A stretch of DNA of 64,000 nt, taken from a virus. Positions 1 to 64,000 of the stretch are shown here, piece by piece. The DNA is taken from positions 15,549-79,548 of the IMG/VR virus record IMGVR_UViG_3300044769_000253. One strand, 5' to 3'. The position numbers and the translations under genes were made by a program. The notes beneath the pieces are model-generated. The model was not told the origin of the DNA, made no database searches, and saw only the letters and a list, made by a program, of their open reading frames with translations. The number at the start of each line of letters is the position of its first letter. Position 1 is the stretch's first letter.

Positions 1-2
1 AT

Positions 3-251
3 CAGCTCCTGCCAGCAGCCCCATCAGCCCCGCAGCTGCAGCCGCCACCTGAACTCGATCCGGAGACGTACGACTACGACACGTCCGGCGAAGACACGCC
101 GAGCGAAACAACGGAGAAGCCGAAGAGTTCGCCCGCTGCGGCGCCGGCTGCATCGTCTGCGTCGACACAGGAGCAAGAGCAAGCGCCTCACGGCGCCGGA
201 GACGCATGGGAACCCGGCAAGGGGGACGGGGCTCAGCGGAAGCTTTACTGA
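3..251 (+). CDS. C-terminal end of a gene begun upstream of the window (Pro/Ala/Glu-rich tail)
   Basis: Open frame from base 3 to TGA 249-251 (QLLPAAPSAPQ...GAQRKLY), same strand as downstream operon. Confidence 0.45.
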   Translation, partial: QLLPAAPSAPQLQPPPELDPETYDYDTSGEDTPSETTEKPKSSPAAAPAASSASTQEQEQAPHGAGDAWEPGKGDGAQRKLY

Positions 252-392
252 CTACGCGCGAACGCGAGGTCCCCTCCTCGCGTCGTCGCCAGCGCACCCG
301 TCGGGTGCGCTACTTCGCAGTGTTGGACCGTGCCCGGGCAAGCCACTGGTGGTGAGGCACGCGACGTTCGACTCGTCGGCTGCGGCCAGAAA

Positions 393-716
393 ATGAGTTA
401 CAACATCGACAGCATCATCATCGTCGAGCGCACCGTGGACTTCGGCCTGACGCTTGAGCACTTCGACGCCGTTGCGAACGCGCTACTCGAACAAGATGTC
501 GAGTGTCCAGAGATGTGGAGCGACCATGCCGAACTGCAGCGAATGCTAGCGCTGGAGGCGCTCCCGTGGTGCGGTGAGTGGTCGGGACACGGATTCGATG
601 CGTTCGTGGCGACGGTCCTGCCAGCGTTCACGGGGAGCGCGGAGCTTGTCGTGTGCTGGGAAGGCGGCGACTCCTACTCCGGGCTGCGCCTGCGGGAGGA
701 GGCCATTCGCGCATGA
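393..716 (+). CDS. hypothetical phage protein
   Basis: ATG 393 within track ORF 330-716; stop overlaps next start (ATGA). Confidence 0.55.
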   Translation: MSYNIDSIIIVERTVDFGLTLEHFDAVANALLEQDVECPEMWSDHAELQRMLALEALPWCGEWSGHGFDAFVATVLPAFTGSAELVVCWEGGDSYSGLRLREEAIRA

Positions 717-1246
717 GCGTTCGCATCCTCGCCCCACCTTTCACGCTGGCCCATGCGGACGCGGCTCACGAGGCCTGGGGCGCAAACTGCGGGCCGACAT
801 CGCTCGCAGCGATTCTCGGCCTGACGCTGGACGAAGTCCGCCCGCACATGAAGGGCTTCGACGCGAAGCGATACACGAACCCGACAATGATGGTCGATGC
901 GCTGGTCTCGCTGGGCGTGAAGTTCGCGATCACCGGTGGGCATTCCTGCGGGAAGCCGCCGCCGTGGCCCGGGTTCGGTCTAGCTCGGATCCAATGGGGC
1001 GGACCGTGGACGAAGGCCGGCGTTCCAGTGCGCGCGCGCTACCGCCACACGCACTGGGTGGGAGCTGGTCAAGCGCAGGACGGATCGCGAGGCGTGTGGG
1101 ACATCAACGCGCTCGACAACGGCACGGGCTGGTGCGCTGAGCCCATGTGGGCTTCGATTCTCGTGCCTGCTCTGCTGAGCGCGTGCGAGCCGAAGGCAGA
1201 CGGCACGTGGTGGATCACGCATGCGATCGAGGTGAGCCGTGTTTAG
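713..1246 (+). CDS. hypothetical phage protein
   Basis: ATGA coupling at 713-716; globular-looking sequence (NCGPTSLAA, YRHTHWVG). Confidence 0.6.
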   Translation: MSVRILAPPFTLAHADAAHEAWGANCGPTSLAAILGLTLDEVRPHMKGFDAKRYTNPTMMVDALVSLGVKFAITGGHSCGKPPPWPGFGLARIQWGGPWTKAGVPVRARYRHTHWVGAGQAQDGSRGVWDINALDNGTGWCAEPMWASILVPALLSACEPKADGTWWITHAIEVSRV

Positions 1247-1796
1247 CCTGCCACTGCCGTCCGCCAGCGTCGTGCTCCACGTGCACAAGCCCCGCTCGCC
1301 GGGGTTGTTTCCATACCGGCAGCCCTACGCCTATTTCTCCCTCTGCGAGCGCTACAGGTATTTCCTCGCCTGGCCGACCGGAGTGGACAACGCACTCGGT
1401 GCGGCGCTCGGATGCTTCGCCAACCCGAGCAAGGCGACGACCGAGCAGACGGACAACACCGTCGACCGGTGGATCGACTACTGCCGAAGGTGGGGCTACG
1501 GGTGGGCCTGGGTGGTCAACGTGCGGGCCTGGCGCGAGACGAACCCGAAGCTCGTTCCGTCCGACCCCGAAGGGATTGGTCCGGAAAACGACGTTTTCAT
1601 CCGGTCGGCTGCAGAGCAGGCCATGCTCGTGGTCTGCGGGTGGGGGAGACTCGGCGGAGCCCGCGGACCTGCCGCCCTCGAGCAGATTCGAGACGCAGGC
1701 GCCGTGCCGCATTCGCTCCGGCTGAACGAAGACGGCAGTCCAGCCCATCCGCTCTACCTACCGGCGGTTTTGAAACCATTCCAGATGGAGTCGTGA
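1239..1796 (+). CDS. DUF1643-family protein
   Basis: NPSKA...DNTVDRW, VVNV.AWR.T.P, VVCGWG, G.PAHPLY motifs. Confidence 0.8.
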   Translation: MFSLPLPSASVVLHVHKPRSPGLFPYRQPYAYFSLCERYRYFLAWPTGVDNALGAALGCFANPSKATTEQTDNTVDRWIDYCRRWGYGWAWVVNVRAWRETNPKLVPSDPEGIGPENDVFIRSAAEQAMLVVCGWGRLGGARGPAALEQIRDAGAVPHSLRLNEDGSPAHPLYLPAVLKPFQMES

Positions 1797-3445
1797 TGGC
1801 GAACCCGATCAAGATGGGCCACGATCTCTCCCTGCCGATCGACGCCGTGACCGAGAAACTGGCGTGGCTTGGGCGCACGGGTAGCGGCAAGACGTACGGC
1901 GCAAAGCGCATGGTCGAGCAGATGCTTCGAGCGCGAGCTCACGTGATCGTGATCGATCCCGTTGGCACTTGGGCTGGTCTCCGTCTCGGTCCGAAGGCGT
2001 TCGACGTTCCCGTGCTCGGTGGTCTGCACGGAGATATCCCGCTCGAGCCAGGCGCAGGATCCGTTGTCGCCGATCTGGTGGTCGATCGACAGGTGAGCGT
2101 CGTGCTGGACGTAAGCCAGATGATCGACGCAGACCGCACGCGCTTCGCGACCGGTTTCGCAGGGCGCTTCTACCAGCGCCAAAAGGCAGCGCCGCGAGCC
2201 GTGCACGTGGTGCTCGAAGAGTGCCAGGACTTCATCCCGCAAAACCAGCAGCACGGCGAAGAGCGGATGCTTCACGAGTTCCATCGGATCTGCAAGGTCG
2301 GACGTAACTTCGGCATCGGCGTGAGCCTCATCACGCAGCGCCCACAGGAGGTCAGCAAGAAGGCGCTGAACCAAACCGAGTGCGTGTTCGCCTTCCAGAT
2401 GACTGGGCCGCAGGAGCGGAAGGCGCTCGAGTATTGGCTCTCCGACAAGGGCTTCACCGAGAAGCTATCGGACGTTCTACCGCGCCTCGAAGTCGGAGCG
2501 CCACACGTATGGAGCCCGATGTGGCTCAAGTTGTCCAAGGTCGTGCACATCCTGCCGATCGATAGCCTCGACACCTCGCGGACGCCGAAGGTCGGCGCCA
2601 GGGCGTTCACCGCAGCGAAGCTAAGCCCGATCGATCTCGAAAACCTGCGCACGCAGATGGCTGACGCGATCGAACGAGCGCTGGCAGACGACCCGAAGGC
2701 GCTTCGAGCTCGAATCGTGGAGCTGGAGCGGGAGCTGAAGGCTCGGCCCGCGGCTGAGTCGGTTCGCGTCGAGGTACCGCTGCTCGACGAGGCGACCAAG
2801 GCGAGCATGGACGCGCTAGGCGAGGCGATGGGCAGGGTCAGCGCGCAGTTCGAAGCGGTCGTGCTCCGCTTCGGAGATGCCGCCTGGAGGGGCTACCGCG
2901 AGGCAGAGAAGCCCCGCCCCGCGCCGAGGCAGATCCAACCGGCATTCTCTCACCCGCGAGCCCCGACCCCGCGCGAACGGCATCAGGTGGCCCTCTCTCG
3001 CTGCGCCCGTGCGATCCTGGGAGTCGTGGCGCAGCGGGCGCCGGCGCCGACGACGGCAGCGCAGGCCGCAATCCTCAGTGGCTACTCGGTAACGAGCTCG
3101 GGGTTCGCGAACGCGTTGAGCGAGCTCCGGACGAAAGGGCTGATCGAGGGTTCCCGGGACGAGCTCCGCGTCACGACGGCCGGGATCGAGGTGACGGGGC
3201 CGGTCTCGCCTCTTCCGAGCGGGGAGGCTCTCGTGGACTACTGGAAGGGCAAGCTCGGGCGGTGCGAGAGGGAGATATTGCAGGTGCTCGTGGATGCCCG
3301 AGGCGCGCTGCCGAAGTCGGAGATCGCCACGCGAAGCGGCTACTCGGAGACGAGCAGCGGGTTTGCGAACGCGCTGTCGAAGCTGCGAACGCTCCAGCTT
3401 GCCGACGGGTACCAAGAGGTGAGGGCAAGCGAGGTGTTCCGATGA
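1796..3445 (+). CDS. HerA/DUF87-like P-loop ATPase with two C-terminal winged-helix-like repeats
   Basis: Walker A GRTGSGKT, VIDPVG, Walker B VVLEECQ, GRNFGIG..LITQRP; duplicated GYS.TSSGFANALS.LR motif; start ATG 1796 overlaps upstream TGA. Confidence 0.8.
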   Translation: MANPIKMGHDLSLPIDAVTEKLAWLGRTGSGKTYGAKRMVEQMLRARAHVIVIDPVGTWAGLRLGPKAFDVPVLGGLHGDIPLEPGAGSVVADLVVDRQVSVVLDVSQMIDADRTRFATGFAGRFYQRQKAAPRAVHVVLEECQDFIPQNQQHGEERMLHEFHRICKVGRNFGIGVSLITQRPQEVSKKALNQTECVFAFQMTGPQERKALEYWLSDKGFTEKLSDVLPRLEVGAPHVWSPMWLKLSKVVHILPIDSLDTSRTPKVGARAFTAAKLSPIDLENLRTQMADAIERALADDPKALRARIVELERELKARPAAESVRVEVPLLDEATKASMDALGEAMGRVSAQFEAVVLRFGDAAWRGYREAEKPRPAPRQIQPAFSHPRAPTPRERHQVALSRCARAILGVVAQRAPAPTTAAQAAILSGYSVTSSGFANALSELRTKGLIEGSRDELRVTTAGIEVTGPVSPLPSGEALVDYWKGKLGRCEREILQVLVDARGALPKSEIATRSGYSETSSGFANALSKLRTLQLADGYQEVRASEVFR

Positions 3446-3759
3446 GCCAACGCCTCATCGACCTTTGCTCGAGGGGTCGCACGCCTGCGCTTCACTCCAT
3501 GCTGCATCGGTACGGCATTCCACAGGGAACGTCACTCGACCAGCAAGAGCGGGCGCGGAGTGAGCTTTGGTCGATTCTATGCGAGGCCTACAACATGGGC
3601 CGGCGGTCTTTCGAGGCTGATGTCTCCAACGGAAGTGAGGTCCCACATGTCGCCGCCGGGGAAATCTCGGAGCCGTCCGGCCAGGTGTCGGGCGGTGCGG
3701 GCGTTGAACGGAGTTCGGGCCCGCCCTGCCGTTCGGGCGAAAGGGGCCCGGTTCGATGA
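3442..3759 (+). CDS. hypothetical protein
   Basis: ATGA-coupled on both sides. Confidence 0.45.
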   Translation: MSQRLIDLCSRGRTPALHSMLHRYGIPQGTSLDQQERARSELWSILCEAYNMGRRSFEADVSNGSEVPHVAAGEISEPSGQVSGGAGVERSSGPPCRSGERGPVR

Positions 3760-4289
3760 CCGCGCGCAAAGCGAAGGCGCCGTGGGCGCGACTGCTGGAC
3801 GGCGGGAAGCTGATGTGTGTCCGGTGCGGCGCGGAATACGGGCCGGAGCTCCCCGCGCCGATGGACGTATTCCTGGCGATCATGAAGGCGTTCACGAAGA
3901 GTCACCGCAACTGCAAACCGCACGCCGACGGTGACGTGTGCGTGCTGTGCAGCGCACGGCACAAGGGTGAATGCGGCGCGACACTCACGCCCCAGCAGTG
4001 GATTGTGTCCGGTGACACTGGGCGTTCGTCGGTCGCGATCTGGAGCCACATGATGCACTCACGAGGCAACACCGAGCACCCATTGGATCCTGATGACTTC
4101 GGACGCTGTTACCGCCTATTGAAGGCGATCCCAGCGTGGCGCGCGCGCATCGGAGAGATGGCGAGCGTGTCTCGCGTGTGGGGTAGCCTCGTCGAGCACT
4201 GGGCCGAACTCGAGGCGCTCTACGTCGAGGAGTTGCCGACGGGGAGAGCGCCGAAGCTCTACGCGCGCATGAAGGAGCTCGGAGCATGA
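3756..4289 (+). CDS. hypothetical protein with CxxC motifs
   Basis: CVRC, CVLC; ATGA-coupled; C-terminal HPLDPDDFGRCYRLL. Confidence 0.6.
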   Translation: MTARKAKAPWARLLDGGKLMCVRCGAEYGPELPAPMDVFLAIMKAFTKSHRNCKPHADGDVCVLCSARHKGECGATLTPQQWIVSGDTGRSSVAIWSHMMHSRGNTEHPLDPDDFGRCYRLLKAIPAWRARIGEMASVSRVWGSLVEHWAELEALYVEELPTGRAPKLYARMKELGA

Positions 4290-4666
4290 CCAAGCCCGAA
4301 CGTGTTCAGCGCTCGCGCAAGAAGGGCTCGCGCCTCGTTTCGCCCAACGGCCTGCCCGTCGTGTGCGTATCGCGGGGAACCAAGTGGGGAAACCCGTTCC
4401 GGCTGGAGCGGTTTCGTCTGGTAGACGAAGCACCACCGGACTTCATCCCACTGCCGGGGAGAGCATGGAGAGAGCACCGGCGCGCGATGTGCGTGGACGG
4501 GTTCCGATATGCGCTCGAACGTGGGGAGCTGAACATCACGGTCGACGACGTCAGGCGCGAGTTGCGTGGGAAAAACCTAGCGTGCTGGTGCGAGCGATCC
4601 TACGTCTGTCACGCCGACGTGCTGCTCGAAATCAGCAACGATGGGGGCGCCGACGCCGATGGATGA
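4286..4666 (+). CDS. DUF4326-family protein
   Basis: R.TKWGNPF, LRGKNLACWC, CHADVLLEI. Confidence 0.8.
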   Translation: MTKPERVQRSRKKGSRLVSPNGLPVVCVSRGTKWGNPFRLERFRLVDEAPPDFIPLPGRAWREHRRAMCVDGFRYALERGELNITVDDVRRELRGKNLACWCERSYVCHADVLLEISNDGGADADG

Positions 4667-4862
4667 GAAGCGTTTCGACCACGTGATCGTGGTGTGCAAA
4701 GGGTGTCACCGCGAGCGCCGGCACGACTTCGATCGACTCTTCACCACGAAGGACGTGGTGGCATGGGTGAGAGGCGGAGGACCGGCGCCGTTTGCTTGCC
4801 TGTGCGGGTCGCCCTCCTGTGATCTGAAGTTCCACATGATTGAGGTGGCCAATGCCTCATAA
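4659..4862 (+). CDS. small Zn-ribbon-like protein
   Basis: CKGC and CLCGSPSC; overlaps neighbours. Confidence 0.5.
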   Translation: MDEKRFDHVIVVCKGCHRERRHDFDRLFTTKDVVAWVRGGGPAPFACLCGSPSCDLKFHMIEVANAS

Positions 4863-5223
4863 GGACTTATGCGTTCTATGGGTCGCTAGCGTGCTCGCTG
4901 CACTGGAGGGCAACGGGGTGTGTTGCGGCACCGAGGCGGAGCTTTCTGCGGCGGTCGCGTCGCTGCTATCGCGCGCTGGCATCGAATTCGAGGCAGAGGT
5001 GCGCATCGACGCGCGTAGCAGGCTCGACTTTCTGGTGGGCCGAGTAGCGATCGAACTCAAGATCCGTGGTGGACTCTCGGCGCTGATTCGACAGTTGGAT
5101 CGCTACGCGCAGTCGGATCGCATCGACGCCATCGCCGTGGTCACCACGAGTCGGCGGCTGGGCGGAGTCCCGTCCGAGCTCCGCGGCAAACCCATCACGG
5201 TGATCTGCATGGGGGTGCTGTAA
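4852..5223 (+). CDS. PD-(D/E)XK restriction-endonuclease-like protein, 3' end altered by IS insertion
   Basis: FEAEV...RLDFLV...VAIELK; its stop TAA is supplied by the IS end. Confidence 0.65.
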   Translation: MPHKDLCVLWVASVLAALEGNGVCCGTEAELSAAVASLLSRAGIEFEAEVRIDARSRLDFLVGRVAIELKIRGGLSALIRQLDRYAQSDRIDAIAVVTTSRRLGGVPSELRGKPITVICMGVL

Positions 5224-6443
5224 ACAACCCCGCCCTAAAGGGCGAAGCTTTGCAGATCGAGTCCATGGCTCACAACCACTTCAACCCCGTCCACGATAGG
5301 CCCGTTTACGCGAGCCCTGGATGCGATGTTGCGGGCGCCGACATGATCGGCGTGGTCCGCAAAGCCGCACCCGGTGCAGACGAATTCGGATTGCGTCTTC
5401 CGATTCGCCTTGTCCATACAACCGCACTCTGGACATGTTCTACTGGTGTTGCGTGGGTCCACCGCTACCAGCGCGACGCCAGAGAGTTTCGCCTTGTAGC
5501 TGAGGAATGCGCGCAGTTGGAAGAACGACCAGCCATGCAGATGTGCTCGCTGGGCCCTACGAACCGTTACCCGTTCGCGGATGTGCGTCAGGTCTTCCAA
5601 CGCGATACCGCGGCCGGTGTCTCTGGCCTTGCGAACAATCGACTTGCTGATGACGTGATTTGTATGTGCGTGGAAACGCTGCTCTCTCCTTCGGAGCTTG
5701 CGCAGGTGGCGCTTGGCACTCTTGGTGCCGGTGGACTGAAGACCGGAACGCAGCTTGGCGATTCGGCTTCGTGCGACGAGCGTGGCATCACCCGAGTGCA
5801 TCTCACCATCCGAATCGACGGCGAGGTTTCGGATCCCGAGGTCAACCCCGAGCCAGCCCTCGGGATCGATGGGCGAGCCATCGGGGACTTCGATGGTCAC
5901 GAACAGGAAGAGCTTGCCCTTGCGGTAGACAAGATCTGCTTGCCCGCGCACGCCTGCGAGGCGAGCCAGGTGGTAAGCGCCGATGGCGCACGGCACGACG
6001 ATGCGACCGTCCAACGCGAGCAGGCTCACGCGGTCGAGGCCGTTCTTGAAAGTGTAGATACGCTGATCGTAGGCAATGGCGCCGTGCTCACGGAACCTCG
6101 GGAGCTTCGACCGGTCGCGACGGTAGACCTCGCAGACCTTCGAGATGGCGCGGACCGTGTGCTGCGACGAGAGCCCGAAGCGGTCGCGCAGCTCGTGGTA
6201 GTAGAGCTTCTGCAAGCGCAACTTATCGGCACTCTGCAGCGCGAACGCGCGCTCTGCGAGCCAGGTACATGCCTCGTTGACCCGAACCATCGTTGCCAGG
6301 AGCCGTGCCTTTTGGGCGGCATCGACGAGCAACTTGACGGTCGCGATGAGCTTCATTGGCATAGGCATAGCACGGCTAAGCAATATGGCAACCGGAAGGG
6401 CCGGTTCCTCACCGCCCTGAAGGACGGGGCTTCCCCGGCTCTG
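5220..6443 (-). mobile_element. IS200/IS605-family solo-TnpB element (IS1341-like, no tnpA)
   Basis: Subterminal hairpins on minus strand: left GAAGCCCCGTCCTTCAGGGCGGTGAGG (about 6406-6432), right GCTTCGCCCTTTAGGGCGGGGTTGTTTAC (5220-5248). Removing 5220-6443 restores an in-frame TAG at 6463-6465, 1 nt before the SNF2 start. Confidence 0.8.
5235..6383 (-). CDS. tnpB: TnpB RNA-guided endonuclease with intact RuvC
   Basis: LGVDLG (RuvC-I), IALEDL (RuvC-II), CPECG/CTGCG Zn finger, HADHVGARNI (RuvC-III); start may be ATG 6356. Confidence 0.95.
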   Translation of the reverse strand: MLSRAMPMPMKLIATVKLLVDAAQKARLLATMVRVNEACTWLAERAFALQSADKLRLQKLYYHELRDRFGLSSQHTVRAISKVCEVYRRDRSKLPRFREHGAIAYDQRIYTFKNGLDRVSLLALDGRIVVPCAIGAYHLARLAGVRGQADLVYRKGKLFLFVTIEVPDGSPIDPEGWLGVDLGIRNLAVDSDGEMHSGDATLVARSRIAKLRSGLQSTGTKSAKRHLRKLRRREQRFHAHTNHVISKSIVRKARDTGRGIALEDLTHIRERVTVRRAQRAHLHGWSFFQLRAFLSYKAKLSGVALVAVDPRNTSRTCPECGCMDKANRKTQSEFVCTGCGFADHADHVGARNIASRARVNGPIVDGVEVVVSHGLDLQSFAL

Positions 6444-6466
6444 CTCAAGGACTGCGAGGTTTTAGG

Positions 6467-8215
6467 GTGAAGACGTTCGGCAAAGTGTCGTTCCGCGGCG
6501 ACAAGTGGCTGATAGACGTGGAGCCGCACGTGCGCCTGCGAGCGAAGCGCGTCTTCGGTCAGCTCGCATCGCACGCGCAGAAGTGCGTGGCCATCAGCGA
6601 CACGATTGAAAATGCCCGCGACCTCTCGTGGTTTCTCGAGCGCTATCCGGTGGAGATGAGCGCAGCAGATCGCGGCCGACTCGATGAGCGTGCGACCGCC
6701 CACGTCGAGCGTGAATCTCTGGTCGACCAACTGATGAAGGGGATCGCAACCCCTCGCTCGTTCAAGCTCGCCATCGAGCCTCGTGACTACCAGCGCGTGG
6801 CCGCCGAGTGCGCCTTGCGGATGCGCGGCTTGCTGCTCGCGGACGATGTGGGCTTGGGCAAGACAGCCGTCGGTATCAGCCTGCTGACCGAGAGCGATGC
6901 ACGGCCGGGTCTCGTGGTGACGTTGACGCACCTGACGCGGCAGTGGGAGCGTGAGATCGAGAAGTTCGCGCCGGGTCTGAACGTGCACGTCCTGAAAAAA
7001 GGAACTCCGTACGACCTGACGGCCCGGCCGCGCACGCGAGGGAAACAGCTGTCGTTACCCGGGAGCTTCCCCGACGTGATCGTGACCTCGTACAGCAAGA
7101 TTCGTGGATGGGCTGAGACTCTCGCGCCCATCGTGCGTTCTGTGGTGTGGGACGAAGTGCAGGAGTTGCGCCGAGGCGAGCAGTCTCAGAAGGGCGAAGC
7201 GGCGACGGAGATCGCCGATGCTACCGAGTATCGGTGTGGGCTCTCGGCGACACCAATCTACAATTACGGCGGGGAAATCTGGAACATCTACCGTTTCATC
7301 AGCCCGAATGCTCTTGGAACTCAGCAAGAGTTCATGACCGAGCACTGCAATGGGCAGGACTCGCGAGGCAACGCGAGCCTGAAGGATCCGAAAGCGTTCG
7401 GATCGTACCTGCGCGCCGCGGGGCTGATGCTGCGACGCACCCGCAAGGATGTGGGTCGCGAACTGCCCGAGGTGATCCGAATCCCGCACACGATCGACAT
7501 GGACGATCGTCCATTGAAAGAGATCGAACGCGCCGCCGAGAAACTCGCTCACGTAATCCTGCTGAAGCAGGAGGAATCGCGGGGCGAGAAGATGCGGGCC
7601 AGCGAGGAATTGAGCGGACTCGTGCGTCACGCAACGGGAGTAGGAAAGGCGCCGTACGTTGCCGAGTTCGTTAGAATTCTTGTCGAGAATGGCGAGCCGG
7701 TGATCCTGTACGGATGGCACCGTAGCGTCTACGACATCTGGTTAGAGCGGCTCAAAGACTTGCACCCGGCGATGTACACGGGCAGCGAGTCAGCGGCAGC
7801 GAAGGACACGAGCGCTCAACGGTTCCTGAATGGCGAAACGGACGTCATGATCTTGAGCCTGCGCGCCGGAGCCGGGCTCGAGGGCCTCCAGCGTCGTGGG
7901 CGAACGCTTGTGTTCGGAGAACTCGACTGGAGTCCTGGAGTCATGGACCAGTGCGTCGGGCGTAAGCATCGGGACGGCCTCGATGGATCGCTGGCGGTTT
8001 ACTACCTGCTCGCCGACGAGGGTTCCGATCCGATCATGGCGGACGTGCTGCAAATCAAGCGGTCGCAGAGCGAAGGCCTGCGGAATCCGACGCTCGACCT
8101 GATCGAAAAGCTGGACGTCAGCGGCGAACGCATCCGCGACTTGGCGCGGAGCTATCTCAGCAAGCGCCCACGCTCGCATGCGTCGGCGTCGGCGGGGGAG
8201 GTGGTCAATGCCTGA
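6467..8215 (+). CDS. SNF2-family helicase/ATPase
   Basis: LLADDVGLGKT, VVWDEVQ, LSATPIYN, MLRRTRKDV, AGAGLEGLQ, ELDWSPG. Confidence 0.9.
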   Translation: MKTFGKVSFRGDKWLIDVEPHVRLRAKRVFGQLASHAQKCVAISDTIENARDLSWFLERYPVEMSAADRGRLDERATAHVERESLVDQLMKGIATPRSFKLAIEPRDYQRVAAECALRMRGLLLADDVGLGKTAVGISLLTESDARPGLVVTLTHLTRQWEREIEKFAPGLNVHVLKKGTPYDLTARPRTRGKQLSLPGSFPDVIVTSYSKIRGWAETLAPIVRSVVWDEVQELRRGEQSQKGEAATEIADATEYRCGLSATPIYNYGGEIWNIYRFISPNALGTQQEFMTEHCNGQDSRGNASLKDPKAFGSYLRAAGLMLRRTRKDVGRELPEVIRIPHTIDMDDRPLKEIERAAEKLAHVILLKQEESRGEKMRASEELSGLVRHATGVGKAPYVAEFVRILVENGEPVILYGWHRSVYDIWLERLKDLHPAMYTGSESAAAKDTSAQRFLNGETDVMILSLRAGAGLEGLQRRGRTLVFGELDWSPGVMDQCVGRKHRDGLDGSLAVYYLLADEGSDPIMADVLQIKRSQSEGLRNPTLDLIEKLDVSGERIRDLARSYLSKRPRSHASASAGEVVNA

Positions 8216-8510
8216 TTACACACAGAATCTAGGTGATCGCAGAGAGTTGGAGTTTTTCGAAGCGATCGAGCGGGTTATCGCGGCCAGCCGCTATCGGCTC
8301 GATCCGCCTGGTGCGTTGTTGCGCCTGACTGACGTCGAGGCGGGCGACCTCGGGCTGAACGACCCAGCACGCGCCCACGTCCTACTGGTCGCTGCTCTCG
8401 GCGTGATCGACGGCTGCGCGCGTCGATGGGGAGAGAGCTCGGCCGAGCGGGACGAGTTTCTTCGCATCTGCGGAGCGGCCTTCGACAAGGCGCGAGGGTC
8501 CAATGCCTGA
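8208..8510 (+). CDS. hypothetical protein containing a 17-aa copy of a head-region protein segment
   Basis: ATG 8208; PPGALLRLTDVEAGDLG identical to ORF 33881-34408. Confidence 0.5.
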   Translation: MPDYTQNLGDRRELEFFEAIERVIAASRYRLDPPGALLRLTDVEAGDLGLNDPARAHVLLVAALGVIDGCARRWGESSAERDEFLRICGAAFDKARGSNA

Positions 8511-8955
8511 GCGCCTCACGCTCGTCCCCTTGCACCGTGACGAGGCGGACGCCTTCGTTGCACGGCACCACCGTCACAGGGGCAGGGTGGTCGGCTACAA
8601 ATTCGCCCTGGGCGCTGCGCTGGCTGGTGTGATCATCGGCGTGGCCATCGTGGGTCGCCCCGTTGCCCGCGAGCTGCAGGACGGGCTCACGCTCGAGGTG
8701 ACGCGGCTTTGCACGGATGGGACCCGCAACGCATGCTCGTTCCTCTACTCGGCCTGCTGGCGCGCCGCGCGGGCTCTCGGGTACCACCGTCTCGTCACAT
8801 ACACGCTAGCGTCGGAGGGCGGAGCGTCGCTCCGCGGCGCGGGATGGCGAGTCGTGGGACAGGTGCGGGCCGAGTCGTGGGACAGGCCGAGTAGGCCCCG
8901 CGTGGACGTCCACCCGCTGCAACAAAAGCTCAGGTGGGAGGTGTGGAGTGGCTGA
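8503..8955 (+). CDS. XF1762-like / GNAT-fold phage protein
   Basis: HHRH, GVAIVGRPVAR, LEVTRLC.DG..NACSFLY..CWRAARALGY, TYTLASE.G.SL. Confidence 0.65.
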   Translation: MPERLTLVPLHRDEADAFVARHHRHRGRVVGYKFALGAALAGVIIGVAIVGRPVARELQDGLTLEVTRLCTDGTRNACSFLYSACWRAARALGYHRLVTYTLASEGGASLRGAGWRVVGQVRAESWDRPSRPRVDVHPLQQKLRWEVWSG

Positions 8956-9937
8956 CCTGCGCGCTCCGTTTCCGTACTTCGGCGGAAAGCGTCGGGTTGC
9001 CGACGTCGTGTGGCGCGCCTTCGGCCCGGACGTGCCGAACCTGGTGTGGGGCTTGTGCGCTTGGATCGGTGGCGGCTGGTGTGTCGAGCCGAACACAGCG
9101 CACGGCAAGGCGCGGAACCTCAAGGCGGCGGTGCGCCCACGCATAAGCGGCGATAACGCTGGCGATGGGGTCCATTCCGAGCGCGGCGGTGGCGCGCTGC
9201 GTGGGCGGCCACGTCCGAACCTCAACAGCGGTCAGGGTGTTCACGCGCCTGGACTGCTCACCCTTCCCGAGAAGCTCCCCATGTTGGCCGTCAAGGCCGA
9301 TGGTGCGTGTGCCGGTCGCGGCATTCACTCGGACGCGGCCGTCGAGGCGCATTCGCCAGGCCGACGGCCCGACATCGGCTCAGGCGTTGGAAAAGGCATG
9401 CACCTCCCATCCCTCGGCAACGATCGTGGCATCCACGGCGTGAGCGGGACGTTCATCCATGCCCTCCGCGAACTCGCGGTCCCCGACGCGCCCCCGTGCT
9501 TCGCATGGTTCCAAGCGCTGGCGCTCAGGCTCCGACGCGTTCGCGTCGCGTGCGGTGACTGGAAGCGAGTACTCGGTGACTCGGTGCTCGGCAAGGGGAA
9601 GAACGTCGGCGGGCGCCGCCCCTGTGCTGTGTTCCTCGATCCGCCCTACGGCCACGAGTTCCGCGATCCGTACCTCTACAGCGAGGACGACCCAGCGGTC
9701 GCGGCGCTGGTCCGTGAGTGGGCGCTCGAGCACGGGGACGATCCGGATCTGAGGATCGCGCTCTGCGGCTACTCGGGCGAGCACGAGATGCCGTCGAGCT
9801 GGACGGAATACTCATGGAAGGGCGCGCGCGGGTACGCTGCCGAGGGGAACACGAATCGCGAGCGAGAGCGGATCTGGTTCAGCCCACACTGCCTTCCTCT
9901 CGAGGCGCAACGCGGGCTTTTCGAGGTGCGAGCATGA
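8948..9937 (+). CDS. Dam-like (D12 class) adenine methyltransferase, apparently internally deleted
   Basis: PFPYFGGKR and VFLDPPY present; no EPFxG SAM-binding motif after GPDVPN. Confidence 0.7.
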   Translation: MADLRAPFPYFGGKRRVADVVWRAFGPDVPNLVWGLCAWIGGGWCVEPNTAHGKARNLKAAVRPRISGDNAGDGVHSERGGGALRGRPRPNLNSGQGVHAPGLLTLPEKLPMLAVKADGACAGRGIHSDAAVEAHSPGRRPDIGSGVGKGMHLPSLGNDRGIHGVSGTFIHALRELAVPDAPPCFAWFQALALRLRRVRVACGDWKRVLGDSVLGKGKNVGGRRPCAVFLDPPYGHEFRDPYLYSEDDPAVAALVREWALEHGDDPDLRIALCGYSGEHEMPSSWTEYSWKGARGYAAEGNTNRERERIWFSPHCLPLEAQRGLFEVRA

Positions 9938-10614
9938 GTTCGACGAGCCGAGGCGCACAGCGCAACGCCGATGATTTCTACGAGACCCCTGCATGGGCGA
10001 CGCGGGCGGTGCTGCGCACGATCCCCTGGGAAGGCGACTGCAGACCGCACATCCTAGAACCGATGGCCGGGCGAGGGATGATCGTGCGTGAGCTGCGGGT
10101 ACGCTGGCCAGACGCCGTGATCACGGCATGCGAACTGGACCCCTCTCGTGCCAGTTGTCTCACGCAGGCCGGGGCCGATCACGTTCTGGTTGGGGACCTC
10201 TTCCAGCAGCAGTTCTCTTCGAAGTTCGATCTCTGCATCGGCAATCCGGCGTTTTCGCTGGCGATGCCCACAATCGAGCTTGGCATGAAGTGGTCCGTAC
10301 AGACGTCGCTGCTTGAGCGGTTGAACTACCTCGGCAGTCAGGACCGAGCGCCATTTTGGCGTAAGCACCCGCCCGACCTGCTGATCCTTCCGCGCCGGCC
10401 GAGCTTCGCGGCCTCGATGAAGTGTAAAGCGCGAGCCGGAGCCGCCGGATCCTGCGGGTGGAAAGCCACGTTCATGCTCACGGACGAAATGCCGCGCGTC
10501 TGTCCAGGATGCGGCTGCCAGGTCAGCAAGGTGACCACCGATTCCGTGGAGTACGCCTGGTTCTCTTGGGGACCACGCGGCGGCGGCACGTGGGCGATAG
10601 GAGACATCGCGTGA
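9934..10614 (+). CDS. N6-adenine DNA methyltransferase with Zn-finger insertion
   Basis: FYETP, ILEPMAGRG (motif I), IGNPAF (variant motif IV), CGWK...CPGCG insertion. Confidence 0.72.
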   Translation: MSSTSRGAQRNADDFYETPAWATRAVLRTIPWEGDCRPHILEPMAGRGMIVRELRVRWPDAVITACELDPSRASCLTQAGADHVLVGDLFQQQFSSKFDLCIGNPAFSLAMPTIELGMKWSVQTSLLERLNYLGSQDRAPFWRKHPPDLLILPRRPSFAASMKCKARAGAAGSCGWKATFMLTDEMPRVCPGCGCQVSKVTTDSVEYAWFSWGPRGGGTWAIGDIA

Positions 10615-11009
10615 AGAAGATCGCCTCGTTCTGCCTCCCCCTTGAGCTCTGTCCGACAACGAACGCCACGATCGGTGCGCACTGGAGCCGCGTCTCCAAG
10701 CTCCGAACGCAGTGCTACCAGGCGATGCTGCCGCAGTACGCGAGGCAATTCGGCCGGATGCCACCAGCTGGGATCACCGAGAGCCCAGGGCACCGTGTGA
10801 TCATCTGCACGCGGCACAGCTCGAGCCAGCCGGACCGGCACGCGAACTGGAGCAAAATACCGATCGACGCGCTTTCGCGTCGGACTCAGGAGCGGCCCCA
10901 CCGGCTCAGTCTGATTTGGGACGACGCCGAGGCGTTCGCGACCGTTGAAGAGCATTGGGAGCGCGCGCCGATGCGCGGGGGTTTCTGCACGATCGAGGTG
11001 TTCGAATGA
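10611..11009 (+). CDS. RusA-like Holliday junction resolvase
   Basis: PDxxxNxxKxxxDAL...IWDD acidic pattern; GTG 10611 overlaps upstream TGA. Confidence 0.55.
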   Translation: MKKIASFCLPLELCPTTNATIGAHWSRVSKLRTQCYQAMLPQYARQFGRMPPAGITESPGHRVIICTRHSSSQPDRHANWSKIPIDALSRRTQERPHRLSLIWDDAEAFATVEEHWERAPMRGGFCTIEVFE

Positions 11010-11248
11010 CTCGCCGCGAGCAACTGGACTGCTACCTCGGCGCCGTCGAGCGCCGCATGGAGCGAGCCGCGCAAACGTTCGGCGAACGTAGCTACTCGCG
11101 CGACCCACTCGAACTCGTGCGCGAAGTGAAAGAGGAACTGGAGGACGTTGCAGGCTGGGCGTCGATTCTATGGGCGCGACTCGACGATATCGAACGCGTG
11201 TTGGAAGCGCAGTTGAAAATCTCTGGAAAAGGAAGCACACCACCATGA
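11006..11248 (+). CDS. small helical hypothetical protein
   Basis: ATGA-coupled; EELEDV motif weakly MazG-like. Confidence 0.5.
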   Translation: MTRREQLDCYLGAVERRMERAAQTFGERSYSRDPLELVREVKEELEDVAGWASILWARLDDIERVLEAQLKISGKGSTPP

Positions 11249-11616
11249 CCGAGAACCTCCCCACGATTCGCCATTGGCTTCGGCAGACCTCTGCTTGGCT
11301 GGAGGTGACCGCCAACGTCGAACGTGTGTTCGGCGTGCCGGTCGACGCGCTGCTCTCGACGGCGCGAACAAACTCGGTATGCCTCCCACGCTTCGCCTGT
11401 TTCTGGGCTCTGCGAGAGGTGCACGGCTGGTCCTATCCGGACATCGGTGCAGCCTTCGCGCGGGACCACTCGACCGTCATGGGAGGGCTGAGGAGCCTGC
11501 AGCGGCGCGTCGAGCGCGATAGACGACTCGGTGAGCGCCTCGAACTGCTGAGACCACGGTACAACGCACTGGTCAGCACGGCGCGGCGCATGCGCGTTGC
11601 AGAGGTGGCGTCGTGA
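11245..11616 (+). CDS. stand-alone DnaA domain IV (helix-turn-helix) protein
   Basis: FGV..DAL...R...V..PR...W..R....SYPDIG..F.RDHSTV matches the DnaA C-terminal signature. Confidence 0.75.
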   Translation: MTENLPTIRHWLRQTSAWLEVTANVERVFGVPVDALLSTARTNSVCLPRFACFWALREVHGWSYPDIGAAFARDHSTVMGGLRSLQRRVERDRRLGERLELLRPRYNALVSTARRMRVAEVAS

Positions 11617-12137
11617 ACGAACCAAAAACCCGCTTCTACAACGTCCCGCGCGAGAAACACGAGGGGTGGGCCCGCATCTGGATCAGCGACGACGGCTGTT
11701 TCACCACGATCAGCGACTTCGGCAACTACGGTTATTGGTGGGGCTCCCCAGGGTGCGAATTCCGCGAGTTCCTCTGCGGCTGTGACGAAAGCTACCTGAT
11801 GGGAAAGCTCGGAATGGGGCGCCGAGAGTGGGACGAGGAGGCGACCAAGAAATCAATTGAGCGCGAGCTGAAGCGCCTACACGACGACGGAGGAGAGGAC
11901 ACGCGCGAGGAGCTCGCGTTGCTTGCCGAGGCTGACCTGTCCAGCGAGGCGGGCTTCGTGCGCTGGGTCGATGCGAGCGGAGACAGTGGCGAACGATTGA
12001 GCCGTCTAATGGATTCGGTCTACTGCGGCGAACTGGCCCAGTATCAGCCTCCCGTGCAACTGCAGATGTTCGTCAAACACATCTGGCCGCGGTTCGTCGC
12101 ACAGCTGCGGGCTGAAATCGCGACGGAGGCAGCATGA
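11613..12137 (+). CDS. hypothetical phage protein
   Basis: GTGA coupling; ISDFGNYGYWW motif. Confidence 0.6.
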   Translation: MNEPKTRFYNVPREKHEGWARIWISDDGCFTTISDFGNYGYWWGSPGCEFREFLCGCDESYLMGKLGMGRREWDEEATKKSIERELKRLHDDGGEDTREELALLAEADLSSEAGFVRWVDASGDSGERLSRLMDSVYCGELAQYQPPVQLQMFVKHIWPRFVAQLRAEIATEAA

Positions 12138-12313
12138 CCGCCCCACGACTCACCGAGGCCGAGCTGGCGGAGCTGCAGTCTGCGGTTGAGCTGCTCTGCA
12201 AGCCGCTGAACATGCTGGAGCGGATGGAGCGAGACCTCATGGTGGCGAACCAACGGATAGCGGAGCTGGAGCGGCAACTGGCCGAGTGCCGAGCGAGGAG
12301 TGACACCAGGTGA
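12134..12313 (+). CDS. small coiled-coil protein
   Basis: ATG 12134 to TGA 12313, overlapping both neighbours. Confidence 0.45.
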   Translation: MTAPRLTEAELAELQSAVELLCKPLNMLERMERDLMVANQRIAELERQLAECRARSDTR

Positions 12314-13491
12314 TCAACATCAAAGAGGAGTTCGTCGGCGGCCCGAAGTTTCTTCGAGCGCGAGAGCTTGGAGGGGATAGCGCGATCGTCCTCTGGCTCT
12401 GCCTGAAGGCCTACGCCGCTGCGAATCCGACGGACGGGTTCATCCCTGACGAAGACCTGGACGCGTTGCCAGGGCTGCCGAAGAGGCACAGAAAGCTGAT
12501 CCGGGCACTGCTCGAGTGCGGACGCCTTGGGCCGGACGGGATCCGTGGAGCCGGTCTCGTTGAGCGGACCGAGTTCGGTTGGCAGCTCCACGACTACCTG
12601 GACCACGCGATGAGCGCCATAGAATTGGAGTCGCGAAAGGAGAACGAGCGGACCCGCAAGGCGCTGTTTCGGGCGAAGACGTTCACAGGACCATCAGTCT
12701 ACGTGATGCGACGGGCGAGCGATGGGGCCTACAAGATCGGGTTCTCGGAAAACCCAGTGGACAGACGGCGCACGGTTCAGTCTGAAGAGCACTGCGCCGT
12801 GGAGTTGATCGGCCATGTGCGCGGCAGCTTGCGCGACGAAGGGCTACTTCACGCGCGTTTTGGCAAGTATCGCATTGGAAAGTCGGAGTGGTTCCATCCA
12901 GAGCCGGAGATTTTATCTATCCTTCAGAGACCCCGAGGACAACCCCAACCCCAATTCCAATTCAACCCCGAGGACAACCCCGAGGCTGAGCTCGGGGTAG
13001 TACCCCGAGGCGATCCCGCGCGAGCGGGCGCGCCCGCGCGCGCTCGCGCGCGCCCGTCCCAGCCCAGCCCAGCCCAACCGATCCGATCCGATCCAGAGTC
13101 TGGAACCTCCTCCGCTGAAGACCTGACAGGTAGCGCGCGCGCCGATGGGCCAGCGGAGGAGGGGGGTCCCCCGAAGCGCGATTCGCTCCGGCGGAAGCCA
13201 AAGGCCAGCCCGCTCACGCACGCCGACTTCCTCCAGCTCGAGATCGATAACCCAGGCCTGTCGCGAGCCTTCGCCGAAGCTGCGGCCACAGATTGGCTGT
13301 CGGAGCCTGATGCTAGGCAGGAAATGTTCGGTCGGCAGTGGCGAATCGTAGCGCTGAAGGTCGTTCGGTCAGCCTGGCGGAACGAGAGGCGCCGGCGGGA
13401 GCTCTTGGCGAAAATCGGCGCCTCTCCGCCGCCGCTCGACGCCGCAGGCCTGATCGCTGAGGCAGAAGCATTGGAGGCGCAGGGCCTATGA
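12310..13491 (+). CDS. putative replication initiator with embedded GIY-YIG (T5orf172/MUG113-like) domain
   Basis: N-terminal helical domain ending W.LHDY; VYVM...YKIGFS.NP..R...E..LH.RF...R....EWF; low-complexity linker; precedes helicase-loader-like gene. Confidence 0.62.
   Translation: MINIKEEFVGGPKFLRARELGGDSAIVLWLCLKAYAAANPTDGFIPDEDLDALPGLPKRHRKLIRALLECGRLGPDGIRGAGLVERTEFGWQLHDYLDHAMSAIELESRKENERTRKALFRAKTFTGPSVYVMRRASDGAYKIGFSENPVDRRRTVQSEEHCAVELIGHVRGSLRDEGLLHARFGKYRIGKSEWFHPEPEILSILQRPRGQPQPQFQFNPEDNPEAELGVVPRGDPARAGAPARARARPSQPSPAQPIRSDPESGTSSAEDLTGSARADGPAEEGGPPKRDSLRRKPKASPLTHADFLQLEIDNPGLSRAFAEAAATDWLSEPDARQEMFGRQWRIVALKVVRSAWRNERRRRELLAKIGASPPPLDAAGLIAEAEALEAQGL
12930..13010. 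repeat. iteron-like repeats, candidate replication origin
   Basis: ACCCCGAGG at 12930, 12965, 12977, 13002; inverted CTCGGGGT at 12991; neighbouring AT-richer patches. Confidence 0.55.
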
Positions 13492-14135
13492 AGCCTTCGG
13501 AATGCACGCGTCTGCTCGCGGTGGTCTTCGGTGGGTTCCCCCACGCGAAGCCGACCCCAGAGACCATCGAAGTCTATCGCGGCCTGCTGCTGGATCTGGA
13601 ATTCGATGTCGCGCAGAAGGCCGTGGCCAGAGTACTCGCGCTGCCGCGGGAGTTTCCGCCGAGCATCGGGCACATCCGTTCGGCGGTCGCGGATCTGATT
13701 CACGGTCCCGTCCGCGCTGGCGGCGAAGCCTGGGCCGACGTCAAGCAGGCAATTCAGCGTGTGGGTGGCCGATGCTATCCAGAGCCCGCATTCGCCGACC
13801 CTGTGGTCAGCACAACCGTCAACGCACTTGGGTGGCGTCAACTCTGGAACGAGCAGAATGAAACCGCAGACCGGGCTCGGTTCATCGAACTCTACGACAA
13901 GCTGGCGGCTCGGCGTCGAGCTGACGTCGCGTCGGGCATCCCGCTGCCGGAGCCAGAGGACCAGGCCGAACTGCCGCCTGCGCCGCAGCCACGTCGCCTG
14001 CGCGCGACGCAACCAGACCACCCAGCGCTTCCGGCATTCGCGCCAACGACTCAGCCACAGCGGCCGGAGTTTCAACGCAGGATGACCGCCGAGGAACTCG
14101 ACGCGGCGATCGAAGAAAAGGCAGGCACGCCGTGA
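13488..14135 (+). CDS. helicase loader/inhibitor-like protein (G39P-like N-terminus)
   Basis: LLA...FP....Y..LL.DL.....KAV......FPPSIGHIR, EAW; position after initiator. Confidence 0.6.
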   Translation: MKPSECTRLLAVVFGGFPHAKPTPETIEVYRGLLLDLEFDVAQKAVARVLALPREFPPSIGHIRSAVADLIHGPVRAGGEAWADVKQAIQRVGGRCYPEPAFADPVVSTTVNALGWRQLWNEQNETADRARFIELYDKLAARRRADVASGIPLPEPEDQAELPPAPQPRRLRATQPDHPALPAFAPTTQPQRPEFQRRMTAEELDAAIEEKAGTP

Positions 14136-14428
14136 GCATCGACCCGTCAGCGATCCGAGGAATCACGATCTGTACCTGCTCGATGGGTCCATGCGAGAAG
14201 CACCGCCCTCACCGACCATCGGAAGCTGAGCAGGAACGCGCCGAACTCGTGGCGCGGGCCAATCAGGTGCCCGGGCTCACCGCGGCGCTCGACGAGGCCC
14301 GCTGGAAGCTCGCGAAGGCCAAGGATCTGGCGGCCAGGATCATTGCGTTCGAGCGCGAGTGGGCATCCGAAGGTCTGCCGGTGCAGATCGAGCAATGGGA
14401 GCGCGAACTCGCGGAGCTCGACCAATGA
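14132..14428 (+). CDS. hypothetical protein
   Basis: GTGA/ATGA coupling. Confidence 0.5.
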   Translation: MSIDPSAIRGITICTCSMGPCEKHRPHRPSEAEQERAELVARANQVPGLTAALDEARWKLAKAKDLAARIIAFEREWASEGLPVQIEQWERELAELDQ

Positions 14429-14610
14429 GCGACGAGCGCTTCACGCCCGAGGAGCAAGCGTACCCGTATCGAGGGCCCTACCGGAGCCCCGATCCAGATC
14501 CACCACCGAACCCAAGAGGGCGGCCGAGCGCCGAAGAGGTCGAAGAGCATCTGCGGGAGTACCGCCGTCGGATGGGCATCCCAGAGCCAAAGCCGAAGGA
14601 GCAGCCGTGA
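14425..14610 (+). CDS. small Pro-rich hypothetical protein
   Basis: ATG 14425 coupled to neighbours. Confidence 0.4.
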   Translation: MSDERFTPEEQAYPYRGPYRSPDPDPPPNPRGRPSAEEVEEHLREYRRRMGIPEPKPKEQP

Positions 14611-14951
14611 AAAGTGGCAAGGGCGCGCAGCAACTTGTCGAGCTGTTGGATCGTCGCAACGCAGTACGCGACGAGCTGGAGGCGGTCTCGGGTACGGGTG
14701 ACGCGGCCCGGAAACATCGGCGCAAGCTGCAAGAGAAGCTCTCCAAACTGCGGACCCAGATCGATCAGGCGCGGTCAGAGGCACCGCGTGAGCGATTCTG
14801 CACGCACCTCCGCTTTCGGCGGAAGGTACGCTACGAGAGCAGTGACGCGGCGCGAGCGGCTCCCGTGAAGGAAGGCCTGCGGCTGACGGTCTATCGGTGC
14901 GAGTACTGCGACGGATGGCACCGAGCGAAGGAGACCAATGGAAACGCCTGA
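14607..14951 (+). CDS. hypothetical protein with C-terminal Zn ribbon
   Basis: VYRCEYCDGWH. Confidence 0.55.
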   Translation: MKSGKGAQQLVELLDRRNAVRDELEAVSGTGDAARKHRRKLQEKLSKLRTQIDQARSEAPRERFCTHLRFRRKVRYESSDAARAAPVKEGLRLTVYRCEYCDGWHRAKETNGNA

Positions 14952-15609
14952 AGAACTTGCACGACTCACCGAGGCCGAACTGGCGGAGCTCGAGCGCTTG
15001 CTCCAGCACGATGGCAGCCATCGAATCCTGCTCCCGGTGCTGCTTGCTCGCGCCCCCCGCCTCATCGCCGCCGCCCGGCTGGCCAATGAGCAGACTGCGG
15101 AAGCGTGCGAGAATCTCCAGCTGGCAACCGACCTATCCGAGAGTCTATCCGAGGCGCAAGCCACGATCGAATGTTTGGGCAAGAGGGCTCAAATGATCAT
15201 GTCCGGCGAGTCACTGCGCCTGCTCGTAACTGGCTCGCGCGATTGGACAGACCGTCGCCTGTTGGAGTCTGCACTCGATGGCATCGTCCAATGGCTCTTC
15301 ACCGACGTCGTGCCCATCGTGGTGCACGGTGCGTGTGAAACAGGCGCGGACGCGATGGCGGACGAGTGGGCGCGCAGTCGAGGCTATTGGCGTGAGCCGC
15401 ATCCGGTTGTACGAGAACATGGTCCGTGGCCGGCGGCTGGTCCACGCCGCAACCGCGAGATGGTCGAAGCTGGCGCGCGCGTGTGCGCGGCGTTCCGTCT
15501 GCACGGAGAGCCCAACAAGGGCACCACCGACTGCTTCAAGCAGGCCATTCGCGCCTGCATAGCAACGCTGGTTGTAACCATGCTCATCCGGTTGTCTCCC
15601 AACGGGTAA
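14938..15609 (+). CDS. SLOG/DUF2493-family protein; last codons read into the IS1595 left end
   Basis: LLVTGSRDW, VVHGAC.TGAD, AGPRRN.EMV, KGT.DC. Confidence 0.72.
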   Translation: METPEELARLTEAELAELERLLQHDGSHRILLPVLLARAPRLIAAARLANEQTAEACENLQLATDLSESLSEAQATIECLGKRAQMIMSGESLRLLVTGSRDWTDRRLLESALDGIVQWLFTDVVPIVVHGACETGADAMADEWARSRGYWREPHPVVREHGPWPAAGPRRNREMVEAGARVCAAFRLHGEPNKGTTDCFKQAIRACIATLVVTMLIRLSPNG

Positions 15610-15658
15610 GGGTTTCGCGCACTTACGAACAATCGACCTAGCGGCGCGCATTATCCGG

Positions 15659-15686
15659 TTGACGCCCACGATTCTATCCGTATACT
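15659..15686 (+). promoter_or_regulatory. sigma70-type promoter inside the IS
   Basis: TTGACG, 16 nt, TATACT; GAAAGGGA RBS before ATG 15757. Confidence 0.6.
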
Positions 15687-15756
15687 GCATAGACATTGAG
15701 CGGCCCGGTGCAGCGCAAACTGCCCGGGCCCAGCCAGAATCGAAAGGGACTCTGAC

Positions 15757-16128
15757 ATGAACACTGTAGCAGCCGACGCCATCGACCGCAGCATCAGCCA
15801 CACCGAGATCGTCACGATCGACTACGACAGCGACGCCGCCAGCGACCTGTCTGCCGCCAGCGATGACAGCGTCGAGGCCAACGGCCTGACCGAGTATTGG
15901 GGTACGGACGACGACGGCAACGAGTGGCGCGTCCACATGCGCGATGAGGTCCGCGGCGGTGCCGGCTACTACGCCGTGGACACGGGCGACGGCAACGAGC
16001 TGTGCAGCGGCTTGGCGCCCGAGATCGCGCGCAAGGCTGCCCAAAGCCATGCTGATCGTCTCGGTGAGAGCGTCTACCTGTACGAGGTTGGCAGCGACGA
16101 CGAGCCCGAAGAAATCGAGCCGGCGTGA
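15757..16128 (+). CDS. small, highly acidic IS passenger protein
   Basis: 123 aa, about 30 D/E vs about 7 K/R by my count; own promoter and RBS. Confidence 0.7.
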   Translation: MNTVAADAIDRSISHTEIVTIDYDSDAASDLSAASDDSVEANGLTEYWGTDDDGNEWRVHMRDEVRGGAGYYAVDTGDGNELCSGLAPEIARKAAQSHADRLGESVYLYEVGSDDEPEEIEPA

Positions 16129-16179
16129 GCGGTGCGCGGCTGGGCCCTGGTTCGCCGGGGCCCACTGCGAGGTAACACC

Positions 16180-17241
16180 ATGAGCCCCGCCCAAACGCAC
16201 GACGTGCACCGCGGGGCCTTGCCCTTACCGCGATCGCTGCCCGAATTCCAGCGCCTGTTTCCCGACGACGCGGCGTGCGGCGCGTACCTTGAGCGGTGCC
16301 GCTGGCCCGAGCTGTTTCGCTGCCCCGCGTGCGGCGTGGGCGGCGACCCGTTTCGCTTCGCGGCTCGCCCTGGCGTGCTGCGTTGCCGGGCCTGCCGCAA
16401 GGACACGAGCCTCACGGCGGGCACCATCATGCACCGCACGCACAACCCGCTCAGCACGTGGTTCTGGGCCGCCTACCTGGTGAGCACGCAGACGCCGGGC
16501 ATGTCGGCCACGCAGTTCGCGCGGCAGCTGGGCCTGACCCGCTACGAGACGGCGTTTCAGATCTTGCACAAGCTCAGGGCCGCCATGATCCGGCCGAACG
16601 TGGATCGCATCGGCGGCGAAAACGTGGTGGTCGAGCTGGACGAATCGCTGGTCGGAGGCGCCACCCGAGGCGAGGGGCGAGGCGTCCACCACAAAGTGTA
16701 CCTTGCCGGCGCTGTGGAGAGCCTCCAGCGCGCTCCGGCCGCGGACGGTGGCAAGCTGGCCAAGAGCAAGCTCCGACGCAATGGCACCTACGCCGGGCGC
16801 CTGCGATTGCGTGTCCTGCCCGACCGCACGGCGCCGGGCCTGCTCGGGTTCGCTCGCGAGTCGATTGCTCAGGGCTCGTTCGTCCGCACGGATGACTTCC
16901 CGGGGTACGCGCAGCTCGATCTGGAGTGCGGCGTGCGCCATTCGCCCGTGGCCGAGCGCGGCGACCCTGCCGTAGCCGAGGCGCACCTGCCGCTGATTCA
17001 CCTGGTTTTCTCGAATTTCAAAGCTTGGTTGCAGGGGACTCATCACAGCGTTTCTCCGAAGCATTTGCAGGCGTATGCCAACGAGTACGTGTTCAGATTC
17101 AATCGCCGGTTCTATCCGTTCAACGGATTCCGATCTTTGCTGGGGCTCGCCGCGACGCAGGAGTCGATGACGTACGACGGTCTGTATTCCGACGAGTGCG
17201 TACATCCTGTCGCGGTCGGACCGTGGGAGTTAACCGGATGA
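16180..17241 (+). CDS. IS1595-family DDE transposase with N-terminal Zn ribbon
   Basis: CPACG...CRACR; VELDESLVGG; VRTDD..GY; HLQAYANEYVFRFNRR; stop lies in the right TIR. Confidence 0.92.
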   Translation: MSPAQTHDVHRGALPLPRSLPEFQRLFPDDAACGAYLERCRWPELFRCPACGVGGDPFRFAARPGVLRCRACRKDTSLTAGTIMHRTHNPLSTWFWAAYLVSTQTPGMSATQFARQLGLTRYETAFQILHKLRAAMIRPNVDRIGGENVVVELDESLVGGATRGEGRGVHHKVYLAGAVESLQRAPAADGGKLAKSKLRRNGTYAGRLRLRVLPDRTAPGLLGFARESIAQGSFVRTDDFPGYAQLDLECGVRHSPVAERGDPAVAEAHLPLIHLVFSNFKAWLQGTHHSVSPKHLQAYANEYVFRFNRRFYPFNGFRSLLGLAATQESMTYDGLYSDECVHPVAVGPWELTG

Positions 17242-17511
17242 GCATGGTTGTAACCGGGAGGCGCACCTGAACGTACACCTCGACGTCGTGCCATGCGGGT
17301 ACTGCGACCGCCGGGCAATCATGACCGTCAGGGTGGCGGGACCGACCGCGGTATCGCGACGGATCAAGCTCACCTATGTCGAGGATCGGTGTCTGCGGCA
17401 CCTGCAAGGCGAGCTCAGTCCAGAAGCTCGGATGGAGGCGCAGGCGGCGCGAAGCGCACGTGCGAATCCCCCTAGACGAGAGGCTGAGGCCGCGCAAAGG
17501 GTCGGAAGACG

Positions 17512-18030
17512 ATGATCGAAATCGACACCGAGAAGGTGGAGATAGAGGCGGTTACGCCGATTGTGCCGAGGGACGATCGAACGCTGCGTCTCGTCATCTC
17601 AAAGCGGCCCGACGAAAGGATGTGCGTGGAACACCAACTCGTGGTTGACCCGCACGCCCGGACCGTCTCGTGTGAGCGCTGCAAAGCCGCGCTCGATCCT
17701 TTCGATGCCATCTGGGAAATTGCCAAGCGACACGAGCGACAGTTTGCGTGGACCAAACACCGTCTGAAGGAGCTGAATGCGCTTGAAGCGCGAGTCGACG
17801 ATCTGAAACGACGCGAAACACTGGCGCGCGCCCGCCTTCGGCGGGCTGGCGGCGAAGTGCCTCAGAAGCACGAGCAGGACGAGCAGCTCGGCGGAACGCT
17901 GCGCGCGCGGATCGAAGACGGAAGGATCCGCGTGCACTTCGACAAGCGATGGACCGCAGAACAGGCGCGCGAAGGCGGAGCCGAGCTCGTGCTACTGGCG
18001 ATGAAGCTCGAAGCGGGAAGGGCCAAGTGA
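17512..18030 (+). CDS. hypothetical protein with CxxC and coiled coil
   Basis: VSCERC...LDPFDA; coupled to neighbours. Confidence 0.55.
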   Translation: MIEIDTEKVEIEAVTPIVPRDDRTLRLVISKRPDERMCVEHQLVVDPHARTVSCERCKAALDPFDAIWEIAKRHERQFAWTKHRLKELNALEARVDDLKRRETLARARLRRAGGEVPQKHEQDEQLGGTLRARIEDGRIRVHFDKRWTAEQAREGGAELVLLAMKLEAGRAK

Positions 18031-18266
18031 ACACGGAGACAGCCTTCGTGGTGGTAATAGGTGCCTGTATGTCGGTGTTCGCAACGTCCGTGCGTTGCGA
18101 GACACTCAGTCCAGGAACGCTGCGCGTCTACGTGCGGCAAGAGGTGCCGGGTTGGGCAAGCGGGTTCGGCATTACCCCGGAGTGGTGGCTTGGCGAGGTC
18201 ACGGAAGCGTTTCGCGAAGCGTTCCCACAGTCGTGGGACGTTGCATTCGTTGCGGAGGTTGACTGA
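18027..18266 (+). CDS. small hypothetical protein
   Basis: GTG 18027 overlaps upstream TGA. Confidence 0.4.
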   Translation: MNTETAFVVVIGACMSVFATSVRCETLSPGTLRVYVRQEVPGWASGFGITPEWWLGEVTEAFREAFPQSWDVAFVAEVD

Positions 18267-18267
18267 A

Positions 18268-19449
18268 ATGAACGAGCGACATCCCGAGGCGTTGCCATGG
18301 ATCTTTGCGCGCTCTGATTCATCAGAGATGCTGACCGTTTGGGAGCGAAGTGGTTTCGATGCATGCCAGCGCGCACCGAGGGCGTTCTTCGAGGAGAACG
18401 GCGTGCGCGAGGACAACCCACGACTGGTGGTGAACCCCTGCCTGGAGCTTTCAAAGGCAAAAGAGATTGCGCTGAAGCTCGAGACAATGCCGCGATGCGT
18501 CTGGACCTCCGAGCCTGGAGAGCACAACAAAGAGGCGCTTCAACTCGAGTCAGCGCAGGAGGAGGAACACCTCGAAGGGCGAATTGCAGACCTGAACGAT
18601 GGCGATGCGAAGCGACTCGAACTCGCCATGATGGAAGCATCGACCAAAATGGCCCAGCGCGTGTCCATCGACATGGCAACAGCGATGGGACTCCTCGAGA
18701 GGATTTCGCAGCTGGAGCAGTACCGCGACGAAAGGATCGAGGATTGCTTGCGGCTGAGCGCGGAGGTCGAAGCGGCACGAAAGCTGATTTCTGAACTGCG
18801 CATCGGGTGGCTGGACGGGATCGATCAGAACGGAGAGAGACACCCGCCGAGCTCAGTGGAGCACAGATTGCGCGCATGTTTCGAGCGCGAACCGGACCGC
18901 AGCAACGTAGAATCGAAACGGGAAGCAAGGCCTGAGTGGCGACTCCAAGCCAGACCTGGTCAGCTCGCTCCGAGCGGGGATTGGACTGTGTGGCTGATTG
19001 CCAAGGATCGTGGTTGGGGAAAGACGAGGGCTGCATCCGAGTGGATCCGCGAGCGTGTCAACGCGGGCGCGCGAAATATCGCCCTGGTTGGACCGACGCC
19101 CGAGTTCGTCGAAATGATGGTGGAACAGCTGCTGGACTGTTGCCCTCAGACGGAGGCGAGTTACTCGCCCGGCAAGCGGCGGGTGACGTTTGCGAACGGT
19201 GCAATCGCGACGACGTACTCTGCGGAAGAGCCCGATCAGCTTCGAGGTCCGCAGCACGACACCGCGTGGTGTGACGAGCCGGCGAAGTGGCGCTATCCCG
19301 AAGCGTGGGACCAGCTCATGTTCGGACTGCGCCTTGGTTTCCCACTCAAGAACGGTGGCGAGTCGAGCGAGCGCCCTCGCTGCGTCGTGACCAAGAAGCT
19401 TGAATTGATCGATCTGATCCATCGGGATTGGGAGTATGTCGTCACATGA
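18268..19449 (+). CDS. fusion of an unknown helical domain to a truncated terminase-large-subunit ATPase domain
   Basis: From about 18937: RGWGKTR (Walker A), AWCDEPAKW (Walker B); 53 aa identical to TerL; no nuclease domain. Confidence 0.78.
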   Translation: MNERHPEALPWIFARSDSSEMLTVWERSGFDACQRAPRAFFEENGVREDNPRLVVNPCLELSKAKEIALKLETMPRCVWTSEPGEHNKEALQLESAQEEEHLEGRIADLNDGDAKRLELAMMEASTKMAQRVSIDMATAMGLLERISQLEQYRDERIEDCLRLSAEVEAARKLISELRIGWLDGIDQNGERHPPSSVEHRLRACFEREPDRSNVESKREARPEWRLQARPGQLAPSGDWTVWLIAKDRGWGKTRAASEWIRERVNAGARNIALVGPTPEFVEMMVEQLLDCCPQTEASYSPGKRRVTFANGAIATTYSAEEPDQLRGPQHDTAWCDEPAKWRYPEAWDQLMFGLRLGFPLKNGGESSERPRCVVTKKLELIDLIHRDWEYVVT

Positions 19450-19700
19450 AAGTTCTAAAGCGCGGCCGCGGCCAGAAGGGATGGTCAACGAAAGCGACGT
19501 GCACCGGCACAGGCAACGGCGGCGGCGGTTGCGGAGCCCAGCTGCTCGTGGAGGAAGCGGACTTGTTCCGTACGCAGCGGCAGTCTTACGGCGAGGAAGC
19601 GCCCGAGCTGTTCGCAACGTTCACATGCTGCGAATGCGGCGTGTTGACGGACGTGGAGAACTACCCGAGGACGCGCGAACTCGCGGGACGCACGGCGTGA
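19446..19700 (+). CDS. small Zn-ribbon protein
   Basis: C...CGA and CCECG; ATGA coupling. Confidence 0.55.
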   Translation: MKVLKRGRGQKGWSTKATCTGTGNGGGGCGAQLLVEEADLFRTQRQSYGEEAPELFATFTCCECGVLTDVENYPRTRELAGRTA

Positions 19701-19746
19701 AGATTCAGCCTTGACGAGAGGTTGCACCAGCAGAAAGAGAAGAAGC

Positions 19747-20991
19747 ATGGAGTACGAAAAGCGAAAATATCAGGAGACTGCAATCGCGGAGGTGCACGTG
19801 AGCATCGCCGCGGGCAAGCGCGCTCCCTGCCTGGTCATGCCGATCGGCAGTGGTAAGACGTACGTTGCGGCTCGCATCGCCAGTAGCGGACGCATTCTGT
19901 GGGTGGCTCCATCACAGGAGCTAGTGCAGCAGGCTGCAGAGGTGACGGTTGGAATGTACGGGATCGACGCCGTCAGCGTGATGATGCCGGGCGGACACTA
20001 CCGCCCGCACGCACGGATCCAGGTTGCAACCGTTGGAACGCTATTGGCGCGTGGGCTGCCAGAGAACGTAGACAAGCTCATACTGGACGAATGCCATCAC
20101 ATGCCGGCCGATGTGTGGCGCAGCATCCCTGACGAGTACAAGAGCTGTTCGCGCATCGGCCTGACTGCGACGCCTGAGCGCTCAGACGGCAAACCGCTCG
20201 GCGACATCTTCGACCATCTGATTGTCGGTGCGCGACGGCAAGACCTCGTCGAGCAGGGCATTCTCGTGCCGTGGGTGATCTACCAATCAGAGCGGCACAT
20301 GGGTCATGATTACGCTGTCGATCCTCTGGCCGCATGGAGGGAGCTGACGAAGCTACTTCCAGACCCGCGGACATTCGCCTACTTTCGGGACGTGTCGGAG
20401 GCCGAGGCTTGGGCGCGCGCGTTTGAGCAAGCTGGCATTCCGTCGGCGTGTATCAGCTGCATGACACCGGACGGGGACAGGACCCAGATCCTGGACGGGT
20501 TGCGACGACGAAACGACTGCCGGCAGATCGATGTGGTGACAAACGTGGGCACGATGGGAGAGGGTGTCGACGTGCCGCCAGTCAGCTGCGTTATCCTGGC
20601 GAGCCAATTCCGCTTTGGTGGCAGGTACGTGCAAGCCTGCGGGCGCGCGGGGCGTTGTTCGCCAGGTAAGGAGTTCGCGCTGCTAATCGACCCAATCGGA
20701 TCGAGTCGGCGACACGGCAACCCCAACGACGATTGGGAGTACTCCCTCGAAGGTCGCGATGGTATGCGCAGAATTCAGATCGTGAATGGACCGAAGGGCG
20801 GGAACGGGCCGCGGGAACGAAGCACGCCGGTGACGGCGGACAATGCCCTCATCCTTTCGGACGCCACTGACTACACCGGTGCCGGCGCTGAGAAGTTCGT
20901 GCGCCGGTATCTGGCGCAGCCCAACGCGCAGCGGCTGGCGAAGGCACAGAGTCGCATCGCGCACACCCTAGCCGGAGGAATGGCGGAATGA
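19747..20991 (+). CDS. SF2 DEAD/DEAH-box helicase (ResIII/UvsW-like)
   Basis: MPIGSGKT, LDECHH, GLTATPER, EGVDVP, QACGRAGR. Confidence 0.85.
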   Translation: MEYEKRKYQETAIAEVHVSIAAGKRAPCLVMPIGSGKTYVAARIASSGRILWVAPSQELVQQAAEVTVGMYGIDAVSVMMPGGHYRPHARIQVATVGTLLARGLPENVDKLILDECHHMPADVWRSIPDEYKSCSRIGLTATPERSDGKPLGDIFDHLIVGARRQDLVEQGILVPWVIYQSERHMGHDYAVDPLAAWRELTKLLPDPRTFAYFRDVSEAEAWARAFEQAGIPSACISCMTPDGDRTQILDGLRRRNDCRQIDVVTNVGTMGEGVDVPPVSCVILASQFRFGGRYVQACGRAGRCSPGKEFALLIDPIGSSRRHGNPNDDWEYSLEGRDGMRRIQIVNGPKGGNGPRERSTPVTADNALILSDATDYTGAGAEKFVRRYLAQPNAQRLAKAQSRIAHTLAGGMAE

Positions 20992-23249
20992 CCACGGAGG
21001 TTTTGAAATACTACGTCCACGAAATCACCGAGGGGAAAGAGTGGGCAGTGTACGTCCGCGACGAACAGGACACCAAGCGCGTGGATCACATGGCGCTCGG
21101 TCATGACTACTACCGCAAGCTCCTGGCCGCGCACGTGTCGGCGCGCGAGGAGTACCGGCGGATTCGCCGCGAAACGCTGCCATCGATCGCTGCGTTGGAG
21201 TCCGAAGTCGCTGGGTTCAATGATCGGTTGGAGGAGATACTGCAGGACATACGGAACGCACGGCGCAAGGCTTCGGCACCTCGTACTGCAGACGGCCCAG
21301 CGCACCCGCAGCGACTGCCCGCGACCGGCGCGCAGCGCGAAGAGATCGAGCGTTTGCGAGATCGGCAGAAGAGCCTCTATGCCGAGTTTAAGGAGCGGCG
21401 AAGCGAGTTCGACGCACTCTTGGCGCCGGCCGCAGCCGAGTACGAGCGCCGCACTACGGGCTGCCCCATCGCGCTCATCGAACAGATTGCGGAACTGGGA
21501 CGCCAACTGAAAGCTGCCAAGAGGACGCGCGACAACCCGGACGTGCCTGCGCTAAAGCGCGCGCTGAGCGACGCGAAAAAACGCAAGAAAGACATCTCAC
21601 CCAAGACGCACGCGAAGCGCCAGGCGAACATGGATACGCTGGGCGAAATGCTGGTCGAGGACTGGCCCGAGCCGTGGAAGGCCGTCATGCGGTCCAGACA
21701 GAAGCGCGACGAGCAATGCAAGAAGCTGCGCGCTGAAAGCGGGCTGACACATGGCACTTACAGCGCCGTCGAGGACGCCGTGAAGACTGCGCTAAAAACG
21801 AGCGAGGGCGACCCGCACGTGAAAGGGTTTCGCGCGCGCAAAATAGGACTGCAGATTCAGAACAAACCACTCAGCGGGGAAGCTTTCAAAGTAGGCAGCG
21901 ACGATCGGCTCCGCATCGTTTCGTGCGAGCGCAGCTTCGGCCGGAGAGATCCGAGCAAACGAGTTGCTCGGCGCGACGATCCGAAGCGCCCGTCGAACCG
22001 GCAGCTACGTCGACACGCGGTCGCACGAATGCGCCTGGCAAAGGATCGGTACGTCAGCATGGCGGTGCTGCTGCACCGAGACATACCAGATGATGCCCGC
22101 ATCACGTGGGCCTACCTCGTCCCGCGCATCGGTGGAGATGGTCGGACGCGCTACTCACTGCAGCTGACGGTGAATCTGAGTCGCCCGATGGTCCAGCGCA
22201 GCCAAGGGGCTGGCGATTGCGTCGTGCGGCTGGGTTGGTCGATGGATCCTGAGGGTGATGGGATCGTTGTCGCACGAGCGAACGGAGAGGCCGTTACAAG
22301 CGGAGCGCGTATTGTCAAGCGCACCGAGATCGTCTCGGATATTCGTGGATGGCGGGACAAGTGGTTCGAGGGCTCGAAAGGCGACCCGGGGCGCGGTGTG
22401 AGAGACGTGCTTGCTCTCTGGATCCAAGAGAACCCGTCTCTTGTTCCCGACTGGATGGTGGAAGCGACATCGGCAAAGTCAGGCGATGACACGCATCGCA
22501 AGCGCGGGTCGCTGCGCCAGTGGAAGAACCATCGCGCGCTCGCCAGGATCGCCAGACGGTGGGTGCAGGAAATTCCTGGGCTGAGGGCCGAAGTGGTCGG
22601 CGAGCAACGGCATGAGCCCAGGGCGTGGCGCGAGAAACGCAGCCGGTGGAGCAATCGGTTTTCCCGCACGCCGCGGACACGGTTGCAGCAACTGTGGGTC
22701 GATTGGTGCCGCACACGCGACGCAATGCGCACCGACTACGAGAACGCCAGCGGCGATTACCACGTGGCGAACCGCGAGGTGCTGAACGCCTGGCTCAGTG
22801 AGCGACACGGCATCACCGACCCCGCCATGCAGATGGCGATCTGGCTCGAATGGTGGCGGCGCAAGGACGCACACCTGGAGCGCTATGCGCGGGAGCTGGA
22901 AATCAAGGCGCGAGCAGAGCGCAAGAACCGGTATCGGTGCGTAGCGGCGAAGTTGTCCCAGCGATATGGCAGGGTGCTGGTCGACAAATTCGACCTGCGG
23001 CAGGCGGCCCGGCACAGCAAAACCGACGAGGAAGCCGACGAACTGAATGAGCGCGCACGCTGGCAGCGGACGGTGGCGAGCCCGAGCGAGTTCATCGAGT
23101 GTCTTCAGGCGGCCTTTGGCCCGGAGCGCTTCAAGGTCCGGAAACGCGAGCGGTCCGGTGACGAGCCGGACCCAGGAGGCGCTCGCGGATCGCCAGGGGA
23201 GCATGAAAACCGCGCGGAAAGTGTTGCCGGATTGGCGGCTGCGGAGTAA
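20988..23249 (+). CDS. cas12m: Cas12m-like (type V-M/V-U1) nuclease-dead CRISPR effector, 753 aa
   Basis: Collinear Cas12m-type motifs recognised from memory: long Arg-rich N-terminal helices, LHRDIPDDARITWAYLV, VVRLGWS (RuvC-I Asp to Arg414), QWKN..LA.IA..W, RY..VAAKLS..YG.VLVD (RuvC-II position, Asp666), R..ASPSEF; no Zn finger or RuvC-III; directly upstream of the array. Confidence 0.8.
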   Translation: MTTEVLKYYVHEITEGKEWAVYVRDEQDTKRVDHMALGHDYYRKLLAAHVSAREEYRRIRRETLPSIAALESEVAGFNDRLEEILQDIRNARRKASAPRTADGPAHPQRLPATGAQREEIERLRDRQKSLYAEFKERRSEFDALLAPAAAEYERRTTGCPIALIEQIAELGRQLKAAKRTRDNPDVPALKRALSDAKKRKKDISPKTHAKRQANMDTLGEMLVEDWPEPWKAVMRSRQKRDEQCKKLRAESGLTHGTYSAVEDAVKTALKTSEGDPHVKGFRARKIGLQIQNKPLSGEAFKVGSDDRLRIVSCERSFGRRDPSKRVARRDDPKRPSNRQLRRHAVARMRLAKDRYVSMAVLLHRDIPDDARITWAYLVPRIGGDGRTRYSLQLTVNLSRPMVQRSQGAGDCVVRLGWSMDPEGDGIVVARANGEAVTSGARIVKRTEIVSDIRGWRDKWFEGSKGDPGRGVRDVLALWIQENPSLVPDWMVEATSAKSGDDTHRKRGSLRQWKNHRALARIARRWVQEIPGLRAEVVGEQRHEPRAWREKRSRWSNRFSRTPRTRLQQLWVDWCRTRDAMRTDYENASGDYHVANREVLNAWLSERHGITDPAMQMAIWLEWWRRKDAHLERYARELEIKARAERKNRYRCVAAKLSQRYGRVLVDKFDLRQAARHSKTDEEADELNERARWQRTVASPSEFIECLQAAFGPERFKVRKRERSGDEPDPGGARGSPGEHENRAESVAGLAAAE

Positions 23250-23335
23250 AACCGGATGGACATCGCGCAGCAAAACCGGAGGCTCTCGCAATATGCGTGG
23301 CATCACCGCGAAAACAGACGCGGAACGGTGGACCT

Positions 23336-23806
23336 GCTCCAATGGCATCGCGACGCCTACGAGATCGCGACTCGACACGTTGACCCGGGTGTCGGAGCGG
23401 ACCGGCGGCTCCAATGGCATCGCGACGCCTACGAGATCGCGACAGCGTGATGACGCCGCCGGCGATCGTCAGCGGCGTGCTCCAATGGCATCGCGACGCA
23501 TTGGAGATCGAGTCACGACGATCCACGGCGGCCTGCCATCAGGGCCTTCGTCGGCTCCAATGGCATCGCGACGCCTACGAGATCGCGACCCTGCGCTGGG
23601 CGCACCAACGAGCGCGACACGCCACGCTCCAATGGCATCGCGACGCCTACGAGATCGCGACAGCGAGGGTCGCTCGAGCAGCATCGAATCCAGGCGCTCG
23701 CTCCAATGGCATCGCGACGCCTACGAGATCGCGACGCGTGGATCTGGAAAAGGCGGCTCCCCTGAGGGATGCTCCAATGGCATCGCGACGCCTACGAGAT
23801 CGCGAC
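23336..23806 (+). CRISPR. CRISPR mini-array: 7 x 36-nt repeats, 6 spacers (36,35,39,36,38,35 nt)
   Basis: GCTCCAATGGCATCGCGACGCCTACGAGATCGCGAC at 23336, 23408, 23479 (5 mismatches), 23554, 23626, 23700, 23771; partial repeat end GAGATCGCGAC at 23815-23825; TCGCGA stem. Confidence 0.97.
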
Positions 23807-23838
23807 CCGAGCCTGAGATCGCGACTAAAGGAAAAAGG

Positions 23839-24185
23839 ATGACAAACGCAACCCAACTGACGGACGTTCCACGCGGCAACCACGACGATCGGGTCTACGA
23901 CGGATTCCTTGATTCGTTCCACCCGTCCGAGCGCCAGTACCACAACTGCAGCGCGTGCCGGCACTTCATTCAGCGGTTCACCCGCGCGCGTCGATGATCG
24001 GCACGCTGCTGGAGGACATTGAGGAGGGACTGGACTTCGGGGACGTGTCACGCAAGTTCGCTAGCAAGATGCATCCACTGCAGTACCAGCGCCCGCAGGC
24101 AGCGCCGTCGGTCGGCAACATCGAAGAGTCGGAGAAGATCGTCGCGAAGCTCAGCACGGGGGAGCCGATGGGCGAAAGGAAGTGA
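23839..24185 (+). pseudogene. deletion remnant of a larger phage protein, two out-of-frame halves
   Basis: ...HNCSACRHFIQRF joined out of frame near 23978 to HPRASMIGTLLEDI...KMHPLQYQRPQAAPS; I recall these as N- and C-terminal parts of one phage protein family. Confidence 0.5.
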
Positions 24186-24309
24186 TGCAGACGGCGATTG
24201 TGAGCGGCGGCGTGACGGTGACCTTGAGGATGGCGACGTCTTCGGGGGCGCCCGCGACTTACATCGGCGATTCGCTGGAAGGCCCGTGGCGACTCAAGGA
24301 GACGACGAC

Positions 24310-24477
24310 ATGAAGCTGAGTTCTATCAACCGAGTGCTCCGATGGTTCGGCCTGGTGCTCGTGGTTGCCGTACCCGACGGCGACTGCCTAGAGGGCAACG
24401 AGGATACGCCGATCAGACTCTGGATCGAACGCTGGCTTACGTTCGAGCGCAGGTGCCGCGCGCAGGCCATGCTCTAG
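24310..24477 (+). CDS. small hypothetical protein
   Basis: GGAG RBS, ATG 24310. Confidence 0.4.
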   Translation: MKLSSINRVLRWFGLVLVVAVPDGDCLEGNEDTPIRLWIERWLTFERRCRAQAML

Positions 24478-24544
24478 AAACACGAAAGCCCCGCTTGCGC
24501 GAGGCCTCCGGAACGTTGGCGACGTTGGATCGGAAGGCTACACG

Positions 24545-25480
24545 ATGCAGGCAATCAAAACAACCAAGCGCACCGGGCGGGCACCGGTGTGCACCGCACT
24601 CGAGTCGCCGCCGGACTGGCGCGCGGAGTGGAAGCGGCGTGTCGCGTTAGCGAAAGTGTCACGCTACCTGAGTGCCGGGGACCTGACCGACGTGAGGTGG
24701 TACTTCCACCGTGAACGTGGGTTCGAGTCGTCGCCGTACTACGGTATGTGGCAGCGGGCGCTCCTGTACTCGCGTGGCGCGGTCCCATGCAGGCAATGCG
24801 GCGGGTCCGAAGACGCCGCAGGCAGTCCTGGGTGCGGCTTCGAAATGCCCGACGGCCAGACCCCTCTCGTGCCACGGAACGAAGAGGAAGCGCGCTTGCT
24901 TAGGCTTCTGGAGGTGGAGCTGCCGTCCCCCCTGGGCGACAGGGTGTGCTCCGAGTGTGATGGCAAGGGCTGGATCATCGAGAAATATCGCCGCAATTTC
25001 GCCGGTGCAGTGAGCGCGCGCCCGATGGGTTCGAGCATCAAGTCGAAGATGGGCGGGTCCATCGAGATGTCGGGCGACAACATCTGGCGGCTGGGGCACG
25101 TGATGCGCCTGCTCCGGGAGGCGACCGCCCGCTTCCCCATGGCCACGCTGGTGTTCGAGTGTTTCTACTCGCCGGGCGGGGAGCCACTCGACCCGGCCGA
25201 AGAAAAGCCGGTGACGCTCACCAAGCGGCGCCTCGAGCGTGAAGCTGGGCTCGCGGGCGTGTGGGAAATCACGCCGGCCGGGAAGACCATGCTCAAACAA
25301 AACAGTTTCAAGCTCCACCCGCTGCAATACTTCGCAAATCAGCGAGAAGAGCAGCGACGCAAGCCGAAAGCGGCACGGGGTGACGCTTTCAAGGCGGCCG
25401 ACGATCAGGCAAAGATGCTCGTCGCACGGTCGAACATCGCTTGGAACATGGCCAAATCGGGGATTTGGGTGGCCGAATGA
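24545..25480 (+). CDS. DnaJ-type Zn-finger protein, possible late-gene regulator
   Basis: CRQCGG and CSECDGKG; position before packaging genes. Confidence 0.5.
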   Translation: MQAIKTTKRTGRAPVCTALESPPDWRAEWKRRVALAKVSRYLSAGDLTDVRWYFHRERGFESSPYYGMWQRALLYSRGAVPCRQCGGSEDAAGSPGCGFEMPDGQTPLVPRNEEEARLLRLLEVELPSPLGDRVCSECDGKGWIIEKYRRNFAGAVSARPMGSSIKSKMGGSIEMSGDNIWRLGHVMRLLREATARFPMATLVFECFYSPGGEPLDPAEEKPVTLTKRRLEREAGLAGVWEITPAGKTMLKQNSFKLHPLQYFANQREEQRRKPKAARGDAFKAADDQAKMLVARSNIAWNMAKSGIWVAE

Positions 25481-25926
25481 GCCAACACCTGATGAGCTTC
25501 GCGCAGGCGGCGGCATCTCTCGGATGGAGCGGCTCAAAGCGGGCCCGAGGCCTCAGGTTGATGCGTCTGGTCATGGCCCGCGAGCGGGAGATCGGTCGCC
25601 GAATCGCGACCAGGATTCCAAACGCGTCGCGGACCAACTACCGGGTGACGCTGAGCGTGCTGCGCCGCCACCTGCCGAGCCTGTTCAAAAGCAAGGTCGA
25701 CGAGCTCGGTGAGAACATGCGGGGGTATCTGGCCGCGATCGACGAAAAGATCGCCGAGGCCGCCGCCGAACACGTGAGCGAATACGTGGAGCCCAGACTC
25801 CAGGAACTCTGGGACAGGGACGAACACCTCGCAGAACGCGTGAACGACCTTGGTTTACGCGTGAAACTGCTCGCTGACAGGCTGCCGACCCAAGCACGCC
25901 GAAGCACGCCGAAGCACACCGCATAG
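25477..25926 (+). CDS. hypothetical protein, possible N-terminal HTH plus coiled coil
   Basis: MSFAQAAASLGWS; ATGA coupling. Confidence 0.5.
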   Translation: MSQHLMSFAQAAASLGWSGSKRARGLRLMRLVMAREREIGRRIATRIPNASRTNYRVTLSVLRRHLPSLFKSKVDELGENMRGYLAAIDEKIAEAAAEHVSEYVEPRLQELWDRDEHLAERVNDLGLRVKLLADRLPTQARRSTPKHTA

Positions 25927-26209
25927 CCGTAAGGGTAAAGGGGCAGCGAGACGATCGCGCGCGCTCTCCGGTTGGAAAATCCGGCGAGCCAAGGCGATGC
26001 AGTCGGCGCAGCGCCTCCCGAGCCGAAAACGGAACGACGTGATCAGACGGCCAGACGCGCACACGACGCGACAGCGAAGCGACGAGGCGACGAGAGCGGA
26101 ACGAGCCGAGCTCGAGCAGGGCGCTACAGTCCTGCAGGAGCTGAACGGTTCGACACGGCGCGACATCGCCGAGGTCTGGCTCGAGGAGACGCGGCGGCGC
26201 GCTTGATGC

Positions 26210-26279
26210 GGTCACAGGCCCCGGCGGGCCAGCCTGGTTCATGCCCAGGTGTTGCCTCGTTCAACTCGAGGGGGAAAGA
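26210..26279 (+). other. tRNA-like structure (anticodon CAT) without a paired acceptor stem
   Basis: Anticodon arm CCTGG-TTCATGC-CCAGG (26233-26249), 5-nt variable loop, T arm CCTCG-TTCAACT-CGAGG (26255-26271). Confidence 0.35.
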
Positions 26280-26287
26280 GAGACATC

Positions 26288-26941
26288 GTGGCAGCGCGAA
26301 AGGGTCGCCCCAAGGGGCCGTCCGAGATTGCGAGTGCTCCGCGCCGCCCGAATGCTCTGCCTTCGGCATCGCGAGCGGAAAGTACCATGAGCGCGCGCGC
26401 GCGTTCTTCTGTCGTCGAATTGAAGCAGACGCTCATCAACGAGCGCCTCAAGGACCCGGCGACCCAGCTCAAGATCGACCCTCGTTTGCCCAAGGGCAGG
26501 CCAGGGAAGCGCGAGCGGCTCGACTACATCATCGAGCTGATGGTTTCGAACCGCTGGGTCACCGGCATCACCGGCCCGATGCTCGCATCGATCTGGGGCC
26601 TCGCGAAGGTCACGGTCGATAAGGATGCCGCCGAGGCGTCGCGCCAGATCGGGTCGTTTTCGCGAGCGGACCGGGAGCAGCGCAAGGCGCTGTGGCTCGC
26701 AAATCTGGAGTCAGCGCGCGCGAAGGCCTACCGAGACTGTCGAATGGAATCGGTGAAGGGGCTTCTGGAACTCGAGGGCAAGGCGTTCGGTTTCTTCGAG
26801 CCTGAACGCCACTCCGTGGACGTCGAGGTTTCGAATGCAGCTGAGCTTGCCGAAAGGATCGGAGAGGTCGCCCGCCGAATGGCTGGCGAGTCTACCGGAA
26901 GCGCACCGAGCGAAGATCCTGACGGAGCTGAGCGACGCTGA
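26288..26941 (+). CDS. terS: terminase small subunit (putative)
   Basis: Directly upstream of and overlapping TerL; helical, C-terminal AAELAERI; start uncertain. Confidence 0.6.
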   Translation: MAARKGRPKGPSEIASAPRRPNALPSASRAESTMSARARSSVVELKQTLINERLKDPATQLKIDPRLPKGRPGKRERLDYIIELMVSNRWVTGITGPMLASIWGLAKVTVDKDAAEASRQIGSFSRADREQRKALWLANLESARAKAYRDCRMESVKGLLELEGKAFGFFEPERHSVDVEVSNAAELAERIGEVARRMAGESTGSAPSEDPDGAERR

Positions 26942-28241
26942 AGCGAAGAGCCTTCGGTGGAACTGGCGTTTCTGGGCACGACCGAAGCAGATTGCGCCGC
27001 CCGGCAAGTGGGTCATCTGGCTCATCATGGCGGGGAGAGGGTTCGGGAAAACTAGACTTGGCGCCGAGTGGATCCGCGAGCGCGTCAATTCGGGCAAGTC
27101 GCGACGCATCGCTCTGGTAGCCGAGACGGCAGCCGACGCTCGCGACGTGATGGTGGAAGGCGAGAGCGGATTGCTATCGTGCTTTCCGGCGTCGGAGCGG
27201 CCGATATACCAGCCAAGCAAGCGCCGTGTGACGTTCGCGAACGGAGCGATCGCGACGACGTACTCGGCGGAGGAGCCCGACCAGCTTCGAGGTCCGCAGC
27301 ACGACACGGCGTGGTGTGACGAGCCGGCGAAGTGGCGCTATCCCGAAGCGTGGGACCAGCTCATGTTCGGACTGCGCAGCGTCGAGACCGATCCGCGCTG
27401 CGTTGCGACGACCACGCCGAAGGCAGTCGAGCTGATTCTGCGTTTGGTCGCGCGCGCTGGTGACGACGTCGCACTGACCACGGGAACGACGTTCGAAAAC
27501 CGCGCCAACCTGGCGCAGGTCTTCATCAACGAGATCACCCGGCGCTACGCCGGCACGCACCTCGGCGAACAGGAGCTCGAGGGCAAGCTCATCGAGGATG
27601 CGAAGGGCGCGCTATGGCACCGGGGTTGGATCCGGCGTGTCGCGCGCGCACCGGCGATGAAGCGCATCGTGGTCGCTGTCGACCCGTCGGTTTCTGCGGA
27701 CACCGAAGGCGCGGCGACTGGCATCGTTGCCGCCGGCGTCGGTGTCGATGGTCGCGCCTACGTCCTGGCGGACGGGTCGCTCGACCAGCCCACTCCAGAC
27801 CAGTGGGCGAACGCGGTCGTCGCTCTATTCGAGGCCCAACAGGCCGATCGCATCGTCGTCGAGGTGAACCAAGGCGGCGACCTCGTTCGAGCAAACCTGC
27901 AGAGCGTCAAGAGGTTCCTGCCGATCACCGAGGTTCATGCGACGCGCGGAAAGGCCGTGCGCGCGGAGCCGATCGCGGCGCTGTACGAGCAAGGCCGGGT
28001 CTCGCATGTCGGCACGTTTGCTCTGCTCGAAGACGAGCTTTGCAAGTGGGAGCCGAACAGCGGCGCTCGCAGTCCGAACCGATTGGACGCGCTCGTCTGG
28101 GCAATGACGGAACTCTACCCCGAACTCACACTAGGCCCCGTCGAACTCAGCGCAGAGGATGCAGCGGTCCAAGACGAGTCGGTTTGGGGTCGCGAGCATA
28201 GCGTTTTCGGAGAAGACGGCGGCTCATTCTGGGGCAACTGA
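26835..28241 (+). CDS. terL: terminase large subunit
   Basis: AGRGFGKT, AWCDE, ATTTP, nuclease VVAVDPS, VEVNQGG, RAEP, SPNRLDALVWA. Confidence 0.95.
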   Translation: MQLSLPKGSERSPAEWLASLPEAHRAKILTELSDAEAKSLRWNWRFWARPKQIAPPGKWVIWLIMAGRGFGKTRLGAEWIRERVNSGKSRRIALVAETAADARDVMVEGESGLLSCFPASERPIYQPSKRRVTFANGAIATTYSAEEPDQLRGPQHDTAWCDEPAKWRYPEAWDQLMFGLRSVETDPRCVATTTPKAVELILRLVARAGDDVALTTGTTFENRANLAQVFINEITRRYAGTHLGEQELEGKLIEDAKGALWHRGWIRRVARAPAMKRIVVAVDPSVSADTEGAATGIVAAGVGVDGRAYVLADGSLDQPTPDQWANAVVALFEAQQADRIVVEVNQGGDLVRANLQSVKRFLPITEVHATRGKAVRAEPIAALYEQGRVSHVGTFALLEDELCKWEPNSGARSPNRLDALVWAMTELYPELTLGPVELSAEDAAVQDESVWGREHSVFGEDGGSFWGN

Positions 28242-28276
28242 TTCCAGCCTGAGGCTGGTCGAACTCACACGCGGAG

Positions 28277-28939
28277 ATGAACATGGGAAACAGCCTTGGT
28301 GCACAGTCGTACGGCGATCGCACGGCCCAACTCCTGAGCCGACTCTACGCCGGCACCTTCGACACCGTCACCGCGCTCAAGGCGTTGGGCGCCAAGAACC
28401 GCGTCGACGGGATGCTTGCGCGCACCATCGACGGCCGCGTCTGGCGCTTCAAGCTCTCGAGCTCACTCACGGGTGACGACCAGCTCGTCGCAACGCCAGC
28501 TGCTGGCTCCGGTCGTTGGCTGCTCGAGCCGGGCGTCTACCGGCTACAGCTGGCAATCGGCTTCGCGACGGCGGATGCAGCGGTGCTGCTCACCTTGCCG
28601 GCTGGCTGCGTGCTCGAACCGCTCGAGTTCTACTGGACCATCACCGCCGACTGGACGGGCGGCTCCTCCAGTGCCATCGGCGTGAGCTCGGCCAAGACCG
28701 GCTACTCCACGAAGGGCGATCTGCTCGGCGGAGCCACGGGCAACGTGCTCGCGGACCTCACCGTCGCGCTCAGCCCGCAGAAGGGCACCATCGGTGCGGG
28801 CTTCGACACGCTCGCGAAGCGACGCACCCTCTTCGTTGCAACCGACAACATTCGGTTCGACCGCATCACCTCAGCATTCACCGCCGGCGCCGGAGCCGTC
28901 AACGCCCTCGTGCGAGTCCACCAGAACGCCGGCGCGTGA
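28277..28939 (+). CDS. hypothetical, probably virion protein
   Basis: GGAG RBS; beta-rich; lies between terL and portal. Confidence 0.6.
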   Translation: MNMGNSLGAQSYGDRTAQLLSRLYAGTFDTVTALKALGAKNRVDGMLARTIDGRVWRFKLSSSLTGDDQLVATPAAGSGRWLLEPGVYRLQLAIGFATADAAVLLTLPAGCVLEPLEFYWTITADWTGGSSSAIGVSSAKTGYSTKGDLLGGATGNVLADLTVALSPQKGTIGAGFDTLAKRRTLFVATDNIRFDRITSAFTAGAGAVNALVRVHQNAGA

Positions 28940-29571
28940 TGCAGTCTGCCTCCGTAAGCCCGTCTCCGCGGACCGTCACGATCGACAATCCGTCGACCGA
29001 CCTGGCGGACGCCGATGGGATCAAAACGTCCGTCGGCACCGAAACCACCGCGCAGACCTACACCGGCGCGGATCTCGACGGCGCGAACGCAAACCCGGGA
29101 CCGGCATTGCCGGCGCCCGGGGGGTACGCCGACCTGACGCAGTACCCGTCGGTCACAACCACGACACAGGCGAACGCCTACAACACGACCGATCCGATCG
29201 TGTTCGTCGGTACGTTCGGCGGGATTGCGGTGGAGCGCAGCGCCTTGCTGACGGCGGCCGGCGGGAACGAGACGATCGTTGCCGACGGACCGATAGAGCA
29301 GGTCAGCGAAGTCCGGGTGCCAGCCCAGCTGCTCGACACTGGAACGTTCACCTTCGGCTTGAGCGGCATTGGCCCGTTCGGTCGAGCGCGCGGAGAGATC
29401 GTGCAGTCCGAACCGTGGCGAACGATGCAGTGCACCGTAGCGGGTACTCTGCACGTGCAGTACGCGGGTGGATACGATGACACGATCCCTGCTTCAGCAG
29501 GCGAGAGCTACCCATCGGAGCCCATTCGAATCTACGCGGACAGCACCGCGGAATTCATTCTGTACCAGTGA
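28939..29571 (+). CDS. hypothetical Thr/Ala/Gly-rich, probably virion protein
   Basis: TGATG coupling at 28937-28941. Confidence 0.6.
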   Translation: MQSASVSPSPRTVTIDNPSTDLADADGIKTSVGTETTAQTYTGADLDGANANPGPALPAPGGYADLTQYPSVTTTTQANAYNTTDPIVFVGTFGGIAVERSALLTAAGGNETIVADGPIEQVSEVRVPAQLLDTGTFTFGLSGIGPFGRARGEIVQSEPWRTMQCTVAGTLHVQYAGGYDDTIPASAGESYPSEPIRIYADSTAEFILYQ

Positions 29572-29587
29572 CCAAAGGGCGTGAGAT

Positions 29588-30961
29588 GTGGCTGCACGCA
29601 AGCGAAAGGCGGCAGAGGTAGGTAGCGCCGAGCTCACAGACACGCTCATCGCCGACGAATCGGTGTGGAGGCGCATCATCGGCAGCGGGCCGCTGACGCC
29701 CGACCGTGTCACCAATGCGTGCCGCGAGGCCGATCTCGGGCGTCCGGCGAGGCTGGTCGACCTCGTCCACGAGTTGCGCCAGAAGGCCGGCGAATTTCAG
29801 TCGGTCATGCAGTCCCGCGAACTCGCTGTCAGCGGGCTGCAGTGGGACATCGTCGCGCCGGAGGGTGCAAAGCAGCGGGACAAGAAGGCCGCTGCGCAGT
29901 GCAAAAAAGCTCTGCGGGAGGCGAGGGACTTCGTTACCGCTATCGGTCACTGGACGGGAGAGGGAAACGCTTTCGGTCACGCGACCGTCGAGCAGATTTG
30001 GCGCGTCACCGAAGACAACCAGCTCTGGCCGAAGCTCTTCAAGCCGATCAACTGCCGACGCTTCGGGTTCCGGATCTCCGACGGCGCCCTGCTGTACGAC
30101 GATTCAGGGCTCGGCAGCGTCGAGGTCGATGGCGTTGACCTCGTCGGCAGGTACGGCGCTGGCAAGTTCCTGCAGTGGCGTCCACGTGTCAACGGAGACG
30201 TCGCACCGCGCGAGGGCTACTCGCGCGTGCTTGCGTGGCTCGGCCTGTTTTCGAACTGGTGTCTCGGTGACTGGGCGCAGCTTGCTGAGCTCGGGTGGAA
30301 GCCGAAGAGCATCGGCAAGTACCCGCGAGGAACGAAGCAGCAGGACATCGACGTACTGAAGCGAATGCTGACGCGCATCAACTCGACGCGCGTCGGAGTC
30401 ATTCCGGACGAAATGTCCATCGCGATGGAGTGGGCCAAGGTGGCATCGAGTGGCAACAGCTCGGTGCACCGAGAGTTCGCCGAGTTCATCGGTCGACGCG
30501 CTGCTCAAGTCGTCCTAGGACAGGCCTCAACGTTCGAGCCTGGTCCCAACGGCGACCGAGCATCGACGACCGTGCGTGACCAGATCCGTCGTGACTTGAG
30601 AGAAGCCGACTGCGTCGGTATCTCCGACATGGTGACGCGCGGCTACTGCCGATCGTTCACCGACTTCAACTATGGCACGCGCGTTCAAACACCGATCTTC
30701 TTCTTCCTGACGGAAGACCCGCTCGACTTGAAGGCGTTCTCAGAGTCGATCGAGAGGCTGCGAAAATCGGGCCTGCGCATCCCCGAGAGCTACGTCCACG
30801 ATCGCACCGGCATTCCGGTTCCCAAGGCGGACGACATCCTGCTTGGAGACAAGGTCGACGAGAACGGGAAGCGTGTGGAGACGCCGCAGGAGGATCCGAA
30901 CGATGGCGAAGCCGACGACGAGCGATCGGAAGACCGCGAACAGACAGACGACAAAGCGTGA
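29588..30961 (+). CDS. portal protein, DUF935/Mu gp29-like
   Basis: R.LAV.GL.W.I, LG.P..IGKYP, VLGQ..T, R.D...AD pattern. Confidence 0.87.
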   Translation: MAARKRKAAEVGSAELTDTLIADESVWRRIIGSGPLTPDRVTNACREADLGRPARLVDLVHELRQKAGEFQSVMQSRELAVSGLQWDIVAPEGAKQRDKKAAAQCKKALREARDFVTAIGHWTGEGNAFGHATVEQIWRVTEDNQLWPKLFKPINCRRFGFRISDGALLYDDSGLGSVEVDGVDLVGRYGAGKFLQWRPRVNGDVAPREGYSRVLAWLGLFSNWCLGDWAQLAELGWKPKSIGKYPRGTKQQDIDVLKRMLTRINSTRVGVIPDEMSIAMEWAKVASSGNSSVHREFAEFIGRRAAQVVLGQASTFEPGPNGDRASTTVRDQIRRDLREADCVGISDMVTRGYCRSFTDFNYGTRVQTPIFFFLTEDPLDLKAFSESIERLRKSGLRIPESYVHDRTGIPVPKADDILLGDKVDENGKRVETPQEDPNDGEADDERSEDREQTDDKA

Positions 30962-31060
30962 TGCGGAGGCGTGGCGGCGCAAGCACGCCGAGCGCCGTCA
31001 TGCGCCGGGCTACGTCGATCGCTCGGTCCAGTCCAACCAGACCACTCAGCGCAAACAGCC

Positions 31061-32266
31061 ATGAACCTCGCCGAAGTACTCCGCAACATGCAGCCCGAGC
31101 AGTTCCGCCAAATCATGGCGGGACTGCAGAGCAAAGACGCAGACGCGGCGCGCTCCGGGATGGTTCACCGAACGTTCGGCCTCACGGTCAAAGCCGATGG
31201 GATCGACAAGGGGCAGCGCTCGGTGCGCGTCGTCGCATCGACAGAGGCAATCGATTCGTACGATGAGATCGTGATTCAGGATTGGGAGAAACGACTCGAT
31301 CGGTACCTCGCAAACCCAGTCGTGCTGTGGAACCACAACGTCCACGGCATTCTAGGCATGGGTGGGATGGCCGAGGAAGACCTGCCGATCGGATTCAGCA
31401 CCGAAGTTGGCGTGGTGAAGGGTCAACTGGAGGCCACCTTCAATTTTGTCACCGCCGAGGCCAACCCGATCGCCGAGAAGGTGTGGCAGGGCTTCCTCCA
31501 GGGTTCGATTCGCGCCGTGTCCGTCGGGTTCGTACCGCACACGGTGAAGAGCGAGAAGCGCGAAGACCAGGACATCTACGTTCTGAGCGACAACGAGCTT
31601 TTCGAAATCTCCGCGGTCCCCATGGGCGCAAACAAGGAAGCCGTCCGCATGTCAGCGGAGCGGAAGGCCGAGCGCGAATGGTTCGCGCAGCGCGCGGCCC
31701 CGCCCATCAACGTCACCAACCAACCCCAGCCGCCAAGCGGCCAGGAGAAGACCATGGACATCGAGCAACTCAAGGCCCAGCTGGCGGAAGCCGAGAAGCA
31801 GAACACCGAGCTGAAGGGCGAGATCAACAGCGCGAAGGCAGCGCGCGTCGTGGTGGAAACGAAGCTGTCGGCCGCCGCAACCGAGCTGGATGCCGCGCGA
31901 AAGGCGCTGACCGACTCGGAAAACAAGCTGCTCGAGAAGGACGCCAAGATCGTCGCGCTCGAAGCTGACGCCAAGAAGGCGAACGAGGCCCGCGAAGCGG
32001 CCGAGGCGGAGACGATCAAGCTCGAGGTCAAGGCGCTGATCGGCAAGAAGATCACCGCCGCAGAGTTCGACGACATCGTGGAGCTGCGCACCGAGAAGGG
32101 TCCGAAGGCCTTCGCCGAGAAGATGGCGCGCCGACCCGACCTGAACCTCACCGAGGACGTGACCGGCGCCGAGAAGTCCGCGCAGACCAACAACACCGAC
32201 TCCAAGCCGACCGGCGCCGCAGTCAAGAGCGCGCTGAAGGCGGCCGAGCAAGCCGCGAACGGCTGA
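31061..32266 (+). CDS. HK97-type prohead protease with C-terminal scaffold
   Basis: DSYDEIV, NPVVLWNH, AVSVGF, LFEISAVPMGAN; coiled-coil C-terminus. Confidence 0.87.
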   Translation: MNLAEVLRNMQPEQFRQIMAGLQSKDADAARSGMVHRTFGLTVKADGIDKGQRSVRVVASTEAIDSYDEIVIQDWEKRLDRYLANPVVLWNHNVHGILGMGGMAEEDLPIGFSTEVGVVKGQLEATFNFVTAEANPIAEKVWQGFLQGSIRAVSVGFVPHTVKSEKREDQDIYVLSDNELFEISAVPMGANKEAVRMSAERKAEREWFAQRAAPPINVTNQPQPPSGQEKTMDIEQLKAQLAEAEKQNTELKGEINSAKAARVVVETKLSAAATELDAARKALTDSENKLLEKDAKIVALEADAKKANEAREAAEAETIKLEVKALIGKKITAAEFDDIVELRTEKGPKAFAEKMARRPDLNLTEDVTGAEKSAQTNNTDSKPTGAAVKSALKAAEQAANG

Positions 32267-32302
32267 ACCACCCACGACCCCGCAACCTAAGGATTTCAAC
32301 AC

Positions 32303-32716
32303 ATGTCAACGAGGCCTTTCGTTTGTCTCGAGGGTGCGATCATCCGCACTCACACCGTTGCGTCGGCCAAGACGGTCGACCAGTACTACCCCGTGAAGCG
32401 CAGCGGCGCTGACGGTGCGGTCGAGAAGATCGCGGCCGTCGGCGACGACGGCATCGGCATTGCGCTCGATGCTGGCGTCGCGGGCGACAAGGTGCGCGTG
32501 GTCTATCCTGGCTGTTGCGTCACGCGCTGCAAGGTCGGCACCGGTGCTGCGACCGAGGGCGCTCCCGCGAAGTACGCGTCCGATGGCCTGACCGACGCAA
32601 CGGTCGGCGGCGGCACGACCAAGTTGGTCGTCTACGGCAAGTTCACCGAGACGGGCGTCGCCGGCGACATCGTCGGGCTCGACCTCGGCGCGTTTTCATT
32701 CACGGTCGGCTCCTGA
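32303..32716 (+). CDS. head decoration/capsid cement-like protein
   Basis: Small Gly/Ala-rich (GIALDAGVAGD, A...GDIV); lies before capsid gene. Confidence 0.6.
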   Translation: MSTRPFVCLEGAIIRTHTVASAKTVDQYYPVKRSGADGAVEKIAAVGDDGIGIALDAGVAGDKVRVVYPGCCVTRCKVGTGAATEGAPAKYASDGLTDATVGGGTTKLVVYGKFTETGVAGDIVGLDLGAFSFTVGS

Positions 32717-32753
32717 GGCCTGACCAAGACCCAAGACCCAACGGAGCTCACAC

Positions 32754-33878
32754 ATGAACCCGATGCAAGAAGTGGTCAGGCAGCAGCGCACGCCCGAAGG
32801 TCGCGCGTACGACGCCTACATCAAGGCCATCCAGACGCTGGGCAACCGGCTCGGTCAACCGTCTTCAGGCGAACAGCTGGACGCAGAGCTGGTCGATCTG
32901 AAGCGCGAGAACGAGGCGATCTTGGCGATCAAAGACATCCGCCCGGGCGACGTCCACGTGAGCCAGGTGCTCCAGACGCTCTCGGTGATGTTCGCCAACG
33001 ACGAATTCATCGGCAATCGCTTGATGCCGGTGGTGTTCAACAGCGGAAAGCTGAGCGGCACCTTCTACAAATACGAGAAGCGCAACTCGCTCGGCTACCC
33101 GGACGACTCGATGGCCGACCGCACGACTCCGGCCGAGCTGAACCAGAGCCGCACGAAGGCCACCTTCTCTCTGACCATTCGGTCGCTGCGTGAGTTCTTG
33201 GATCAGTACGTGATCCAGAATCAGGATGCGCCCTTGAACGAACTCGTCGACCTGACGGCCAACGTGTTGAACGGCATGGCCTTCAACCGCGAGGTTCGCC
33301 ACGCGGCAGTCCTGTGCACAGCGGGCAACTTCGGCGCCAACACCGTGGCGGTCGCAGCGGGCGACCGCTGGGATACGGCCGGCGGCGGTGATCCGGGTGC
33401 GGTGATCGACACGGCGAAGGCCGCCGTGTGGAGCGGTCGTGGACCGGGTCGTTGGGCCGGCTACATGTCGCTTAACGTCTTCAACGTGCTCAAGCGGCAT
33501 CCACGCATCCTCGACACGTTCAAGTACGGTGTCGGGGCTGCCGGTCCGAGTCAGGCGAGTCTGCAGATGCTCGCCGAGTACTTCGACTTGGACGAGATCC
33601 TCGTCGGCCGCGCCCGCAAGGACACGGCGAACGAAGGTCAGACGGCGAGCTACTCGCGCATCTGGTCGGACGTGTTCGGCATCGCGCGTGTCGTCGCGCC
33701 CTCGCCGCGCAACGCCGGTTTCGGCTTCACCTTCCAGGACGCCCCGACGCAGTCGGACCTCTCGTACGAGCTGATGGACGGCGCCAAGGGCGGTTACTAC
33801 GCCCGCTCGACGCACGCCGACAACGAACTCGTGGTCGCCAGCGAGTGCGGCTACCTCGTCACCACGCCGATCGGCTGA
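32754..33878 (+). CDS. major capsid protein
   Basis: 374 aa, GGAG RBS, position after protease/decoration genes. Confidence 0.85.
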   Translation: MNPMQEVVRQQRTPEGRAYDAYIKAIQTLGNRLGQPSSGEQLDAELVDLKRENEAILAIKDIRPGDVHVSQVLQTLSVMFANDEFIGNRLMPVVFNSGKLSGTFYKYEKRNSLGYPDDSMADRTTPAELNQSRTKATFSLTIRSLREFLDQYVIQNQDAPLNELVDLTANVLNGMAFNREVRHAAVLCTAGNFGANTVAVAAGDRWDTAGGGDPGAVIDTAKAAVWSGRGPGRWAGYMSLNVFNVLKRHPRILDTFKYGVGAAGPSQASLQMLAEYFDLDEILVGRARKDTANEGQTASYSRIWSDVFGIARVVAPSPRNAGFGFTFQDAPTQSDLSYELMDGAKGGYYARSTHADNELVVASECGYLVTTPIG

Positions 33879-33880
33879 TC

Positions 33881-34408
33881 ATGGCTGACCAGAAGAACCA
33901 GGGTCAGGCGCCCGTCCAGGCGGGCGCTGCCAACCAGGGTCCGCCGAAGGACGCAGCGCCGCCGAAGCACACCGAAGCGCAGATCCAAGCTGCGCTTCGG
34001 TCGGCGCGCGCAGCCGGCGCTGGCAAGCTCGACGAACTCGAGGCCGTGCTCCGCTCCGGCGGGGACCTGGCCAAGGTCGCAGAGCAGATCGCTGCCACCC
34101 GAGAACGGAACCTCGCCGACTACCACGTGCGTGGTCCTGGCTCGGTCTCGCTCAATGGCGCGCTCCATCCGCCGGGTGCGTTGCTGCGCCTGACCGACGT
34201 CGAGGCTGGCGACCTCGGCGACGCTGTCGCTCCGGGCAAGCCCAAACGGAGATTCGAGCGCAAGCAGCGACCTGCCGGTCGCTACAAGCTGCTTGGGCCA
34301 GGAAACGTGTGGTTCGACGGGCGTCTGCATGTGCCGGGGTCGGTGCTGCAGCTGAGCCAGGCGGACGCGCGCGACATCCCGACCGACCTCGAACTGCTCG
34401 AGGGCTGA
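33881..34408 (+). CDS. hypothetical head-region protein with two internal repeats
   Basis: Y.V.GPG.V..NG.L..PG..L.L repeated twice. Confidence 0.6.
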   Translation: MADQKNQGQAPVQAGAANQGPPKDAAPPKHTEAQIQAALRSARAAGAGKLDELEAVLRSGGDLAKVAEQIAATRERNLADYHVRGPGSVSLNGALHPPGALLRLTDVEAGDLGDAVAPGKPKRRFERKQRPAGRYKLLGPGNVWFDGRLHVPGSVLQLSQADARDIPTDLELLEG

Positions 34409-34441
34409 ACCAAGAAACGCGCACTGAACTGAGGCGTTCTC

Positions 34442-34918
34442 ATGGGCGACTACATCGCACAGGTCGACCTGGAGGACGCCATCAGTCCGCACACCGTCGT
34501 CGAGTTGTTCGACGACAACGAAGACGGCGGTGCAGACACAACGCCGCTCGATGCCGTGATTGCTCGCGCCGAGGCGCAGGTCAATTCGTACCTCGCGAGA
34601 GCGTACAAAGGGCTGACGCTGCCTGTCACCCAATCGCCGGCCAGCGACATGCTGAAGCAGGCGGCGCTGATGTTCGCCATTCCGTACGCGTTCCAACGGC
34701 ATCCGGAGTACGTTAGAAAGTTCGGCGAGAACCCGCGAGACAAATCGATGCTTCAGGAGGCTCACGCCTTCATGAAGAGTCTGTGCGAGGGCGACCAGAA
34801 CCTCTTCGACGTTCCAGCACAGACGACGCCGTCGATCATCGGCAGCGACGTCACTGACAACGACGCCGAGCTGACGTTCATGGACACCGACGGGTCGCGG
34901 TTCATCGGTGATTTCTGA
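34442..34918 (+). CDS. head-tail connector, Mu gp36/DUF1320-like
   Basis: YI...DL....., AI..AEA.VNSYL...Y.LP. Confidence 0.75.
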   Translation: MGDYIAQVDLEDAISPHTVVELFDDNEDGGADTTPLDAVIARAEAQVNSYLARAYKGLTLPVTQSPASDMLKQAALMFAIPYAFQRHPEYVRKFGENPRDKSMLQEAHAFMKSLCEGDQNLFDVPAQTTPSIIGSDVTDNDAELTFMDTDGSRFIGDF

Positions 34919-35493
34919 TGGCGATCATTTTCGACAGCACGGCATTGCGCGCGATTCAGACCGCGTTCGAAGATGCGATGCACGGCGCAGTTCGCGGCTC
35001 CGTGCAGAAGGCTGCCGAAGAGGGCGCCGCCGAAGCGAAGCGGGTTGGCCAGTTCAAAGACCGCACCGGCAGGTTGAGGGGTTCGATTCGCGCGCGACGC
35101 ATCAACAGCGACCTCTGGGAGATCGTTGCCGGTGGAGACGGCGTCAACTACGCGCTCTTCGTCGAGGCAGGCACCAATCCACACGAGATTTGGCCCAAGG
35201 CCGGGGCCGGGTCGGTGGGGCCACTCAGGGCTGGTCAGTCGCGAAAGAAGCGTGGCGAGACGGGCTCGAGCCTGACGCCGCGGCACTCGACGCAGCACAA
35301 TCGGTGGCTGCGTTGGTACACCGGTAATCCGCTCGCGGTTGGCGACAACAACGTGCATTTCGCCCGCATGGTCCACCACCCGGGCACGAAGCCGTACCCG
35401 TTCATGGGACCGGCACTGCTCAAGGCGGAGCGCGTGATCGAGCGCGAGGTCACCCTGACCGCCGTCGAACTCGATTCGAAGTGGCAGCGGTGA
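34918..35493 (+). CDS. neck/tail-completion protein (HK97 gp10-like)
   Basis: RTG.LR.SI, YA.FVE.GT, HPGTKPYPFM.PA. Confidence 0.65.
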   Translation: MAIIFDSTALRAIQTAFEDAMHGAVRGSVQKAAEEGAAEAKRVGQFKDRTGRLRGSIRARRINSDLWEIVAGGDGVNYALFVEAGTNPHEIWPKAGAGSVGPLRAGQSRKKRGETGSSLTPRHSTQHNRWLRWYTGNPLAVGDNNVHFARMVHHPGTKPYPFMGPALLKAERVIEREVTLTAVELDSKWQR

Positions 35494-35494
35494 C

Positions 35495-36211
35495 ATGGCC
35501 GACACATTCGGCGCGCTGGAACTCCCGGCACAGATCCCCACTGCTAGCGATACGGTCACAGACCCTGCGCTCGACGTCATCGGGGAGTTTTCCGCTGCCG
35601 TTCTCAACTTCTACGCGGGCGACGCATGGGCATGGGCAGCGGTTGCGGTAGATTCGACGCCGTTCGTCAAGACGGTCAACACCCACAACCCGGAAGACGT
35701 CGAGTTCAACTCACGGGACCTGCCAGCGCTGTTCCTCTGGCGCTCGCGAGGTATCACTGAGCGACTGGCCGATGATTGGCTGATCGCGCGCGACAACGTG
35801 ACTCTGCTGTGGGTGCCACGGCCGGAGGCACAGAAAAAGCGCGCGCGACGCTCGCCCATCTTCAACGCCTTCGAGAAGTTCTTGGCGCCGGCGTTTGAAA
35901 ACGGTCGTGATCCAGCATGGATCAAGGCCGGCGACACAGACCCTTTTGCAGCATCGCGCGGCAGTTCGTTCCTCGATTGGGCCGGTCTGTTCCGTGCGCC
36001 AACGGAACAGCCGATTCAGGTGACGAACACGAAGCTCGTCATTCAGATGGAGGGATCGGAGCCGCGTACCTATGACGCAGTGACGCTCCAGATGGAGCTG
36101 GCAGAGAGACTCGTGCGCGACCCAGCGGTGCATTCCGAGGCGCCAACGAGCGTGCAGTTCGACATCGACATTGACGGCCTGATCGTGGATTCGTCCATCG
36201 ACGGGCGTTGA
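35495..36211 (+). CDS. putative tail terminator
   Basis: Synteny before sheath; LPALFLWR. Confidence 0.5.
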   Translation: MADTFGALELPAQIPTASDTVTDPALDVIGEFSAAVLNFYAGDAWAWAAVAVDSTPFVKTVNTHNPEDVEFNSRDLPALFLWRSRGITERLADDWLIARDNVTLLWVPRPEAQKKRARRSPIFNAFEKFLAPAFENGRDPAWIKAGDTDPFAASRGSSFLDWAGLFRAPTEQPIQVTNTKLVIQMEGSEPRTYDAVTLQMELAERLVRDPAVHSEAPTSVQFDIDIDGLIVDSSIDGR

Positions 36212-36226
36212 GGGAGCAGCGGCAAA

Positions 36227-36763
36227 ATGCGTCTTCCCACACTTCGGGTTTTCCCGAATCCGTGGACCCATATCGATCAGTTCGGCAATCCTGCCGGTAC
36301 GTGCCCATGTGATGCGTTCGAGCACAATCCGACGCCCGGGGCTCGAGTCGGCGCGCACATTGCCGAAGCCAAGCTGGTGCGCAAGGGTGAGGTTCGGACG
36401 ATCGCAGGCAAAGCAACGGTCGCCATCCCGCACGATCACCAAGTTCGATGGGAGTACAGCGCCGACGCAGTGACGCTGCCGAACACTGCGTACTATCGCG
36501 AGCGGGTCCGAGAAGCGGATCTGATTGCTGCCGACGAAGCGACCGCAACGGTGTGCGGAATCAAGTTCGTCGAGCCGAAGAAAGCTCTCGAAGCAGCGCG
36601 CGCCGCTGCGACGTCCGAGTTCGATGCGCAAAACGGCTCCGGCGCCTTCGCGTCACTCCATCCGGCGCTCGTACCGCAACCCGAGGCGCCGTCCACGCCC
36701 CAACCCGTCCCGCAACCCGAGGCGCCCACGCGAAAGACCTCGCGAAAGAGCGATGACACATGA
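36227..36763 (+). CDS. hypothetical tail-region protein
   Basis: ATGA-coupled to sheath. Confidence 0.5.
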   Translation: MRLPTLRVFPNPWTHIDQFGNPAGTCPCDAFEHNPTPGARVGAHIAEAKLVRKGEVRTIAGKATVAIPHDHQVRWEYSADAVTLPNTAYYRERVREADLIAADEATATVCGIKFVEPKKALEAARAAATSEFDAQNGSGAFASLHPALVPQPEAPSTPQPVPQPEAPTRKTSRKSDDT

Positions 36764-38283
36764 CGATCCAGATCGCTGGCTACACCACGTCCGACAAGGT
36801 CCCCGGCTACGTTGGCGAGACGAAGTATGGCCGCGGGAAGACCTCGATCGGCGCGATTTCGCTGAAGTGTTTGGTCGTCGGCAGCATGCTTTCGACGGGC
36901 TCCGCGACGGCTGACACCGACCTGGTGAGCATCTTCACGACCGACGAGGCTGACACCCAGTTTGGCGCTGCCTCCGAAATCGCAATGATGTGCTACGCGG
37001 CGCTTTCGGTGCCCGGGGTTACGCTCGTTGCGGCACCGCTCGCCGATCCCACTGGCGTGCAGGCGCAGGTCACCGTGCAGGTGACTGGAACGTGGACCAC
37101 GTCGGGGACCGTGCGGCTCTTCCTCGACGGCATCCCGATCGACGTGAGCGTCGCTTCCACAGATGTCGTCGGCGATGTGGCGACTTCGATCAACGCGGCA
37201 GTGAACCAGAAGAACACGCCGCTGTTCCCAACCCTGCCCTTCGCGTCCACCGTCGCGACCGACACGGCGACGGTCAAATGCCGAAACAAGGGCCTTCGCG
37301 GCAACACCCACGTCATCGACACAGACCTGAGTCTCGCGCCGGCTGGACTCGGCCTCGTCGTGACCGGTGGTTCGGCTCTGACAGACGGGATCATCCCGTT
37401 CGTCTCCGGTACCGGTTCCGACGATGTGACCAACGTGCTCGCCCTGCTGACGACTGACGTCTACGACTACCCGGCGTTCGCGCAGGCAGACAGCTCGAAT
37501 CTGGCGCTCATCAAGGCGCAGGTCGCATCCGAGGCCGGGCCGCTCGTGGGCCACATGGAGCACTACACAGTGGCCTCCGCGCGCGCGCTGAGCACTGCGA
37601 CGAGTCTCGCAAGCACAACCCTCAACGACCAGCGTGGCGCAGTGGTGTGGGGTCTCAACGTCGAGACGCACCCGAGCGTCATAGCCGCTGAGATGGCGGC
37701 GCACCGTTCTGTGAGCGACGGAGACAACCCGAACGGGTTCTGGTCCAACAAGGACATCACGTGGGCGGGCAAGCTGAATTGCGTTGCGCCGCAGCGCTAC
37801 AAGGCAGACATCGCGAAGCGCGCCACGCTGAAGGCGGCGCTCGACAGCGGAGTGACGCCTCTGATGACCGCTCCCGACGGCACGGTGTCGATCTCGCGTG
37901 GCATCGTCACTCACTGCCTGAACGGAGCAGCGCCCGACTACCGCACGCTGGACTGGGCAGACGCTGTGGTGCCCGACCGAATTCGCAAGGAGCTCGGCGC
38001 ACAGTACGAGCTCGAGCAACAGTCCAACCCGTACGCAGGCCCGGACCCGGCATCGAACGAGAGGCCTGCGCCGGAAGGTGTGCTCACGCCGACGCTGTGG
38101 AATGCGAGCGCGACCAAGGTCCTCAAGGATGCAGAGACCGCGAATTGGATCGAGGCAGTCGATTCGAATCTTCCGGTGTCCGAGTGGGACGCGGCAGCAA
38201 AGCGCATCATGAGCGCGGTTCCGGTCGTCGTCCGCAGCAAGAACTACGCGCTCGGCGCATCCGTGCGTCAGACGGCAGCGTGA
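36760..38283 (+). CDS. contractile tail sheath protein (Mu gpL-like)
   Basis: VPG.Y.E, A...FG..SE, KG..GN, AL..GVTPL, R..T. Confidence 0.9.
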   Translation: MTIQIAGYTTSDKVPGYVGETKYGRGKTSIGAISLKCLVVGSMLSTGSATADTDLVSIFTTDEADTQFGAASEIAMMCYAALSVPGVTLVAAPLADPTGVQAQVTVQVTGTWTTSGTVRLFLDGIPIDVSVASTDVVGDVATSINAAVNQKNTPLFPTLPFASTVATDTATVKCRNKGLRGNTHVIDTDLSLAPAGLGLVVTGGSALTDGIIPFVSGTGSDDVTNVLALLTTDVYDYPAFAQADSSNLALIKAQVASEAGPLVGHMEHYTVASARALSTATSLASTTLNDQRGAVVWGLNVETHPSVIAAEMAAHRSVSDGDNPNGFWSNKDITWAGKLNCVAPQRYKADIAKRATLKAALDSGVTPLMTAPDGTVSISRGIVTHCLNGAAPDYRTLDWADAVVPDRIRKELGAQYELEQQSNPYAGPDPASNERPAPEGVLTPTLWNASATKVLKDAETANWIEAVDSNLPVSEWDAAAKRIMSAVPVVVRSKNYALGASVRQTAA

Positions 38284-38290
38284 ACGCCCT

Positions 38291-38419
38291 AACCGGTAGC
38301 TCACCGCTACCGGTTCCCCATCCAAAAGACGTCTGGCGCTGTCCCCTCCAGCGCCTGACCCGGCGCCCCTCTCGCGCTGCGAGTCGTGGCGCCACCTCTA
38401 CCTGCTCCGCGCCGCGGAG
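38291..38419 (+). other. four tandem GC-rich hairpins in the sheath-tube intergenic region
   Basis: AACCGGTAGC/GCTACCGGTT; GGCGCTG/CAGCGCC; GGCGCC..CTCGC/GCGAG..GGCGCC; CTCCGC/GCGGAG. Confidence 0.5.
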
Positions 38420-38448
38420 TGTTGCACCAACCCGCACAGGGATAACCC

Positions 38449-38820
38449 ATGATCATCCGCAATTGCTCGTTCTACCTGAACGGCAAGAAGATGGGCACCG
38501 CCAACACCGGCACGCTCACGCTGGACTCAGGAGACGAGCAGCAGATCGGAGACGGTGCGGTCATCGGCGCATCGCAAGGCGTCATCAAGGCGACGATCGA
38601 TGTGACGTCGGTCGAGCCTGTTGCAGGCGCGCGCGATGGTCTCATCCGTGCCTTCATGGAGAAGCAAGAGCTCCAGGTGTCCGCCGGAATCATCGACGGG
38701 CGCATCTTCAAGTGCACCATGAAGCCCTTCAACGTGTCGTGGGACACCGACATGGCACGAGGTTCGCTGACGCGCAAAGCGACATTCCAGAACGTCGAAG
38801 AACCGCAGTTCGTCGGATAA
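38449..38820 (+). CDS. tail tube protein (putative)
   Basis: 123 aa, beta-rich, follows sheath. Confidence 0.6.
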   Translation: MIIRNCSFYLNGKKMGTANTGTLTLDSGDEQQIGDGAVIGASQGVIKATIDVTSVEPVAGARDGLIRAFMEKQELQVSAGIIDGRIFKCTMKPFNVSWDTDMARGSLTRKATFQNVEEPQFVG

Positions 38821-38869
38821 CGCCACCACATCAGCCCGCCGCTGACGGGCATCGCTTGAGAACAACGCG

Positions 38870-39541
38870 ATGAAACTGTCAGACATTGTAGCGGGCACCC
38901 GAGCGATCAAGCGCGTTCCGCTTGCGCTCGTCAACGTATCTAGCCCGCTAGTGCCAGAGCCCCATGAGCTCGAGGCGCAGCGGGCTAGTGCTGTTTCTGA
39001 GCGAGAGATCATCGTCGGTCTGCGCGTGCTCAGTGGCGGCGAGACAGTCGAGATTTTGAAACGGTCGCGCGCGTACTGCGTTGCCAACGGTGTACCAGAA
39101 CCGAGCGAGTCGGAGCCGTTGTACAACCTGTCCGTCAGCGTGCACAAGCTGGCGTTTGCATGCGTCGATCCAGACACCGACCCGAAGTCTCCAGCCCTGT
39201 TCTTTGGTAGTACGGTCGAGGAAGCCGTCGACACGATCTTGAATTCGCCGCACGTGGGGCGCGACGGCATAGCCTATCTCGACGAACAACAGGAACTCTG
39301 GCAGGACCAGTGCAATCCGCAGGCGCTCAAGATGTCGCCGGACAAGCTACTCGACATGGTCGGGGAGGTGGCGCGTGACGCGGAGCTTTTACGACGTTTG
39401 CGGCCAGGTTTGCGCGTGATCTTCGCGCATTTTATGGCCAACCTGCTTGTGAGCTCACCCGAGCACAGGTCGCTCTTTGGAGCAGTCTCCGAGCCAGATT
39501 CCGAGACGAGTTCGAGTCCAAGCCATGACGGGATTTCGTGA
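38870..39541 (+). CDS. tail assembly chaperone (putative)
   Basis: Synteny between tube and tape measure. Confidence 0.5.
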   Translation: MKLSDIVAGTRAIKRVPLALVNVSSPLVPEPHELEAQRASAVSEREIIVGLRVLSGGETVEILKRSRAYCVANGVPEPSESEPLYNLSVSVHKLAFACVDPDTDPKSPALFFGSTVEEAVDTILNSPHVGRDGIAYLDEQQELWQDQCNPQALKMSPDKLLDMVGEVARDAELLRRLRPGLRVIFAHFMANLLVSSPEHRSLFGAVSEPDSETSSSPSHDGIS

Positions 39542-40085
39542 GTCAGTCGGTGGTGCGGGTCACGTGCCGGCGCCGGCGACGCTCGAGCTTGGACCGGCCG
39601 CATTCTCGCCAACCTGGCGCAGTCGCCCGAAGTCGGCGATCGTCTTCGGGCTGCGTGTGCCATCGGAGCGCGACCTCCAGTCGGCGAGAGCGGAGGCGGC
39701 AAAACAGGCCGCACAGCTGGTCGCAGACCTGAACGATCCAGACGTCACGATCGACACGTTCAACGACGCATTGCTGTCTCAGCTCGTGAGCTATGCCATC
39801 TGCGACCCTTCGAACGTCGAGGCGGTGCATCCGGTGCTCGAGTTCCCGCAGGACCAAGTCCAGGAGTACCTGACGAGCAACACGATTCGCCGCATCTTCG
39901 ACGAGGTGGAGCGGCTTCAGGTGGCGACGTCGCCACTGTTCCCGGAGGCGGACGCGGCCGACATCATCGAACTGATAGGCTTGCTGCAAGCGAACCGCCT
40001 TGGCGACGTGGATGCAGTGACAGCGCGGCGAACCCGCCGATTCTTGCGCTTCGTGCTCGACGAGTTGAGGCCGACCGATGCCTGA
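39525..40085 (+). CDS. second tail assembly chaperone (putative)
   Basis: ATG 39525; shares LR..S features with the preceding gene. Confidence 0.5.
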   Translation: MTGFRESVGGAGHVPAPATLELGPAAFSPTWRSRPKSAIVFGLRVPSERDLQSARAEAAKQAAQLVADLNDPDVTIDTFNDALLSQLVSYAICDPSNVEAVHPVLEFPQDQVQEYLTSNTIRRIFDEVERLQVATSPLFPEADAADIIELIGLLQANRLGDVDAVTARRTRRFLRFVLDELRPTDA

Positions 40086-42246
40086 CGGCACCGTCAGGAT
40101 CCGCGTCGGCGCAAGTTTGGACCGATCGGTCGAAGTGGTCTTCTCGCAGATCGAAAAGCGCGGCCAGCGCGCGGCGAAAACCATCGAGACGCAGATGAGC
40201 CGCGGCGTGGGCCGCTCGGGGAGCGGCTCACCGTACCGTACGGCCGCCCAGGAGTTCGAGCGCTCGCAGCAAGCGATTGCGCGAGCAGCAGACCGTAGTG
40301 CCCGCGACAGGGAGCGATACGAGCGGCGTGCAGTCAAGGCCGCTGTCGGCGGCTGGGTCGAGATCGGCAAAGTGGCCGAGCGTGAGATGCGGCGGATTTC
40401 TCGGGAGCGCCAGAGGGAGGTCGACCGGTTCGCCACCCGGACGTCGCACCGAGCTACGCGATTCGCCTTCGGCGCTCCCGAGGGAATGGCTCGGTTCGGA
40501 CGTCGCGTCGGTCAGGATTTCCTGCGGGGCGCCGGCGTCGACTTCAACATCGGCGGGGCGGTGCAGCGCGGAATCGGCCTGCAGACGTCCGCGATCGGGT
40601 TGGCGCAGCAGGAGCGCATCGCCAGCGGGAGCAGCCGCGGCGCTGGGGCGTTCGCTGCAGAGGCGCGCACGCAGGCGCAGGCTCTCGGCACCACGCCCGA
40701 AAAGATCATCGAGATGCAGCGCGCGTTCACGGGGAAGACCGGTGACTTCGGCGCGATGAGCTCCATCACCCCGCGACTCGGCAAGATGGCGCTTGCGGCG
40801 GGGGCCGACCTCGGCGAGATGGGCGACGCTGCCGGCTACGTGTTCAACCAGCTGAAGGATCTTCCTGACGCGGGCGAGCGCACCATCGCGGTGATGCGCA
40901 ACATCGTTGGTCAGACCGCGGTGGGCGCAGTAGAAATGAAGGACTTTGCGACTCAAATGGGCCGCATCGCCGCAAACGCAGGGCACTTCGCCGGCGACAA
41001 GGGGTCGAACATCTCCAAGCTGGGCGCGTTGGCTCAGTTGTCGATTGCTACAGGTGGCGCGAGCAGCGCGGCGGACGCGGCGCGGTCGGTCGGTGCGTTC
41101 GCGACGACCTTCAAGACGAAAGCGCGAATCGGCGCCTTCGAGAAGCAAGGCATCGACGTCTTCACGGACAAGTCACGGAATACCATCAAGGATCCGTTCG
41201 CGCTCATCAAGGAGTCTCTCGTCCAAACCAAGGGCGACATCCCGAAGATGTCGACGCTGTTCGCCAGCGTGCTCGGCAACAAGCCGGTGACGGCGCTGGC
41301 GCAGGTGTTCAAGGGAGCGGGTGGAGGGCAGGCCGGGCTCAAGGCAGTCGACGCCGAGCTCGACAAGTACATGCGCGCGCAACTCGACGCGACGACGGAG
41401 GCGAAGAACTTTGCCGACCACATGGCGAGCGACGCCGTCAAGGCCCAGCAGTTCCAGAATGCACTCGACCAGATCGTCATGACGACTGCGAACAAGGTGC
41501 TGCCGGCGTTCGAGCGGTTGGCACCCGACGTGCTGAAGCTTGCTGAAGCATCGGGTGAGGTCGCGAGCTTCCTGGCCAACAACTTGGGCGGCACGGTTGC
41601 TCTGGCCATCACTGCGTCGATCGCGAAGGCGGGCGTGGAGTCAGCGTTTCGATCAGGCGTCGAGTCGATGATCAAGGGCGCGCTCGGCTCCGCTCCTGGT
41701 CAGATGCCGGGGGCCGCAGGGATTGGTGCCGTCAGCAATGCTGGTGCATACCTGGCCATAGCGGCTGTCGGCGTGGCAACGTTCACGGTCACCAAGATGG
41801 TCGTGGAGCACATGCTGAACGAGGAAGCCGAGGCTCAGGGGAAAGCCGCAGTCGAAAACGCGCAGGGTGGCGCAACCCTGGTCAACGCCGAGATCGCAGC
41901 CAAGAGTGGGCAAATCGATCCGCAGCTGCTCGAGCAGGTCAAGAAGGAACGGATCAACCTGGCGAAACGAGTTGCGGGCGCCACGGTGCTGAAAAACAAC
42001 GGCGGGCCCGGTGAGTTGGAACGTCTATCCGCGCTTGCTGGAGGTCGCGAAAAGGAATACGCGGCCGCGTCGACGGACATCGGTCACATCGACGAACTCA
42101 AGGATGAACAGCGCCGCATGACCAAACTCTTGGAGATGGTCAGAAGCGGCGTGCTCAAGGTCTCCATCGTGGATGGCCCGCCGGGAGTTGATCCACGCGG
42201 GCGTCAGCCGCCGCCGGGTGTGCCGCCGATGCTGGCGCGGCCGTGA
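40078..42246 (+). CDS. tape measure protein
   Basis: 722 aa, Ala/Gly-rich helical, hydrophobic C-terminal segments; synteny. Confidence 0.8.
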   Translation: MPDGTVRIRVGASLDRSVEVVFSQIEKRGQRAAKTIETQMSRGVGRSGSGSPYRTAAQEFERSQQAIARAADRSARDRERYERRAVKAAVGGWVEIGKVAEREMRRISRERQREVDRFATRTSHRATRFAFGAPEGMARFGRRVGQDFLRGAGVDFNIGGAVQRGIGLQTSAIGLAQQERIASGSSRGAGAFAAEARTQAQALGTTPEKIIEMQRAFTGKTGDFGAMSSITPRLGKMALAAGADLGEMGDAAGYVFNQLKDLPDAGERTIAVMRNIVGQTAVGAVEMKDFATQMGRIAANAGHFAGDKGSNISKLGALAQLSIATGGASSAADAARSVGAFATTFKTKARIGAFEKQGIDVFTDKSRNTIKDPFALIKESLVQTKGDIPKMSTLFASVLGNKPVTALAQVFKGAGGGQAGLKAVDAELDKYMRAQLDATTEAKNFADHMASDAVKAQQFQNALDQIVMTTANKVLPAFERLAPDVLKLAEASGEVASFLANNLGGTVALAITASIAKAGVESAFRSGVESMIKGALGSAPGQMPGAAGIGAVSNAGAYLAIAAVGVATFTVTKMVVEHMLNEEAEAQGKAAVENAQGGATLVNAEIAAKSGQIDPQLLEQVKKERINLAKRVAGATVLKNNGGPGELERLSALAGGREKEYAAASTDIGHIDELKDEQRRMTKLLEMVRSGVLKVSIVDGPPGVDPRGRQPPPGVPPMLARP

Positions 42247-42406
42247 GCGCGTCGACTTGCTGCAAGATCGCGCCACTGCGTGCGTTCTCTTCGGCGGCTT
42301 CGCGTTGGGCCTGCGCCTCTCCGTGCAACAGGTAGAGAAGACCGATCAGTCCAGCCGCACACGTTGCCGATAGAAGCGCAACGATTGTCCAGGTGCGGGC
42401 GCTCAT
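42155..42406 (-). CDS. small membrane-anchored protein, antisense to the tail operon
   Basis: TM segment WTIVALLSATCAAGLIGLLYLL; ATGA-coupled to 42403-42699; overlaps TMP 3' end. Confidence 0.45.
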   Translation of the reverse strand: MSARTWTIVALLSATCAAGLIGLLYLLHGEAQAQREAAEENARSGAILQQVDALTAAPASAAHPAAADARVDQLPAGHPRWRP

Positions 42407-42699
42407 CGTGCGGAACATTCGCCAGAGGCTACCTGAGCGGCGCTCGGCTCATAGCAGCAGTTCCGATCTGGGCATTCGCCCGAAACAACCTGAGCGGCGC
42501 TCGGGCCGACGCAACAGTCAGGCTCGACCCAATGCATCCTGCACCATGCGCACGGGTCTGCAGCAGCGTCATCGATTGAGCCAATCGGCCCCGTGTCTTC
42601 ACCGGCATCGACTTGCGGGATTGGATCGGGAGCAGGCTCGACGATCACCGTGGTGCAGCCAGCGACAAAGAAGAAAACGCCAAACACCCAACGCGCCAT
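42403..42699 (-). CDS. small Cys-rich lipoprotein
   Basis: Lipobox FFVAGC; tandem CC..PSAAQV.SGEC repeat. Confidence 0.6.
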   Translation of the reverse strand: MARWVFGVFFFVAGCTTVIVEPAPDPIPQVDAGEDTGPIGSIDDAAADPCAWCRMHWVEPDCCVGPSAAQVVSGECPDRNCCYEPSAAQVASGECSAR

Positions 42700-42762
42700 G
42701 ATCCGAAAAGTTCGGGCGCGGAAGACGAACTGTCAAGCGGTGGTGGCTAAGCTCGCGTAACG

Positions 42763-43659
42763 ATGGCCTATTTCGACACGCTTCGCCCCGTCAGCTTCGG
42801 CGGCATTCAGTTCCCGACGCAACAAGTGCGGGTGCAGGGCGGCGTGCGCGATCACGTCCACGAGTACCCCCATCAGCCCGGTGGCGCGCCCGAGAAGCTG
42901 GGGCGAAAGCTTTACGAGATCAACATCACGGCCGACTTTCAGGCCGCCTTGACCAACCCGTCCTACCGCGATCTGCATGCGCGGCTCGGACAATTGCGCA
43001 GCATGTTCGAGACCGAGACCAGTGCCTCTCTCGTCCTGCCCACCATCGGCACGATCACGGCCTACGCGGTCAACTGGTCGCAGACGATGGAGGCCAAGAA
43101 CCGAAGCGGGGAGCGCGCCGAACTCATGTTCCGAGAGGACCAGTCGGCGGCGTTTCTGACGAGCACCATCCTGCAGGAGAGCGCGGGCAAGATGGGCGAC
43201 AGGCTCACCGATTGGAACGTGCAGATCGGAACGCTGAAGCCCCGCCCGCCGAGCATCTTCGATAGAATCAGCGCCGCAGCGAACTCCGTGCTCGCCATCA
43301 AGGACCAGGTCGACCTGTACGGCGAGCTCGTGGAGGCGAAGATCCTCGGCCTGCTCGAGTTGATTCGTGAGGCTGACAAGGATGTGCGTGAGCTGAACGA
43401 GCCGCAGGCATACCGCATCTGTGATGCGTTGCTCGCGCTCTGGGATTCGGCAAACCAGCTGCACCAGGACATCGTCGATCGCGGAGTCAAGCTCGTGTCG
43501 TACGTTGTGCCAGTGCAGATGAACGTGGCGCAGATCAGTGGTGCTGTCTTCGGTGGCGACTCGTCGCGCGGCGGCGACCTGATGGGTCTCAACGGGTTTC
43601 CCGATCCGTTCTCAGTGGTCGCGGGAACTGTCGTTCGTTACTACGCGAACGCGGCGTGA
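42763..43659 (+). CDS. DNA circularisation N-terminal-domain protein (Mu-like tail/baseplate initiator)
   Basis: SFGGI.F, HEYP......E.LGRK, L..P..G. Confidence 0.8.
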   Translation: MAYFDTLRPVSFGGIQFPTQQVRVQGGVRDHVHEYPHQPGGAPEKLGRKLYEINITADFQAALTNPSYRDLHARLGQLRSMFETETSASLVLPTIGTITAYAVNWSQTMEAKNRSGERAELMFREDQSAAFLTSTILQESAGKMGDRLTDWNVQIGTLKPRPPSIFDRISAAANSVLAIKDQVDLYGELVEAKILGLLELIREADKDVRELNEPQAYRICDALLALWDSANQLHQDIVDRGVKLVSYVVPVQMNVAQISGAVFGGDSSRGGDLMGLNGFPDPFSVVAGTVVRYYANAA

Positions 43660-43662
43660 TTC

Positions 43663-44907
43663 ATGCTCGACGAACTCAAGTTGGGGGGCGATGACGATGT
43701 CGTGCGCCTGCGCCTCGGCGGCACCGACGTGCGTATCGCCGAATCCTACGACGTCCACATGTCCGTGCTGCAGCAGCCGGCCGCGTTCACGTTGCGGCTG
43801 GGATGGGGCAAGACCGCGGCGGAGTTGCTTGCGCTGGCTGCGCCTGGGACGAAGTTCGAGCTTCTGATCGCCGGCCAAGTCATCCAGTCCGGGCGCGTAG
43901 ATTCACGCGGCGTGCCGGGCAGTGCGGTGACCGAGGTGGAGATCAAGGGGCGCGACTTTCTGGCATCGCTCTACGACGCATTCGTGGAGGAGGAAATCAG
44001 TCTCAACGAGTCAACCTACGAGACGTTGACACGTCGCGTGCTGGACATCGTTGGACTCACCGAGGAAGCGGGGCACTTCCTCGAGATCAACAACGACGCG
44101 AATCGGGAACTGATCGGCCGCGTCAAAGTGGCAGTGCAGGGGGCAACGGAGAAGCTCGACCAGATCGAAACTGGCACCTCGGGCGGCTCCGGGAAGATGG
44201 TCTACCAGTCGTTGAAGGCGAAGCTAGGTGAGCGCTGGTTGGATCTGCTGACCCGGCACTACAAGCTAGCTGGCCTGTTCCTTTGGTGCGGCGGCGACGG
44301 GAGGATCATCCTCGCGCGACCTCGAGCGAACCAACCTGCGATCGCCAAGTTGGTTCGACGGCGCGGAGATGGCGGGGAGCCTCCAGTCGGCAATGTGCTG
44401 AACGCCAGACTCGAAGACAACACGGCGATGCGCCACAGCGCTGCGATCGTTTACGGGCGCTACGGCAGCGCGGCTACCGGGCGCAAAAAGGCGCGCGGCG
44501 AGATGCTCGACCCCGAAATGATCGAGTACGGGCTACCGAACAAGATCGTCACGATCTACGACGAGGACGTCACCAACAAGGACGAGGCTGAATACGTTGC
44601 GCGCCGCACGATCGCCGAAGAACATCGCGAGGGATGGACGCTCGAGTACACCGTGAGCGGGCACACCACAGAGAGCCTGCATCAAAAGGGTGATTCGATC
44701 ACGTGGATACCTGACACGGTGGTCCAAGTGGAGGACAACGAACTCGGAATCGCAGGCGACTTCTACCTCGAATCGGTCACGTATCGGCGCAGCCCGCATA
44801 CGACCACAACCCTGAAGCTCATGCGAGCGGAGGATCTAGTCTTCGCAAAGGACGAGGAAATCCACGACAAGAAGATGACACGGAAGCTGTTCGGGCAGAC
44901 GAAATGA
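43663..44907 (+). CDS. baseplate hub protein (Mu gpP-like)
   Basis: F.LR, I.G.V, IKGRD..A.L.D, late-control D-like layout. Confidence 0.78.
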   Translation: MLDELKLGGDDDVVRLRLGGTDVRIAESYDVHMSVLQQPAAFTLRLGWGKTAAELLALAAPGTKFELLIAGQVIQSGRVDSRGVPGSAVTEVEIKGRDFLASLYDAFVEEEISLNESTYETLTRRVLDIVGLTEEAGHFLEINNDANRELIGRVKVAVQGATEKLDQIETGTSGGSGKMVYQSLKAKLGERWLDLLTRHYKLAGLFLWCGGDGRIILARPRANQPAIAKLVRRRGDGGEPPVGNVLNARLEDNTAMRHSAAIVYGRYGSAATGRKKARGEMLDPEMIEYGLPNKIVTIYDEDVTNKDEAEYVARRTIAEEHREGWTLEYTVSGHTTESLHQKGDSITWIPDTVVQVEDNELGIAGDFYLESVTYRRSPHTTTTLKLMRAEDLVFAKDEEIHDKKMTRKLFGQTK

Positions 44908-45608
44908 AGTTCGAGATCAGCACAGCTCTGCTCACGGGATATGACGCGGATGGTTTCCTCGGTGTGCAGGTCGACGCGCACGGATCGAAGGGGTTCACGC
45001 CATACACGCTCTGGCATACGTACGGCTTTGTTTCGCGCCCGCTAGACCCAGACGACGACACGGGATGTACGGTCTTGCAGGCCGAGCAAGGTCGCCAGGG
45101 CTTCGCATGGCTGCTCAACGACCCGCGCGTTCAGAGCAAGGTTCCGCAGGTCAAGCAGGGAGGCTCGGCACAGTACGCAAGCGATGGCGCGTTCGCTTCG
45201 CTCGACCCTGAGACGCATACGTGGACGCTCTATGTGCCGTATGAGTTTGCGAACGACGTCGCTACCAAGGCCCACGTGGTCACAGTGGGCGTCGACGGGA
45301 ACGGCAAGCCCATAGTCGAGCTATCGAGCGGCACTGGGCTCTCCGTCACGCTGCTGGACGAGACCATCACGATCGCCAACGCGGACGGCTCGGCGTGGAT
45401 TCAGCTCGACGCCAACGGCACCACGGTGATCGGTCCGCTGAAGGCCTACGGCGGCTGCGACCTCGGCGGCGAAGCGTCGCTGCCACTCGCGAAGGCGGCC
45501 GAGCTCACGACATGGGCGGCGCTGGTGAGCGCGGCGCTGAACACCCTCGGTGCGCCCGTCGCGCCGTTGTCGCCGACGGTTGCCACGGTCCTGACTAAGG
45601 GGGCATAG
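44904..45608 (+). CDS. baseplate spike/assembly protein (Mu gp45/gpV-like)
   Basis: YGF.SRP, GG.AQY, C-terminal beta-repeats. Confidence 0.7.
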   Translation: MKFEISTALLTGYDADGFLGVQVDAHGSKGFTPYTLWHTYGFVSRPLDPDDDTGCTVLQAEQGRQGFAWLLNDPRVQSKVPQVKQGGSAQYASDGAFASLDPETHTWTLYVPYEFANDVATKAHVVTVGVDGNGKPIVELSSGTGLSVTLLDETITIANADGSAWIQLDANGTTVIGPLKAYGGCDLGGEASLPLAKAAELTTWAALVSAALNTLGAPVAPLSPTVATVLTKGA

Positions 45609-45612
45609 CCCC

Positions 45613-45936
45613 ATGTCCACGCGTTGCGCCTTCGCCATCGCACTCCTGGCGATCCCAGGCCTTTCGCTGCCGCCCGTTGGCCTGCCGCCCGTGCCGACCC
45701 TGGCTCTCCGCGTGGACCTTCCGGGCGTTGCGGTGCCCGCGTTGGCGCTCCCGCCACTCGCCCTTCCCTCGCCATCGATCCCCTCGCTCCCGCCCCTACC
45801 AGCCCGCCCAGTGCTCCCGGGCGTGCCTGTTCCGAGCCTGACGCTGCCCATCCCGCCGGCGCTTCCGGCCGGACCTCCCATCCCCGAGCTCCCCGAGCTC
45901 CCCAGCAGACCCTGCCCGCTCGACGTCGTCGCGTGA
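45613..45936 (+). CDS. Pro/Leu-rich small protein
   Basis: Repeated LPxLP; ends CPLD; follows spike gene. Confidence 0.5.
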   Translation: MSTRCAFAIALLAIPGLSLPPVGLPPVPTLALRVDLPGVAVPALALPPLALPSPSIPSLPPLPARPVLPGVPVPSLTLPIPPALPAGPPIPELPELPSRPCPLDVVA

Positions 45937-46009
45937 GCCGCCCCGTCGTTCGGCGCCGCCGACTGCTCGAGCAGCTCGAGACATCACCGTCACGAAGGAG
46001 ACCTGACCC

Positions 46010-46792
46010 ATGCCCGACCTGCCCACCGTACGCGATCTGATTCACGCCCGTGACTGGTATCCACTCGTGGCCGTCATCTTGACGATTCTGGTCGCGGTGG
46101 CTCGCCGCATGGGTCCGGCGCTGTGGGAGATGATTCCGAAACGCTTGCAATGGGCGGTTCCGCTTTTCATCGCCGCGTCTACCGGTTTCGTCGACGCTGA
46201 GGTGAGCGGAGCCACCTGGATGATGGCGCTGGTCGGAGCTCTCTACGCGGTACTCGCGATCGGGGTTCCAGCGATCGGTCTGTTGCACACGGCGAAGCGC
46301 GTGATGGGCATCGGCAGCGCAGCGAATTCGGTGGCCAAAGTCGCGATCTTGCTTCTGGTGATGACGTCACTCGGTGGCTGCGCTGCGTTTCGCTCGACAG
46401 CTCGTGACGTCTCCGATGCAACTCGCGATGTCTGCGAAGCCGTCCTGTCCCAGCGTGTCGAAGTGAAGGCCCAGGCTCAACGCCAGGGTATCAATCCCGT
46501 CGACGTCGCCTCACCCGTTCCCAGCGGTGCGCGTGGGTCGGTGGCGCGAGCGCACGCTTGTGCTGGACGTCGTCCAGGTTGGCCAGGTCACGAGCGCGCG
46601 CGTCCGGGTTGCAGAGGTCCTTGCGGTTCTGCAGCGCGTAGCGGTGATTGGGGGTGGACACGTTGGGGGCCTCCGTTGGCAGCGTGCGCGGCTTCGGGGT
46701 CATGGATCAGCGTGATGCGCGTAATCTTCACTTCAGCCGCTCCTTGCCGAAGCGCGTCAGCTTTAGATCTCCGGATTGCACATCGTGCATGA
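46010..46792 (+). CDS. multi-TM membrane protein with lipobox-like segment, natural sequence probably broken near 46510
   Basis: AAGGAG RBS; 3-4 TM helices, LGGC; after about 46510 the frame reads antisense of other genes. Confidence 0.5.
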   Translation: MPDLPTVRDLIHARDWYPLVAVILTILVAVARRMGPALWEMIPKRLQWAVPLFIAASTGFVDAEVSGATWMMALVGALYAVLAIGVPAIGLLHTAKRVMGIGSAANSVAKVAILLLVMTSLGGCAAFRSTARDVSDATRDVCEAVLSQRVEVKAQAQRQGINPVDVASPVPSGARGSVARAHACAGRRPGWPGHERARPGCRGPCGSAARSGDWGWTRWGPPLAACAASGSWISVMRVIFTSAAPCRSASALDLRIAHRA

Positions 46793-47144
46793 CGAGGCCA
46801 TGCTCATGTAGAGAGATCAGGGTGGCCTTGCGCACCTTCAGGTGGAAGTTCCAGCCATCATGTTTCCCTGCGACGATCATGCGCATCGCGGAGAGCTGGG
46901 CCAGGCTCGGGCGATGCTGAAGATCCGGCACTGGCTCCTTGTCCGGATCGAATGGAATCACGGTGTACCACGACGGATCGTTGCCCTCGGCGATGAACTG
47001 AGCACGGCCGCTCTCGGCCTCCTCGCGAGTGCCCAGGTAACCCCAGCCAGCTGCTTCACGCGGCGAAGTCGATCCAGCGGTCGTCTTGAAGGAGCACCAG
47101 CCGCCAGGACCACGTCCGCCCCAGAGACCGAAGAGCTCAACCAT
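46728..47144 (-). CDS. hypothetical protein with C-terminal winged-helix-like segment
   Basis: ATG 47144; ATL.SL..HGLV....LTRFG. Confidence 0.45.
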   Translation of the reverse strand: MVELFGLWGGRGPGGWCSFKTTAGSTSPREAAGWGYLGTREEAESGRAQFIAEGNDPSWYTVIPFDPDKEPVPDLQHRPSLAQLSAMRMIVAGKHDGWNFHLKVRKATLISLHEHGLVMHDVQSGDLKLTRFGKERLK

Positions 47145-47382
47145 GGCTCTCCCGCTCACAGCGCCCCAACGCCACCAGTAGCGCACCGCCGAGCATTCCC
47201 GGGTTCGCTCTTGAGCACCGGACCACTTGCACCCCACCACTGGTGGTCGTGGTGCAACCGCGATCGTCGGTGGTGTCCACCACCACGCGGCGGCGGTTGC
47301 GTTCCAGGGGAGCGTCCGGTTCGTCGAATGCCTGGGCATCGAGCACGGGCACCGTGCCGTGCTTGGCAAAGGGACTGATCAT
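47137..47382 (-). CDS. small hypothetical protein
   Basis: Coupled to neighbours on the minus strand. Confidence 0.35.
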   Translation of the reverse strand: MISPFAKHGTVPVLDAQAFDEPDAPLERNRRRVVVDTTDDRGCTTTTSGGVQVVRCSRANPGMLGGALLVALGRCERESHG

Positions 47383-47837
47383 GGGTTGGCCTCAAAGAAC
47401 GCGCGCGCGAATCCCGCCGGGGTGATCGCCCGGTGGTCCGCGTTGTTGCACCAGTAGCATCCGCCGCTCGCGCCGAACAGTTCCCACGTGCGCACGTCGC
47501 ATTCAGGCAGCGTCACCCGGAGCACACGGTAGCCGGCGCGTGCGTAGGGTTCTGACCAAGCCCCCGAGCCGGCGCACAGATCGACGATCATCCGACCCGG
47601 TCCGGCCGGTTCGACCGCGTCGCGCGCGGTTCGGCGCGCGACGCGCGGGGGCGCTCTCCCCGCTCGAGCAGGTAATACCCGACGCACGGACGCGGCACGC
47701 GCTGCCCAGAGCAACCACGGTCCCAGTGCGCGCGGTCCGGCCGTCGCGCGCTGGTACGCCTCGAACTCGTCGCGCTCGTCGGGCGTCATCCTGAGTGGAA
47801 ACACGTCGCCGCGATCAGCGGGCGGGGTTTTACCCAT
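47379..47837 (-). pseudogene. RHH-like N-terminus fused to an internally deleted methyltransferase-like remnant
   Basis: FPLRMTPDER...; IVDLCAGSGAWS (SAM motif) followed almost at once by the C-terminal RAITP.GFARAFFEANP. Confidence 0.5.
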
Positions 47838-48048
47838 CGGTCACCGTCCAGATCCAGCGCCGGCCGAAGTTCACGGCGGAGGCCTCGGCCCTTGCGGTCT
47901 TGATCGCACACCAGCGCTTGCCCCCGAGCAGCACCACCGGCGCGCGCTGGGCCCGGCGACGGAGCGCGTGCGGGCTGATTCCGAGCGCCCGAGCGGCCTC
48001 ATCGGTCGTGAGAGGCGTTGCCGGAGCCCTGCTAGGTCCGCGTTGCAT
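47830..48048 (-). CDS. excisionase-like HTH DNA-binding protein
   Basis: LTTDEAARALGIS..ALRRR, FGRRW. Confidence 0.55.
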   Translation of the reverse strand: MQRGPSRAPATPLTTDEAARALGISPHALRRRAQRAPVVLLGGKRWCAIKTARAEASAVNFGRRWIWTVTDG

Positions 48049-48207
48049 CGGCGCGACACTGCCGAAGCGCGCGCGAGCTGTCAAGCGTCCAGTGTGCGAA
48101 CGATCAGGCCGCGGCCCGCTGGAGCAGTGAACAGCAGGGGCCGACCAGGCCGCGAGGGTCGATCGCGAGGCGCGGGAGCTCGGCGCCGCAGACGTGGCAG
48201 CGGGGCA

Positions 48208-48331
48208 CTGAACAGGCGTACGCTGAAACGATGCGCAGTGACGGGCGTTCAGCTGAACGGGCGTCACGGAGCAGCACGGTTTTGCACACCTGCAACTGGG
48301 GCACGGCGGTACAACGATAGCTGAACGGGCG
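48208..48331. promoter_or_regulatory. operator-like repeats
   Basis: 14-bp palindrome CGTTCAGCTGAACG (48246-48259); AGCTGAACGGGCG at 48251 and 48319; CTGAACAGGCG at 48208. Confidence 0.45.
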
Positions 48332-48351
48332 AGCAGGGGCAAGGGGCCCCC

Positions 48352-48927
48352 TCAGGGGCAGCCGGCCGGGCGTTCACAGATTCCCGCCGGGCACTGCAAG
48401 CCGGGCGCGCAGTGGTCGGTGGGTGCGCCGTAAAAAAACGAGCTTTGGCACGGTGCGCCCACGGTCGCCGAGTAGCCCGCCGGCCAACACTGGTTGACGT
48501 TTCGACAGTGCATGCCTTCCGGGCAGGCCACGAAACCAGCATCGGCGCGCGCTGGGTTGCATGGATCACAGGGCGGCGCTGCGTCCGGTTCGTTCGAAAG
48601 CGCGCCACAGGTACACCAGCCCGTGTTCATGCAGCTCCCCGCGCGTGGAGCACACAGCGCGTCGCACTCGGCAGCCGGTGTCGACGATGAGACGTAGGCG
48701 CAGTGCACCCAGACCGATTGCCAATCAAACGGAGCTCCGCCCGCGCCTGCCGCGCCCGTCGCTCCACCCGCGACGCCGCCGCCGGCGCCGGTAATACCCG
48801 CTGCGCCGCCGCCCGCCGCGCTCACCGCGCCGCCGTCGCTCGAGTCGCCCGCGTGCGACGAGAACCCGCCACTGCAACCCAGCACCCACAACCCCAGCAC
48901 CACAAGAAAGATTGATCGCATGAGCAT
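48352..48927 (-). CDS. Cys-rich lipoprotein with Gly/Ala linker
   Basis: Lipobox WVLGC; AGGG linker; multiple Cys. Confidence 0.7.
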   Translation of the reverse strand: MLMRSIFLVVLGLWVLGCSGGFSSHAGDSSDGGAVSAAGGGAAGITGAGGGVAGGATGAAGAGGAPFDWQSVWVHCAYVSSSTPAAECDALCAPRAGSCMNTGWCTCGALSNEPDAAPPCDPCNPARADAGFVACPEGMHCRNVNQCWPAGYSATVGAPCQSSFFYGAPTDHCAPGLQCPAGICERPAGCP

Positions 48928-49019
48928 GGTACGCCGCTCCAGGTCGGAGCATTCCGCGCCTCGCGGCGATTTTCCGCAATGGAGCACAGACGTTCAGTTA
49001 GTTGGAAGGCCCGGCGGCG

Positions 49020-49430
49020 TCAGCGCGAGCGCATGAGACTCCGCGCCGCACCCGGCAACCGGCCCGGGTCGAAACCCCAGCTCACGAGCCGCGCATTAAA
49101 GATCGCGCGGTTCGTATCGTGCGCGTGCTTGAGGCTCGACTGCTGGTGCGCCGTGCGGAGCTCATAGCTGTGCGCGATTGGGCGCGCACAATCGTCCGGC
49201 AGGCGGCCGGGCTTGGCTTTGCAGCGCAGCAACAGCCGGAGACGGAGCTCCAAGTCCTCGTAGCCCCAGCCCCGGAACATTTCGTCGAAGCCGCCCGCCT
49301 GCTTCAGGAGCGACGCCCGCAGGGCGAGCAGTCCGAACAGGTCGCGATGTGACGCGGCCACGTGCATGATCGCGAACCCGTAGGTGTCGCCCGGGCGCTC
49401 TGCGGGCTCAACGACGTGGTCAGACCGTTC
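49020..49430 (-). pseudogene. glycosyltransferase (GT2/GT7 C-terminal) fragment
   Basis: AGGFDE.FRGWGYEDLELRLRL; N-terminal domain missing. Confidence 0.65.
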
Positions 49431-49501
49431 CTCGCCGGTGCCCAGCGGGCTGGTGACGAGGCGGTCGGGGCCGCACAACAGAACGGCGCGCTGAGGCGCT
49501 G

Positions 49502-49830
49502 ATGGGCCTATTCGGCCCGCATCGCCGGTTCGGGTGGCTGCCAGACCCGGACGACCCGCGCGACGCGCCGGCCTCGCGTCTGCTCGGGGCACCTCGGATC
49601 GGCGAAACACCGCCGCAGTCCGCGACGCTGCGCCACCCGGCCGTCACAGTGCGGGACCAGGGGCCGACGTCGAGCTGCGTGGGGTTCGCATGGGCCCAGG
49701 CGCTCGAGCTAGCCTACGCGCACCGGGGCGTTCTCACCGGCGACCTGTCGCCGCTCTTTCTCTATTTCCTCGCGCGCGCGTCCCATGGCGGGGCTGGCAT
49801 CGACGCCGGAACGTACCTCAGAGCCGCCCG
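49502..49830 (+). pseudogene. papain-like C1A cysteine protease, N-terminal fragment
   Basis: GWLPD..D.RD, DQG..SSCVGFA, LSPLFLY..AR; catalytic His/Asn half absent. Confidence 0.7.
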
Positions 49831-50064
49831 CAGGATGCCCGGCTGCGCCCGATCTACCTCTACGCTGACGACATCGAGCTGCTCGACCGGATGGTCGACG
49901 AGATGCAGGCGACCGGCGTCGATGGCGCTCGGCATGCGACTGTGGTGCGCGCGCTGCTGCGGCGCCTGCGCGTGGTGGGCGAGCCGTGATCCGCCGCGCA
50001 GCGACAGAACCACCGCAGTGGCGACCGTGTAGAGCACGACCGCCCCGACTGCTCGATCTAGCCA

Positions 50065-50502
50065 GTGAGTGGCGCCGATCTCGGCGGAGGACTGGTCTGC
50101 AGAACAGCGCAGCTTGAGTGCTCCATGACCGAAGCAGCTCTCCGATACAACGGTGGTTCGAAGGACTGGTCGCAGTCCGGCTCGCCAGCCGTGATCGACA
50201 CGATCCACTGGGTGGATCAGGGCATGGCGCTGAGCGTGCTCGTGCCGCAGGGATCGATTCAGTCGAGCCCGTCGTCGGGCAGCACGTTGCACGAAATCCA
50301 CTACCTCGGCACGCCGAACCTGAAGGCCGAAGTTCAAGCTCGGATCGAGCAATCGAATCCGGCAGCTCGATTCATCGCCGCGGGCCAAGCTCGGATCGAG
50401 CGCATCGACGTCGAGACGCAGTCGGGCAAGCTGGCCGTGGCGGTCTACTACCAGAATCTGGTCACGAAGCAGCGTGACAGGGTGAACTTCAGTGGCACTT
50501 GA
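50065..50502 (+). CDS. baseplate wedge subunit (Mu gp46/gp25-like)
   Basis: Synteny before baseplate J; C-terminal strand pattern. Confidence 0.55.
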   Translation: MSGADLGGGLVCRTAQLECSMTEAALRYNGGSKDWSQSGSPAVIDTIHWVDQGMALSVLVPQGSIQSSPSSGSTLHEIHYLGTPNLKAEVQARIEQSNPAARFIAAGQARIERIDVETQSGKLAVAVYYQNLVTKQRDRVNFSGT

Positions 50503-52036
50503 TGTTCTGAGCGGCGAGATCGCAACGCTCACGCGCGATCAGTGGCGCGAACGCTACTTGCGTTCGTATCGCGTTCGCAATCCAGACGCGGACACGGCAC
50601 CCGACTCGATGCCGTGGATCGATGCCTCGTGCATCGCCGACCAGCTGGTCATCCTGAGCGAAGACGCGCGGCGAGTCGGCCAGCAAATTCCACTGAGCGG
50701 CAAAACCGGCGAAGCGCTCGACGAAGCTGGTGGCGAAGTTGGACTGCCGCGCGCGCCAGCCGCCGGCGGCGCAGGCTACGTCTCGATTCGAACGAGCACC
50801 GGTGGGGCGACCGTCACCATCGGCGACACACTGACTGACTTGTCCTCGAGTCTGCAGTTCCGTTTCACTGGAGCAACAACAACCTATTTCACCGGCGACG
50901 AGTTGTCGATCACGGCGGTCGACGGCAGCACCGGACCTGGCACCAACCTGGCGGGCGGGACGGTGCTCGTGTGGGACGCGCCCGCAGGCGGACTCTTCCC
51001 CAACGCCACGATCGTCACGCAGCCGGATGGCTCAGGATTCAGCGGCGGCGCCAACGTCGAGGGCGACGACGACTACCGCGAGCGAATTCGTGAACGTTTG
51101 GCCAATGGCGCGGCGAGCGGCAACGATGCGGCCTACCAACAGCTCGTCGAGAACACCGTTGAACATGGTGTGGCGGTGCAGAAGGCGTTCACCTATCCAG
51201 CGATCGTTGGGCCAGGCTCGATCGGCATTGCGTTCGTGCTCGTGCAAACGGGAGCGAATGCGACCCGCATTCCGAACGGTTCGCAGATCAGTACGGTGCA
51301 GGCTTACGTCACCGCGCAAGCGGAAGACGCGCTGCCGGCAGACGATTCCACGCTCTGGCCAGTCGTGACAGCACAGGACGTCTCCGTCGTGCTCGAGGTC
51401 GAGTGGTCGACTGGCTCTCCAGGATGGGCCGACCAGACTCCGTGGCCGCCCTACTACTCGACGAATCACGCAGCGGGAGCCCCCGGCGGCATCATCGTCG
51501 ATGCGACGGGGACCAATACCGCAACCAGCTTCAAGCTCAAGGCCGACAACGCGGATTACACCGGTGTGATCCAGCCTGCCGTGGGCCAGACGATCGCGTT
51601 CTACAAGACGTCGACGGGCGAGTTTTTCAAGAAGCGAATCCTGAGCTTCACCGGTGCCGGTCCATGGGTCGTTACCGTGGATACGAGCAACGCGGCGAGC
51701 GACACGAGCTACGCGCCTGTGGCCGGTCAACGTGCGATGCCGTGGTCTGAATCGCTCGCGAATCTCTCCACTCCAATCATCGATCATTTCGCAACGCTCG
51801 GTCCCGGCGAGATGATTGCGACGTTCGCAGATCCTGGCTTGCGCCAGCGCCGTAGTCCAGCAAGCCCCAAGGATTGGCCGAGCGTAATCACGAACCACCT
51901 GGTGGTAGCTGTGCTTGATGTGCCCGACGTGAACGACGCGGTCGTGACGGAGGGGCTCGGCACGACAGCCACCGTCGGCAGCGTTGCCGAGGTGCACCTG
52001 ATGGCACTGGACGACCTTTCCGCATTCGAGAAGTGA
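50492..52036 (+). CDS. baseplate J-like protein (Mu gp47)
   Basis: GEALD..G...L.R..A, GGA..E.DDDYRERI, ASGN...Y, GPGS. Confidence 0.85.
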   Translation: MALDVLSGEIATLTRDQWRERYLRSYRVRNPDADTAPDSMPWIDASCIADQLVILSEDARRVGQQIPLSGKTGEALDEAGGEVGLPRAPAAGGAGYVSIRTSTGGATVTIGDTLTDLSSSLQFRFTGATTTYFTGDELSITAVDGSTGPGTNLAGGTVLVWDAPAGGLFPNATIVTQPDGSGFSGGANVEGDDDYRERIRERLANGAASGNDAAYQQLVENTVEHGVAVQKAFTYPAIVGPGSIGIAFVLVQTGANATRIPNGSQISTVQAYVTAQAEDALPADDSTLWPVVTAQDVSVVLEVEWSTGSPGWADQTPWPPYYSTNHAAGAPGGIIVDATGTNTATSFKLKADNADYTGVIQPAVGQTIAFYKTSTGEFFKKRILSFTGAGPWVVTVDTSNAASDTSYAPVAGQRAMPWSESLANLSTPIIDHFATLGPGEMIATFADPGLRQRRSPASPKDWPSVITNHLVVAVLDVPDVNDAVVTEGLGTTATVGSVAEVHLMALDDLSAFEK

Positions 52037-52037
52037 C

Positions 52038-52517
52038 ATGGCAATCCCGACCGAAAGCGTCTTCGACCTTGCAACGCCGCGACGGCCAACGCTCGCCGAC
52101 CTAGGCGGCGCTGCATTCGAAAACTACGTCCCGCCACCGGATGAGACGACGATGCCGTCCGCGCAAATGGAGAACCAGAATGAGATGGTCCTTCAGAGCG
52201 TCGCTCGAATGATGCCAGTGGCCGCGGTGTACGTCACGTTCCCTGCGGGCGCGCGAACCGTCACCACTGTGGTTGCACCAGGCAGCAACGTAGCGGCGGT
52301 AGACTTCACGCTGACGGACGAGGGAACCGGCGCCACCAAGATCGCGGTTGCTGCGAACACGCTACCTGCAGAGACCCTACCGCCAAATGTGAGACTCTAC
52401 CCGCCGACTGTCGATGTTTGGACGCACGCCATCTACCAGTCGGGAGGCAGCTGGGCGGTGCAGACGTTCAAGGCAGGCGTGGTCTTCGATTGCCCGTTCG
52501 TGATCGAGTTCTTCTGA
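52038..52517 (+). CDS. hypothetical baseplate/tail protein
   Basis: Coupled within baseplate operon. Confidence 0.5.
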   Translation: MAIPTESVFDLATPRRPTLADLGGAAFENYVPPPDETTMPSAQMENQNEMVLQSVARMMPVAAVYVTFPAGARTVTTVVAPGSNVAAVDFTLTDEGTGATKIAVAANTLPAETLPPNVRLYPPTVDVWTHAIYQSGGSWAVQTFKAGVVFDCPFVIEFF

Positions 52518-53440
52518 TGCCCCAGTTTTCGATCTGGGCTCCGTTCGGTCTGCTGCAGTACACGAGTGGACCGCCAACCGCAGAAACCGTGTACGACGCG
52601 ATGCTCGCATCCGAGGGCGCTGGTGCCGCATTTGCGAACGATTGGGACTCGATCCAACAGATGCGCAACTACGCGCGCGCGATGGTCTTCGCTGGAGCGA
52701 AGTCGCAGACCGACCGCGCAAAGAACAATCAGCACCCGAACACGGCGACCGAGCTACTTGCAGAACTGGAACGCGACTACGGCGTGGTGCCGCTGGATGG
52801 GCAATCGTTGGACGAGCGCCGCGCTGCGGTAACCGCACGGAAGCGAGTCGTCGAAGGGGCTGCCGAGAACGTCATCGAGGCGCAGCTAACGGCATTGTTG
52901 GGAGGCGACTTCGTCAGCTACGCAATTGTCGCGAGCCCTGAGATTTGGCCGGAGGTTGCAGACCTGGCCACGATCGCAGCGTTCGGGCGTGTGCGTTCTC
53001 AGGTCAAGGTACTGCGGCTCGATGCATCGGTGCCGATTACGGGCTCACCAATCACGGTGCCCTACACGTCGCTAGGCGGCACCGAAGCGCCCCAAGCGGG
53101 AGACGTGCTCACCTTCGATCCAGATCCGAAGAAGCATGCTGAGGCGGTGACGATTACATCGGCGAACAGTACAACGCTCACCGCGTCGTTTGCGAAGAGT
53201 CACGATCCTGGAGCCTACGGAATGTTCCCGTGTCCGTTGTGGCTCTCCCATCAGCGCACAGCAATCATCACCTTGACGCTCTCTGCATCACAAGACGCAG
53301 TGACGCGCCAGCGAGTCCACGATCTGATGCACCGCTACGCCAGGGGCGTTTCGACCTGGTACATCCTCGGGGTCAGCGGCGACGTGTTCACGCCGGACAC
53401 GGCGCCGCTTTCTCTCCCTGACATCGTTCCACTCGGCTGA
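52517..53440 (+). CDS. baseplate wedge/tail protein (Mu gp48/YmfQ-like)
   Basis: ATELL.ELE.DYG......LDERRAAV. Confidence 0.7.
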   Translation: MPQFSIWAPFGLLQYTSGPPTAETVYDAMLASEGAGAAFANDWDSIQQMRNYARAMVFAGAKSQTDRAKNNQHPNTATELLAELERDYGVVPLDGQSLDERRAAVTARKRVVEGAAENVIEAQLTALLGGDFVSYAIVASPEIWPEVADLATIAAFGRVRSQVKVLRLDASVPITGSPITVPYTSLGGTEAPQAGDVLTFDPDPKKHAEAVTITSANSTTLTASFAKSHDPGAYGMFPCPLWLSHQRTAIITLTLSASQDAVTRQRVHDLMHRYARGVSTWYILGVSGDVFTPDTAPLSLPDIVPLG

Positions 53441-53446
53441 GTTTCC

Positions 53447-54379
53447 ATGGCCCATTTCACATTCACTCGAGGCGGAGGCGTCTGGAACCCAGGTACACCG
53501 GTACTGGCTTCCGAGCTCGCCGACATCGACTCGAAAACCGAGCGCGCCGTAAACGGCGACGGCGGCGGAGTCTGGGCGCCAGCATCTCAGATCGAGATCG
53601 GAGGCGCCGGTCTGAAAGTTTCGGGCACGGAGCTCTACGTCACGTCGCCGGCCACGTTCACTGGTCTTGTCACGATGACCGACGAGCTCCAGTGCGACGG
53701 AGACGTGACTCTCGGCAATACGGGTGGCGATCAAGTTGCGTGCAACGCCGAATTCGACTGCATTGGTCCGGCGTTGTTCTTCAGCAACGTGACGGTTGGT
53801 GAGGATGACACCGACACACTGACGGTCAACGCGACGGCCAGCTTCAACGAGGGCGTGACGTTGGGCAGCACTGCGGTCGACACGCTGACAGTCAACGCGA
53901 CAGCGACGTTCAACAACGGCGTGACGTTGGGTAGCAGCTCCGCCGACGCGATTTCAGTTCCTGGTACGCTCGGCGTTGCCGACGTGAACTTCGCCAGTGG
54001 CACCGTGGACTTCGCGGCATCGATGGCGTACCTGCTGAAATGCCGCATCGCGCCGAGCGGTGCTGGACGACTCGCGTTGCGCACGTTCGCGATGACCGAC
54101 GCGAACTCAACCACACGCGGCTCTGCTGACGACGATCTCGTCTACGTGCCGGCTGGTGTGCTCAGTGCTGATCGCACGTATCAAATCGACGACACGGGCG
54201 CTGCCAACGGCGACGCGATGGAATTCTCTAACTTGCTCGACGCAGCCAACAACCTAGTTGTCAAGGACCCGAGCGGCACCATCCTGGTCACACTCAACGG
54301 TACAGCTGGACAGAATCAGTGGGCGCGCGCGGCGCGCTTGGGTGGTTTCTGGCGCGTTCTAGGAGTGGCCTCGATATGA
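53447..54379 (+). CDS. tail fibre-like protein with about four 22-aa repeats
   Basis: VTLG...DTLTVNATA.FN repeats. Confidence 0.6.
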   Translation: MAHFTFTRGGGVWNPGTPVLASELADIDSKTERAVNGDGGGVWAPASQIEIGGAGLKVSGTELYVTSPATFTGLVTMTDELQCDGDVTLGNTGGDQVACNAEFDCIGPALFFSNVTVGEDDTDTLTVNATASFNEGVTLGSTAVDTLTVNATATFNNGVTLGSSSADAISVPGTLGVADVNFASGTVDFAASMAYLLKCRIAPSGAGRLALRTFAMTDANSTTRGSADDDLVYVPAGVLSADRTYQIDDTGAANGDAMEFSNLLDAANNLVVKDPSGTILVTLNGTAGQNQWARAARLGGFWRVLGVASI

Positions 54380-54756
54380 AGGCAACTCACATTCCACCAC
54401 CGGTGGCGTTCATCGACATTGAAACCGGCCGTTCGTTGGTGATCCAAGGCAACGACCAAGCGTCGTTCGCTGACTTCGTACGCGGCCGGTTGAGCGATGT
54501 GGTGTTCGCGCGCGACATGGCTGCGGTTGAGAGCGCCGTGCGCATCCGCGACGCATTGGAATCTCTCGATGTAGAGGCTACCGAGCTGTCGTTGGTCGAC
54601 GAGGACCACGCGCGGCTGGTTGCTGCGACCCGCAAGCCAGCGCGTGGATATCCGCCGAACATCGCCCACTGTGCGCTGCCCTTCATGCGGGCAATTATTG
54701 CGGCGGAAGACTTCAGAATCGGCGTTCAGCCTGATGTGCCATCGGTTGGGCACTGA
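54376..54756 (+). CDS. hypothetical protein, possible fibre chaperone
   Basis: ATGA-coupled after fibre-like gene. Confidence 0.45.
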   Translation: MKATHIPPPVAFIDIETGRSLVIQGNDQASFADFVRGRLSDVVFARDMAAVESAVRIRDALESLDVEATELSLVDEDHARLVAATRKPARGYPPNIAHCALPFMRAIIAAEDFRIGVQPDVPSVGH

Positions 54757-54989
54757 GCGTTCAGGACACAAGCCGTCCACCGCCAGCCCGTCGGCCTTTG
54801 CGGCGGCGACAATCTCATCGTCCACACGCTGCCGGTCGAGACAGGCCATAGGATCCTTTGCCGCGCTCACGTAACCGGTCGGATCGATGTGCACAGAACA
54901 ACCTGCAACACGACACACGAGCGTTTCATGCGAACTAGTCTGTGGCGCCTCGTTGCACCGTGCAACATCCGCGAGAAAACCACGAGCAA

Positions 54990-56372
54990 ATGACCGACGG
55001 CATCCTAGCGAACAGCGCGCGCAAGACGATGACGGACGGTGCCATATCGGGCGCCGTAACGGGCTACCTGACGGCAGAACGCGTCACGCTCACACGCTTC
55101 CCGGTGGTCGGCGTGTACTCATGGTCGTTGGTGCCGCCAATCGGCTCGCGCGCGAGGATCAGCGTGGCAACGGCTGCGAGTCCCTGGTTTTTGCCAGACA
55201 TTGAAGGCACGTACACCATCACCGTAACCACGCCAGGACCAGTGGTTTACACATTGCAGGTTGGTGTCGCCGATGGGCGCGCTCTTGTGAAGACGACCGG
55301 CGTGGAGTTCATGCCGCGCGTGGTCGTCGACACGCCGGATGCGCAGAACGGTCACCGGAGTCTCGTGTTGGACGAGAACGACCTACGCCTGAAACTACTC
55401 GACGACGAGGGCAACGCCGAGGAGATCGCCACTCCAATCACCGCGCGGGACCGCGCCGACGTGCCGCTTCCGCAGGAATCGACCTACCAGTTCAAGGGCG
55501 TTGCGGTCAGCCATTCCACGGGCCGCAACGTCGTTGACGCTGGCCACGTCCTCGTCACCGAGTTCCCCGGCGTCGATCCGACCGGCGTGGCGGACAGCAC
55601 GACGGGTTTGCAAGCGGCATTCGATACGATTGGCGATGCCGGCGGTGGCACCTTGCGGGTGCCTCCGGGCGAATACGCGCACTCTGTGCCGCTGTTTGTG
55701 CCGAGCGGTTGCACGCTGGAGATGTCGCCGGGCGCGAGTTTTCGCAACACGTCGGCTGACGTCACGGCGAACGGCTCGTGCCTGAGCCTGATGCTTGGGA
55801 ATTACGAGTCATCGGACAACAATCCACAGTGGCTCACGGGTGTCGCGTACACGGCTGGCGATCGTGTCACGAACGACGGGCAGGACTACTCGTTCGTGCT
55901 CGGCGCGCAACTGATCGCTACAACTGCAAACACAACGCTGTGGTCGTGTGGGCATACTGCCGGCGTAACGTCGCTGCGTCCAGCGGCGCGAATGATCGTA
56001 AACGGGACTAACGGGATCCGCATTCGGAAGACCGACGATGCCAACGCGCAGGTAATAGCGGGCACCGCGGCAGCCGATACCAACGCTCATGCATTCTCGT
56101 TCGCCACTGCTGCAAATGGCATAACAGCGTCGAATTGGCTCGATGGAACCGTCCAAACGAACGGTGGTGCGTACGACGTTGGTGCTACGACGCTCGATCA
56201 GTTCGCACTCGGGTGTCTCTACACGCTGAGTACGGCATCACAGTGGTGCAACGCGTACGGATCCGCCGTGGCCTGTGGGGCACCGGATCGATCTCGTCGG
56301 CAGAGCGCATCATCTCGCAAGGCTGGTGTGTTCGCGGACCGACTCCACCTGCGACTGTCACGCCTGCGATGA
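54990..56372 (+). CDS. tail spike/fibre, chimeric (pectate-lyase-like N-terminal motif joined to a LamG-like segment)
   Basis: DPTGVADST..LQAAFD..GGGTL.VPPGEY; abrupt change after TNDGQD; likely frameshift near 56259. Confidence 0.6.
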   Translation: MTDGILANSARKTMTDGAISGAVTGYLTAERVTLTRFPVVGVYSWSLVPPIGSRARISVATAASPWFLPDIEGTYTITVTTPGPVVYTLQVGVADGRALVKTTGVEFMPRVVVDTPDAQNGHRSLVLDENDLRLKLLDDEGNAEEIATPITARDRADVPLPQESTYQFKGVAVSHSTGRNVVDAGHVLVTEFPGVDPTGVADSTTGLQAAFDTIGDAGGGTLRVPPGEYAHSVPLFVPSGCTLEMSPGASFRNTSADVTANGSCLSLMLGNYESSDNNPQWLTGVAYTAGDRVTNDGQDYSFVLGAQLIATTANTTLWSCGHTAGVTSLRPAARMIVNGTNGIRIRKTDDANAQVIAGTAAADTNAHAFSFATAANGITASNWLDGTVQTNGGAYDVGATTLDQFALGCLYTLSTASQWCNAYGSAVACGAPDRSRRQSASSRKAGVFADRLHLRLSRLR

Positions 56373-56755
56373 CACCGGTCACCGCACTAGCTGGCCGCAC
56401 GTTGCCGGACTACACGGGCCATACGCTGACGTTTGCGCTTTGCGCGGCGGCCACTCCGCCAAGCGTAGCGAACACGCGGCTCACTGACCTAACGCAAATC
56501 GCCTACACGAATCTATCGACGCGCGTCGTCACGCTCACATCTAGCACGCCGCAGCAGCTGACGATCGCCGACCTCACGCTGACAGCCAGTGCGGGAGATG
56601 TCGCGGCGTTCCAGTATCTCGTGCTCTACGACGACACCGACGCGAACGATGCTCTGGTAGGCATCATCGATCTCGGCGCAGATCGCGTGCTCTACAACGG
56701 CGACGCGCTTGCGCTGGACTTCGACGGCACTAACGGCATCCTGAAAGCAGCGTGA
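56261..56755 (+). pseudogene. out-of-frame continuation plus C-terminal part of a virion protein
   Basis: IRRGLWG... follows WCNAY in another frame; ends in ADL.LTAS...F.Y.VLY.D...LDFDGTNG. Confidence 0.5.
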
Positions 56756-57609
56756 CAATGCAAGGACTTACTCGTCTGATCGGTTCGCAAAAAGCCTGGG
56801 TCGTGGCCATCGCGATCATCGCCGCAACGGTGCTGGCTGCTCTCGGTCGCATCACTGGCGAGCAAGCACTTGACCTCGCCAAGTGGTGCACTATCACCGC
56901 CGCTGCGCCATTCGCAGCGGCGGGCTCGGGCGTCGAGCGCTTCAACTCCTCCGGCTCAGCAGCCCTCTCGGCATTTGCTGCAGCGGGTAGCGCTGCACTG
57001 GAGTTCTCCGGCTCCGGCACCGCCGCTCTGGCGCCTTTCGCATGCACCGCGATCGGTGCACTAGCGAACAACATCGGTAGTGGTTCGGCAGCTCTGAGCT
57101 CCTTTGCCGCCAGCGCGTCTGGATCCGAGCGGTTCTCCGGGAGCGGAGAGGCGGCCCTCGTCAGCTTCGCCGCCACCTCCGCTGGCATCGAGCGCTTCAG
57201 CGCTTCAGCGTCGGCCGCCCTCACTCCTTTTGCCTGCTCGGCGAGCGGTGGTGAGCGGTTCGTCGCAACCGCAACCGCAGCGCTCTCAATCGACCAGGGC
57301 TCGACATTCCGAGCCACCATCTCGTTCTTCGACGAGCTCGGCGCGAGCATTGATCTCACTGGTGCTTCGGCTCAGCTGCAGATTCGTAGAACGATCCGCA
57401 GCTCGGACGCCCTCGTTCAAGCCGACACCACGAACGGCAAGCTCGTGATCGACGAGGCTGCGGGCACGATCGAACTGGTGCTGTCGTCGGCTGATACCGA
57501 CATGCTCACATCGAGCGGCGTTTACTCGCTCGAGATCACCTATGCAACCGGCGAGCCGCGCAACGAGTTGAGCGGAGCAATCCACGTCAACCCAAGGATC
57601 GTGCGATGA
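56752..57609 (+). CDS. tripartite chimera: TM N-terminus, Ala/Ser fibre repeats, QG.TF adaptor domain
   Basis: About six ERF..SG.AAL..FA repeats; C-terminus paralogous to 58109-58456. Confidence 0.55.
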   Translation: MTMQGLTRLIGSQKAWVVAIAIIAATVLAALGRITGEQALDLAKWCTITAAAPFAAAGSGVERFNSSGSAALSAFAAAGSAALEFSGSGTAALAPFACTAIGALANNIGSGSAALSSFAASASGSERFSGSGEAALVSFAATSAGIERFSASASAALTPFACSASGGERFVATATAALSIDQGSTFRATISFFDELGASIDLTGASAQLQIRRTIRSSDALVQADTTNGKLVIDEAAGTIELVLSSADTDMLTSSGVYSLEITYATGEPRNELSGAIHVNPRIVR

Positions 57610-58109
57610 CAGAAACTCGTGTCGTTGTGGTAGGCACGCAAGGCCCGCCCGGACCTGGAGGTCCGATTCGTCAGTGCGTCGGCTCCATGCTGACCGGCAG
57701 CCTGACGATGGACAACGCCGGCTACACCAACGTCCTGCTCGAGGACGCCGGGTCGAACCTCAACGCGACACTACCCCAGGCAAGGCTCAGTTCGTCGAGC
57801 CTGAGGGTAAGCATCACGGCCAACCTCAAGGTGACCAGTTCGCCACCTGGAGTCTGCCGGATCCGGTGCCTGATCGACGGGCAGGAAATCACCAACGGGA
57901 CCGGCAAGGCGTTGGAGGGGAGGATTGAGCTGTCGGACACGGACGACACGTCGTTCGCCCTGGTTGCTCTACTGCCACCCGGCATCCTGCCCGCGGCCGC
58001 AGCCCACGTGATCCAGCCCCAGGTCTACACGCTCGAGTCGCAGATCAACTTCGATTCGGACGCCGGCGAGGGAGGCTTCTGGCTGGTGGTCGAGGAGATC
58101 GTCGCCTGA
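57606..58109 (+). CDS. short fibre-associated protein
   Basis: VVVVGTQGPPG start; beta-rich. Confidence 0.5.
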   Translation: MTETRVVVVGTQGPPGPGGPIRQCVGSMLTGSLTMDNAGYTNVLLEDAGSNLNATLPQARLSSSSLRVSITANLKVTSSPPGVCRIRCLIDGQEITNGTGKALEGRIELSDTDDTSFALVALLPPGILPAAAAHVIQPQVYTLESQINFDSDAGEGGFWLVVEEIVA

Positions 58110-58456
58110 TGTCCGCCGGAATCTTCCACCTGAAGATCGAGCAGGGAGCGGACTTCGAGGAGTCGTTCCAATTCCTCGATGATGCCGAAGAGCCGCTCGA
58201 CTTCACCGACTGCACAGCTCGGATGCAGATTCGTGAAACACTCAGCGATGCAGAGTCACTACTTTCGCTCACGACAGAAAACGGTCGCCTCATCGTCGAT
58301 GAGCCATCGGGAACGATCACCATGCAGCTGACCGCTACCACGACTGCGAGTCTTGCGTCTGGTGGCGTGTACGATCTTGAAGCCGTCTTCCCGGACGGCG
58401 AAGTGCAACGACTGCTCAAAGGGCTGGCGGCGCTGGACAAAGAGGTGACCCGTTGA
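58109..58456 (+). CDS. tail adaptor protein (L.I.QGA.F family)
   Basis: LKIEQGADF...D.T...ARMQIR...LTTENG. Confidence 0.6.
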   Translation: MSAGIFHLKIEQGADFEESFQFLDDAEEPLDFTDCTARMQIRETLSDAESLLSLTTENGRLIVDEPSGTITMQLTATTTASLASGGVYDLEAVFPDGEVQRLLKGLAALDKEVTR

Positions 58457-59970
58457 CTGCTCCACACATCATCCGGGTGGGGAACGTTGGGATCTCCAAG
58501 CTTCGCACCGTGACGGATCAAGCAGGCCTCCTCACGCTGCCGTCGCGAGTGCGCCAGTGCGCGTTCGTGGAAACCTATCGAAGCCTGTTTCGCTGGGCGG
58601 TGGACTCCGCGCTGACGCCGGTGGCCGGCGAGGTCGTGCAGGATGTGGGAGGGCAGTGGATCAGGCTGCCGATGCCAGATCTGACCTGGGCAATGCAGTC
58701 GGCGTGGTTCATCGACCCGACTACCGGCGACGACGAGAACGTCGGCAGCACGAGCGTTACGGCGATCAAGACCGCAGCCGAGATCCGGCGCCGGCTCTTT
58801 GATGCCACCCTGAACCAAACCACCACAGTCTCGGTCCTGGGGGATTTGCCGGAATACTTCCGTCTACGGTGCTCGATCGCAAATAGCGCCGTCGCTCCGC
58901 GTCGCCTCGTCATCAAGGGCGACTCGACGGCCTGGACAACGCTCGTGACGAGCAACGTGGCCGGGATCACGGGTGTCACCGCGATCAACCGAGCGACGAA
59001 CATTCCCACATCGATCACAGACGCAAACCTGCTCACGGACCCGGCGACGTTCCTGCGCAAACGCATCCGCCTAACGAGTGGCGCAAACACCAACGCGACC
59101 GCATGGGTGCTCAAGAAGATTTCAGCCACCGAGTTTCGCACCACGGCGTTTTCCGCCGCGGTCGATCCCGCGACCATCGTCGGTCTGCTGGGCGTCATCA
59201 CGCCAGCCGTGGGCGACCGCTACGTGATAGAGGACATCGTCGGTGTCAAAGGCTTCGAAGTCGAAGTGCGGCGCCTCGATGTGCAGGATGCGGGGGGCGC
59301 TGCTGACTCCACGGCGGTCTGCGCGGACAGCTTCGACGTGCAGAAGAACGAGACGACCACCGCGACACAGCTGGACGGGAACGTCTACATCGACGTCTTC
59401 AACACTGGCGCGACGATCGTGCCCCAGTTCACGCGATCCAAGATGCACGCGAACATGGTTGCTGGTCCACGCTTGGCGCTGACTGGTTGTCTGCTCTCGG
59501 TGCCGAGCGGATCATCTGTCCATGTTAGCGCGTTCACCATGAACGCTGGCGGAGCAGTTGCGGAGGGTGGTACGCCGACTTTGCAGTATTCACCAACGCA
59601 GGGCGGGGCGTTCGTCGGTGGGGATTGGACCAGTCAGGGTGTCAGGTTCAGCGTCAGTTCAACCCTGAGAATTACCTCAGGCACGGGAATGGCGATCTTC
59701 GATGCAGCAACCCCCGCTCTGGACGTTGGGACGTTTTACCCGGGAGGGAACGTGAGCGCGGGCAGTCCGCTTTATGGGGCAGGGAATACCGGCGTTGGGG
59801 TCGCGGTCGCGTCGGCGCATCTCTACCAATACAGCACCGCGGGCAACAAGCCGACGATCACCGGCTCGACGCCAGGTACCAACGACGCCACCGTCGGCGG
59901 AGTGAACAAGGCGTGGAGCGCAATCCCGTTCACGGACACCGCCAAGATGTGCGGGATCGTGGTCGTCTGA
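58453..59970 (+). CDS. tail fibre/spike protein, 505 aa
   Basis: DPTTGDDEN.G...A.KT head motif; Thr/Ala/Gly-rich. Confidence 0.65.
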   Translation: MTAPHIIRVGNVGISKLRTVTDQAGLLTLPSRVRQCAFVETYRSLFRWAVDSALTPVAGEVVQDVGGQWIRLPMPDLTWAMQSAWFIDPTTGDDENVGSTSVTAIKTAAEIRRRLFDATLNQTTTVSVLGDLPEYFRLRCSIANSAVAPRRLVIKGDSTAWTTLVTSNVAGITGVTAINRATNIPTSITDANLLTDPATFLRKRIRLTSGANTNATAWVLKKISATEFRTTAFSAAVDPATIVGLLGVITPAVGDRYVIEDIVGVKGFEVEVRRLDVQDAGGAADSTAVCADSFDVQKNETTTATQLDGNVYIDVFNTGATIVPQFTRSKMHANMVAGPRLALTGCLLSVPSGSSVHVSAFTMNAGGAVAEGGTPTLQYSPTQGGAFVGGDWTSQGVRFSVSSTLRITSGTGMAIFDAATPALDVGTFYPGGNVSAGSPLYGAGNTGVGVAVASAHLYQYSTAGNKPTITGSTPGTNDATVGGVNKAWSAIPFTDTAKMCGIVVV

Positions 59971-59979
59971 AGGAGCCCG

Positions 59980-60246
59980 ATGAACACCATGTTGTGGCTG
60001 AGTTCGCTACACCCGGCGGTGCCTTGGGCGCTCCTCACACTCGCGCTCTGGCTCGCGCAGTGGGGCCAACGTCGTTGGCTACCCACGCTCTGGGAACGCG
60101 CGGCAAACGTGCCCTTCGGCGGCGCCGCGCTCGGGCCACTGCTCACGCTCGTCCGCAAGGTCTGGCAGGGACTGCCGTCGGTGCTGGTCGGAGCGCTGGC
60201 GGGCGCGCTACTGGACCACTCTGACCCGCGAGCCGCTCGCGGTTAG
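59980..60246 (+). CDS. holin-like TM protein, probably truncated
   Basis: AAGGAG RBS; hydrophobic helices; collides with an antisense HNH remnant. Confidence 0.45.
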   Translation: MNTMLWLSSLHPAVPWALLTLALWLAQWGQRRWLPTLWERAANVPFGGAALGPLLTLVRKVWQGLPSVLVGALAGALLDHSDPRAARG

Positions 60247-60517
60247 TGCCAAGAAACAGGTGCGCTGGGTTGCAGCACCTCGGTCGATCACACTTGTGAC
60301 AAACCTGCTTCGAACCAGCAGGTGCGCCATGGGCAAGCATCCATGCGAAGCGGTGAGCATCTTCCACGTGACGCTGCGGTCCAGGCATCCGAAACGCCCC
60401 GTATCCCTTGCCTCGCAGCGCCGCGATCCAGTCCCAACACGGTCCGAGTTCCGCGGACATAACCGGGCCGTTCTTATCGACCTTGCTCCAGAACCGTGCA
60501 ATCGTCTTCTCGTCCAT
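60245..60517 (-). pseudogene. HNH homing endonuclease fragment
   Basis: RFWSKV.K, CWDW, GYG, AHR.AW, VCHKCD...CCNP.HL.LGT, then loses homology. Confidence 0.75.
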
Positions 60518-60590
60518 GAGCTAACTCCTCGTGGGCCGGGCCTCGGTCGTGTAGAAGCGACGCGGGGCCAACTGTTGGAGGCAGCATAGC

Positions 60591-61346
60591 ATGGCCTCCA
60601 ATTGGTTGCACGGCATCGACGTCTCACACTGGCAGCAGCCCGCGCTTGTCCCCTGGGACACGATCGCTGCATCGTCCAAGTTCGTGATCGTCAAAGCGTC
60701 CGATGGCATCGGTCGCGATCAGGCTTGCGCCGAGCACGTCCGCTGCGCGCGCGACGTCGGATTGACGGTCGGGCTGTACCACTTTTTCCGCGATACGCTC
60801 CCAGTGCAGTCGCAACTCGAAGTGTTCGGCTCCGTCGCCGACGCCTGCGAGCTGGCACCCGGCGACCTGCTCCCGTGCCTCGACGTCGAGGACTACCCGG
60901 GACACGCGATCGGTCCGCACACGAGCGAGCCCGCCGAGGAATGGTGCGAGAGCGCGACGAACACGTGGGGAAGCGCCGTGGTCTACACCTCGCAGCGCGA
61001 CTGGGGCCGCATGGGCGGACCAGCGTGGGTGCTCGCGTATCCGCTCTGGATAGCGCACTACCCAGGCAAGGAGCGACCGGCTCCAGCGACGCCCGACCAC
61101 CGGCCGTTTCGGATCTGGCAGTACAACGGCACCGCCGCGTACGGTCCTGGGCAGTGGAAGGTTCATCGTCCGGCGCAACGCAACGCCATCGACATGAACT
61201 GGGCGATCGACCCGCTGCCGTTGATCGCGGAGCCGGGACAGGTTGCGGTGGAGCCCGAGCCGTATCGTCCGGAGCCGGCGTTTCTGACCGCTGTTGACTG
61301 GGACGAGCTTCGCGCCGCACGTGACGCGGCCATCAAAGGAGAATGA
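60591..61346 (+). CDS. GH25 lysozyme endolysin
   Basis: GIDVSHWQ, KASDG, GLYHF, LDVE, LWIAHY, WQY, DMN. Confidence 0.92.
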   Translation: MASNWLHGIDVSHWQQPALVPWDTIAASSKFVIVKASDGIGRDQACAEHVRCARDVGLTVGLYHFFRDTLPVQSQLEVFGSVADACELAPGDLLPCLDVEDYPGHAIGPHTSEPAEEWCESATNTWGSAVVYTSQRDWGRMGGPAWVLAYPLWIAHYPGKERPAPATPDHRPFRIWQYNGTAAYGPGQWKVHRPAQRNAIDMNWAIDPLPLIAEPGQVAVEPEPYRPEPAFLTAVDWDELRAARDAAIKGE

Positions 61347-61612
61347 ACATGGTCCGATGCAAGATGCGAGTCACCGAAGTCAGCAGCAGAACCTCCGCCA
61401 GCTACAGCGACGCGCTGCCGATCGCGGTGCAGTGCGTGAAGCTCGCTGCGGTCTCCGACCCGGCCAACAAGTCGTGGGCGACTGCGACTCCGTGCGGGAC
61501 GGTCGAGTTGCAGATCAACAACCCGGAAGCGTTCGACCAGCTCAAGGTCGGCGCGTACTTCTTCGTGGACTTCACCCCGGCTCCGGCGAAGGAATCGGAC
61601 GAGACCAAGTGA
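61343..61612 (+). CDS. small conserved-looking phage protein
   Basis: VRCKM.V, W.TATP.G.VEL.I.NP, FFVDFTPA. Confidence 0.6.
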   Translation: MNMVRCKMRVTEVSSRTSASYSDALPIAVQCVKLAAVSDPANKSWATATPCGTVELQINNPEAFDQLKVGAYFFVDFTPAPAKESDETK

Positions 61613-61797
61613 ACACCGAGGAGGTGCGCCAGCGTCTGCTCGCCATTCACGATTTGGCGAGCGCACGCCTCTGCAACCCGCTCGACGGTGAGAGTGTCAT
61701 CCGCGATCTGCGCGAGATCGAGCGCATCTCTCGCGAGACGTACGCCGCGCTCGCGCCCGACACTGACACGGAACCGCCGACACCGAGGAACACGTGA
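61609..61797 (+). CDS. small hypothetical protein
   Basis: GTGA coupling. Confidence 0.4.
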   Translation: MNTEEVRQRLLAIHDLASARLCNPLDGESVIRDLREIERISRETYAALAPDTDTEPPTPRNT

Positions 61798-62246
61798 GCG
61801 ACCCAAACGACCCGACCGACTACCCGACGCCACGCCCGCGCGACCGCGTGCCACCGAGCATCGATGAGCAGGTCGCTGCGGTGCGATCACGCGATACCGA
61901 TCCGGCTCCGGCGGTGCACGAGACGAGCGAGCCGGTCGACGTCGTTGCGGCGCTAGCCAACATGATGGCAACGCACGAGGTGAGCGAGCGCGCGGATCTT
62001 GAGGCGCGCGAGTCACGCTACGATCGCAAGCTCAGTGAGCATCACGACCGCCTGGTCGTCTCGTTCCGCAAGGAGGCCGAGAAACTCACCCGCCCTTTTC
62101 TCGAGCGGTACGACGCATGGCGCAAGGGTGAGAGCTCCCGCATCGACGCGCTAACGGTGCGCGTCGACAACTTCGAGCGGGAGACGATGCGCCAGCTGGC
62201 AGACGTGCGCCAGCAGCTGGACGCGCTCATCGGAGACGCGAAGTGA
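61794..62246 (+). CDS. coiled-coil hypothetical protein
   Basis: GTGA coupling. Confidence 0.5.
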   Translation: MSDPNDPTDYPTPRPRDRVPPSIDEQVAAVRSRDTDPAPAVHETSEPVDVVAALANMMATHEVSERADLEARESRYDRKLSEHHDRLVVSFRKEAEKLTRPFLERYDAWRKGESSRIDALTVRVDNFERETMRQLADVRQQLDALIGDAK

Positions 62247-62710
62247 CCGACCCGCTCAAGCCACTCAAGCAGCTCCCCGGCGTGCCGCGACGGTTCACTC
62301 GTGCCGCGTCCGACCCGCCGGCTCCCGATTCGCTGCCGCCCGACACGACGCGGGATCCTCCGGTGGTCACGATTCGGAGCCGCGGCGGAATGGTCAAGGT
62401 GGCGCTCACGTCGTCAGTCATCTCCGCGCTCGTTGGGTTCGGCGGGTCGATGATGGCGCAGCCGCACGTCGACGTGTCGCGCATGGAGAGGAAACTCGAC
62501 CAGCTCGACAGCAAGTTCGGCACGCTGGACGACAAGGTCACCGACGGATTCCAAGCGATCGGAAAGCGCCAGACCGAAGACTCGGACCGGTACGCCAACG
62601 CGATCTACGACACCAAGCTGGTCAACGTCGCGCAGACCAGCGAGATCGCGCGCGTCGGAGACCAGTACATGGAGCTGGCGCGGCGGATCGAACTGGTGGA
62701 GCGACGATGA
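62243..62710 (+). CDS. single-TM coiled-coil protein (lysis module)
   Basis: TM VALTSSVISALVGFGG followed by coiled coil. Confidence 0.55.
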   Translation: MTDPLKPLKQLPGVPRRFTRAASDPPAPDSLPPDTTRDPPVVTIRSRGGMVKVALTSSVISALVGFGGSMMAQPHVDVSRMERKLDQLDSKFGTLDDKVTDGFQAIGKRQTEDSDRYANAIYDTKLVNVAQTSEIARVGDQYMELARRIELVERR

Positions 62711-62819
62711 GATCGGAATCCGACATCCGCGACCGGCTCGCCATGGAGCTCATGGGCGCGACCACGCACGAGTCTCCGTCGCCAACGGAGAGTCCGCCGA
62801 GTGGGAACGGAGCCAGCGA

Positions 62820-63188
62820 ATGAGCCGCTTCCTTGCCGTCCTGAACCTCGCCATCGTCGCCGCGATCGTTGTGATGTTCGCGTTGGTCAAGCGGGACCTG
62901 CACGCGCGCGACGTACGAATCGCGAAGGCAGAAGCGGCAATCGTCGGGTGGCAGATGCAGGTGGAAAACGTCCCCATGTCAGAGGCTCAGCGCGCAAGTC
63001 TGCACCGTTGGGATCGGCTCCAAACCGCCGCCGAAGAACAGCTCGACGATGCCGAGAAGCGCTGCCTCGCGATGGGACAAATCCCGATCACGGTCGATCC
63101 CAAGCACGGCTGGAACAAGGTCGTGTGTCTGCAGGCTCCGAGCGTGGCGTTCGAGCTCCAGCCAGAGTGGCCCAAGTGGCCCAAATGA
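62820..63188 (+). CDS. N-terminal TM plus coiled coil, spanin-like
   Basis: FLAVLNLAIVAAIVVMFALV. Confidence 0.5.
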   Translation: MSRFLAVLNLAIVAAIVVMFALVKRDLHARDVRIAKAEAAIVGWQMQVENVPMSEAQRASLHRWDRLQTAAEEQLDDAEKRCLAMGQIPITVDPKHGWNKVVCLQAPSVAFELQPEWPKWPK

Positions 63189-63904
63189 GACACGTTCCCG
63201 CCATCCTGCTGGTCCTGGTCGCCGCGCTCTGCGCCGTGCTGGCCAGGGCTGCTGAGCCGTTGACCCTGACCGAGCGGATCGCCCGCGTGCTCCTCGCCCA
63301 GCAGCGTCACGTCAGCGACGTCGACGAGGACCCGCGCGCCCGGGAGGCCAGGCTCAGGGAAGTCGCGGCGTCGGTCTCCTCTGCCGTCCAGCACGCCACC
63401 TGCGCTGGAGCTTGGGCTCGCCCGACGCCGTGTCGACGCATCTGGCCGGGGTCGCAGCTCGAGCTCGCAGCTGCGCTCCTGGCGCTCGGGTGGCACGAGG
63501 CCTACTGGGCCGGCTACGTCGGTCGCGACGAGTGTCATCTGGGACCGGTCGGAGCCCGGTGCGACCAAGACCCCAAGACCGGACTGCCTCGAGCACGTTC
63601 GTACTGGCAGCTCTGGGCGGTAGCGGCGCCCGATCTCCACGCGTTGCCCCTCGGTGATCCTGCCGCAATCCGTGTCGCCGCCTGGGCCGCCGCTCGTCAC
63701 CTGGCCGGGGCCGCGAATTTCTGCACGAATGCAGGGGAACCGACCGACTGGGCTGGGGCCTTTGGTCGCTACGGCGCCCGAGGATGTGCATGGAGGGGTG
63801 GCATCGCGCGCGCCCGCACCATGGAGCGGCTGCAGGCCGCGCTACGTCGCGCCCGCACGACGCCCGACCCGAACGTGATCCCCGCGGCCGCGAGCGAATC
63901 CTGA
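63185..63904 (+). CDS. secreted protein, possible lysozyme/lytic-transglycosylase fold
   Basis: Signal peptide; LALGWHE, GxxQ-like RSYWQL, RYG. Confidence 0.45.
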   Translation: MRHVPAILLVLVAALCAVLARAAEPLTLTERIARVLLAQQRHVSDVDEDPRAREARLREVAASVSSAVQHATCAGAWARPTPCRRIWPGSQLELAAALLALGWHEAYWAGYVGRDECHLGPVGARCDQDPKTGLPRARSYWQLWAVAAPDLHALPLGDPAAIRVAAWAAARHLAGAANFCTNAGEPTDWAGAFGRYGARGCAWRGGIARARTMERLQAALRRARTTPDPNVIPAAASES

Positions 63905-63911
63905 GCAGCCC

Positions 63912-64000
63912 ATGGCGAACACAAAGAGCAAAATCGCAGTGGTTCCCGCCGGAGAGGAGACCTCTGCCGCCGTATGGGTGGACATCGGTCAGCTTCGCCC
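63912..64000 (+). CDS. N-terminus of a gene running off the window, possibly ParB-like
   Basis: ATG 63912; WVDIGQLRP. Confidence 0.35.
   Translation, partial: MANTKSKIAVVPAGEETSAAVWVDIGQLR

Follow-up and report, generated by a model that had tools for sequence, protein, structure and literature searches.

Several proteins of prophages and satellites are known to target the terminase. TerI, an early-region prophage protein of 65 aa from the Listeria phage phi10403S, blocks packaging by binding terminase; it is conserved across phages of Listeria and comes with dedicated partners for self-immunity. The TerI paper cites SaPI Ppi, RppA, and PLE Gpi as further terminase-targeting proteins of prophages or satellites, and it describes none of the four as being derived from TerL. 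The Avs1-3 defence proteins are sensors of TerL, and the anti-Avs proteins found in a literature search, ORF55 (a ligase) and ORF83 (a DprA/Smf-like protein), are unrelated in kind to the gene described here. A precedent of another sort is ectopic gene conversion between dispersed paralogs, which leaves sharp tracts of near-identity in an older divergence, on the most conserved segment.

The gene considered here is a chimera from a provirus, found in a window (the whole 64-kb stretch of DNA that was analysed) covering bases 15549-79548 of the 90.8-kb IMG/VR provirus record IMGVR_UViG_3300044769_000253. It shares with TerI a location in the early lytic module of a temperate phage and, by analogy, could plausibly act on the packaging machine; unlike TerI, it is a singleton. 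Like T4-type TerL (gp17 structures 2O0H, 3CPE, and 3EZK; P74-26 structure 4ZNI), it is predicted by AF2 to adopt the ASCE ATPase core fold, and its Q motif, Walker A GKT, LRGP arginine, and Walker B CDE are retained. It departs from T4-type TerL in that a foreign N-terminus of 210 aa stands in place of the first 32 residues, and in that the C motif, the lid helices, the nuclease domain, and the last strand of the core are all missing. Its tract of near-identity with the resident terL resembles those left by conversion between dispersed paralogs, and it differs from the usual case in that the recipient would be a truncated chimera within one phage genome, in direct orientation and 8 kb from the donor.

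The explanation favored here, to which a probability of about 0.55 is assigned, is that the chimera unites an early gene with an old, fast-evolved, partial terL paralog carrying conversion patches, that it is probably translated, and that any function it may have is non-catalytic. The sequence comparisons show that an early-region gene, consisting of a rare N-terminal module of 70 aa and a helical stretch, is joined in frame to a partial paralog equivalent to TerL residues 33-203, and that ectopic recombination (gene conversion) has overwritten two portions of the diverged copy with terL sequence; translation and a non-catalytic role are inferred.

Table 1. Positions, in the window, of the chimeric gene, its parts and motifs, its neighbors, and the resident terL
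Feature	Position	Strand	Remarks
TnpB (OrfB_IS605 + Cas12f1-like TNB)	5235-6383	-	Further upstream
IS1595-family transposase (DDE_Tnp_IS1595 + Zn ribbon)	16132-17241		1 kb upstream of the chimera
phrog_1621-matching gene	17512-18030	+	Same co-directional block as the chimera
Upstream ORF, 79 aa	18027-18266	+	GTG overlaps the stop of gene 17512-18030 (GTGA)
Chimeric gene, 393 aa	18268-19449	+	N-terminal module, helical stretch, and truncated TerL ATPase core
N-terminal module, aa 1-72	18268-18483	+	Rare early-phage protein family
Long alpha-helical, coiled-coil-like stretch, aa 86-183	18523-18816	+	AF2 model
TerL-homologous region (TerL aa 33-203)	18901-19425	+	BLASTP, alignments, AF2 fold
Walker A GKT, aa 251-253	19018-19026	+	Kept
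Second patch, EWIRERVN, 24 nt	19039-19062	+	22/24 nt shared with terL 27066-27089
Near-identical tract, 160 nt; conversion patch	19173-19332	+	Compared with terL 27218-27377
Putative arginine finger LRGP, aa 325-328	19240-19251	+	Kept
Walker B CDE, aa 335-337	19270-19278	+	Kept
27-nt (9-codon) block without counterpart in resident terL	19333-19359	+	Sharp 3' edge of the tract
Degenerate C motif TKK	19390-19398	+	TTT to TKK
Downstream Cys-rich ORF, 84 aa	19446-19700	+	ATG overlaps the chimera stop (ATGA); GC3 0.78
SF2 helicase (ResIII/Helicase_C)	19711-20991	+	Block directly downstream
Cas12-like protein gene, 753 aa	20988-23249	+	PADLOC Cas12u1/Cas12f models
Repeat array, seven 36-nt direct repeats and six spacers	about 23336 to 23806		Downstream of the Cas12-like gene
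Resident full-length terL, 468 aa	26835-28241	+	Terminase_6N + Terminase_6C; own tract at 27218-27377

Gene structure and operon setting

The limits that the first-pass annotation had given for the gene are right: it opens with an ATG at 18268, preceded 9 nt upstream by a GGAGG Shine-Dalgarno sequence, and closes with a TGA ending at 19449. The ORF shows a coding-type pattern of GC1, GC2, and GC3 in a genome of 64% GC. Its placement in the early or accessory region was likewise borne out, as the gene sits within a co-directional block of early genes, and no plus-strand terminator was found between 15.4 and 24.6 kb. The stop codon of the 79-aa ORF lies a single nucleotide before the chimera's start (TGAaATG), and the chimera's own stop is overlapped by the start of the next gene. 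The chimera is probably translated within this tightly packed early operon, because the ORF is intact, a Shine-Dalgarno sequence is present, and translational coupling to both neighbors is indicated. No family match was found for the 79-aa ORF, and PHROGs returned nothing for it or for the 84-aa ORF.

Downstream lie the helicase gene, the Cas12-like gene, and the repeat array. The six spacers of the array match neither terL nor the tract, nor anything elsewhere in the 90.8-kb record. A search of IMG/VR for the unit of helicase, Cas12m-like protein, and CRISPR array yielded one distant helicase locus and no Cas12m relatives. As for the upstream side, the early region is rich in mobile DNA, including the IS1595 transposase and TnpB genes.

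The part of the chimera ahead of the TerL-like region had been described as an unrelated N-terminal domain, and it is indeed unrelated both to TerL and to the putative TerS. The possibility that it represents a diverged TerS was considered and rejected, as it shows no similarity to the putative terS product encoded at 26249-26941. An exhaustive HMMER search of 1.84 billion representative proteins recovered only two relatives of the N-terminal module: P0006, of 288 aa, which is 61% identical to the chimera over aa 3-72, and P0007, of 97 aa, which is 49% identical to the module. In other phages, the genes for both lie ahead of the terminase genes, within early or replication regions, and the two proteins have unrelated C-termini. 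The idea that joining this module to a captured piece of a late gene is a habit of the family was dropped, as neither P0006 nor P0007 has a C-terminus with a match in its own locus. In the ESM Atlas, nothing above chance level was found for the N-terminal part of the chimera. The stretch that follows the module is modeled by AF2 as helices at residues 86-108, 111-131, and 136-183, with pLDDT values of about 70-84, and a search of protein collections for homologs of aa 86-183 found none.

A check proposed with the first-pass annotation was a search for homologous fusions. None was found among 5.8 billion clusters, 1.84 billion representatives, IMG/VR, GTDB genomes, and JGI metagenomes, nor was a second TerL fragment found in 105 related viral loci. 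The chimera is thus a one-off, lineage-specific gene in a prophage early-gene operon.

The TerL-like region

Residues 212-386 of the chimera align with residues 33-203 of the resident TerL at 60% identity (BLASTP, E 6e-63). At the nucleotide level, self-BLASTN pairs 19012-19332 with 27040-27377 at E 3e-70, and the match between chimera and terL is therefore not due to chance. AF2 models residues ~212-386 with pLDDT values of 84-97, and the modeled core matches the TerL ATPase structures of T4 gp17, P74-26, Sf6, D6E, and HK97. Family profiles recognize the region partially: Terminase_6N of Pfam scores 26.8 bits (cutoff 22) over residues 248-345, covering only profile positions 6-112 of 215, and PHROG 2 matches at E 4.8e-5.

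The motifs were placed with a profile of 20 TerL homologs aligned to T4-family gp17 across the Walker A, Walker B, and TTT coupling motifs. The Q motif (RPGQ) is kept, as are the Walker motifs. The arginine of LRGP lies 11 residues before the Walker B glutamate and is taken here to be the arginine finger, by the spacing of R139 and E150 in P74-26; the structure matches include PDB 4ZNJ, which is the R139A mutant of P74-26 TerL. The C motif is degenerate, with TKK standing at the site of TTT 192-194 of the resident TerL, and this site aligns with the TTT of gp17 chain 3ezk_A (residues 161-292). Moreover, the copy stops at the equivalent of TerL residue ~203, and beyond this point the model of the resident TerL continues with a core strand (212-217), three lid helices (220-247), and the nuclease domain. 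The region had been introduced as a copy of the terminase ATPase domain, and this holds in part: it is a copy of TerL 33-203, without strand 212-217 and helices 220-247, amounting to about two thirds of the domain. The reported absence of the nuclease domain stands without qualification, with no Pfam match to Terminase_6C and no tblastn remnant in the window or the 90.8-kb record; similarly, no further TerL pieces or decayed nuclease domain were found downstream, in other frames, in the window, or in the whole record. Having lost the C motif, lid, and nuclease along with the last core strand, the copy cannot be a packaging motor.

What is left has stayed open: the gene is an unbroken frame of 393 codons, about 190 of them TerL-like and highly diverged, and all five indels relative to TerL are in frame. 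Column conservation was taken from 103 TerLs, the resident TerL included. At columns conserved in at least 90% of these proteins, the copy keeps 18 of 28 residues before the tract and 22 of 22 inside it; the 18 of 28 compare with 26 of 65 at the other columns (Fisher p = 0.04). The copy's GC3 is among the lowest of the genes checked, at 0.70 overall and 0.66 before the tract.

The near-identical tract

Codon-by-codon comparison reproduced the central claim of the first-pass annotation, i.e., that the tract agrees with terL at 151 of 160 nt, that its nine differences (G/C, G/T, T/C, T/A, A/G, T/G, A/G, T/C, and C/G) are all synonymous third-position changes, and that the 53 encoded residues (KRRVTFANG...MFGLR) are identical. 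The last 69 nt (19264-19332) show zero differences, as had been noted. All nine differences thus fall in the 5' 90 nt (P = 0.016 by chance); dS is 0.55 in these 90 nt and 0 in the 3' 69 nt, and dN is 0 throughout. This uneven divergence fits two events, or one event followed by a later swap of part of terL. The second, 24-nt patch differs from terL at two positions, both synonymous, and other TerLs read EWVRxxV there. A diversity-generating retroelement was rejected as the source of the tract, as the differences are not confined to adenines of one copy.

The copy had been described as more diverged on the Walker A side, and the residue counts agree: copy and resident TerL are identical at 44 of 93 residues (47%) before the tract, at 53 of 53 inside it, and at 9 of 24 after it. 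This contrast was compared with 5,253 pairs of TerL homologs. Among pairs with 45-50% identity before the tract, the tract itself averages 58% identity with a maximum of 92%, and none attains 95% or more; no pair in the set matches the contrast seen in the copy. In a tree built without the tract, the copy's end branch measures 2.63 substitutions per site, against a median of 0.18. The unmatched contrast, the flanks at 47%, and the long branch together identify the tract as a gene-conversion patch on an old, fast-evolved partial paralog.

A tree that places the copy and the resident TerL together lies 33 lnL units above the free quick-search tree (p-AU 0.91), although this sister placement may itself stem from the patches. 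A foreign donor for the pre-tract part was considered and set aside. A search for close relatives of that part found none, as no protein among 5.8 billion clusters had enough words in common with it to be scored, and the copy and the resident TerL are not separated in the tree. Judged by its sequence, the copy seems to be a long-standing paralog of the terL of its own lineage and not a recent import. The earlier suggestion of a recent capture from a related phage therefore survives in part: recombination with a related terL fits the mosaic, while the copy itself looks old and native to its own lineage.

The patches center on the most conserved motifs, with the arginine finger and Walker B in one case and the helix after Walker A in the other. 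Either the resident terL, which lies 8 kb downstream, or one of its sibling alleles served as donor. How many conversion events there were, in which direction, and when, is read from one pairwise comparison in one genome. Five of the nine tract differences are A/T in the copy and G/C in terL, with one in the reverse direction, and the copy has the lower GC3 (0.70 against 0.78). The A/T bias, agreeing with the lower GC3, hints that most of the changes occurred on the copy's side.

If the copy had drifted neutrally since patching, the chance that nine of nine changes would be synonymous is about 3e-4 to 8e-4. A dS of 0.55 with a dN of 0 is therefore unlikely under neutrality and points either to selection on the copy or to a donor other than today's terL. 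On the one hand, it is possible that purifying selection acts on the 53-aa segment in the copy too. On the other hand, it is possible that the differences arose between two working terL alleles, whether because the terL of a sibling phage was the patch donor or because a sibling allele later took the place of the 5' part of the resident terL. Selection on the copy and a working-allele donor account equally well for the synonymous-only pattern, which by itself does not prove such selection.

A TerL gene elsewhere carries an intein at a site that corresponds to one in the tract. The TerL of a related Beijerinckia mobilis prophage (L109:9962-11977, scaffold NZ_JQJH01000016.1) is interrupted, between the W and C of the Walker B sequence AWCDE, by an intein of about 272 aa (CWIGG...VHN|CDE). 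In the window, the corresponding position is 6 nt into the 69-nt identical block. Intein homing as the source of the tract is a weak idea, because inteins and conversion both favor the most conserved motif and an intein at the W|CDE site was seen in 1 of about 119 TerL loci examined.

Remnant, artefact, or working protein

A chance in-frame join of a partial terL duplicate, left open by luck and refreshed by conversion without acquiring any role, is a credible possibility, though a somewhat doubtful one. Such a non-functional remnant would agree with the singleton status of the gene, for which the collections searched hold no homologous fusion, with the loss of the C motif and of 10 of the 28 conserved TerL residues, with the very long branch and the low GC3, and with surroundings rich in mobile DNA (the IS1595 transposase at 16132-17241 and TnpB at 5235-6383). 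It sits less easily with a frame kept open across so many diverged codons, with indels that all preserve that frame, with start and stop junctions coupled to both neighbors, with the preferential retention of TerL-conserved columns (p = 0.04), and with synonymous changes at 11 of 11 differences across the two patches. Were the chimera only a remnant, it would still be a clear case from nature of ectopic gene conversion acting in patches within one phage genome, and it would illustrate that synonymous-only differences between two copies do not prove selection on both. That the tract was instead produced during assembly, by mis-threading through a repeat, is hardly credible. The record is a provirus contig, and an exact repeat of 69 nt can confuse short k-mer graphs; however, both flanks of the tract are diverged yet colinear TerL-like sequence in the same frame, and the 5' 91 nt, because they contain nine differences, are not a shared graph node. 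Moreover, a path swap at the 69-mer would truncate the real terL, which is full length and colinear with its homologs.

If the chimera does have a function, the favored account, a patched old paralog in an early operon, would have it act without catalysis, by binding through its TerL-like surfaces; it might, for instance, poison or regulate TerL rings as one of their subunits. The more specific proposal that an early, non-motor TerL core co-assembles with TerL as a dominant-negative or regulatory subunit and delays or blocks packaging is unlikely, and so, to the same degree, is its extension that the target is the phage's own TerL or that of related superinfecting phages, reached through the arginine-finger and Walker B interface of the ring. 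The motif content would suit such a role, the chimera retaining the Walker A GKT, arginine finger, and Walker B but not the coupling motif, lid, or nuclease; the 53 aa bearing the interface are identical to those of the resident TerL; the helical stretch, as modeled, could oligomerise; and TerI provides a described case of a prophage early-region packaging blocker that binds terminase. Against this, the chimera is a singleton, the phage's own terminase would be poisoned unless the effect were counteracted, and the known terminase blockers (TerI, Ppi, and Gpi) are not described as TerL-derived. The dominant-negative packaging inhibitor put forward in the first-pass annotation found no support, and the collections searched contain no homologous fusion. 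A functional chimera would add to the few, scarcely described accessory proteins derived from TerL; it would be the first of them to retain its ATP-site motifs while matching the resident motor in sequence, and the regulation or sabotage of terminase assembly by phages and prophages would become directly testable.

A decoy for the terminase-sensing Avs/STAND defence proteins, also put forward at first, fared no better and is very improbable. Its appeal lies in the sensing of TerL by Avs1-3 and in the gene's early-region location. Avs sensors are switched on by binding their target, TerL, which means that a TerL mimic made early should activate them instead of blunting them. Furthermore, the chimera has no PADLOC match, the described anti-Avs proteins are a DNA ligase and a DprA/Smf-like protein and are unrelated to TerL, the gene is a singleton with no homologous fusion in the collections searched, and it covers no more than about two thirds of the ATPase domain. 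A broader conjecture combines several of these elements. It is rather improbable that the chimera is a selected early TerL mimic whose arginine-finger and Walker B face is kept self-matched by selection together with recurrent conversion. It seems just as improbable that such a mimic docks on TerL rings or on host TerL sensors and serves as a packaging brake, a means of superinfection exclusion, or an anti-sensor. There is a similarly small chance that the early-region patch at 8297-8353, which resembles 34162-34218, is another case of the same strategy.

Other repeats in the record and related contigs

That patch is a second instance of late-gene sequence within an early ORF. Positions 8297-8353 and 34162-34218 are 91% identical over 57 nt and share 18 of 19 encoded residues, reading L[D/H]PPGALLRLTDVEAGDLG. 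The early member lies in a 110-aa ORF (8178-8510) that follows an SNF2 helicase gene. The late member lies in a 187-aa ORF (33845-34408) located directly after the major head gene, and this ORF also contains a second, diverged copy of the patch motif. Because flanking homology is absent, the similarity is not the product of simple homologous conversion. Elsewhere in the early region, an intergenic direct repeat of 31 nt occurs at 12144-12174 and 14960-14990 with 97% identity.

Finally, among the related viral sequences, two TerL matches (L092 and L093) come from one 51-kb viral contig, IMGVR_UViG_3300031259_000021, where they lie near both ends. This doubling probably reflects a terminally redundant or concatemeric assembly.

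Follow-up and report, generated by a model that had tools for sequence, protein, structure and literature searches.

A Cas12m-lineage protein without TNB zinc finger and RuvC-III, encoded between a helicase gene and a CRISPR array in a temperate phage

Introduction

The described systems closest to the locus reported here are those of the Cas12m (V-M) effectors, such as Cas12m2 of Mycolicibacterium mucogenicum (PDB 8hhl/8hio), 8pm4, PmCas12m and 23vw. The protein studied here is of the same family, and its locus resembles theirs in being borne on a mobile element, in having an array with 36-nt repeats and the same crRNA pseudoknot, without adaptation genes and with no anti-repeat found, and in a non-canonical RuvC triad whose RuvC-II residue is Asp, like that of the HDD clade. 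It differs in having lost the TNB zinc finger together with the RuvC-III helix, in its Arg at RuvC-I and in about 190 additional residues; moreover, the locus is phage-borne rather than plasmid-borne, and a coupled helicase gene precedes the effector gene.

V-M systems in prophages and a single phage Cas12m are already on record (PMC11656645; bioRxiv 10.64898/2026.09.14.751636). The latter, MvCas12m of myxophage MV-1, also lies next to an array without cas1, cas2 or cas4, and no targets were found for its spacers; however, this 610-aa protein has kept its D-E-D triad intact, its authors expect it to be a nuclease, and no link to a helicase was described. The Cas12m-Cas3 hybrid, one of several multicomponent Cas12 systems in the FLSHclust survey (PMC10910872), similarly combines a non-cutting Cas12m with a helicase-type partner that possibly adds activity beyond binding. 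The partner there is a type I-C-like Cas3 helicase-nuclease, whereas here it would be an XPB/RadD-like SF2 helicase with no nuclease domain found, and the effector here also lacks TNB and RuvC-III. Loss of RuvC-III has been described in the CasMu-V effectors of Mu-transposon type V systems (PMC10910872), which, compared by description rather than by sequence, differ in that MuA and MuB were not found here and a tyrosine integrase is present.

Type IV-A, in which a Csf complex works with DinG, is likewise found on mobile elements, binds DNA under crRNA guidance without a nuclease, has a helicase but no adaptation genes, and is used to silence competitors, as is proposed here; its effector, however, is multi-subunit and class 1 with no sequence kinship and its SF2 helicase is DinG, the analogy being functional only. 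TldRs are RuvC-fold, RNA-guided repressors that have lost their catalytic residues, and some of them are also devoid of the C-terminal zinc-finger/RuvC-III part. In contrast to the protein studied here, which groups with Cas12m, they are TnpB-sized and use a single omega-RNA-type guide without a CRISPR array.

Results

Genomic context of the locus

The locus is carried by a provirus record of 90,778 bp (~90.8 kb), of which a stretch of 64,000 nucleotides, the window, was analysed; the coordinates below are those of the window.

19711..20991, + strand: gene for an SF2 helicase of XPB/RadD type (414 aa), probably starting at ATG 19747
20988..23249, + strand: cas12m-like gene, 753 aa, intact ORF
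23250..23335, + strand: leader with the conserved motif C.CTCGCAA followed by CGAAAA
23336..23806, + strand: CRISPR array, 7 repeats (36 nt each) separated by 6 spacers (35-39 nt)
23479..23514, + strand: variant third repeat with clustered changes
23815..23825, + strand: terminal repeat cut down to its last 11 nt, by direct reading of the sequence

The ATG of the cas12m-like gene and the stop codon of the helicase gene overlap by 4 nt, and 86 nt (23250-23335) separate the cas12m-like stop from the first repeat. The GC3 of the gene equals that of its neighbours, and it is placed within an early/replication operon and not as a separate moron. The record encodes a large terminase, a Mu-type portal, a prohead protease, baseplate proteins and a tyrosine integrase. 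In Pfam scans of 30 ORFs of the record, an IS1595 transposase and the tyrosine integrase were the sole genes of their kind.

The Pfam models of Cas1, Cas2 and Cas4 had no match across the whole 90,778-bp record, while the controls were positive in 6-8 known genomes. An anti-repeat with up to 3 mismatches in 28 nt was absent from the window, which is a weak test for a tracrRNA. The sequence-only reading had described a phage-borne 753-aa ORF ending 86 nt ahead of a seven-repeat array without cas1, cas2 or cas4; the coordinates and phage genes bear this out, the absence of adaptation genes extends to the full record, and the end that it had set at 23825 is that of the truncated terminal repeat.

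Membership of the Cas12m family

By sequence, profile and predicted fold, the 753-aa protein is a member of the Cas12m (V-M) family. A phmmer search of the PDB with the protein matched Cas12m chains alone (6.7e-10), and family profile A1, comprising 48 relatives, matched 23vw_A (3.8e-70), UnCas12m4a (8.8e-40), 8pm4 (1.5e-35) and Cas12m2 (4e-32) and no others. The PADLOC Cas12u1 model also matched the protein (6.2e-35). In the AF2 model (pLDDT 87.8, pTM 0.82), WED, REC and RuvC form a bilobed fold, and REC has the coiled coil that is characteristic of Cas12m. VIA-align matched the model with 8pm4_A at Z 18.8 (492 residues) and with 8hhl_A at Z 18.5, the two alignments covering 480-492 residues, whereas TnpB and Cas12f reached Z 11-12 and Cas12k only about 9; Foldseek also ranked Cas12m first (E 1e-16). 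In comparison with the 577-aa Cas12m chain 23vw_A, the protein has insertions of about +90 and +100 aa, and these ~190 extra residues sit in the REC region and inside RuvC.

The Cas12m-like identity proposed from the letters alone is thus upheld by sequence, profile and predicted fold, and the structure comparison, which had been suggested as a check, separates Cas12m (Z 18.8) from TnpB/Cas12f (~12) and Cas12k (~9). The helical insertions, earlier put at roughly 70 and 100 aa, are close to the sizes measured. A TldR identity was rejected in view of the seven-repeat array and the Z of 11-12 for TnpB structures against 18.8 for Cas12m. The suggestion of an undescribed, separate type V clade has to be given up as well, as the existing Cas12u1 models already detect the protein, which is a branch within V-M, and the deletion described below is common to 55 of 146 relatives.

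Loss of the TNB zinc finger and RuvC-III

Profile alignment to Cas12m2 placed Arg414 opposite His317 at RuvC-I and Asp666 opposite Asp485 at RuvC-II. No CxxC/HxxC motif occurs after residue 712; the last RuvC strand lies 42 residues from the C-terminus with no CxxC in between, and the Pfam Cas12f1-like_TNB model did not match the protein. The zinc finger residues of Cas12m2 are His549-Cys572 (HCCC) (PMC10442227). As the alignment with 8hhl spans model residues 1-721 and chain residues 2-545, it stops just short of them. The segment with 'D.D.NAA.N' or 'D.NNCLN', which is RuvC-III in the relatives, is deleted, and the last RuvC strand joins the ERSGD peptide directly. The conserved C-terminal peptide ERSGD..PGGAR...AAE, which follows RuvC-III in intact relatives, is retained, and for this reason a C-terminal truncation was rejected and the loss of the zinc finger and RuvC-III is assigned, from the aligned sequences, to an internal deletion. 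The residues that the sequence-only reading had named at RuvC-I and RuvC-II are therefore those found by alignment, the two missing elements are indeed missing, and the remaining RuvC-I and RuvC-II sites are occupied by non-catalytic residues.

The deletion of the TNB segment is common to 55 of the 146 near-full-length relatives examined and is found in at least two lineages. Relatives with the segment retain D/N/H at RuvC-I and E/D at RuvC-II, whereas the 55 without it carry R, K, H, S, T, Q, D or E at RuvC-I and nearly any residue at RuvC-II, the catalytic positions drifting freely among them. The gene itself does not read as a broken one: its ORF is intact, its diverged homologues (26-45% identity) have the same type of C-terminal end, and its stop lies close to the array.

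Repeat structure, leader and spacers

The array and the cas12m-like gene have the same orientation. Six of the seven repeats are identical, the third (23479-23514) being the exception, and the 11-nt partial repeat begins 8 nt after repeat 7; the 28-nt repeat core was counted 6 times, with 0 expected from shuffled sequence. The repeat, as judged from its sequence, retains the Cas12m crRNA pseudoknot with compensatory changes. When 24 repeats taken from 4 loci are considered, its GGC/GCC pairs and 6-bp stem are 91.7% paired, as compared to 46% or less when the partners are slid, and 4 pairs covary; the repeat family is kept in at least six loci. The pairs (-28..-26 with -17..-15 and -23..-20 with -6..-3) occupy the same positions as in the crRNA of PmCas12m (bioRxiv 10.64898/2026.03.26.714355). 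As the 3-bp stem is nearly invariant, with G-U changes alone, it is consistent with the pseudoknot but does not prove it. In the third repeat, the 3' stem is lost and the 5' part pairs with the middle in a new hairpin of 8 bp; the fold of this repeat (-10.9 kcal/mol, z -0.9) is no better than that of shuffles.

In the leader, C.CTCGCAA (TCGCAA at 23286-23291) is followed after 17 nt by CGAAAA (23309-23314), about 45-60 nt ahead of repeat 1. The motif and its spacing are common to seven aligned loci and are also present in locus L065. As a sigma-70 consensus scan had no match, we only infer that the pair is a promoter-like arrangement.

Other arrays of the family are long and diverse, with 20 or more repeats in locus L012, and L007 and L065 have mini-arrays of 2-4 degenerate repeats only ~15-19 nt apart. 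No protospacer was found for any spacer in the provirus, the related loci, INPHARED phages or PLSDB plasmids, nor for three spacers in a 22-mer search of IMG/VR; matches to the 90.8-kb provirus did not go beyond 14 nt.

The upstream helicase

The most distinctive feature of the locus, missed by the sequence-only reading and new here, is the conserved, translationally coupled helicase. Its product has Pfam ResIII, Helicase_C and DEAD domains, belongs to PHROG phrog_16 'DNA helicase' (E=3e-64) and has RadD 6jde (4.9e-33), followed by archaeal XPB/Rad25, as its closest solved chains; scans found no nuclease domain in it. Such a helicase gene lies directly 5' of the cas12m-like gene in 11 of the 12 phage-borne loci, with a gap of 0-52 nt or, frequently, a 4-nt stop/start overlap. 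Apart from the locus described here, it was found in L007, L008, L009/L010, L011, L012/L013, L014, L016, L061, L064 and L065; one relative, L017, has no helicase neighbour, and the gene is absent from two plasmid Cas12m loci. Outside the two genes, tblastx showed no similarity among the loci, and the linkage of effector and helicase is conserved in otherwise non-homologous contexts. Replication or recombination genes (DnaB, RecT, YqaJ), not transposases, are present in related loci.

The linked helicases are 33-51% identical mutually against ~30% to the best helicases of cultured phages, and have a C-terminal extension in common. phrog_16 is very common in phages, with 562 cultured-phage records at ~30% identity having no Cas12m, and the correlation of helicase and Cas12m distances was not significant (Mantel r 0.28, p 0.08).

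Discussion

The helicase gene, the translationally coupled cas12m-lineage gene, the short leader and the CRISPR array probably constitute an interference module of a temperate phage. The 753-aa protein, with the WED, REC and RuvC-fold scaffold of Cas12m retained in its predicted fold, would load crRNAs having the repeat-encoded Cas12m-type pseudoknot as 5' handle, find complementary dsDNA and keep it as an R-loop. Since both the TNB zinc finger and the helix of RuvC-III are gone and the catalytic positions still present hold Arg and Asp, RuvC should be unable to cut. What results would be a programmable obstacle to transcription or replication of the target, as experimentally shown for canonical Cas12m, and the likeliest targets would be rival phages or plasmids encountered by the phage or its lysogen. 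PmCas12m lost its activity when its TNB was removed by engineering (bioRxiv 10.64898/2026.03.26.714355), so the function of a TNB-less protein is not guaranteed.

By analogy to DinG in type IV-A and Cas3 in type I, the XPB/RadD-like helicase may cooperate with the effector, either by loading at the R-loop or by aiding the unwinding now that the TNB is lost. A bolder proposal, which we consider rather unlikely, is that in one lineage of temperate phages the TNB/RuvC-III-less Cas12m and the helicase are an obligate pair, the class 2 equivalent of type IV-A. The R-loop would then be the place where a translocase is loaded, which clears polymerases from rival DNA or halts them there, and the pair would be a type V variant, not described before, that depends on a helicase. 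Should the helicase indeed be a partner, class 2 would be added to types I and IV as systems that recruit helicases, and a new programmable tool for targeting without cutting would be at hand.

The Cas12m scaffold appears to tolerate the natural loss of the TNB zinc finger and RuvC-III helix. As engineered TNB deletion inactivated PmCas12m, a lineage without TNB must compensate somehow, perhaps through the enlarged REC and the RuvC insertion or through the linked helicase, and it provides a natural experiment on the need for TNB in effectors that only bind DNA. The locus is a recurrent and conserved addition to the short list of phage-encoded CRISPR effectors.

Among other explanations, it is conceivable, if somewhat doubtful, that the helicase serves phage replication, its adjacency being merely positional, and that the Cas12m-like protein is a lone roadblock as canonical V-M effectors are, since these act alone (PMC10442227, PMC11013384). 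The wide occurrence of phrog_16 helicases in phages without Cas12m, the non-significant co-divergence and the absence of the helicase from L017 agree with this. On the other hand, adjacency in 11 of 12 loci with dissimilar other flanks, the frequent 4-nt overlap, and the greater identity and common C-terminal extension of the linked helicases argue for a tie between the two genes. The apparent absence of nuclease activity, the position in an early/replication operon and the mini-arrays of L007 and L065, as expected of fixed guides, would also suit a regulator that, like TldRs, is steered to host or phage promoters and reprograms expression in infection or lysogeny; this we hold unlikely, as spacer matches in the provirus are so short and the long, diverse arrays elsewhere are typical of adaptive targeting.

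The interference module is also to be weighed against three explanations of very low probability. An RNA-guided homing or transposition module resembling CasMu-V or Cas12k CASTs, in which an inactivated Cas12 picks insertion sites, would fit the missing RuvC-III and the Mu-type portal and baseplate genes, but it is hardly credible: the rve, DDE_2 and Mu-transpos_C models were empty in the record (only the rve control was positive, the other two being weak), the integrase is of the tyrosine type, DnaB, RecT and YqaJ rather than transposases accompany related loci, and Cas12k scored only Z ~9. Loss of a whole domain and a catalytic motif, together with a degenerate and a truncated terminal repeat, could be taken as signs of a decaying, functionless remnant of a Cas12m locus. 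This is very improbable given the intact 753-codon ORF with GC3 like its neighbours, the recurrence of the architecture, conserved motifs included, in 55 diverged representatives, the confidently predicted fold, the compensatory repeat changes and the conserved leader motif. Viral cas homologues antagonising CRISPR immunity have been reported (bioRxiv 10.1101/2023.06.24.545427), and a protein with no predicted nuclease function might act as a Cas mimic that soaks up host crRNAs or blocks host Cas12m. Such an anti-CRISPR role is scarcely to be expected, since a decoy would need no array, repeat or leader of its own, whereas every locus that extends far enough keeps an array of its own, with a repeat that matches and co-evolves and a leader that is conserved.

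Effector gene and adjoining CRISPR array

The window forms part of a 90,778-bp IMG/VR provirus record. A 753-aa ORF next to a seven-repeat array, with no cas1, cas2 or cas4, had been claimed in the sequence-only reading, and both points held: the ORF ends 86 nt before the array, and models of Cas1, Cas2 and Cas4 found no match across the whole 90,778-bp record while their controls were detected. The features of the locus are as follows.

19711-20991 (+): SF2 helicase, 414 aa from the likely ATG at 19747 (ResIII/Helicase_C; phrog_16), directly upstream of the cas12m-like gene with a 4-nt overlap
20988-23249 (+): cas12m-like gene, encoding the 753-aa effector P0001
23336-23806: CRISPR array of seven 36-nt direct repeats and six spacers of 35-39 nt
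23815-23825: terminal partial repeat, the repeat's final 11 nt, 8 nt past the last repeat

The start call of the cas12m-like gene is sound, as the N-terminus of P0001 aligns with the N-termini of its homologues. Six of the seven repeats are identical and the third (23479-23514) carries clustered changes, which abolish the 3' stem and make an 8-bp hairpin between the 5' part and the middle (-10.9 kcal/mol, not better than shuffles). These changes might block the processing of one crRNA. A 316-aa ORF (23047-23997) overlies the array, like a 313-aa automatic gene call across the array of the related locus L012, which is probably spurious. Directly after the array, a 52-aa ORF (23839-23997, +) with a good ribosome-binding site and CSAC inside matches the start of phrog_1735 (673 positions, a PHROG of unknown function) at 1.7e-6. 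The ORFs that follow in other frames (24019-24477 and 24545-25480) had no PHROG match, the second also no Pfam match, and the gene starting with the 52-aa ORF may be broken.

Relationship of P0001 to Cas12m

Pfam and NCBIfam scans of P0001 returned no matches. Searched alone against the PDB, the protein matched Cas12m chains exclusively (23vw_A, 6.7e-10; UnCas12m4a, 7.5e-7; 8pm4_A, 9.7e-5), as did profile A1, built from 48 close relatives (23vw_A, 3.8e-70; UnCas12m4a, 8.8e-40; 8pm4, 1.5e-35; Cas12m2 8hio/8hhl, 4e-32), with matches spanning the whole length. The PADLOC model of Cas12u1, the former name of V-M, scored P0001 at 6.2e-35. Its AlphaFold2 model was confident (pLDDT 87.8, pTM 0.82) and retrieved four Cas12m entries as the top Foldseek matches (E ~1e-16). 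In VIA-align the model reached Z 18.8 with 8pm4_A (492 residues aligned, rmsd 4.0) and 18.5 with Cas12m2 8hhl_A, against 11-12 for TnpB and Cas12f and ~9 for Cas12k; the proposed likeness to Cas12m was thus borne out, with Cas12m ranked above all three. A scan of 1.84 billion representatives yielded 1,131 relatives, of which 51 scored below 1e-30. No relatives were recovered by tblastn against 50,697 phage records or by pattern-based searches of IMG/VR and 185,579 species genomes.

Loss of the zinc finger and RuvC-III

The catalytic triad of Cas12m2 is His317, Asp485 and Asp579, and its TNB zinc finger is formed by His549/Cys552/Cys569/Cys572 (PMC10442227). Profile alignment placed Arg414 of P0001 opposite His317 and Asp666 opposite Asp485, in agreement with the Arg and Asp first assigned to RuvC-I and RuvC-II. 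The structural alignment with Cas12m2 ends at chain residue 545, and in the P0001 model a disordered tail comes after the fifth RuvC strand (715-718). In relatives that keep the domain, the last strand is followed by CxxC...CxxC, a RuvC-III-like helix ('D.D.NAA.N', or 'D.NNCLN' in forms already inactivated) and, at the very end, ERSGGD..PGGAR...AAE. Comparison of C-termini showed that in P0001 a terminal peptide of this type is joined directly to the last strand. The segment reported as absent, comprising the zinc finger and RuvC-III, is therefore missing through an internal deletion of ~55-60 residues and not through truncation, and a split gene is impossible since just 86 nt follow the stop.

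Among the best 150 of the 1,131 relatives, 146 near-full-length proteins were classified, the deleted class being those in which the segment is gone and the remaining short tail has at most one CxxC/HxxC match. The segment was lacking in 55, kept in 86 and unclear in 5. Deleted forms carry R, K, H, S, T, Q, D or E at the RuvC-I position and nearly any residue at RuvC-II, as compared with D/N/H and mostly E/D in domain-keeping forms. Such free variation is the pattern expected once catalysis escapes selection, and it extends the 'gradual inactivation' already noted for V-M (PMC10691335). P0001 falls in one well-supported clade of 37 deleted forms (SH-like 99), and a second group holds ~17. A single origin was weakly rejected (AU p 0.015 and 0.03, quick LG+G4 tree), making two losses likely, a result that is suggestive only because the groups were named after the first tree was seen. 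All ten members looked up came from metagenome assemblies. The literature searched, which was incomplete, held no description of a TNB-less Cas12m lineage, and large censuses may contain these sequences.

The C-terminal peptide (ERSG(G)D..PGGAR, a variable stretch, then AAE) occupies residues 721-753 of P0001 and recurs in the related proteins P0045, P0077 and P0102. It is kept in members both with and without TNB, and P0034 and P0040 retain just its alanine-rich end. A similar end (GGxxE) is seen in three of the four closest linked helicases, and one idea is that the two ends form a shared docking motif.

Repeats, guide RNA and leader

Related repeats lie downstream of homologues in L007, L008, L009/L010, L011 (inverted), L012/L013, L014-L016 and L065. 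Several Logan contigs stop within the first repeat, as expected where repeats break assembly. Across 24 repeats of four loci, a 3-bp stem (GGC/GCC) is interleaved with a 6-bp stem; pairing is 91.7%, falling to at most 46% when the partners are slid, and four pairs show compensatory changes. Their placement coincides exactly with that reported for pairs of the PmCas12m crRNA scaffold (bioRxiv 10.64898/2026.03.26.714355). On the + strand the repeat has its stem-loop at the 3' end, which means that array and gene share one reading direction. No anti-repeat was present in the window. When species genomes were searched with a degenerate repeat pattern, 35 single matches came up, equal to chance expectation and none encoding the protein; metagenomes yielded four chance matches and one true extra array, the orphan array L020, which has related repeats.

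A leader motif (C.CTCGCAA, 17 nt, CGnAAt) is conserved in seven aligned loci and visible in L065. We read it as a putative promoter, a reading not supported by a scan for the sigma-70 consensus, which had no match; Rfam had none either, and the leader folded no better than shuffles. Arrays vary among the relatives: that of L011 (2690-2938) is oriented opposite to the effector gene, and that of L012 (4683-6122) has at least 20 repeats in two variants whose stems differ by compensatory changes (CGGGA/TCCCG vs CTGGA/TCCAG).

Linkage to a helicase

The nearest solved relatives of the upstream helicase are RadD and archaeal XPB. The same helicase is found directly upstream of the effector gene in L007, L008, L009/L010, L011, L012/L013, L014, L016, L061, L064 and L065, the two genes being separated by 0-52 nt or overlapping by 4 nt; in L061 the effector still has a TNB-like segment but a dead site. 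The adjacency holds in 11 of 12 distinct loci, being absent in L017, and no helicase accompanies canonical Cas12m in two plasmid-borne loci. As tblastx found no similarity among the flanks past the two genes, helicase and effector constitute a module and not whole-genome synteny. A link between Cas12m and an XPB/RadD-like helicase was not described in the incomplete set of literature searched.

Function of the effector

The best-supported reading, which we hold with high confidence, is that P0001 is a predicted DNA binder of the Cas12m lineage, guided by crRNA and free of nuclease activity, which the phage would use to block other DNA. We consider the chances evenly balanced that the targets are rival mobile elements. 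The window spacers did not match the provirus (blastn-short), the whole array had no spacer match in INPHARED or PLSDB, spacers 1, 2 and 6 as 22-mers had none in IMG/VR, and 37 spacers from five arrays gave just 13-14-nt chance matches to the fetched related loci. Regulation of host or phage genes is less likely, though kept alive by mini-arrays of 2-4 degenerate repeats in L007 (4766-4960) and L065 (12160-12250), which are spaced 50-55 nt start to start and leave ~15-19 nt between repeats vs 35-39-nt spacers elsewhere. Homing, decay and a decoy role are also less likely.

Cooperation of the helicase with the effector is a tentative proposal, and its main alternative, that the helicase is a neighbour only, is itself somewhat doubtful. 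The helicase family is common in effector-less phages (562 records, ~30% identity), whereas linked helicases are 33-51% identical among themselves; co-divergence of helicase and effector was not significant (Mantel r 0.28, p 0.08).

A myxophage Cas12m of 610 aa with a D-E-D triad has been termed the first phage Cas12m (bioRxiv 10.64898/2026.09.14.751636), and the literature also describes a Cas12m-Cas3 hybrid and a Mu-linked type V effector that lacks RuvC-III (PMC10910872). A CasMu-V identity was rejected, as transposase models (rve, DDE_2 and Mu-transpos_C, of which only the rve control was detected) had no match in the record.

Phage context

The record is that of a temperate tailed phage with a large terminase, Mu-type portal, prohead protease and baseplate proteins. 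To the left of the window it encodes a tyrosine integrase and a sigma-70-family protein with regions 2 and 4 (record positions 962-2521 and 7033-7629, both -), and transcription from the phage's own promoters, perhaps the leader motif among them, may be phage-directed. The window also encodes a 382-aa TnpB (5235-6383, -; OrfB_IS605 and Cas12f1-like TNB, E=5e-21), so that one genome combines the domain-deleted Cas12m with a seemingly complete RNA-guided protein of the RuvC family. The early region also carries an inserted IS1595-family transposase (DDE_Tnp_IS1595 and zinc ribbon; 16132-17241, +), located upstream of both the helicase gene (by ~2.5 kb) and the effector gene (by ~3.7 kb). A 462-aa early ORF (18061-19449, +) resembles large terminase over residues 317-414, which match its N-terminal ATPase portion (Pfam 6.5e-6, PHROG terminase 6.8e-5); the genuine terminase gene occupies 26835-28241. 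Also encoded in the early region (1412-3445 and 6467-8215, +) are a HerA/DUF87-type ATPase and an SNF2-family helicase, which match PADLOC defence-protein models (HerA; ZorD/DpdE) and could serve either in replication or in defence/counter-defence.

Follow-up and report, generated by a model that had tools for sequence, protein, structure and literature searches.

What are the six spacers of a CRISPR array carried by a prophage directed against, and which protein would use them? The array lies in a stretch of 64,000 nt (hereafter the window), which corresponds to bases 15549-79548 of the 90,778-bp IMG/VR record IMGVR_UViG_3300044769_000253, a record classed as a provirus and estimated to be about 86% complete. 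The TerL of the provirus is nearest to those of Brevundimonas phages (about 50% identical), the flanks of the record are phage-like, and the IS1595 transposase encoded in it shares no more than 64% identity with other copies, most of which come from Alphaproteobacteria MAGs. Comparison of the 8-kb locus to phages and plasmids by megablast returned no match. The features that matter for the question are the following:

19711-20991, + strand: SF2 DNA helicase gene (Pfam and PHROG)
20988-23249, + strand: gene of the Cas12m-like effector P0001, 753 aa (PADLOC, PDB sequence and fold)
23250-23335, + strand: leader, between the effector stop and the first repeat
23336-23806, + strand: CRISPR array, 7 repeats of 36 nt and 6 spacers
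23372-23407, + strand: spacer 1, leader-proximal, 36 nt
23444-23478, + strand: spacer 2, 35 nt
23515-23553, + strand: spacer 3, 39 nt
23590-23625, + strand: spacer 4, 36 nt
23662-23699, + strand: spacer 5, 38 nt
23736-23770, + strand: spacer 6, 35 nt
23815-23825, + strand: truncated terminal repeat GAGATCGCGAC, 11 nt, 8 nt past repeat 7 (read from the sequence)

The array and its six spacers had been reported in a first-pass annotation and are correct letter for letter. The repeat (GCTCCAATGGCATCGCGACGCCTACGAGATCGCGAC, 36 nt) starts at positions 23336, 23408, 23479, 23554, 23626, 23700 and 23771; six of the seven copies are identical, and the third differs at five positions clustered in its 3′ half. 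Near-identical direct repeats of 23-47 nt define a CRISPR array, and here they are separated by spacers of 35-39 nt that are all different and mutually unrelated. Folding of the repeat gives a 6-bp hairpin at the 3′ end (TCGCGA/TCGCGA), separated from the spacer by a single base. In the related repeats of four other loci (L008, L010, L011 and L012) this pairing is kept with changed bases (stems such as CTCGA/TCGAG, GTTGGA/TCCAGC and CGCGG/CCGCG); the related repeats also retain CAAxGG and GCCT, and the final GAC is present in four of five repeats. This layout of a handle followed by a guide is the usual one for type V and therefore points to transcription of the array on the + strand, probably from the leader that follows the gene of the effector. 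A crRNA would then carry a repeat-derived 5′ handle, the 3′ hairpin of which abuts the spacer.

The leader contains the motif C.CTCGCA (23283-23290), some 45-60 nt ahead of the first repeat. In an alignment of leaders the motif is invariant in five loci (the window, L007, L008, L010 and L179), the effectors of which are only 32-45% identical. A sigma-70 scan of the leader gave no consensus site, an Rfam search of the locus gave no family, and a search for the repeat as a degenerate pattern in other IMG/VR or JGI metagenome contigs recovered no other array. As a separate observation, the five clustered changes in the third repeat (23479-23514) do away with the usual 3′ hairpin and let the 5′ end pair with the middle over 8 bp (CUCCAAUG/CAUUGGAG, -10.9 kcal/mol), so that spacer 3, which lies behind this variant, would be left without the normal handle if the predicted fold holds.

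As to targets, the annotation stated that by eye no spacer matches the window fully. The claim is true and extends to the 90,778-bp record, in which the best ungapped matches cover 20-25 of 35-39 nt. Shuffled spacers set against the same record reach 22-24 on average and 25-27 at most, a level that the real spacers equal, and the longest exact match in the record is 14 nt (blastn-short, array masked). Perfect matches in the same phage, which had been named beforehand as speaking against the interpretation, are absent from the sequenced 90.8 kb.

Outside the record, the whole array was compared with 50,697 phage genomes (INPHARED) and 72,556 plasmids (PLSDB) by blastn with a word size of 11, which returned partial matches only (E≥0.01); several of these straddle a repeat-spacer boundary and are hence due to chance. 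IMG/VR was searched with the exact 5′ 18-mers, and the 56 seed hits (1, 33, 3, 13, 0 and 6 for spacers 1 to 6) include none that extends past 27/35. More specifically, (i) spacer 3 gave nothing above chance in any search, (ii) none of the 13 seed hits of spacer 4 extends past 24/36, (iii) spacer 5, with zero seed hits, has no match elsewhere either, and (iv) the best extension among the six seed hits of spacer 6 is 25/35. A seed match of spacer 1 in a viral contig (L013) falls in a portal-like gene and was judged to be chance. Bacterial genomes, about 1,550 in number and drawn from the Alphaproteobacteria, the Pseudomonadota, the Acidobacteriota and the order of a Pseudorhodoplanes MAG, gave no match to the array above the noise floor of about 45-51 bits; a scan of JGI metagenomes with spacer 1 alone yielded no convincing protospacer. 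The absence of targets is thus real for what was searched, but it is an ordinary outcome. Most CRISPR spacers match nothing in the databases, and untargeted spacers are in themselves nothing unusual; the value of this array lies in its setting. The earlier suggestion that coding-like readings of the spacers hint at rival phages finds no backing in these searches, with no match in the phage genomes and IMG/VR seeds that extend no further than chance.

Part of this setting is the effector. The array begins 86 nt downstream of the P0001 gene and runs in the same direction. P0001 has no match in Pfam or NCBIfam, but the PADLOC models Cas12u1 (6e-35) and Cas12f (1e-32) recognize it, and a phmmer search of the PDB retrieves the Cas12m entries 23vw (7e-10), 23vu and 8pm4 (1e-4). 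The AlphaFold model of P0001 (pLDDT 84.8, pTM 0.73) is placed by Foldseek next to Cas12m (8pm4, 7e-17; 8hhl, 2e-16), with the next family at only 7e-05. By sequence and fold, P0001 belongs to the Cas12m/V-U1 family, of which 1,131 representatives were collected at E≤0.001; a profile of the effector clade found no relative in GTDB species genomes by the pattern used.

The catalytic parts of the protein are altered or missing, and homologues agree on this. The HMMER alignment places Arg where RuvC-I has Asp (VVRLGWS versus AIDLGWR) and Asp where RuvC-II has Glu (VLVDKF versus IVLEEF). The protein then stops about 40 residues past the AFGPER helix, with no CxxC, zinc ribbon, RuvC-III or third acid. 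Type V-M is defined by three RuvC positions (D-E-D, H-D-D or N-D-D) and a C-terminal zinc ribbon (TNB), and P0001 has neither. Truncation by a sequencing or frameshift error was considered and rejected, since homologues share the end point and the tail ERSGD..PGxAR..AAE. The same C-terminus is found in two close homologues and in some 25 further clade members (610-756 aa), and in more distant members of the family CxxC..CxxC and DQDxNAA are retained ahead of the same tail. The tail itself, ERSG(G)D..PGxAR....AAE, closes most members of the set P0001-P0070, whether or not they have the zinc ribbon; in P0001 it (residues 721-753) is predicted to be disordered, with pLDDT below 50, and it may serve as a docking peptide.

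Upstream of the effector lies an SF2 helicase gene (Pfam ResIII 8e-22, Helicase_C 6e-09 and DEAD 3e-08; PHROG 16, ‘DNA helicase’, 3e-64), the stop of which shares 4 nt (ATGA) with the start of the effector gene. An SF2 helicase is found directly upstream in every member of the zinc-ribbon-less clade with a complete upstream flank, namely in the window, L007, L010, L179 and L180/L181, with the 4-nt overlap in most of them, and the helicases of the clade are about 39% identical. In the relatives the helicase genes are located as follows:

L007, 2187-3434
L010, 6652-7944
L179, 1241-2497
L180, 3720-4991

Helicase and effector may be functionally linked; the helicase may also be simply the replication helicase of the phage, encoded in an early operon that is conserved. 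No helicase gene adjoins the effector in the phage relatives with a zinc ribbon (L011 and L012). Downstream, an array follows the effector in L008, L010, L179 and L182 (inverted in L182), and the L007 contig ends within a related repeat. The array of L179 (4766-4914) consists of three diverging repeats with spacers of just 19 and 16 nt between them, lengths near the heteroduplex of about 18 bp that Cas12m contacts (PMC11013384).

The conservation of this order bears on the possibility that the array is an inherited relic, its spacers captured long ago elsewhere from targets now extinct or diverged, and that it is carried passively or is decaying. The variant internal repeat and the truncated terminal repeat could represent array decay, and a relic would also fit with the lack of a match in any search, with the refolding of an internal repeat by five clustered changes and with the lack of an adaptation module that would renew the spacers. 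However, six repeats agree over all 36 nt, the effector ORF is unbroken and its product has a confident predicted fold, and both the leader motif and the order helicase-effector-array are conserved among loci with effectors just 32-45% identical. A relic is considered distinctly unlikely.

A different kind of evidence comes from two larger and more distant phage relatives, G406 (124.6 kb) and G407 (321 kb), in which the zinc ribbon is kept and the helicase is absent. Each holds one spacer with a perfect match in its own genome, 36/36 in a small repetitive ORF 11 kb from the array in G406 and 35/35 inside a 404-aa ORF in G407:

L011, 10344-10379: spacer of G406; its match is at L159, 1654-1689 (G406:54153-54188)
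L012, 10614-10648: spacer of G407; its match is at L183, 1162-1196

The wider family thus tolerates perfect self-targets, as would be expected of a binder, and therefore is not used solely against foreign DNA. These matches are also what favors a role of the present spacers in regulating the phage's own genes through sites in its own genome. For the six spacers studied here, however, the best self-matches all stay at the shuffled level and the longest exact match is the 14 nt given above, in a record about 86% complete, which makes self-regulation highly improbable. Among four phage records with related effectors no cross-targeting was detected.

Several further observations were made in the two larger phages. 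The two self-matches, both within ORFs of unknown function, lie on opposite strands relative to the gene, with 5′ flanks GCTCGG and TTTTATC. Solo or degenerate repeats are scattered through both genomes (L011 16316-16350 and G406:106176-106376; about ten dispersed solo repeats in G407, e.g. at 32456, 57887, 72653 and 108140), and one solo copy is located just upstream of a promoter-like hexamer, TTGACA.

No convincing protospacer emerged, and the searches yielded two weak near-hits. The first 22 nt of spacer 1 are found exactly in two soil metagenome contigs (28/36 overall), in the C-terminal dimerization domain of a chromosomal-type ParB (LDTRVNVSMGAKRGKVVIDF); the high-GC3 phase of the spacer reads PVRSDTRVNVS, with R.DTRVNVS as in ParB. 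Spacer 2 has its best match, 32/35 with the first 24 nt exact and spanning exactly the length of the spacer, in the last membrane helix of an EamA/DMT transporter gene of genome G797 (from the order of a Pseudorhodoplanes MAG). The helix TPVQIAGGVITL compares there with the spacer reading TPLTIAGGVITL, at 10/12 residues. In the first-pass annotation the reverse complement of spacer 2 had been read as a fibre-like coding fragment. It does read TPLTIAGGVIT(L), but the fibre-like character is not borne out, as the nearest DNA and peptide are those of the EamA helix. Both near-hits are at noise level: orthologues of the EamA gene match spacer 2 at just 25-26/35, the other five spacers have no match in the G797 genome, and a match of equal score (50.9 bits) straddles repeat 4 and spacer 4, which means that it cannot be a protospacer and arose by chance. 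As to composition, the spacers (219 nt in total) have 69.4% GC versus 64.3% in the window, a difference of about 1.6 standard errors, and in one phase spacers 1 and 2 have a GC3 of 1.00 versus about 0.75-0.85 in the phage genes. This composition shows capture of the spacers from coding DNA with a GC content no lower than that of the phage.

These observations bring in the alternative that the nuclease-dead effector is directed by the spacers to chromosomal genes of the host or to genes of resident plasmids, and that the prophage thereby silences chosen cellular functions. It would account for near-hits that lie in a ParB dimerization domain and an EamA helix, for spacers richer in GC than the phage, and for relatives that tolerate perfect self-targets as a binder should, and there is a precedent in TldR, phage-borne RNA-guided repressors with the same domain losses (bioRxiv 10.1101/2023.11.30.569447). 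Nevertheless, the near-hits stand at noise, as the repeat-straddling match illustrates; the EamA orthologues fall off, no second spacer points to the same genome, the ParB match ends at 22 nt, and the GC difference rests on 219 nt. Regulation of host or plasmid genes is the main rival reading and is judged unlikely. A bolder version, in which a temperate phage silences genes of its host or of co-resident plasmids with a multi-guide array and a stripped Cas12m, with a ParB-type partition gene and an EamA-type transporter as candidate targets and the helicase maybe as a partner, is improbable; if true, it would amount to programmable, array-based phage control over the cell.

How spacers enter the array is constrained by gene content. 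The statement that there are no adaptation genes here holds over the whole 90.8-kb record: Pfam models of Cas1, Cas2 and Cas4 gave no match at E≤1, with control genomes positive. The accompanying proposal that spacers would have to be acquired in trans is sound reasoning, as the element is without an adaptation module, which is typical for V-U1/V-M loci (PMC11013384). Without such a module, new spacers have to come from outside the locus, either through a trans-acting Cas1-Cas2 or through array recombination.

Among known systems, the closest is type V-M, the proteins of which (MmCas12m2, PDB 8HHL/8HIO; GoCas12m, PDB 8PM4) are the best sequence and fold matches to P0001. According to PMC11013384 and PMC10442227, Cas12m proteins with D-E-D, H-D-D or N-D-D sites bind dsDNA beside T- or C-rich PAMs without cutting it, and act against phages and plasmids. 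The present locus resembles V-M in its 36-nt repeats with a stem-loop by the spacer, in the absence of cas1, cas2 and cas4, and in a RuvC site predicted not to be competent to cut DNA, from which silencing by binding would be expected. It differs in that (i) the effector has 753 aa versus about 600, (ii) RuvC-I has Arg versus Asp, His or Asn, (iii) the clade is without the whole zinc-ribbon/RuvC-III segment and (iv) a helicase gene is always directly upstream, in a system carried by a prophage.

Phage carriage as such has been described for MvCas12m of the myxophage MV-1, which a September 2026 preprint presents as the first phage-encoded Cas12m (bioRxiv 10.64898/2026.09.14.751636). There, too, the effector is phage-borne with an adjacent array and no cas1, cas2 or cas4, and its eight spacers have no identifiable protospacer in IMG/VR, IMG/PR or host genomes, just as the searches here gave none for the six spacers. 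Compared by description, MvCas12m has 610 aa and keeps D-E-D, whereas P0001 is without the triad and the zinc ribbon. TldR is likewise a phage-borne RNA-guided DNA binder of the TnpB/Cas12 lineage, and its prophage forms have lost the zinc finger and the RuvC C-terminus (bioRxiv 10.1101/2023.11.30.569447). However, TldR works with a single guide joined to a long scaffold RNA, has no array and represses a known host gene, whereas the locus studied here has a Cas12m-type protein and a CRISPR array of seven repeats and six spacers. Finally, virus-borne mini-CRISPR arrays are also short viral arrays without adaptation genes; their spacers match related viruses, and a role of the arrays in conflicts between viruses has been proposed (PMC6858448). 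Mini-arrays use host Cas proteins and have no effector of their own, while an effector is encoded 86 nt upstream here, and the present spacers, unlike those of mini-arrays, have no viral match in the 50,697 phage genomes, the IMG/VR seeds or three phage records with related effectors.

Taken with these comparisons, the reading preferred here, held with middling confidence, is that the six spacers serve as guides of a binding-only, type V-M-like system, which is carried by the phage and directed against unsampled competing elements. The Cas12m-like protein, charged with a crRNA, would bind guide-matched dsDNA beside a PAM, probably without cutting, and would block transcription or replication. 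The targets would most likely be competing phages or plasmids of the same high-GC host community that lie outside the searched databases, and the element alone would presumably be unable to make new spacers. The reading is supported by a regular array adjoining an intact, co-directional Cas12m-like gene, and by the fact that characterized Cas12m proteins bind without cutting and protect against phages and plasmids (PMC11013384). It is further supported by (i) relatives in which the effector is directly followed by an array of related repeats, mostly in the same direction and with stem pairing preserved, (ii) the invariant leader motif, (iii) the absence of self-targets and of Cas1, Cas2 and Cas4 from the record, (iv) a spacer composition that indicates a GC-rich coding source and (v) the precedent of a phage-borne Cas12m array with eight untargeted spacers (bioRxiv 10.64898/2026.09.14.751636). 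As no protospacer was found in the searches, the class of target is an assumption, and the location of the near-hits in cellular-type genes (ParB and EamA), not in phage genes, speaks against this reading, as do the perfect self-targets of G406 and G407 and the possible signs of array decay.

A phage-borne Cas12m array with untargeted spacers was thus already known. What is new is the zinc-ribbon-less effector clade, its constant helicase neighbor, the conserved leader motif and a copy of the repeat in an integrase gene. The array belongs to a branch of Cas12m that recurs in phages, has lost the final third of its nuclease domain and keeps a fixed order of helicase, effector, leader and array. 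Targets, if found, would show whether phages use binding-only CRISPR systems against rivals or to reprogram their hosts. P0001 itself is predicted to be a naturally nuclease-free RNA-guided DNA binder, with possible use as a tool.

Two minor observations concern the surroundings of the array. Directly after it, at 23840-24185 of the window, a 52-codon ORF is followed by an overlapping 76-codon ORF in a different frame. The latter matches the middle of the 673-position phrog_1735, a PHROG of unknown function (7e-15), and the pair may be a frameshifted or fragmented gene. The second is the repeat copy mentioned above, which lies within the gene for the 519-aa tyrosine integrase of the provirus, in its sense strand (L161 (G000:C1:1-4200), 1838-1878, minus strand), outside the window and about 37 kb to the left of the array. 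It reads ACTCCAAAGGCATCGCGACGCCTACGAGA[CGCCTA]CGCGAC, differs from the array repeat by two substitutions and by 5 nt inserted in the loop, and is 30/36 identical ungapped, which is far beyond chance; it encodes DSKGIATPTRRLRD just ahead of the catalytic domain and uses rare codons. This copy could be a binding site for the effector on the integrase mRNA or a recombination scar.
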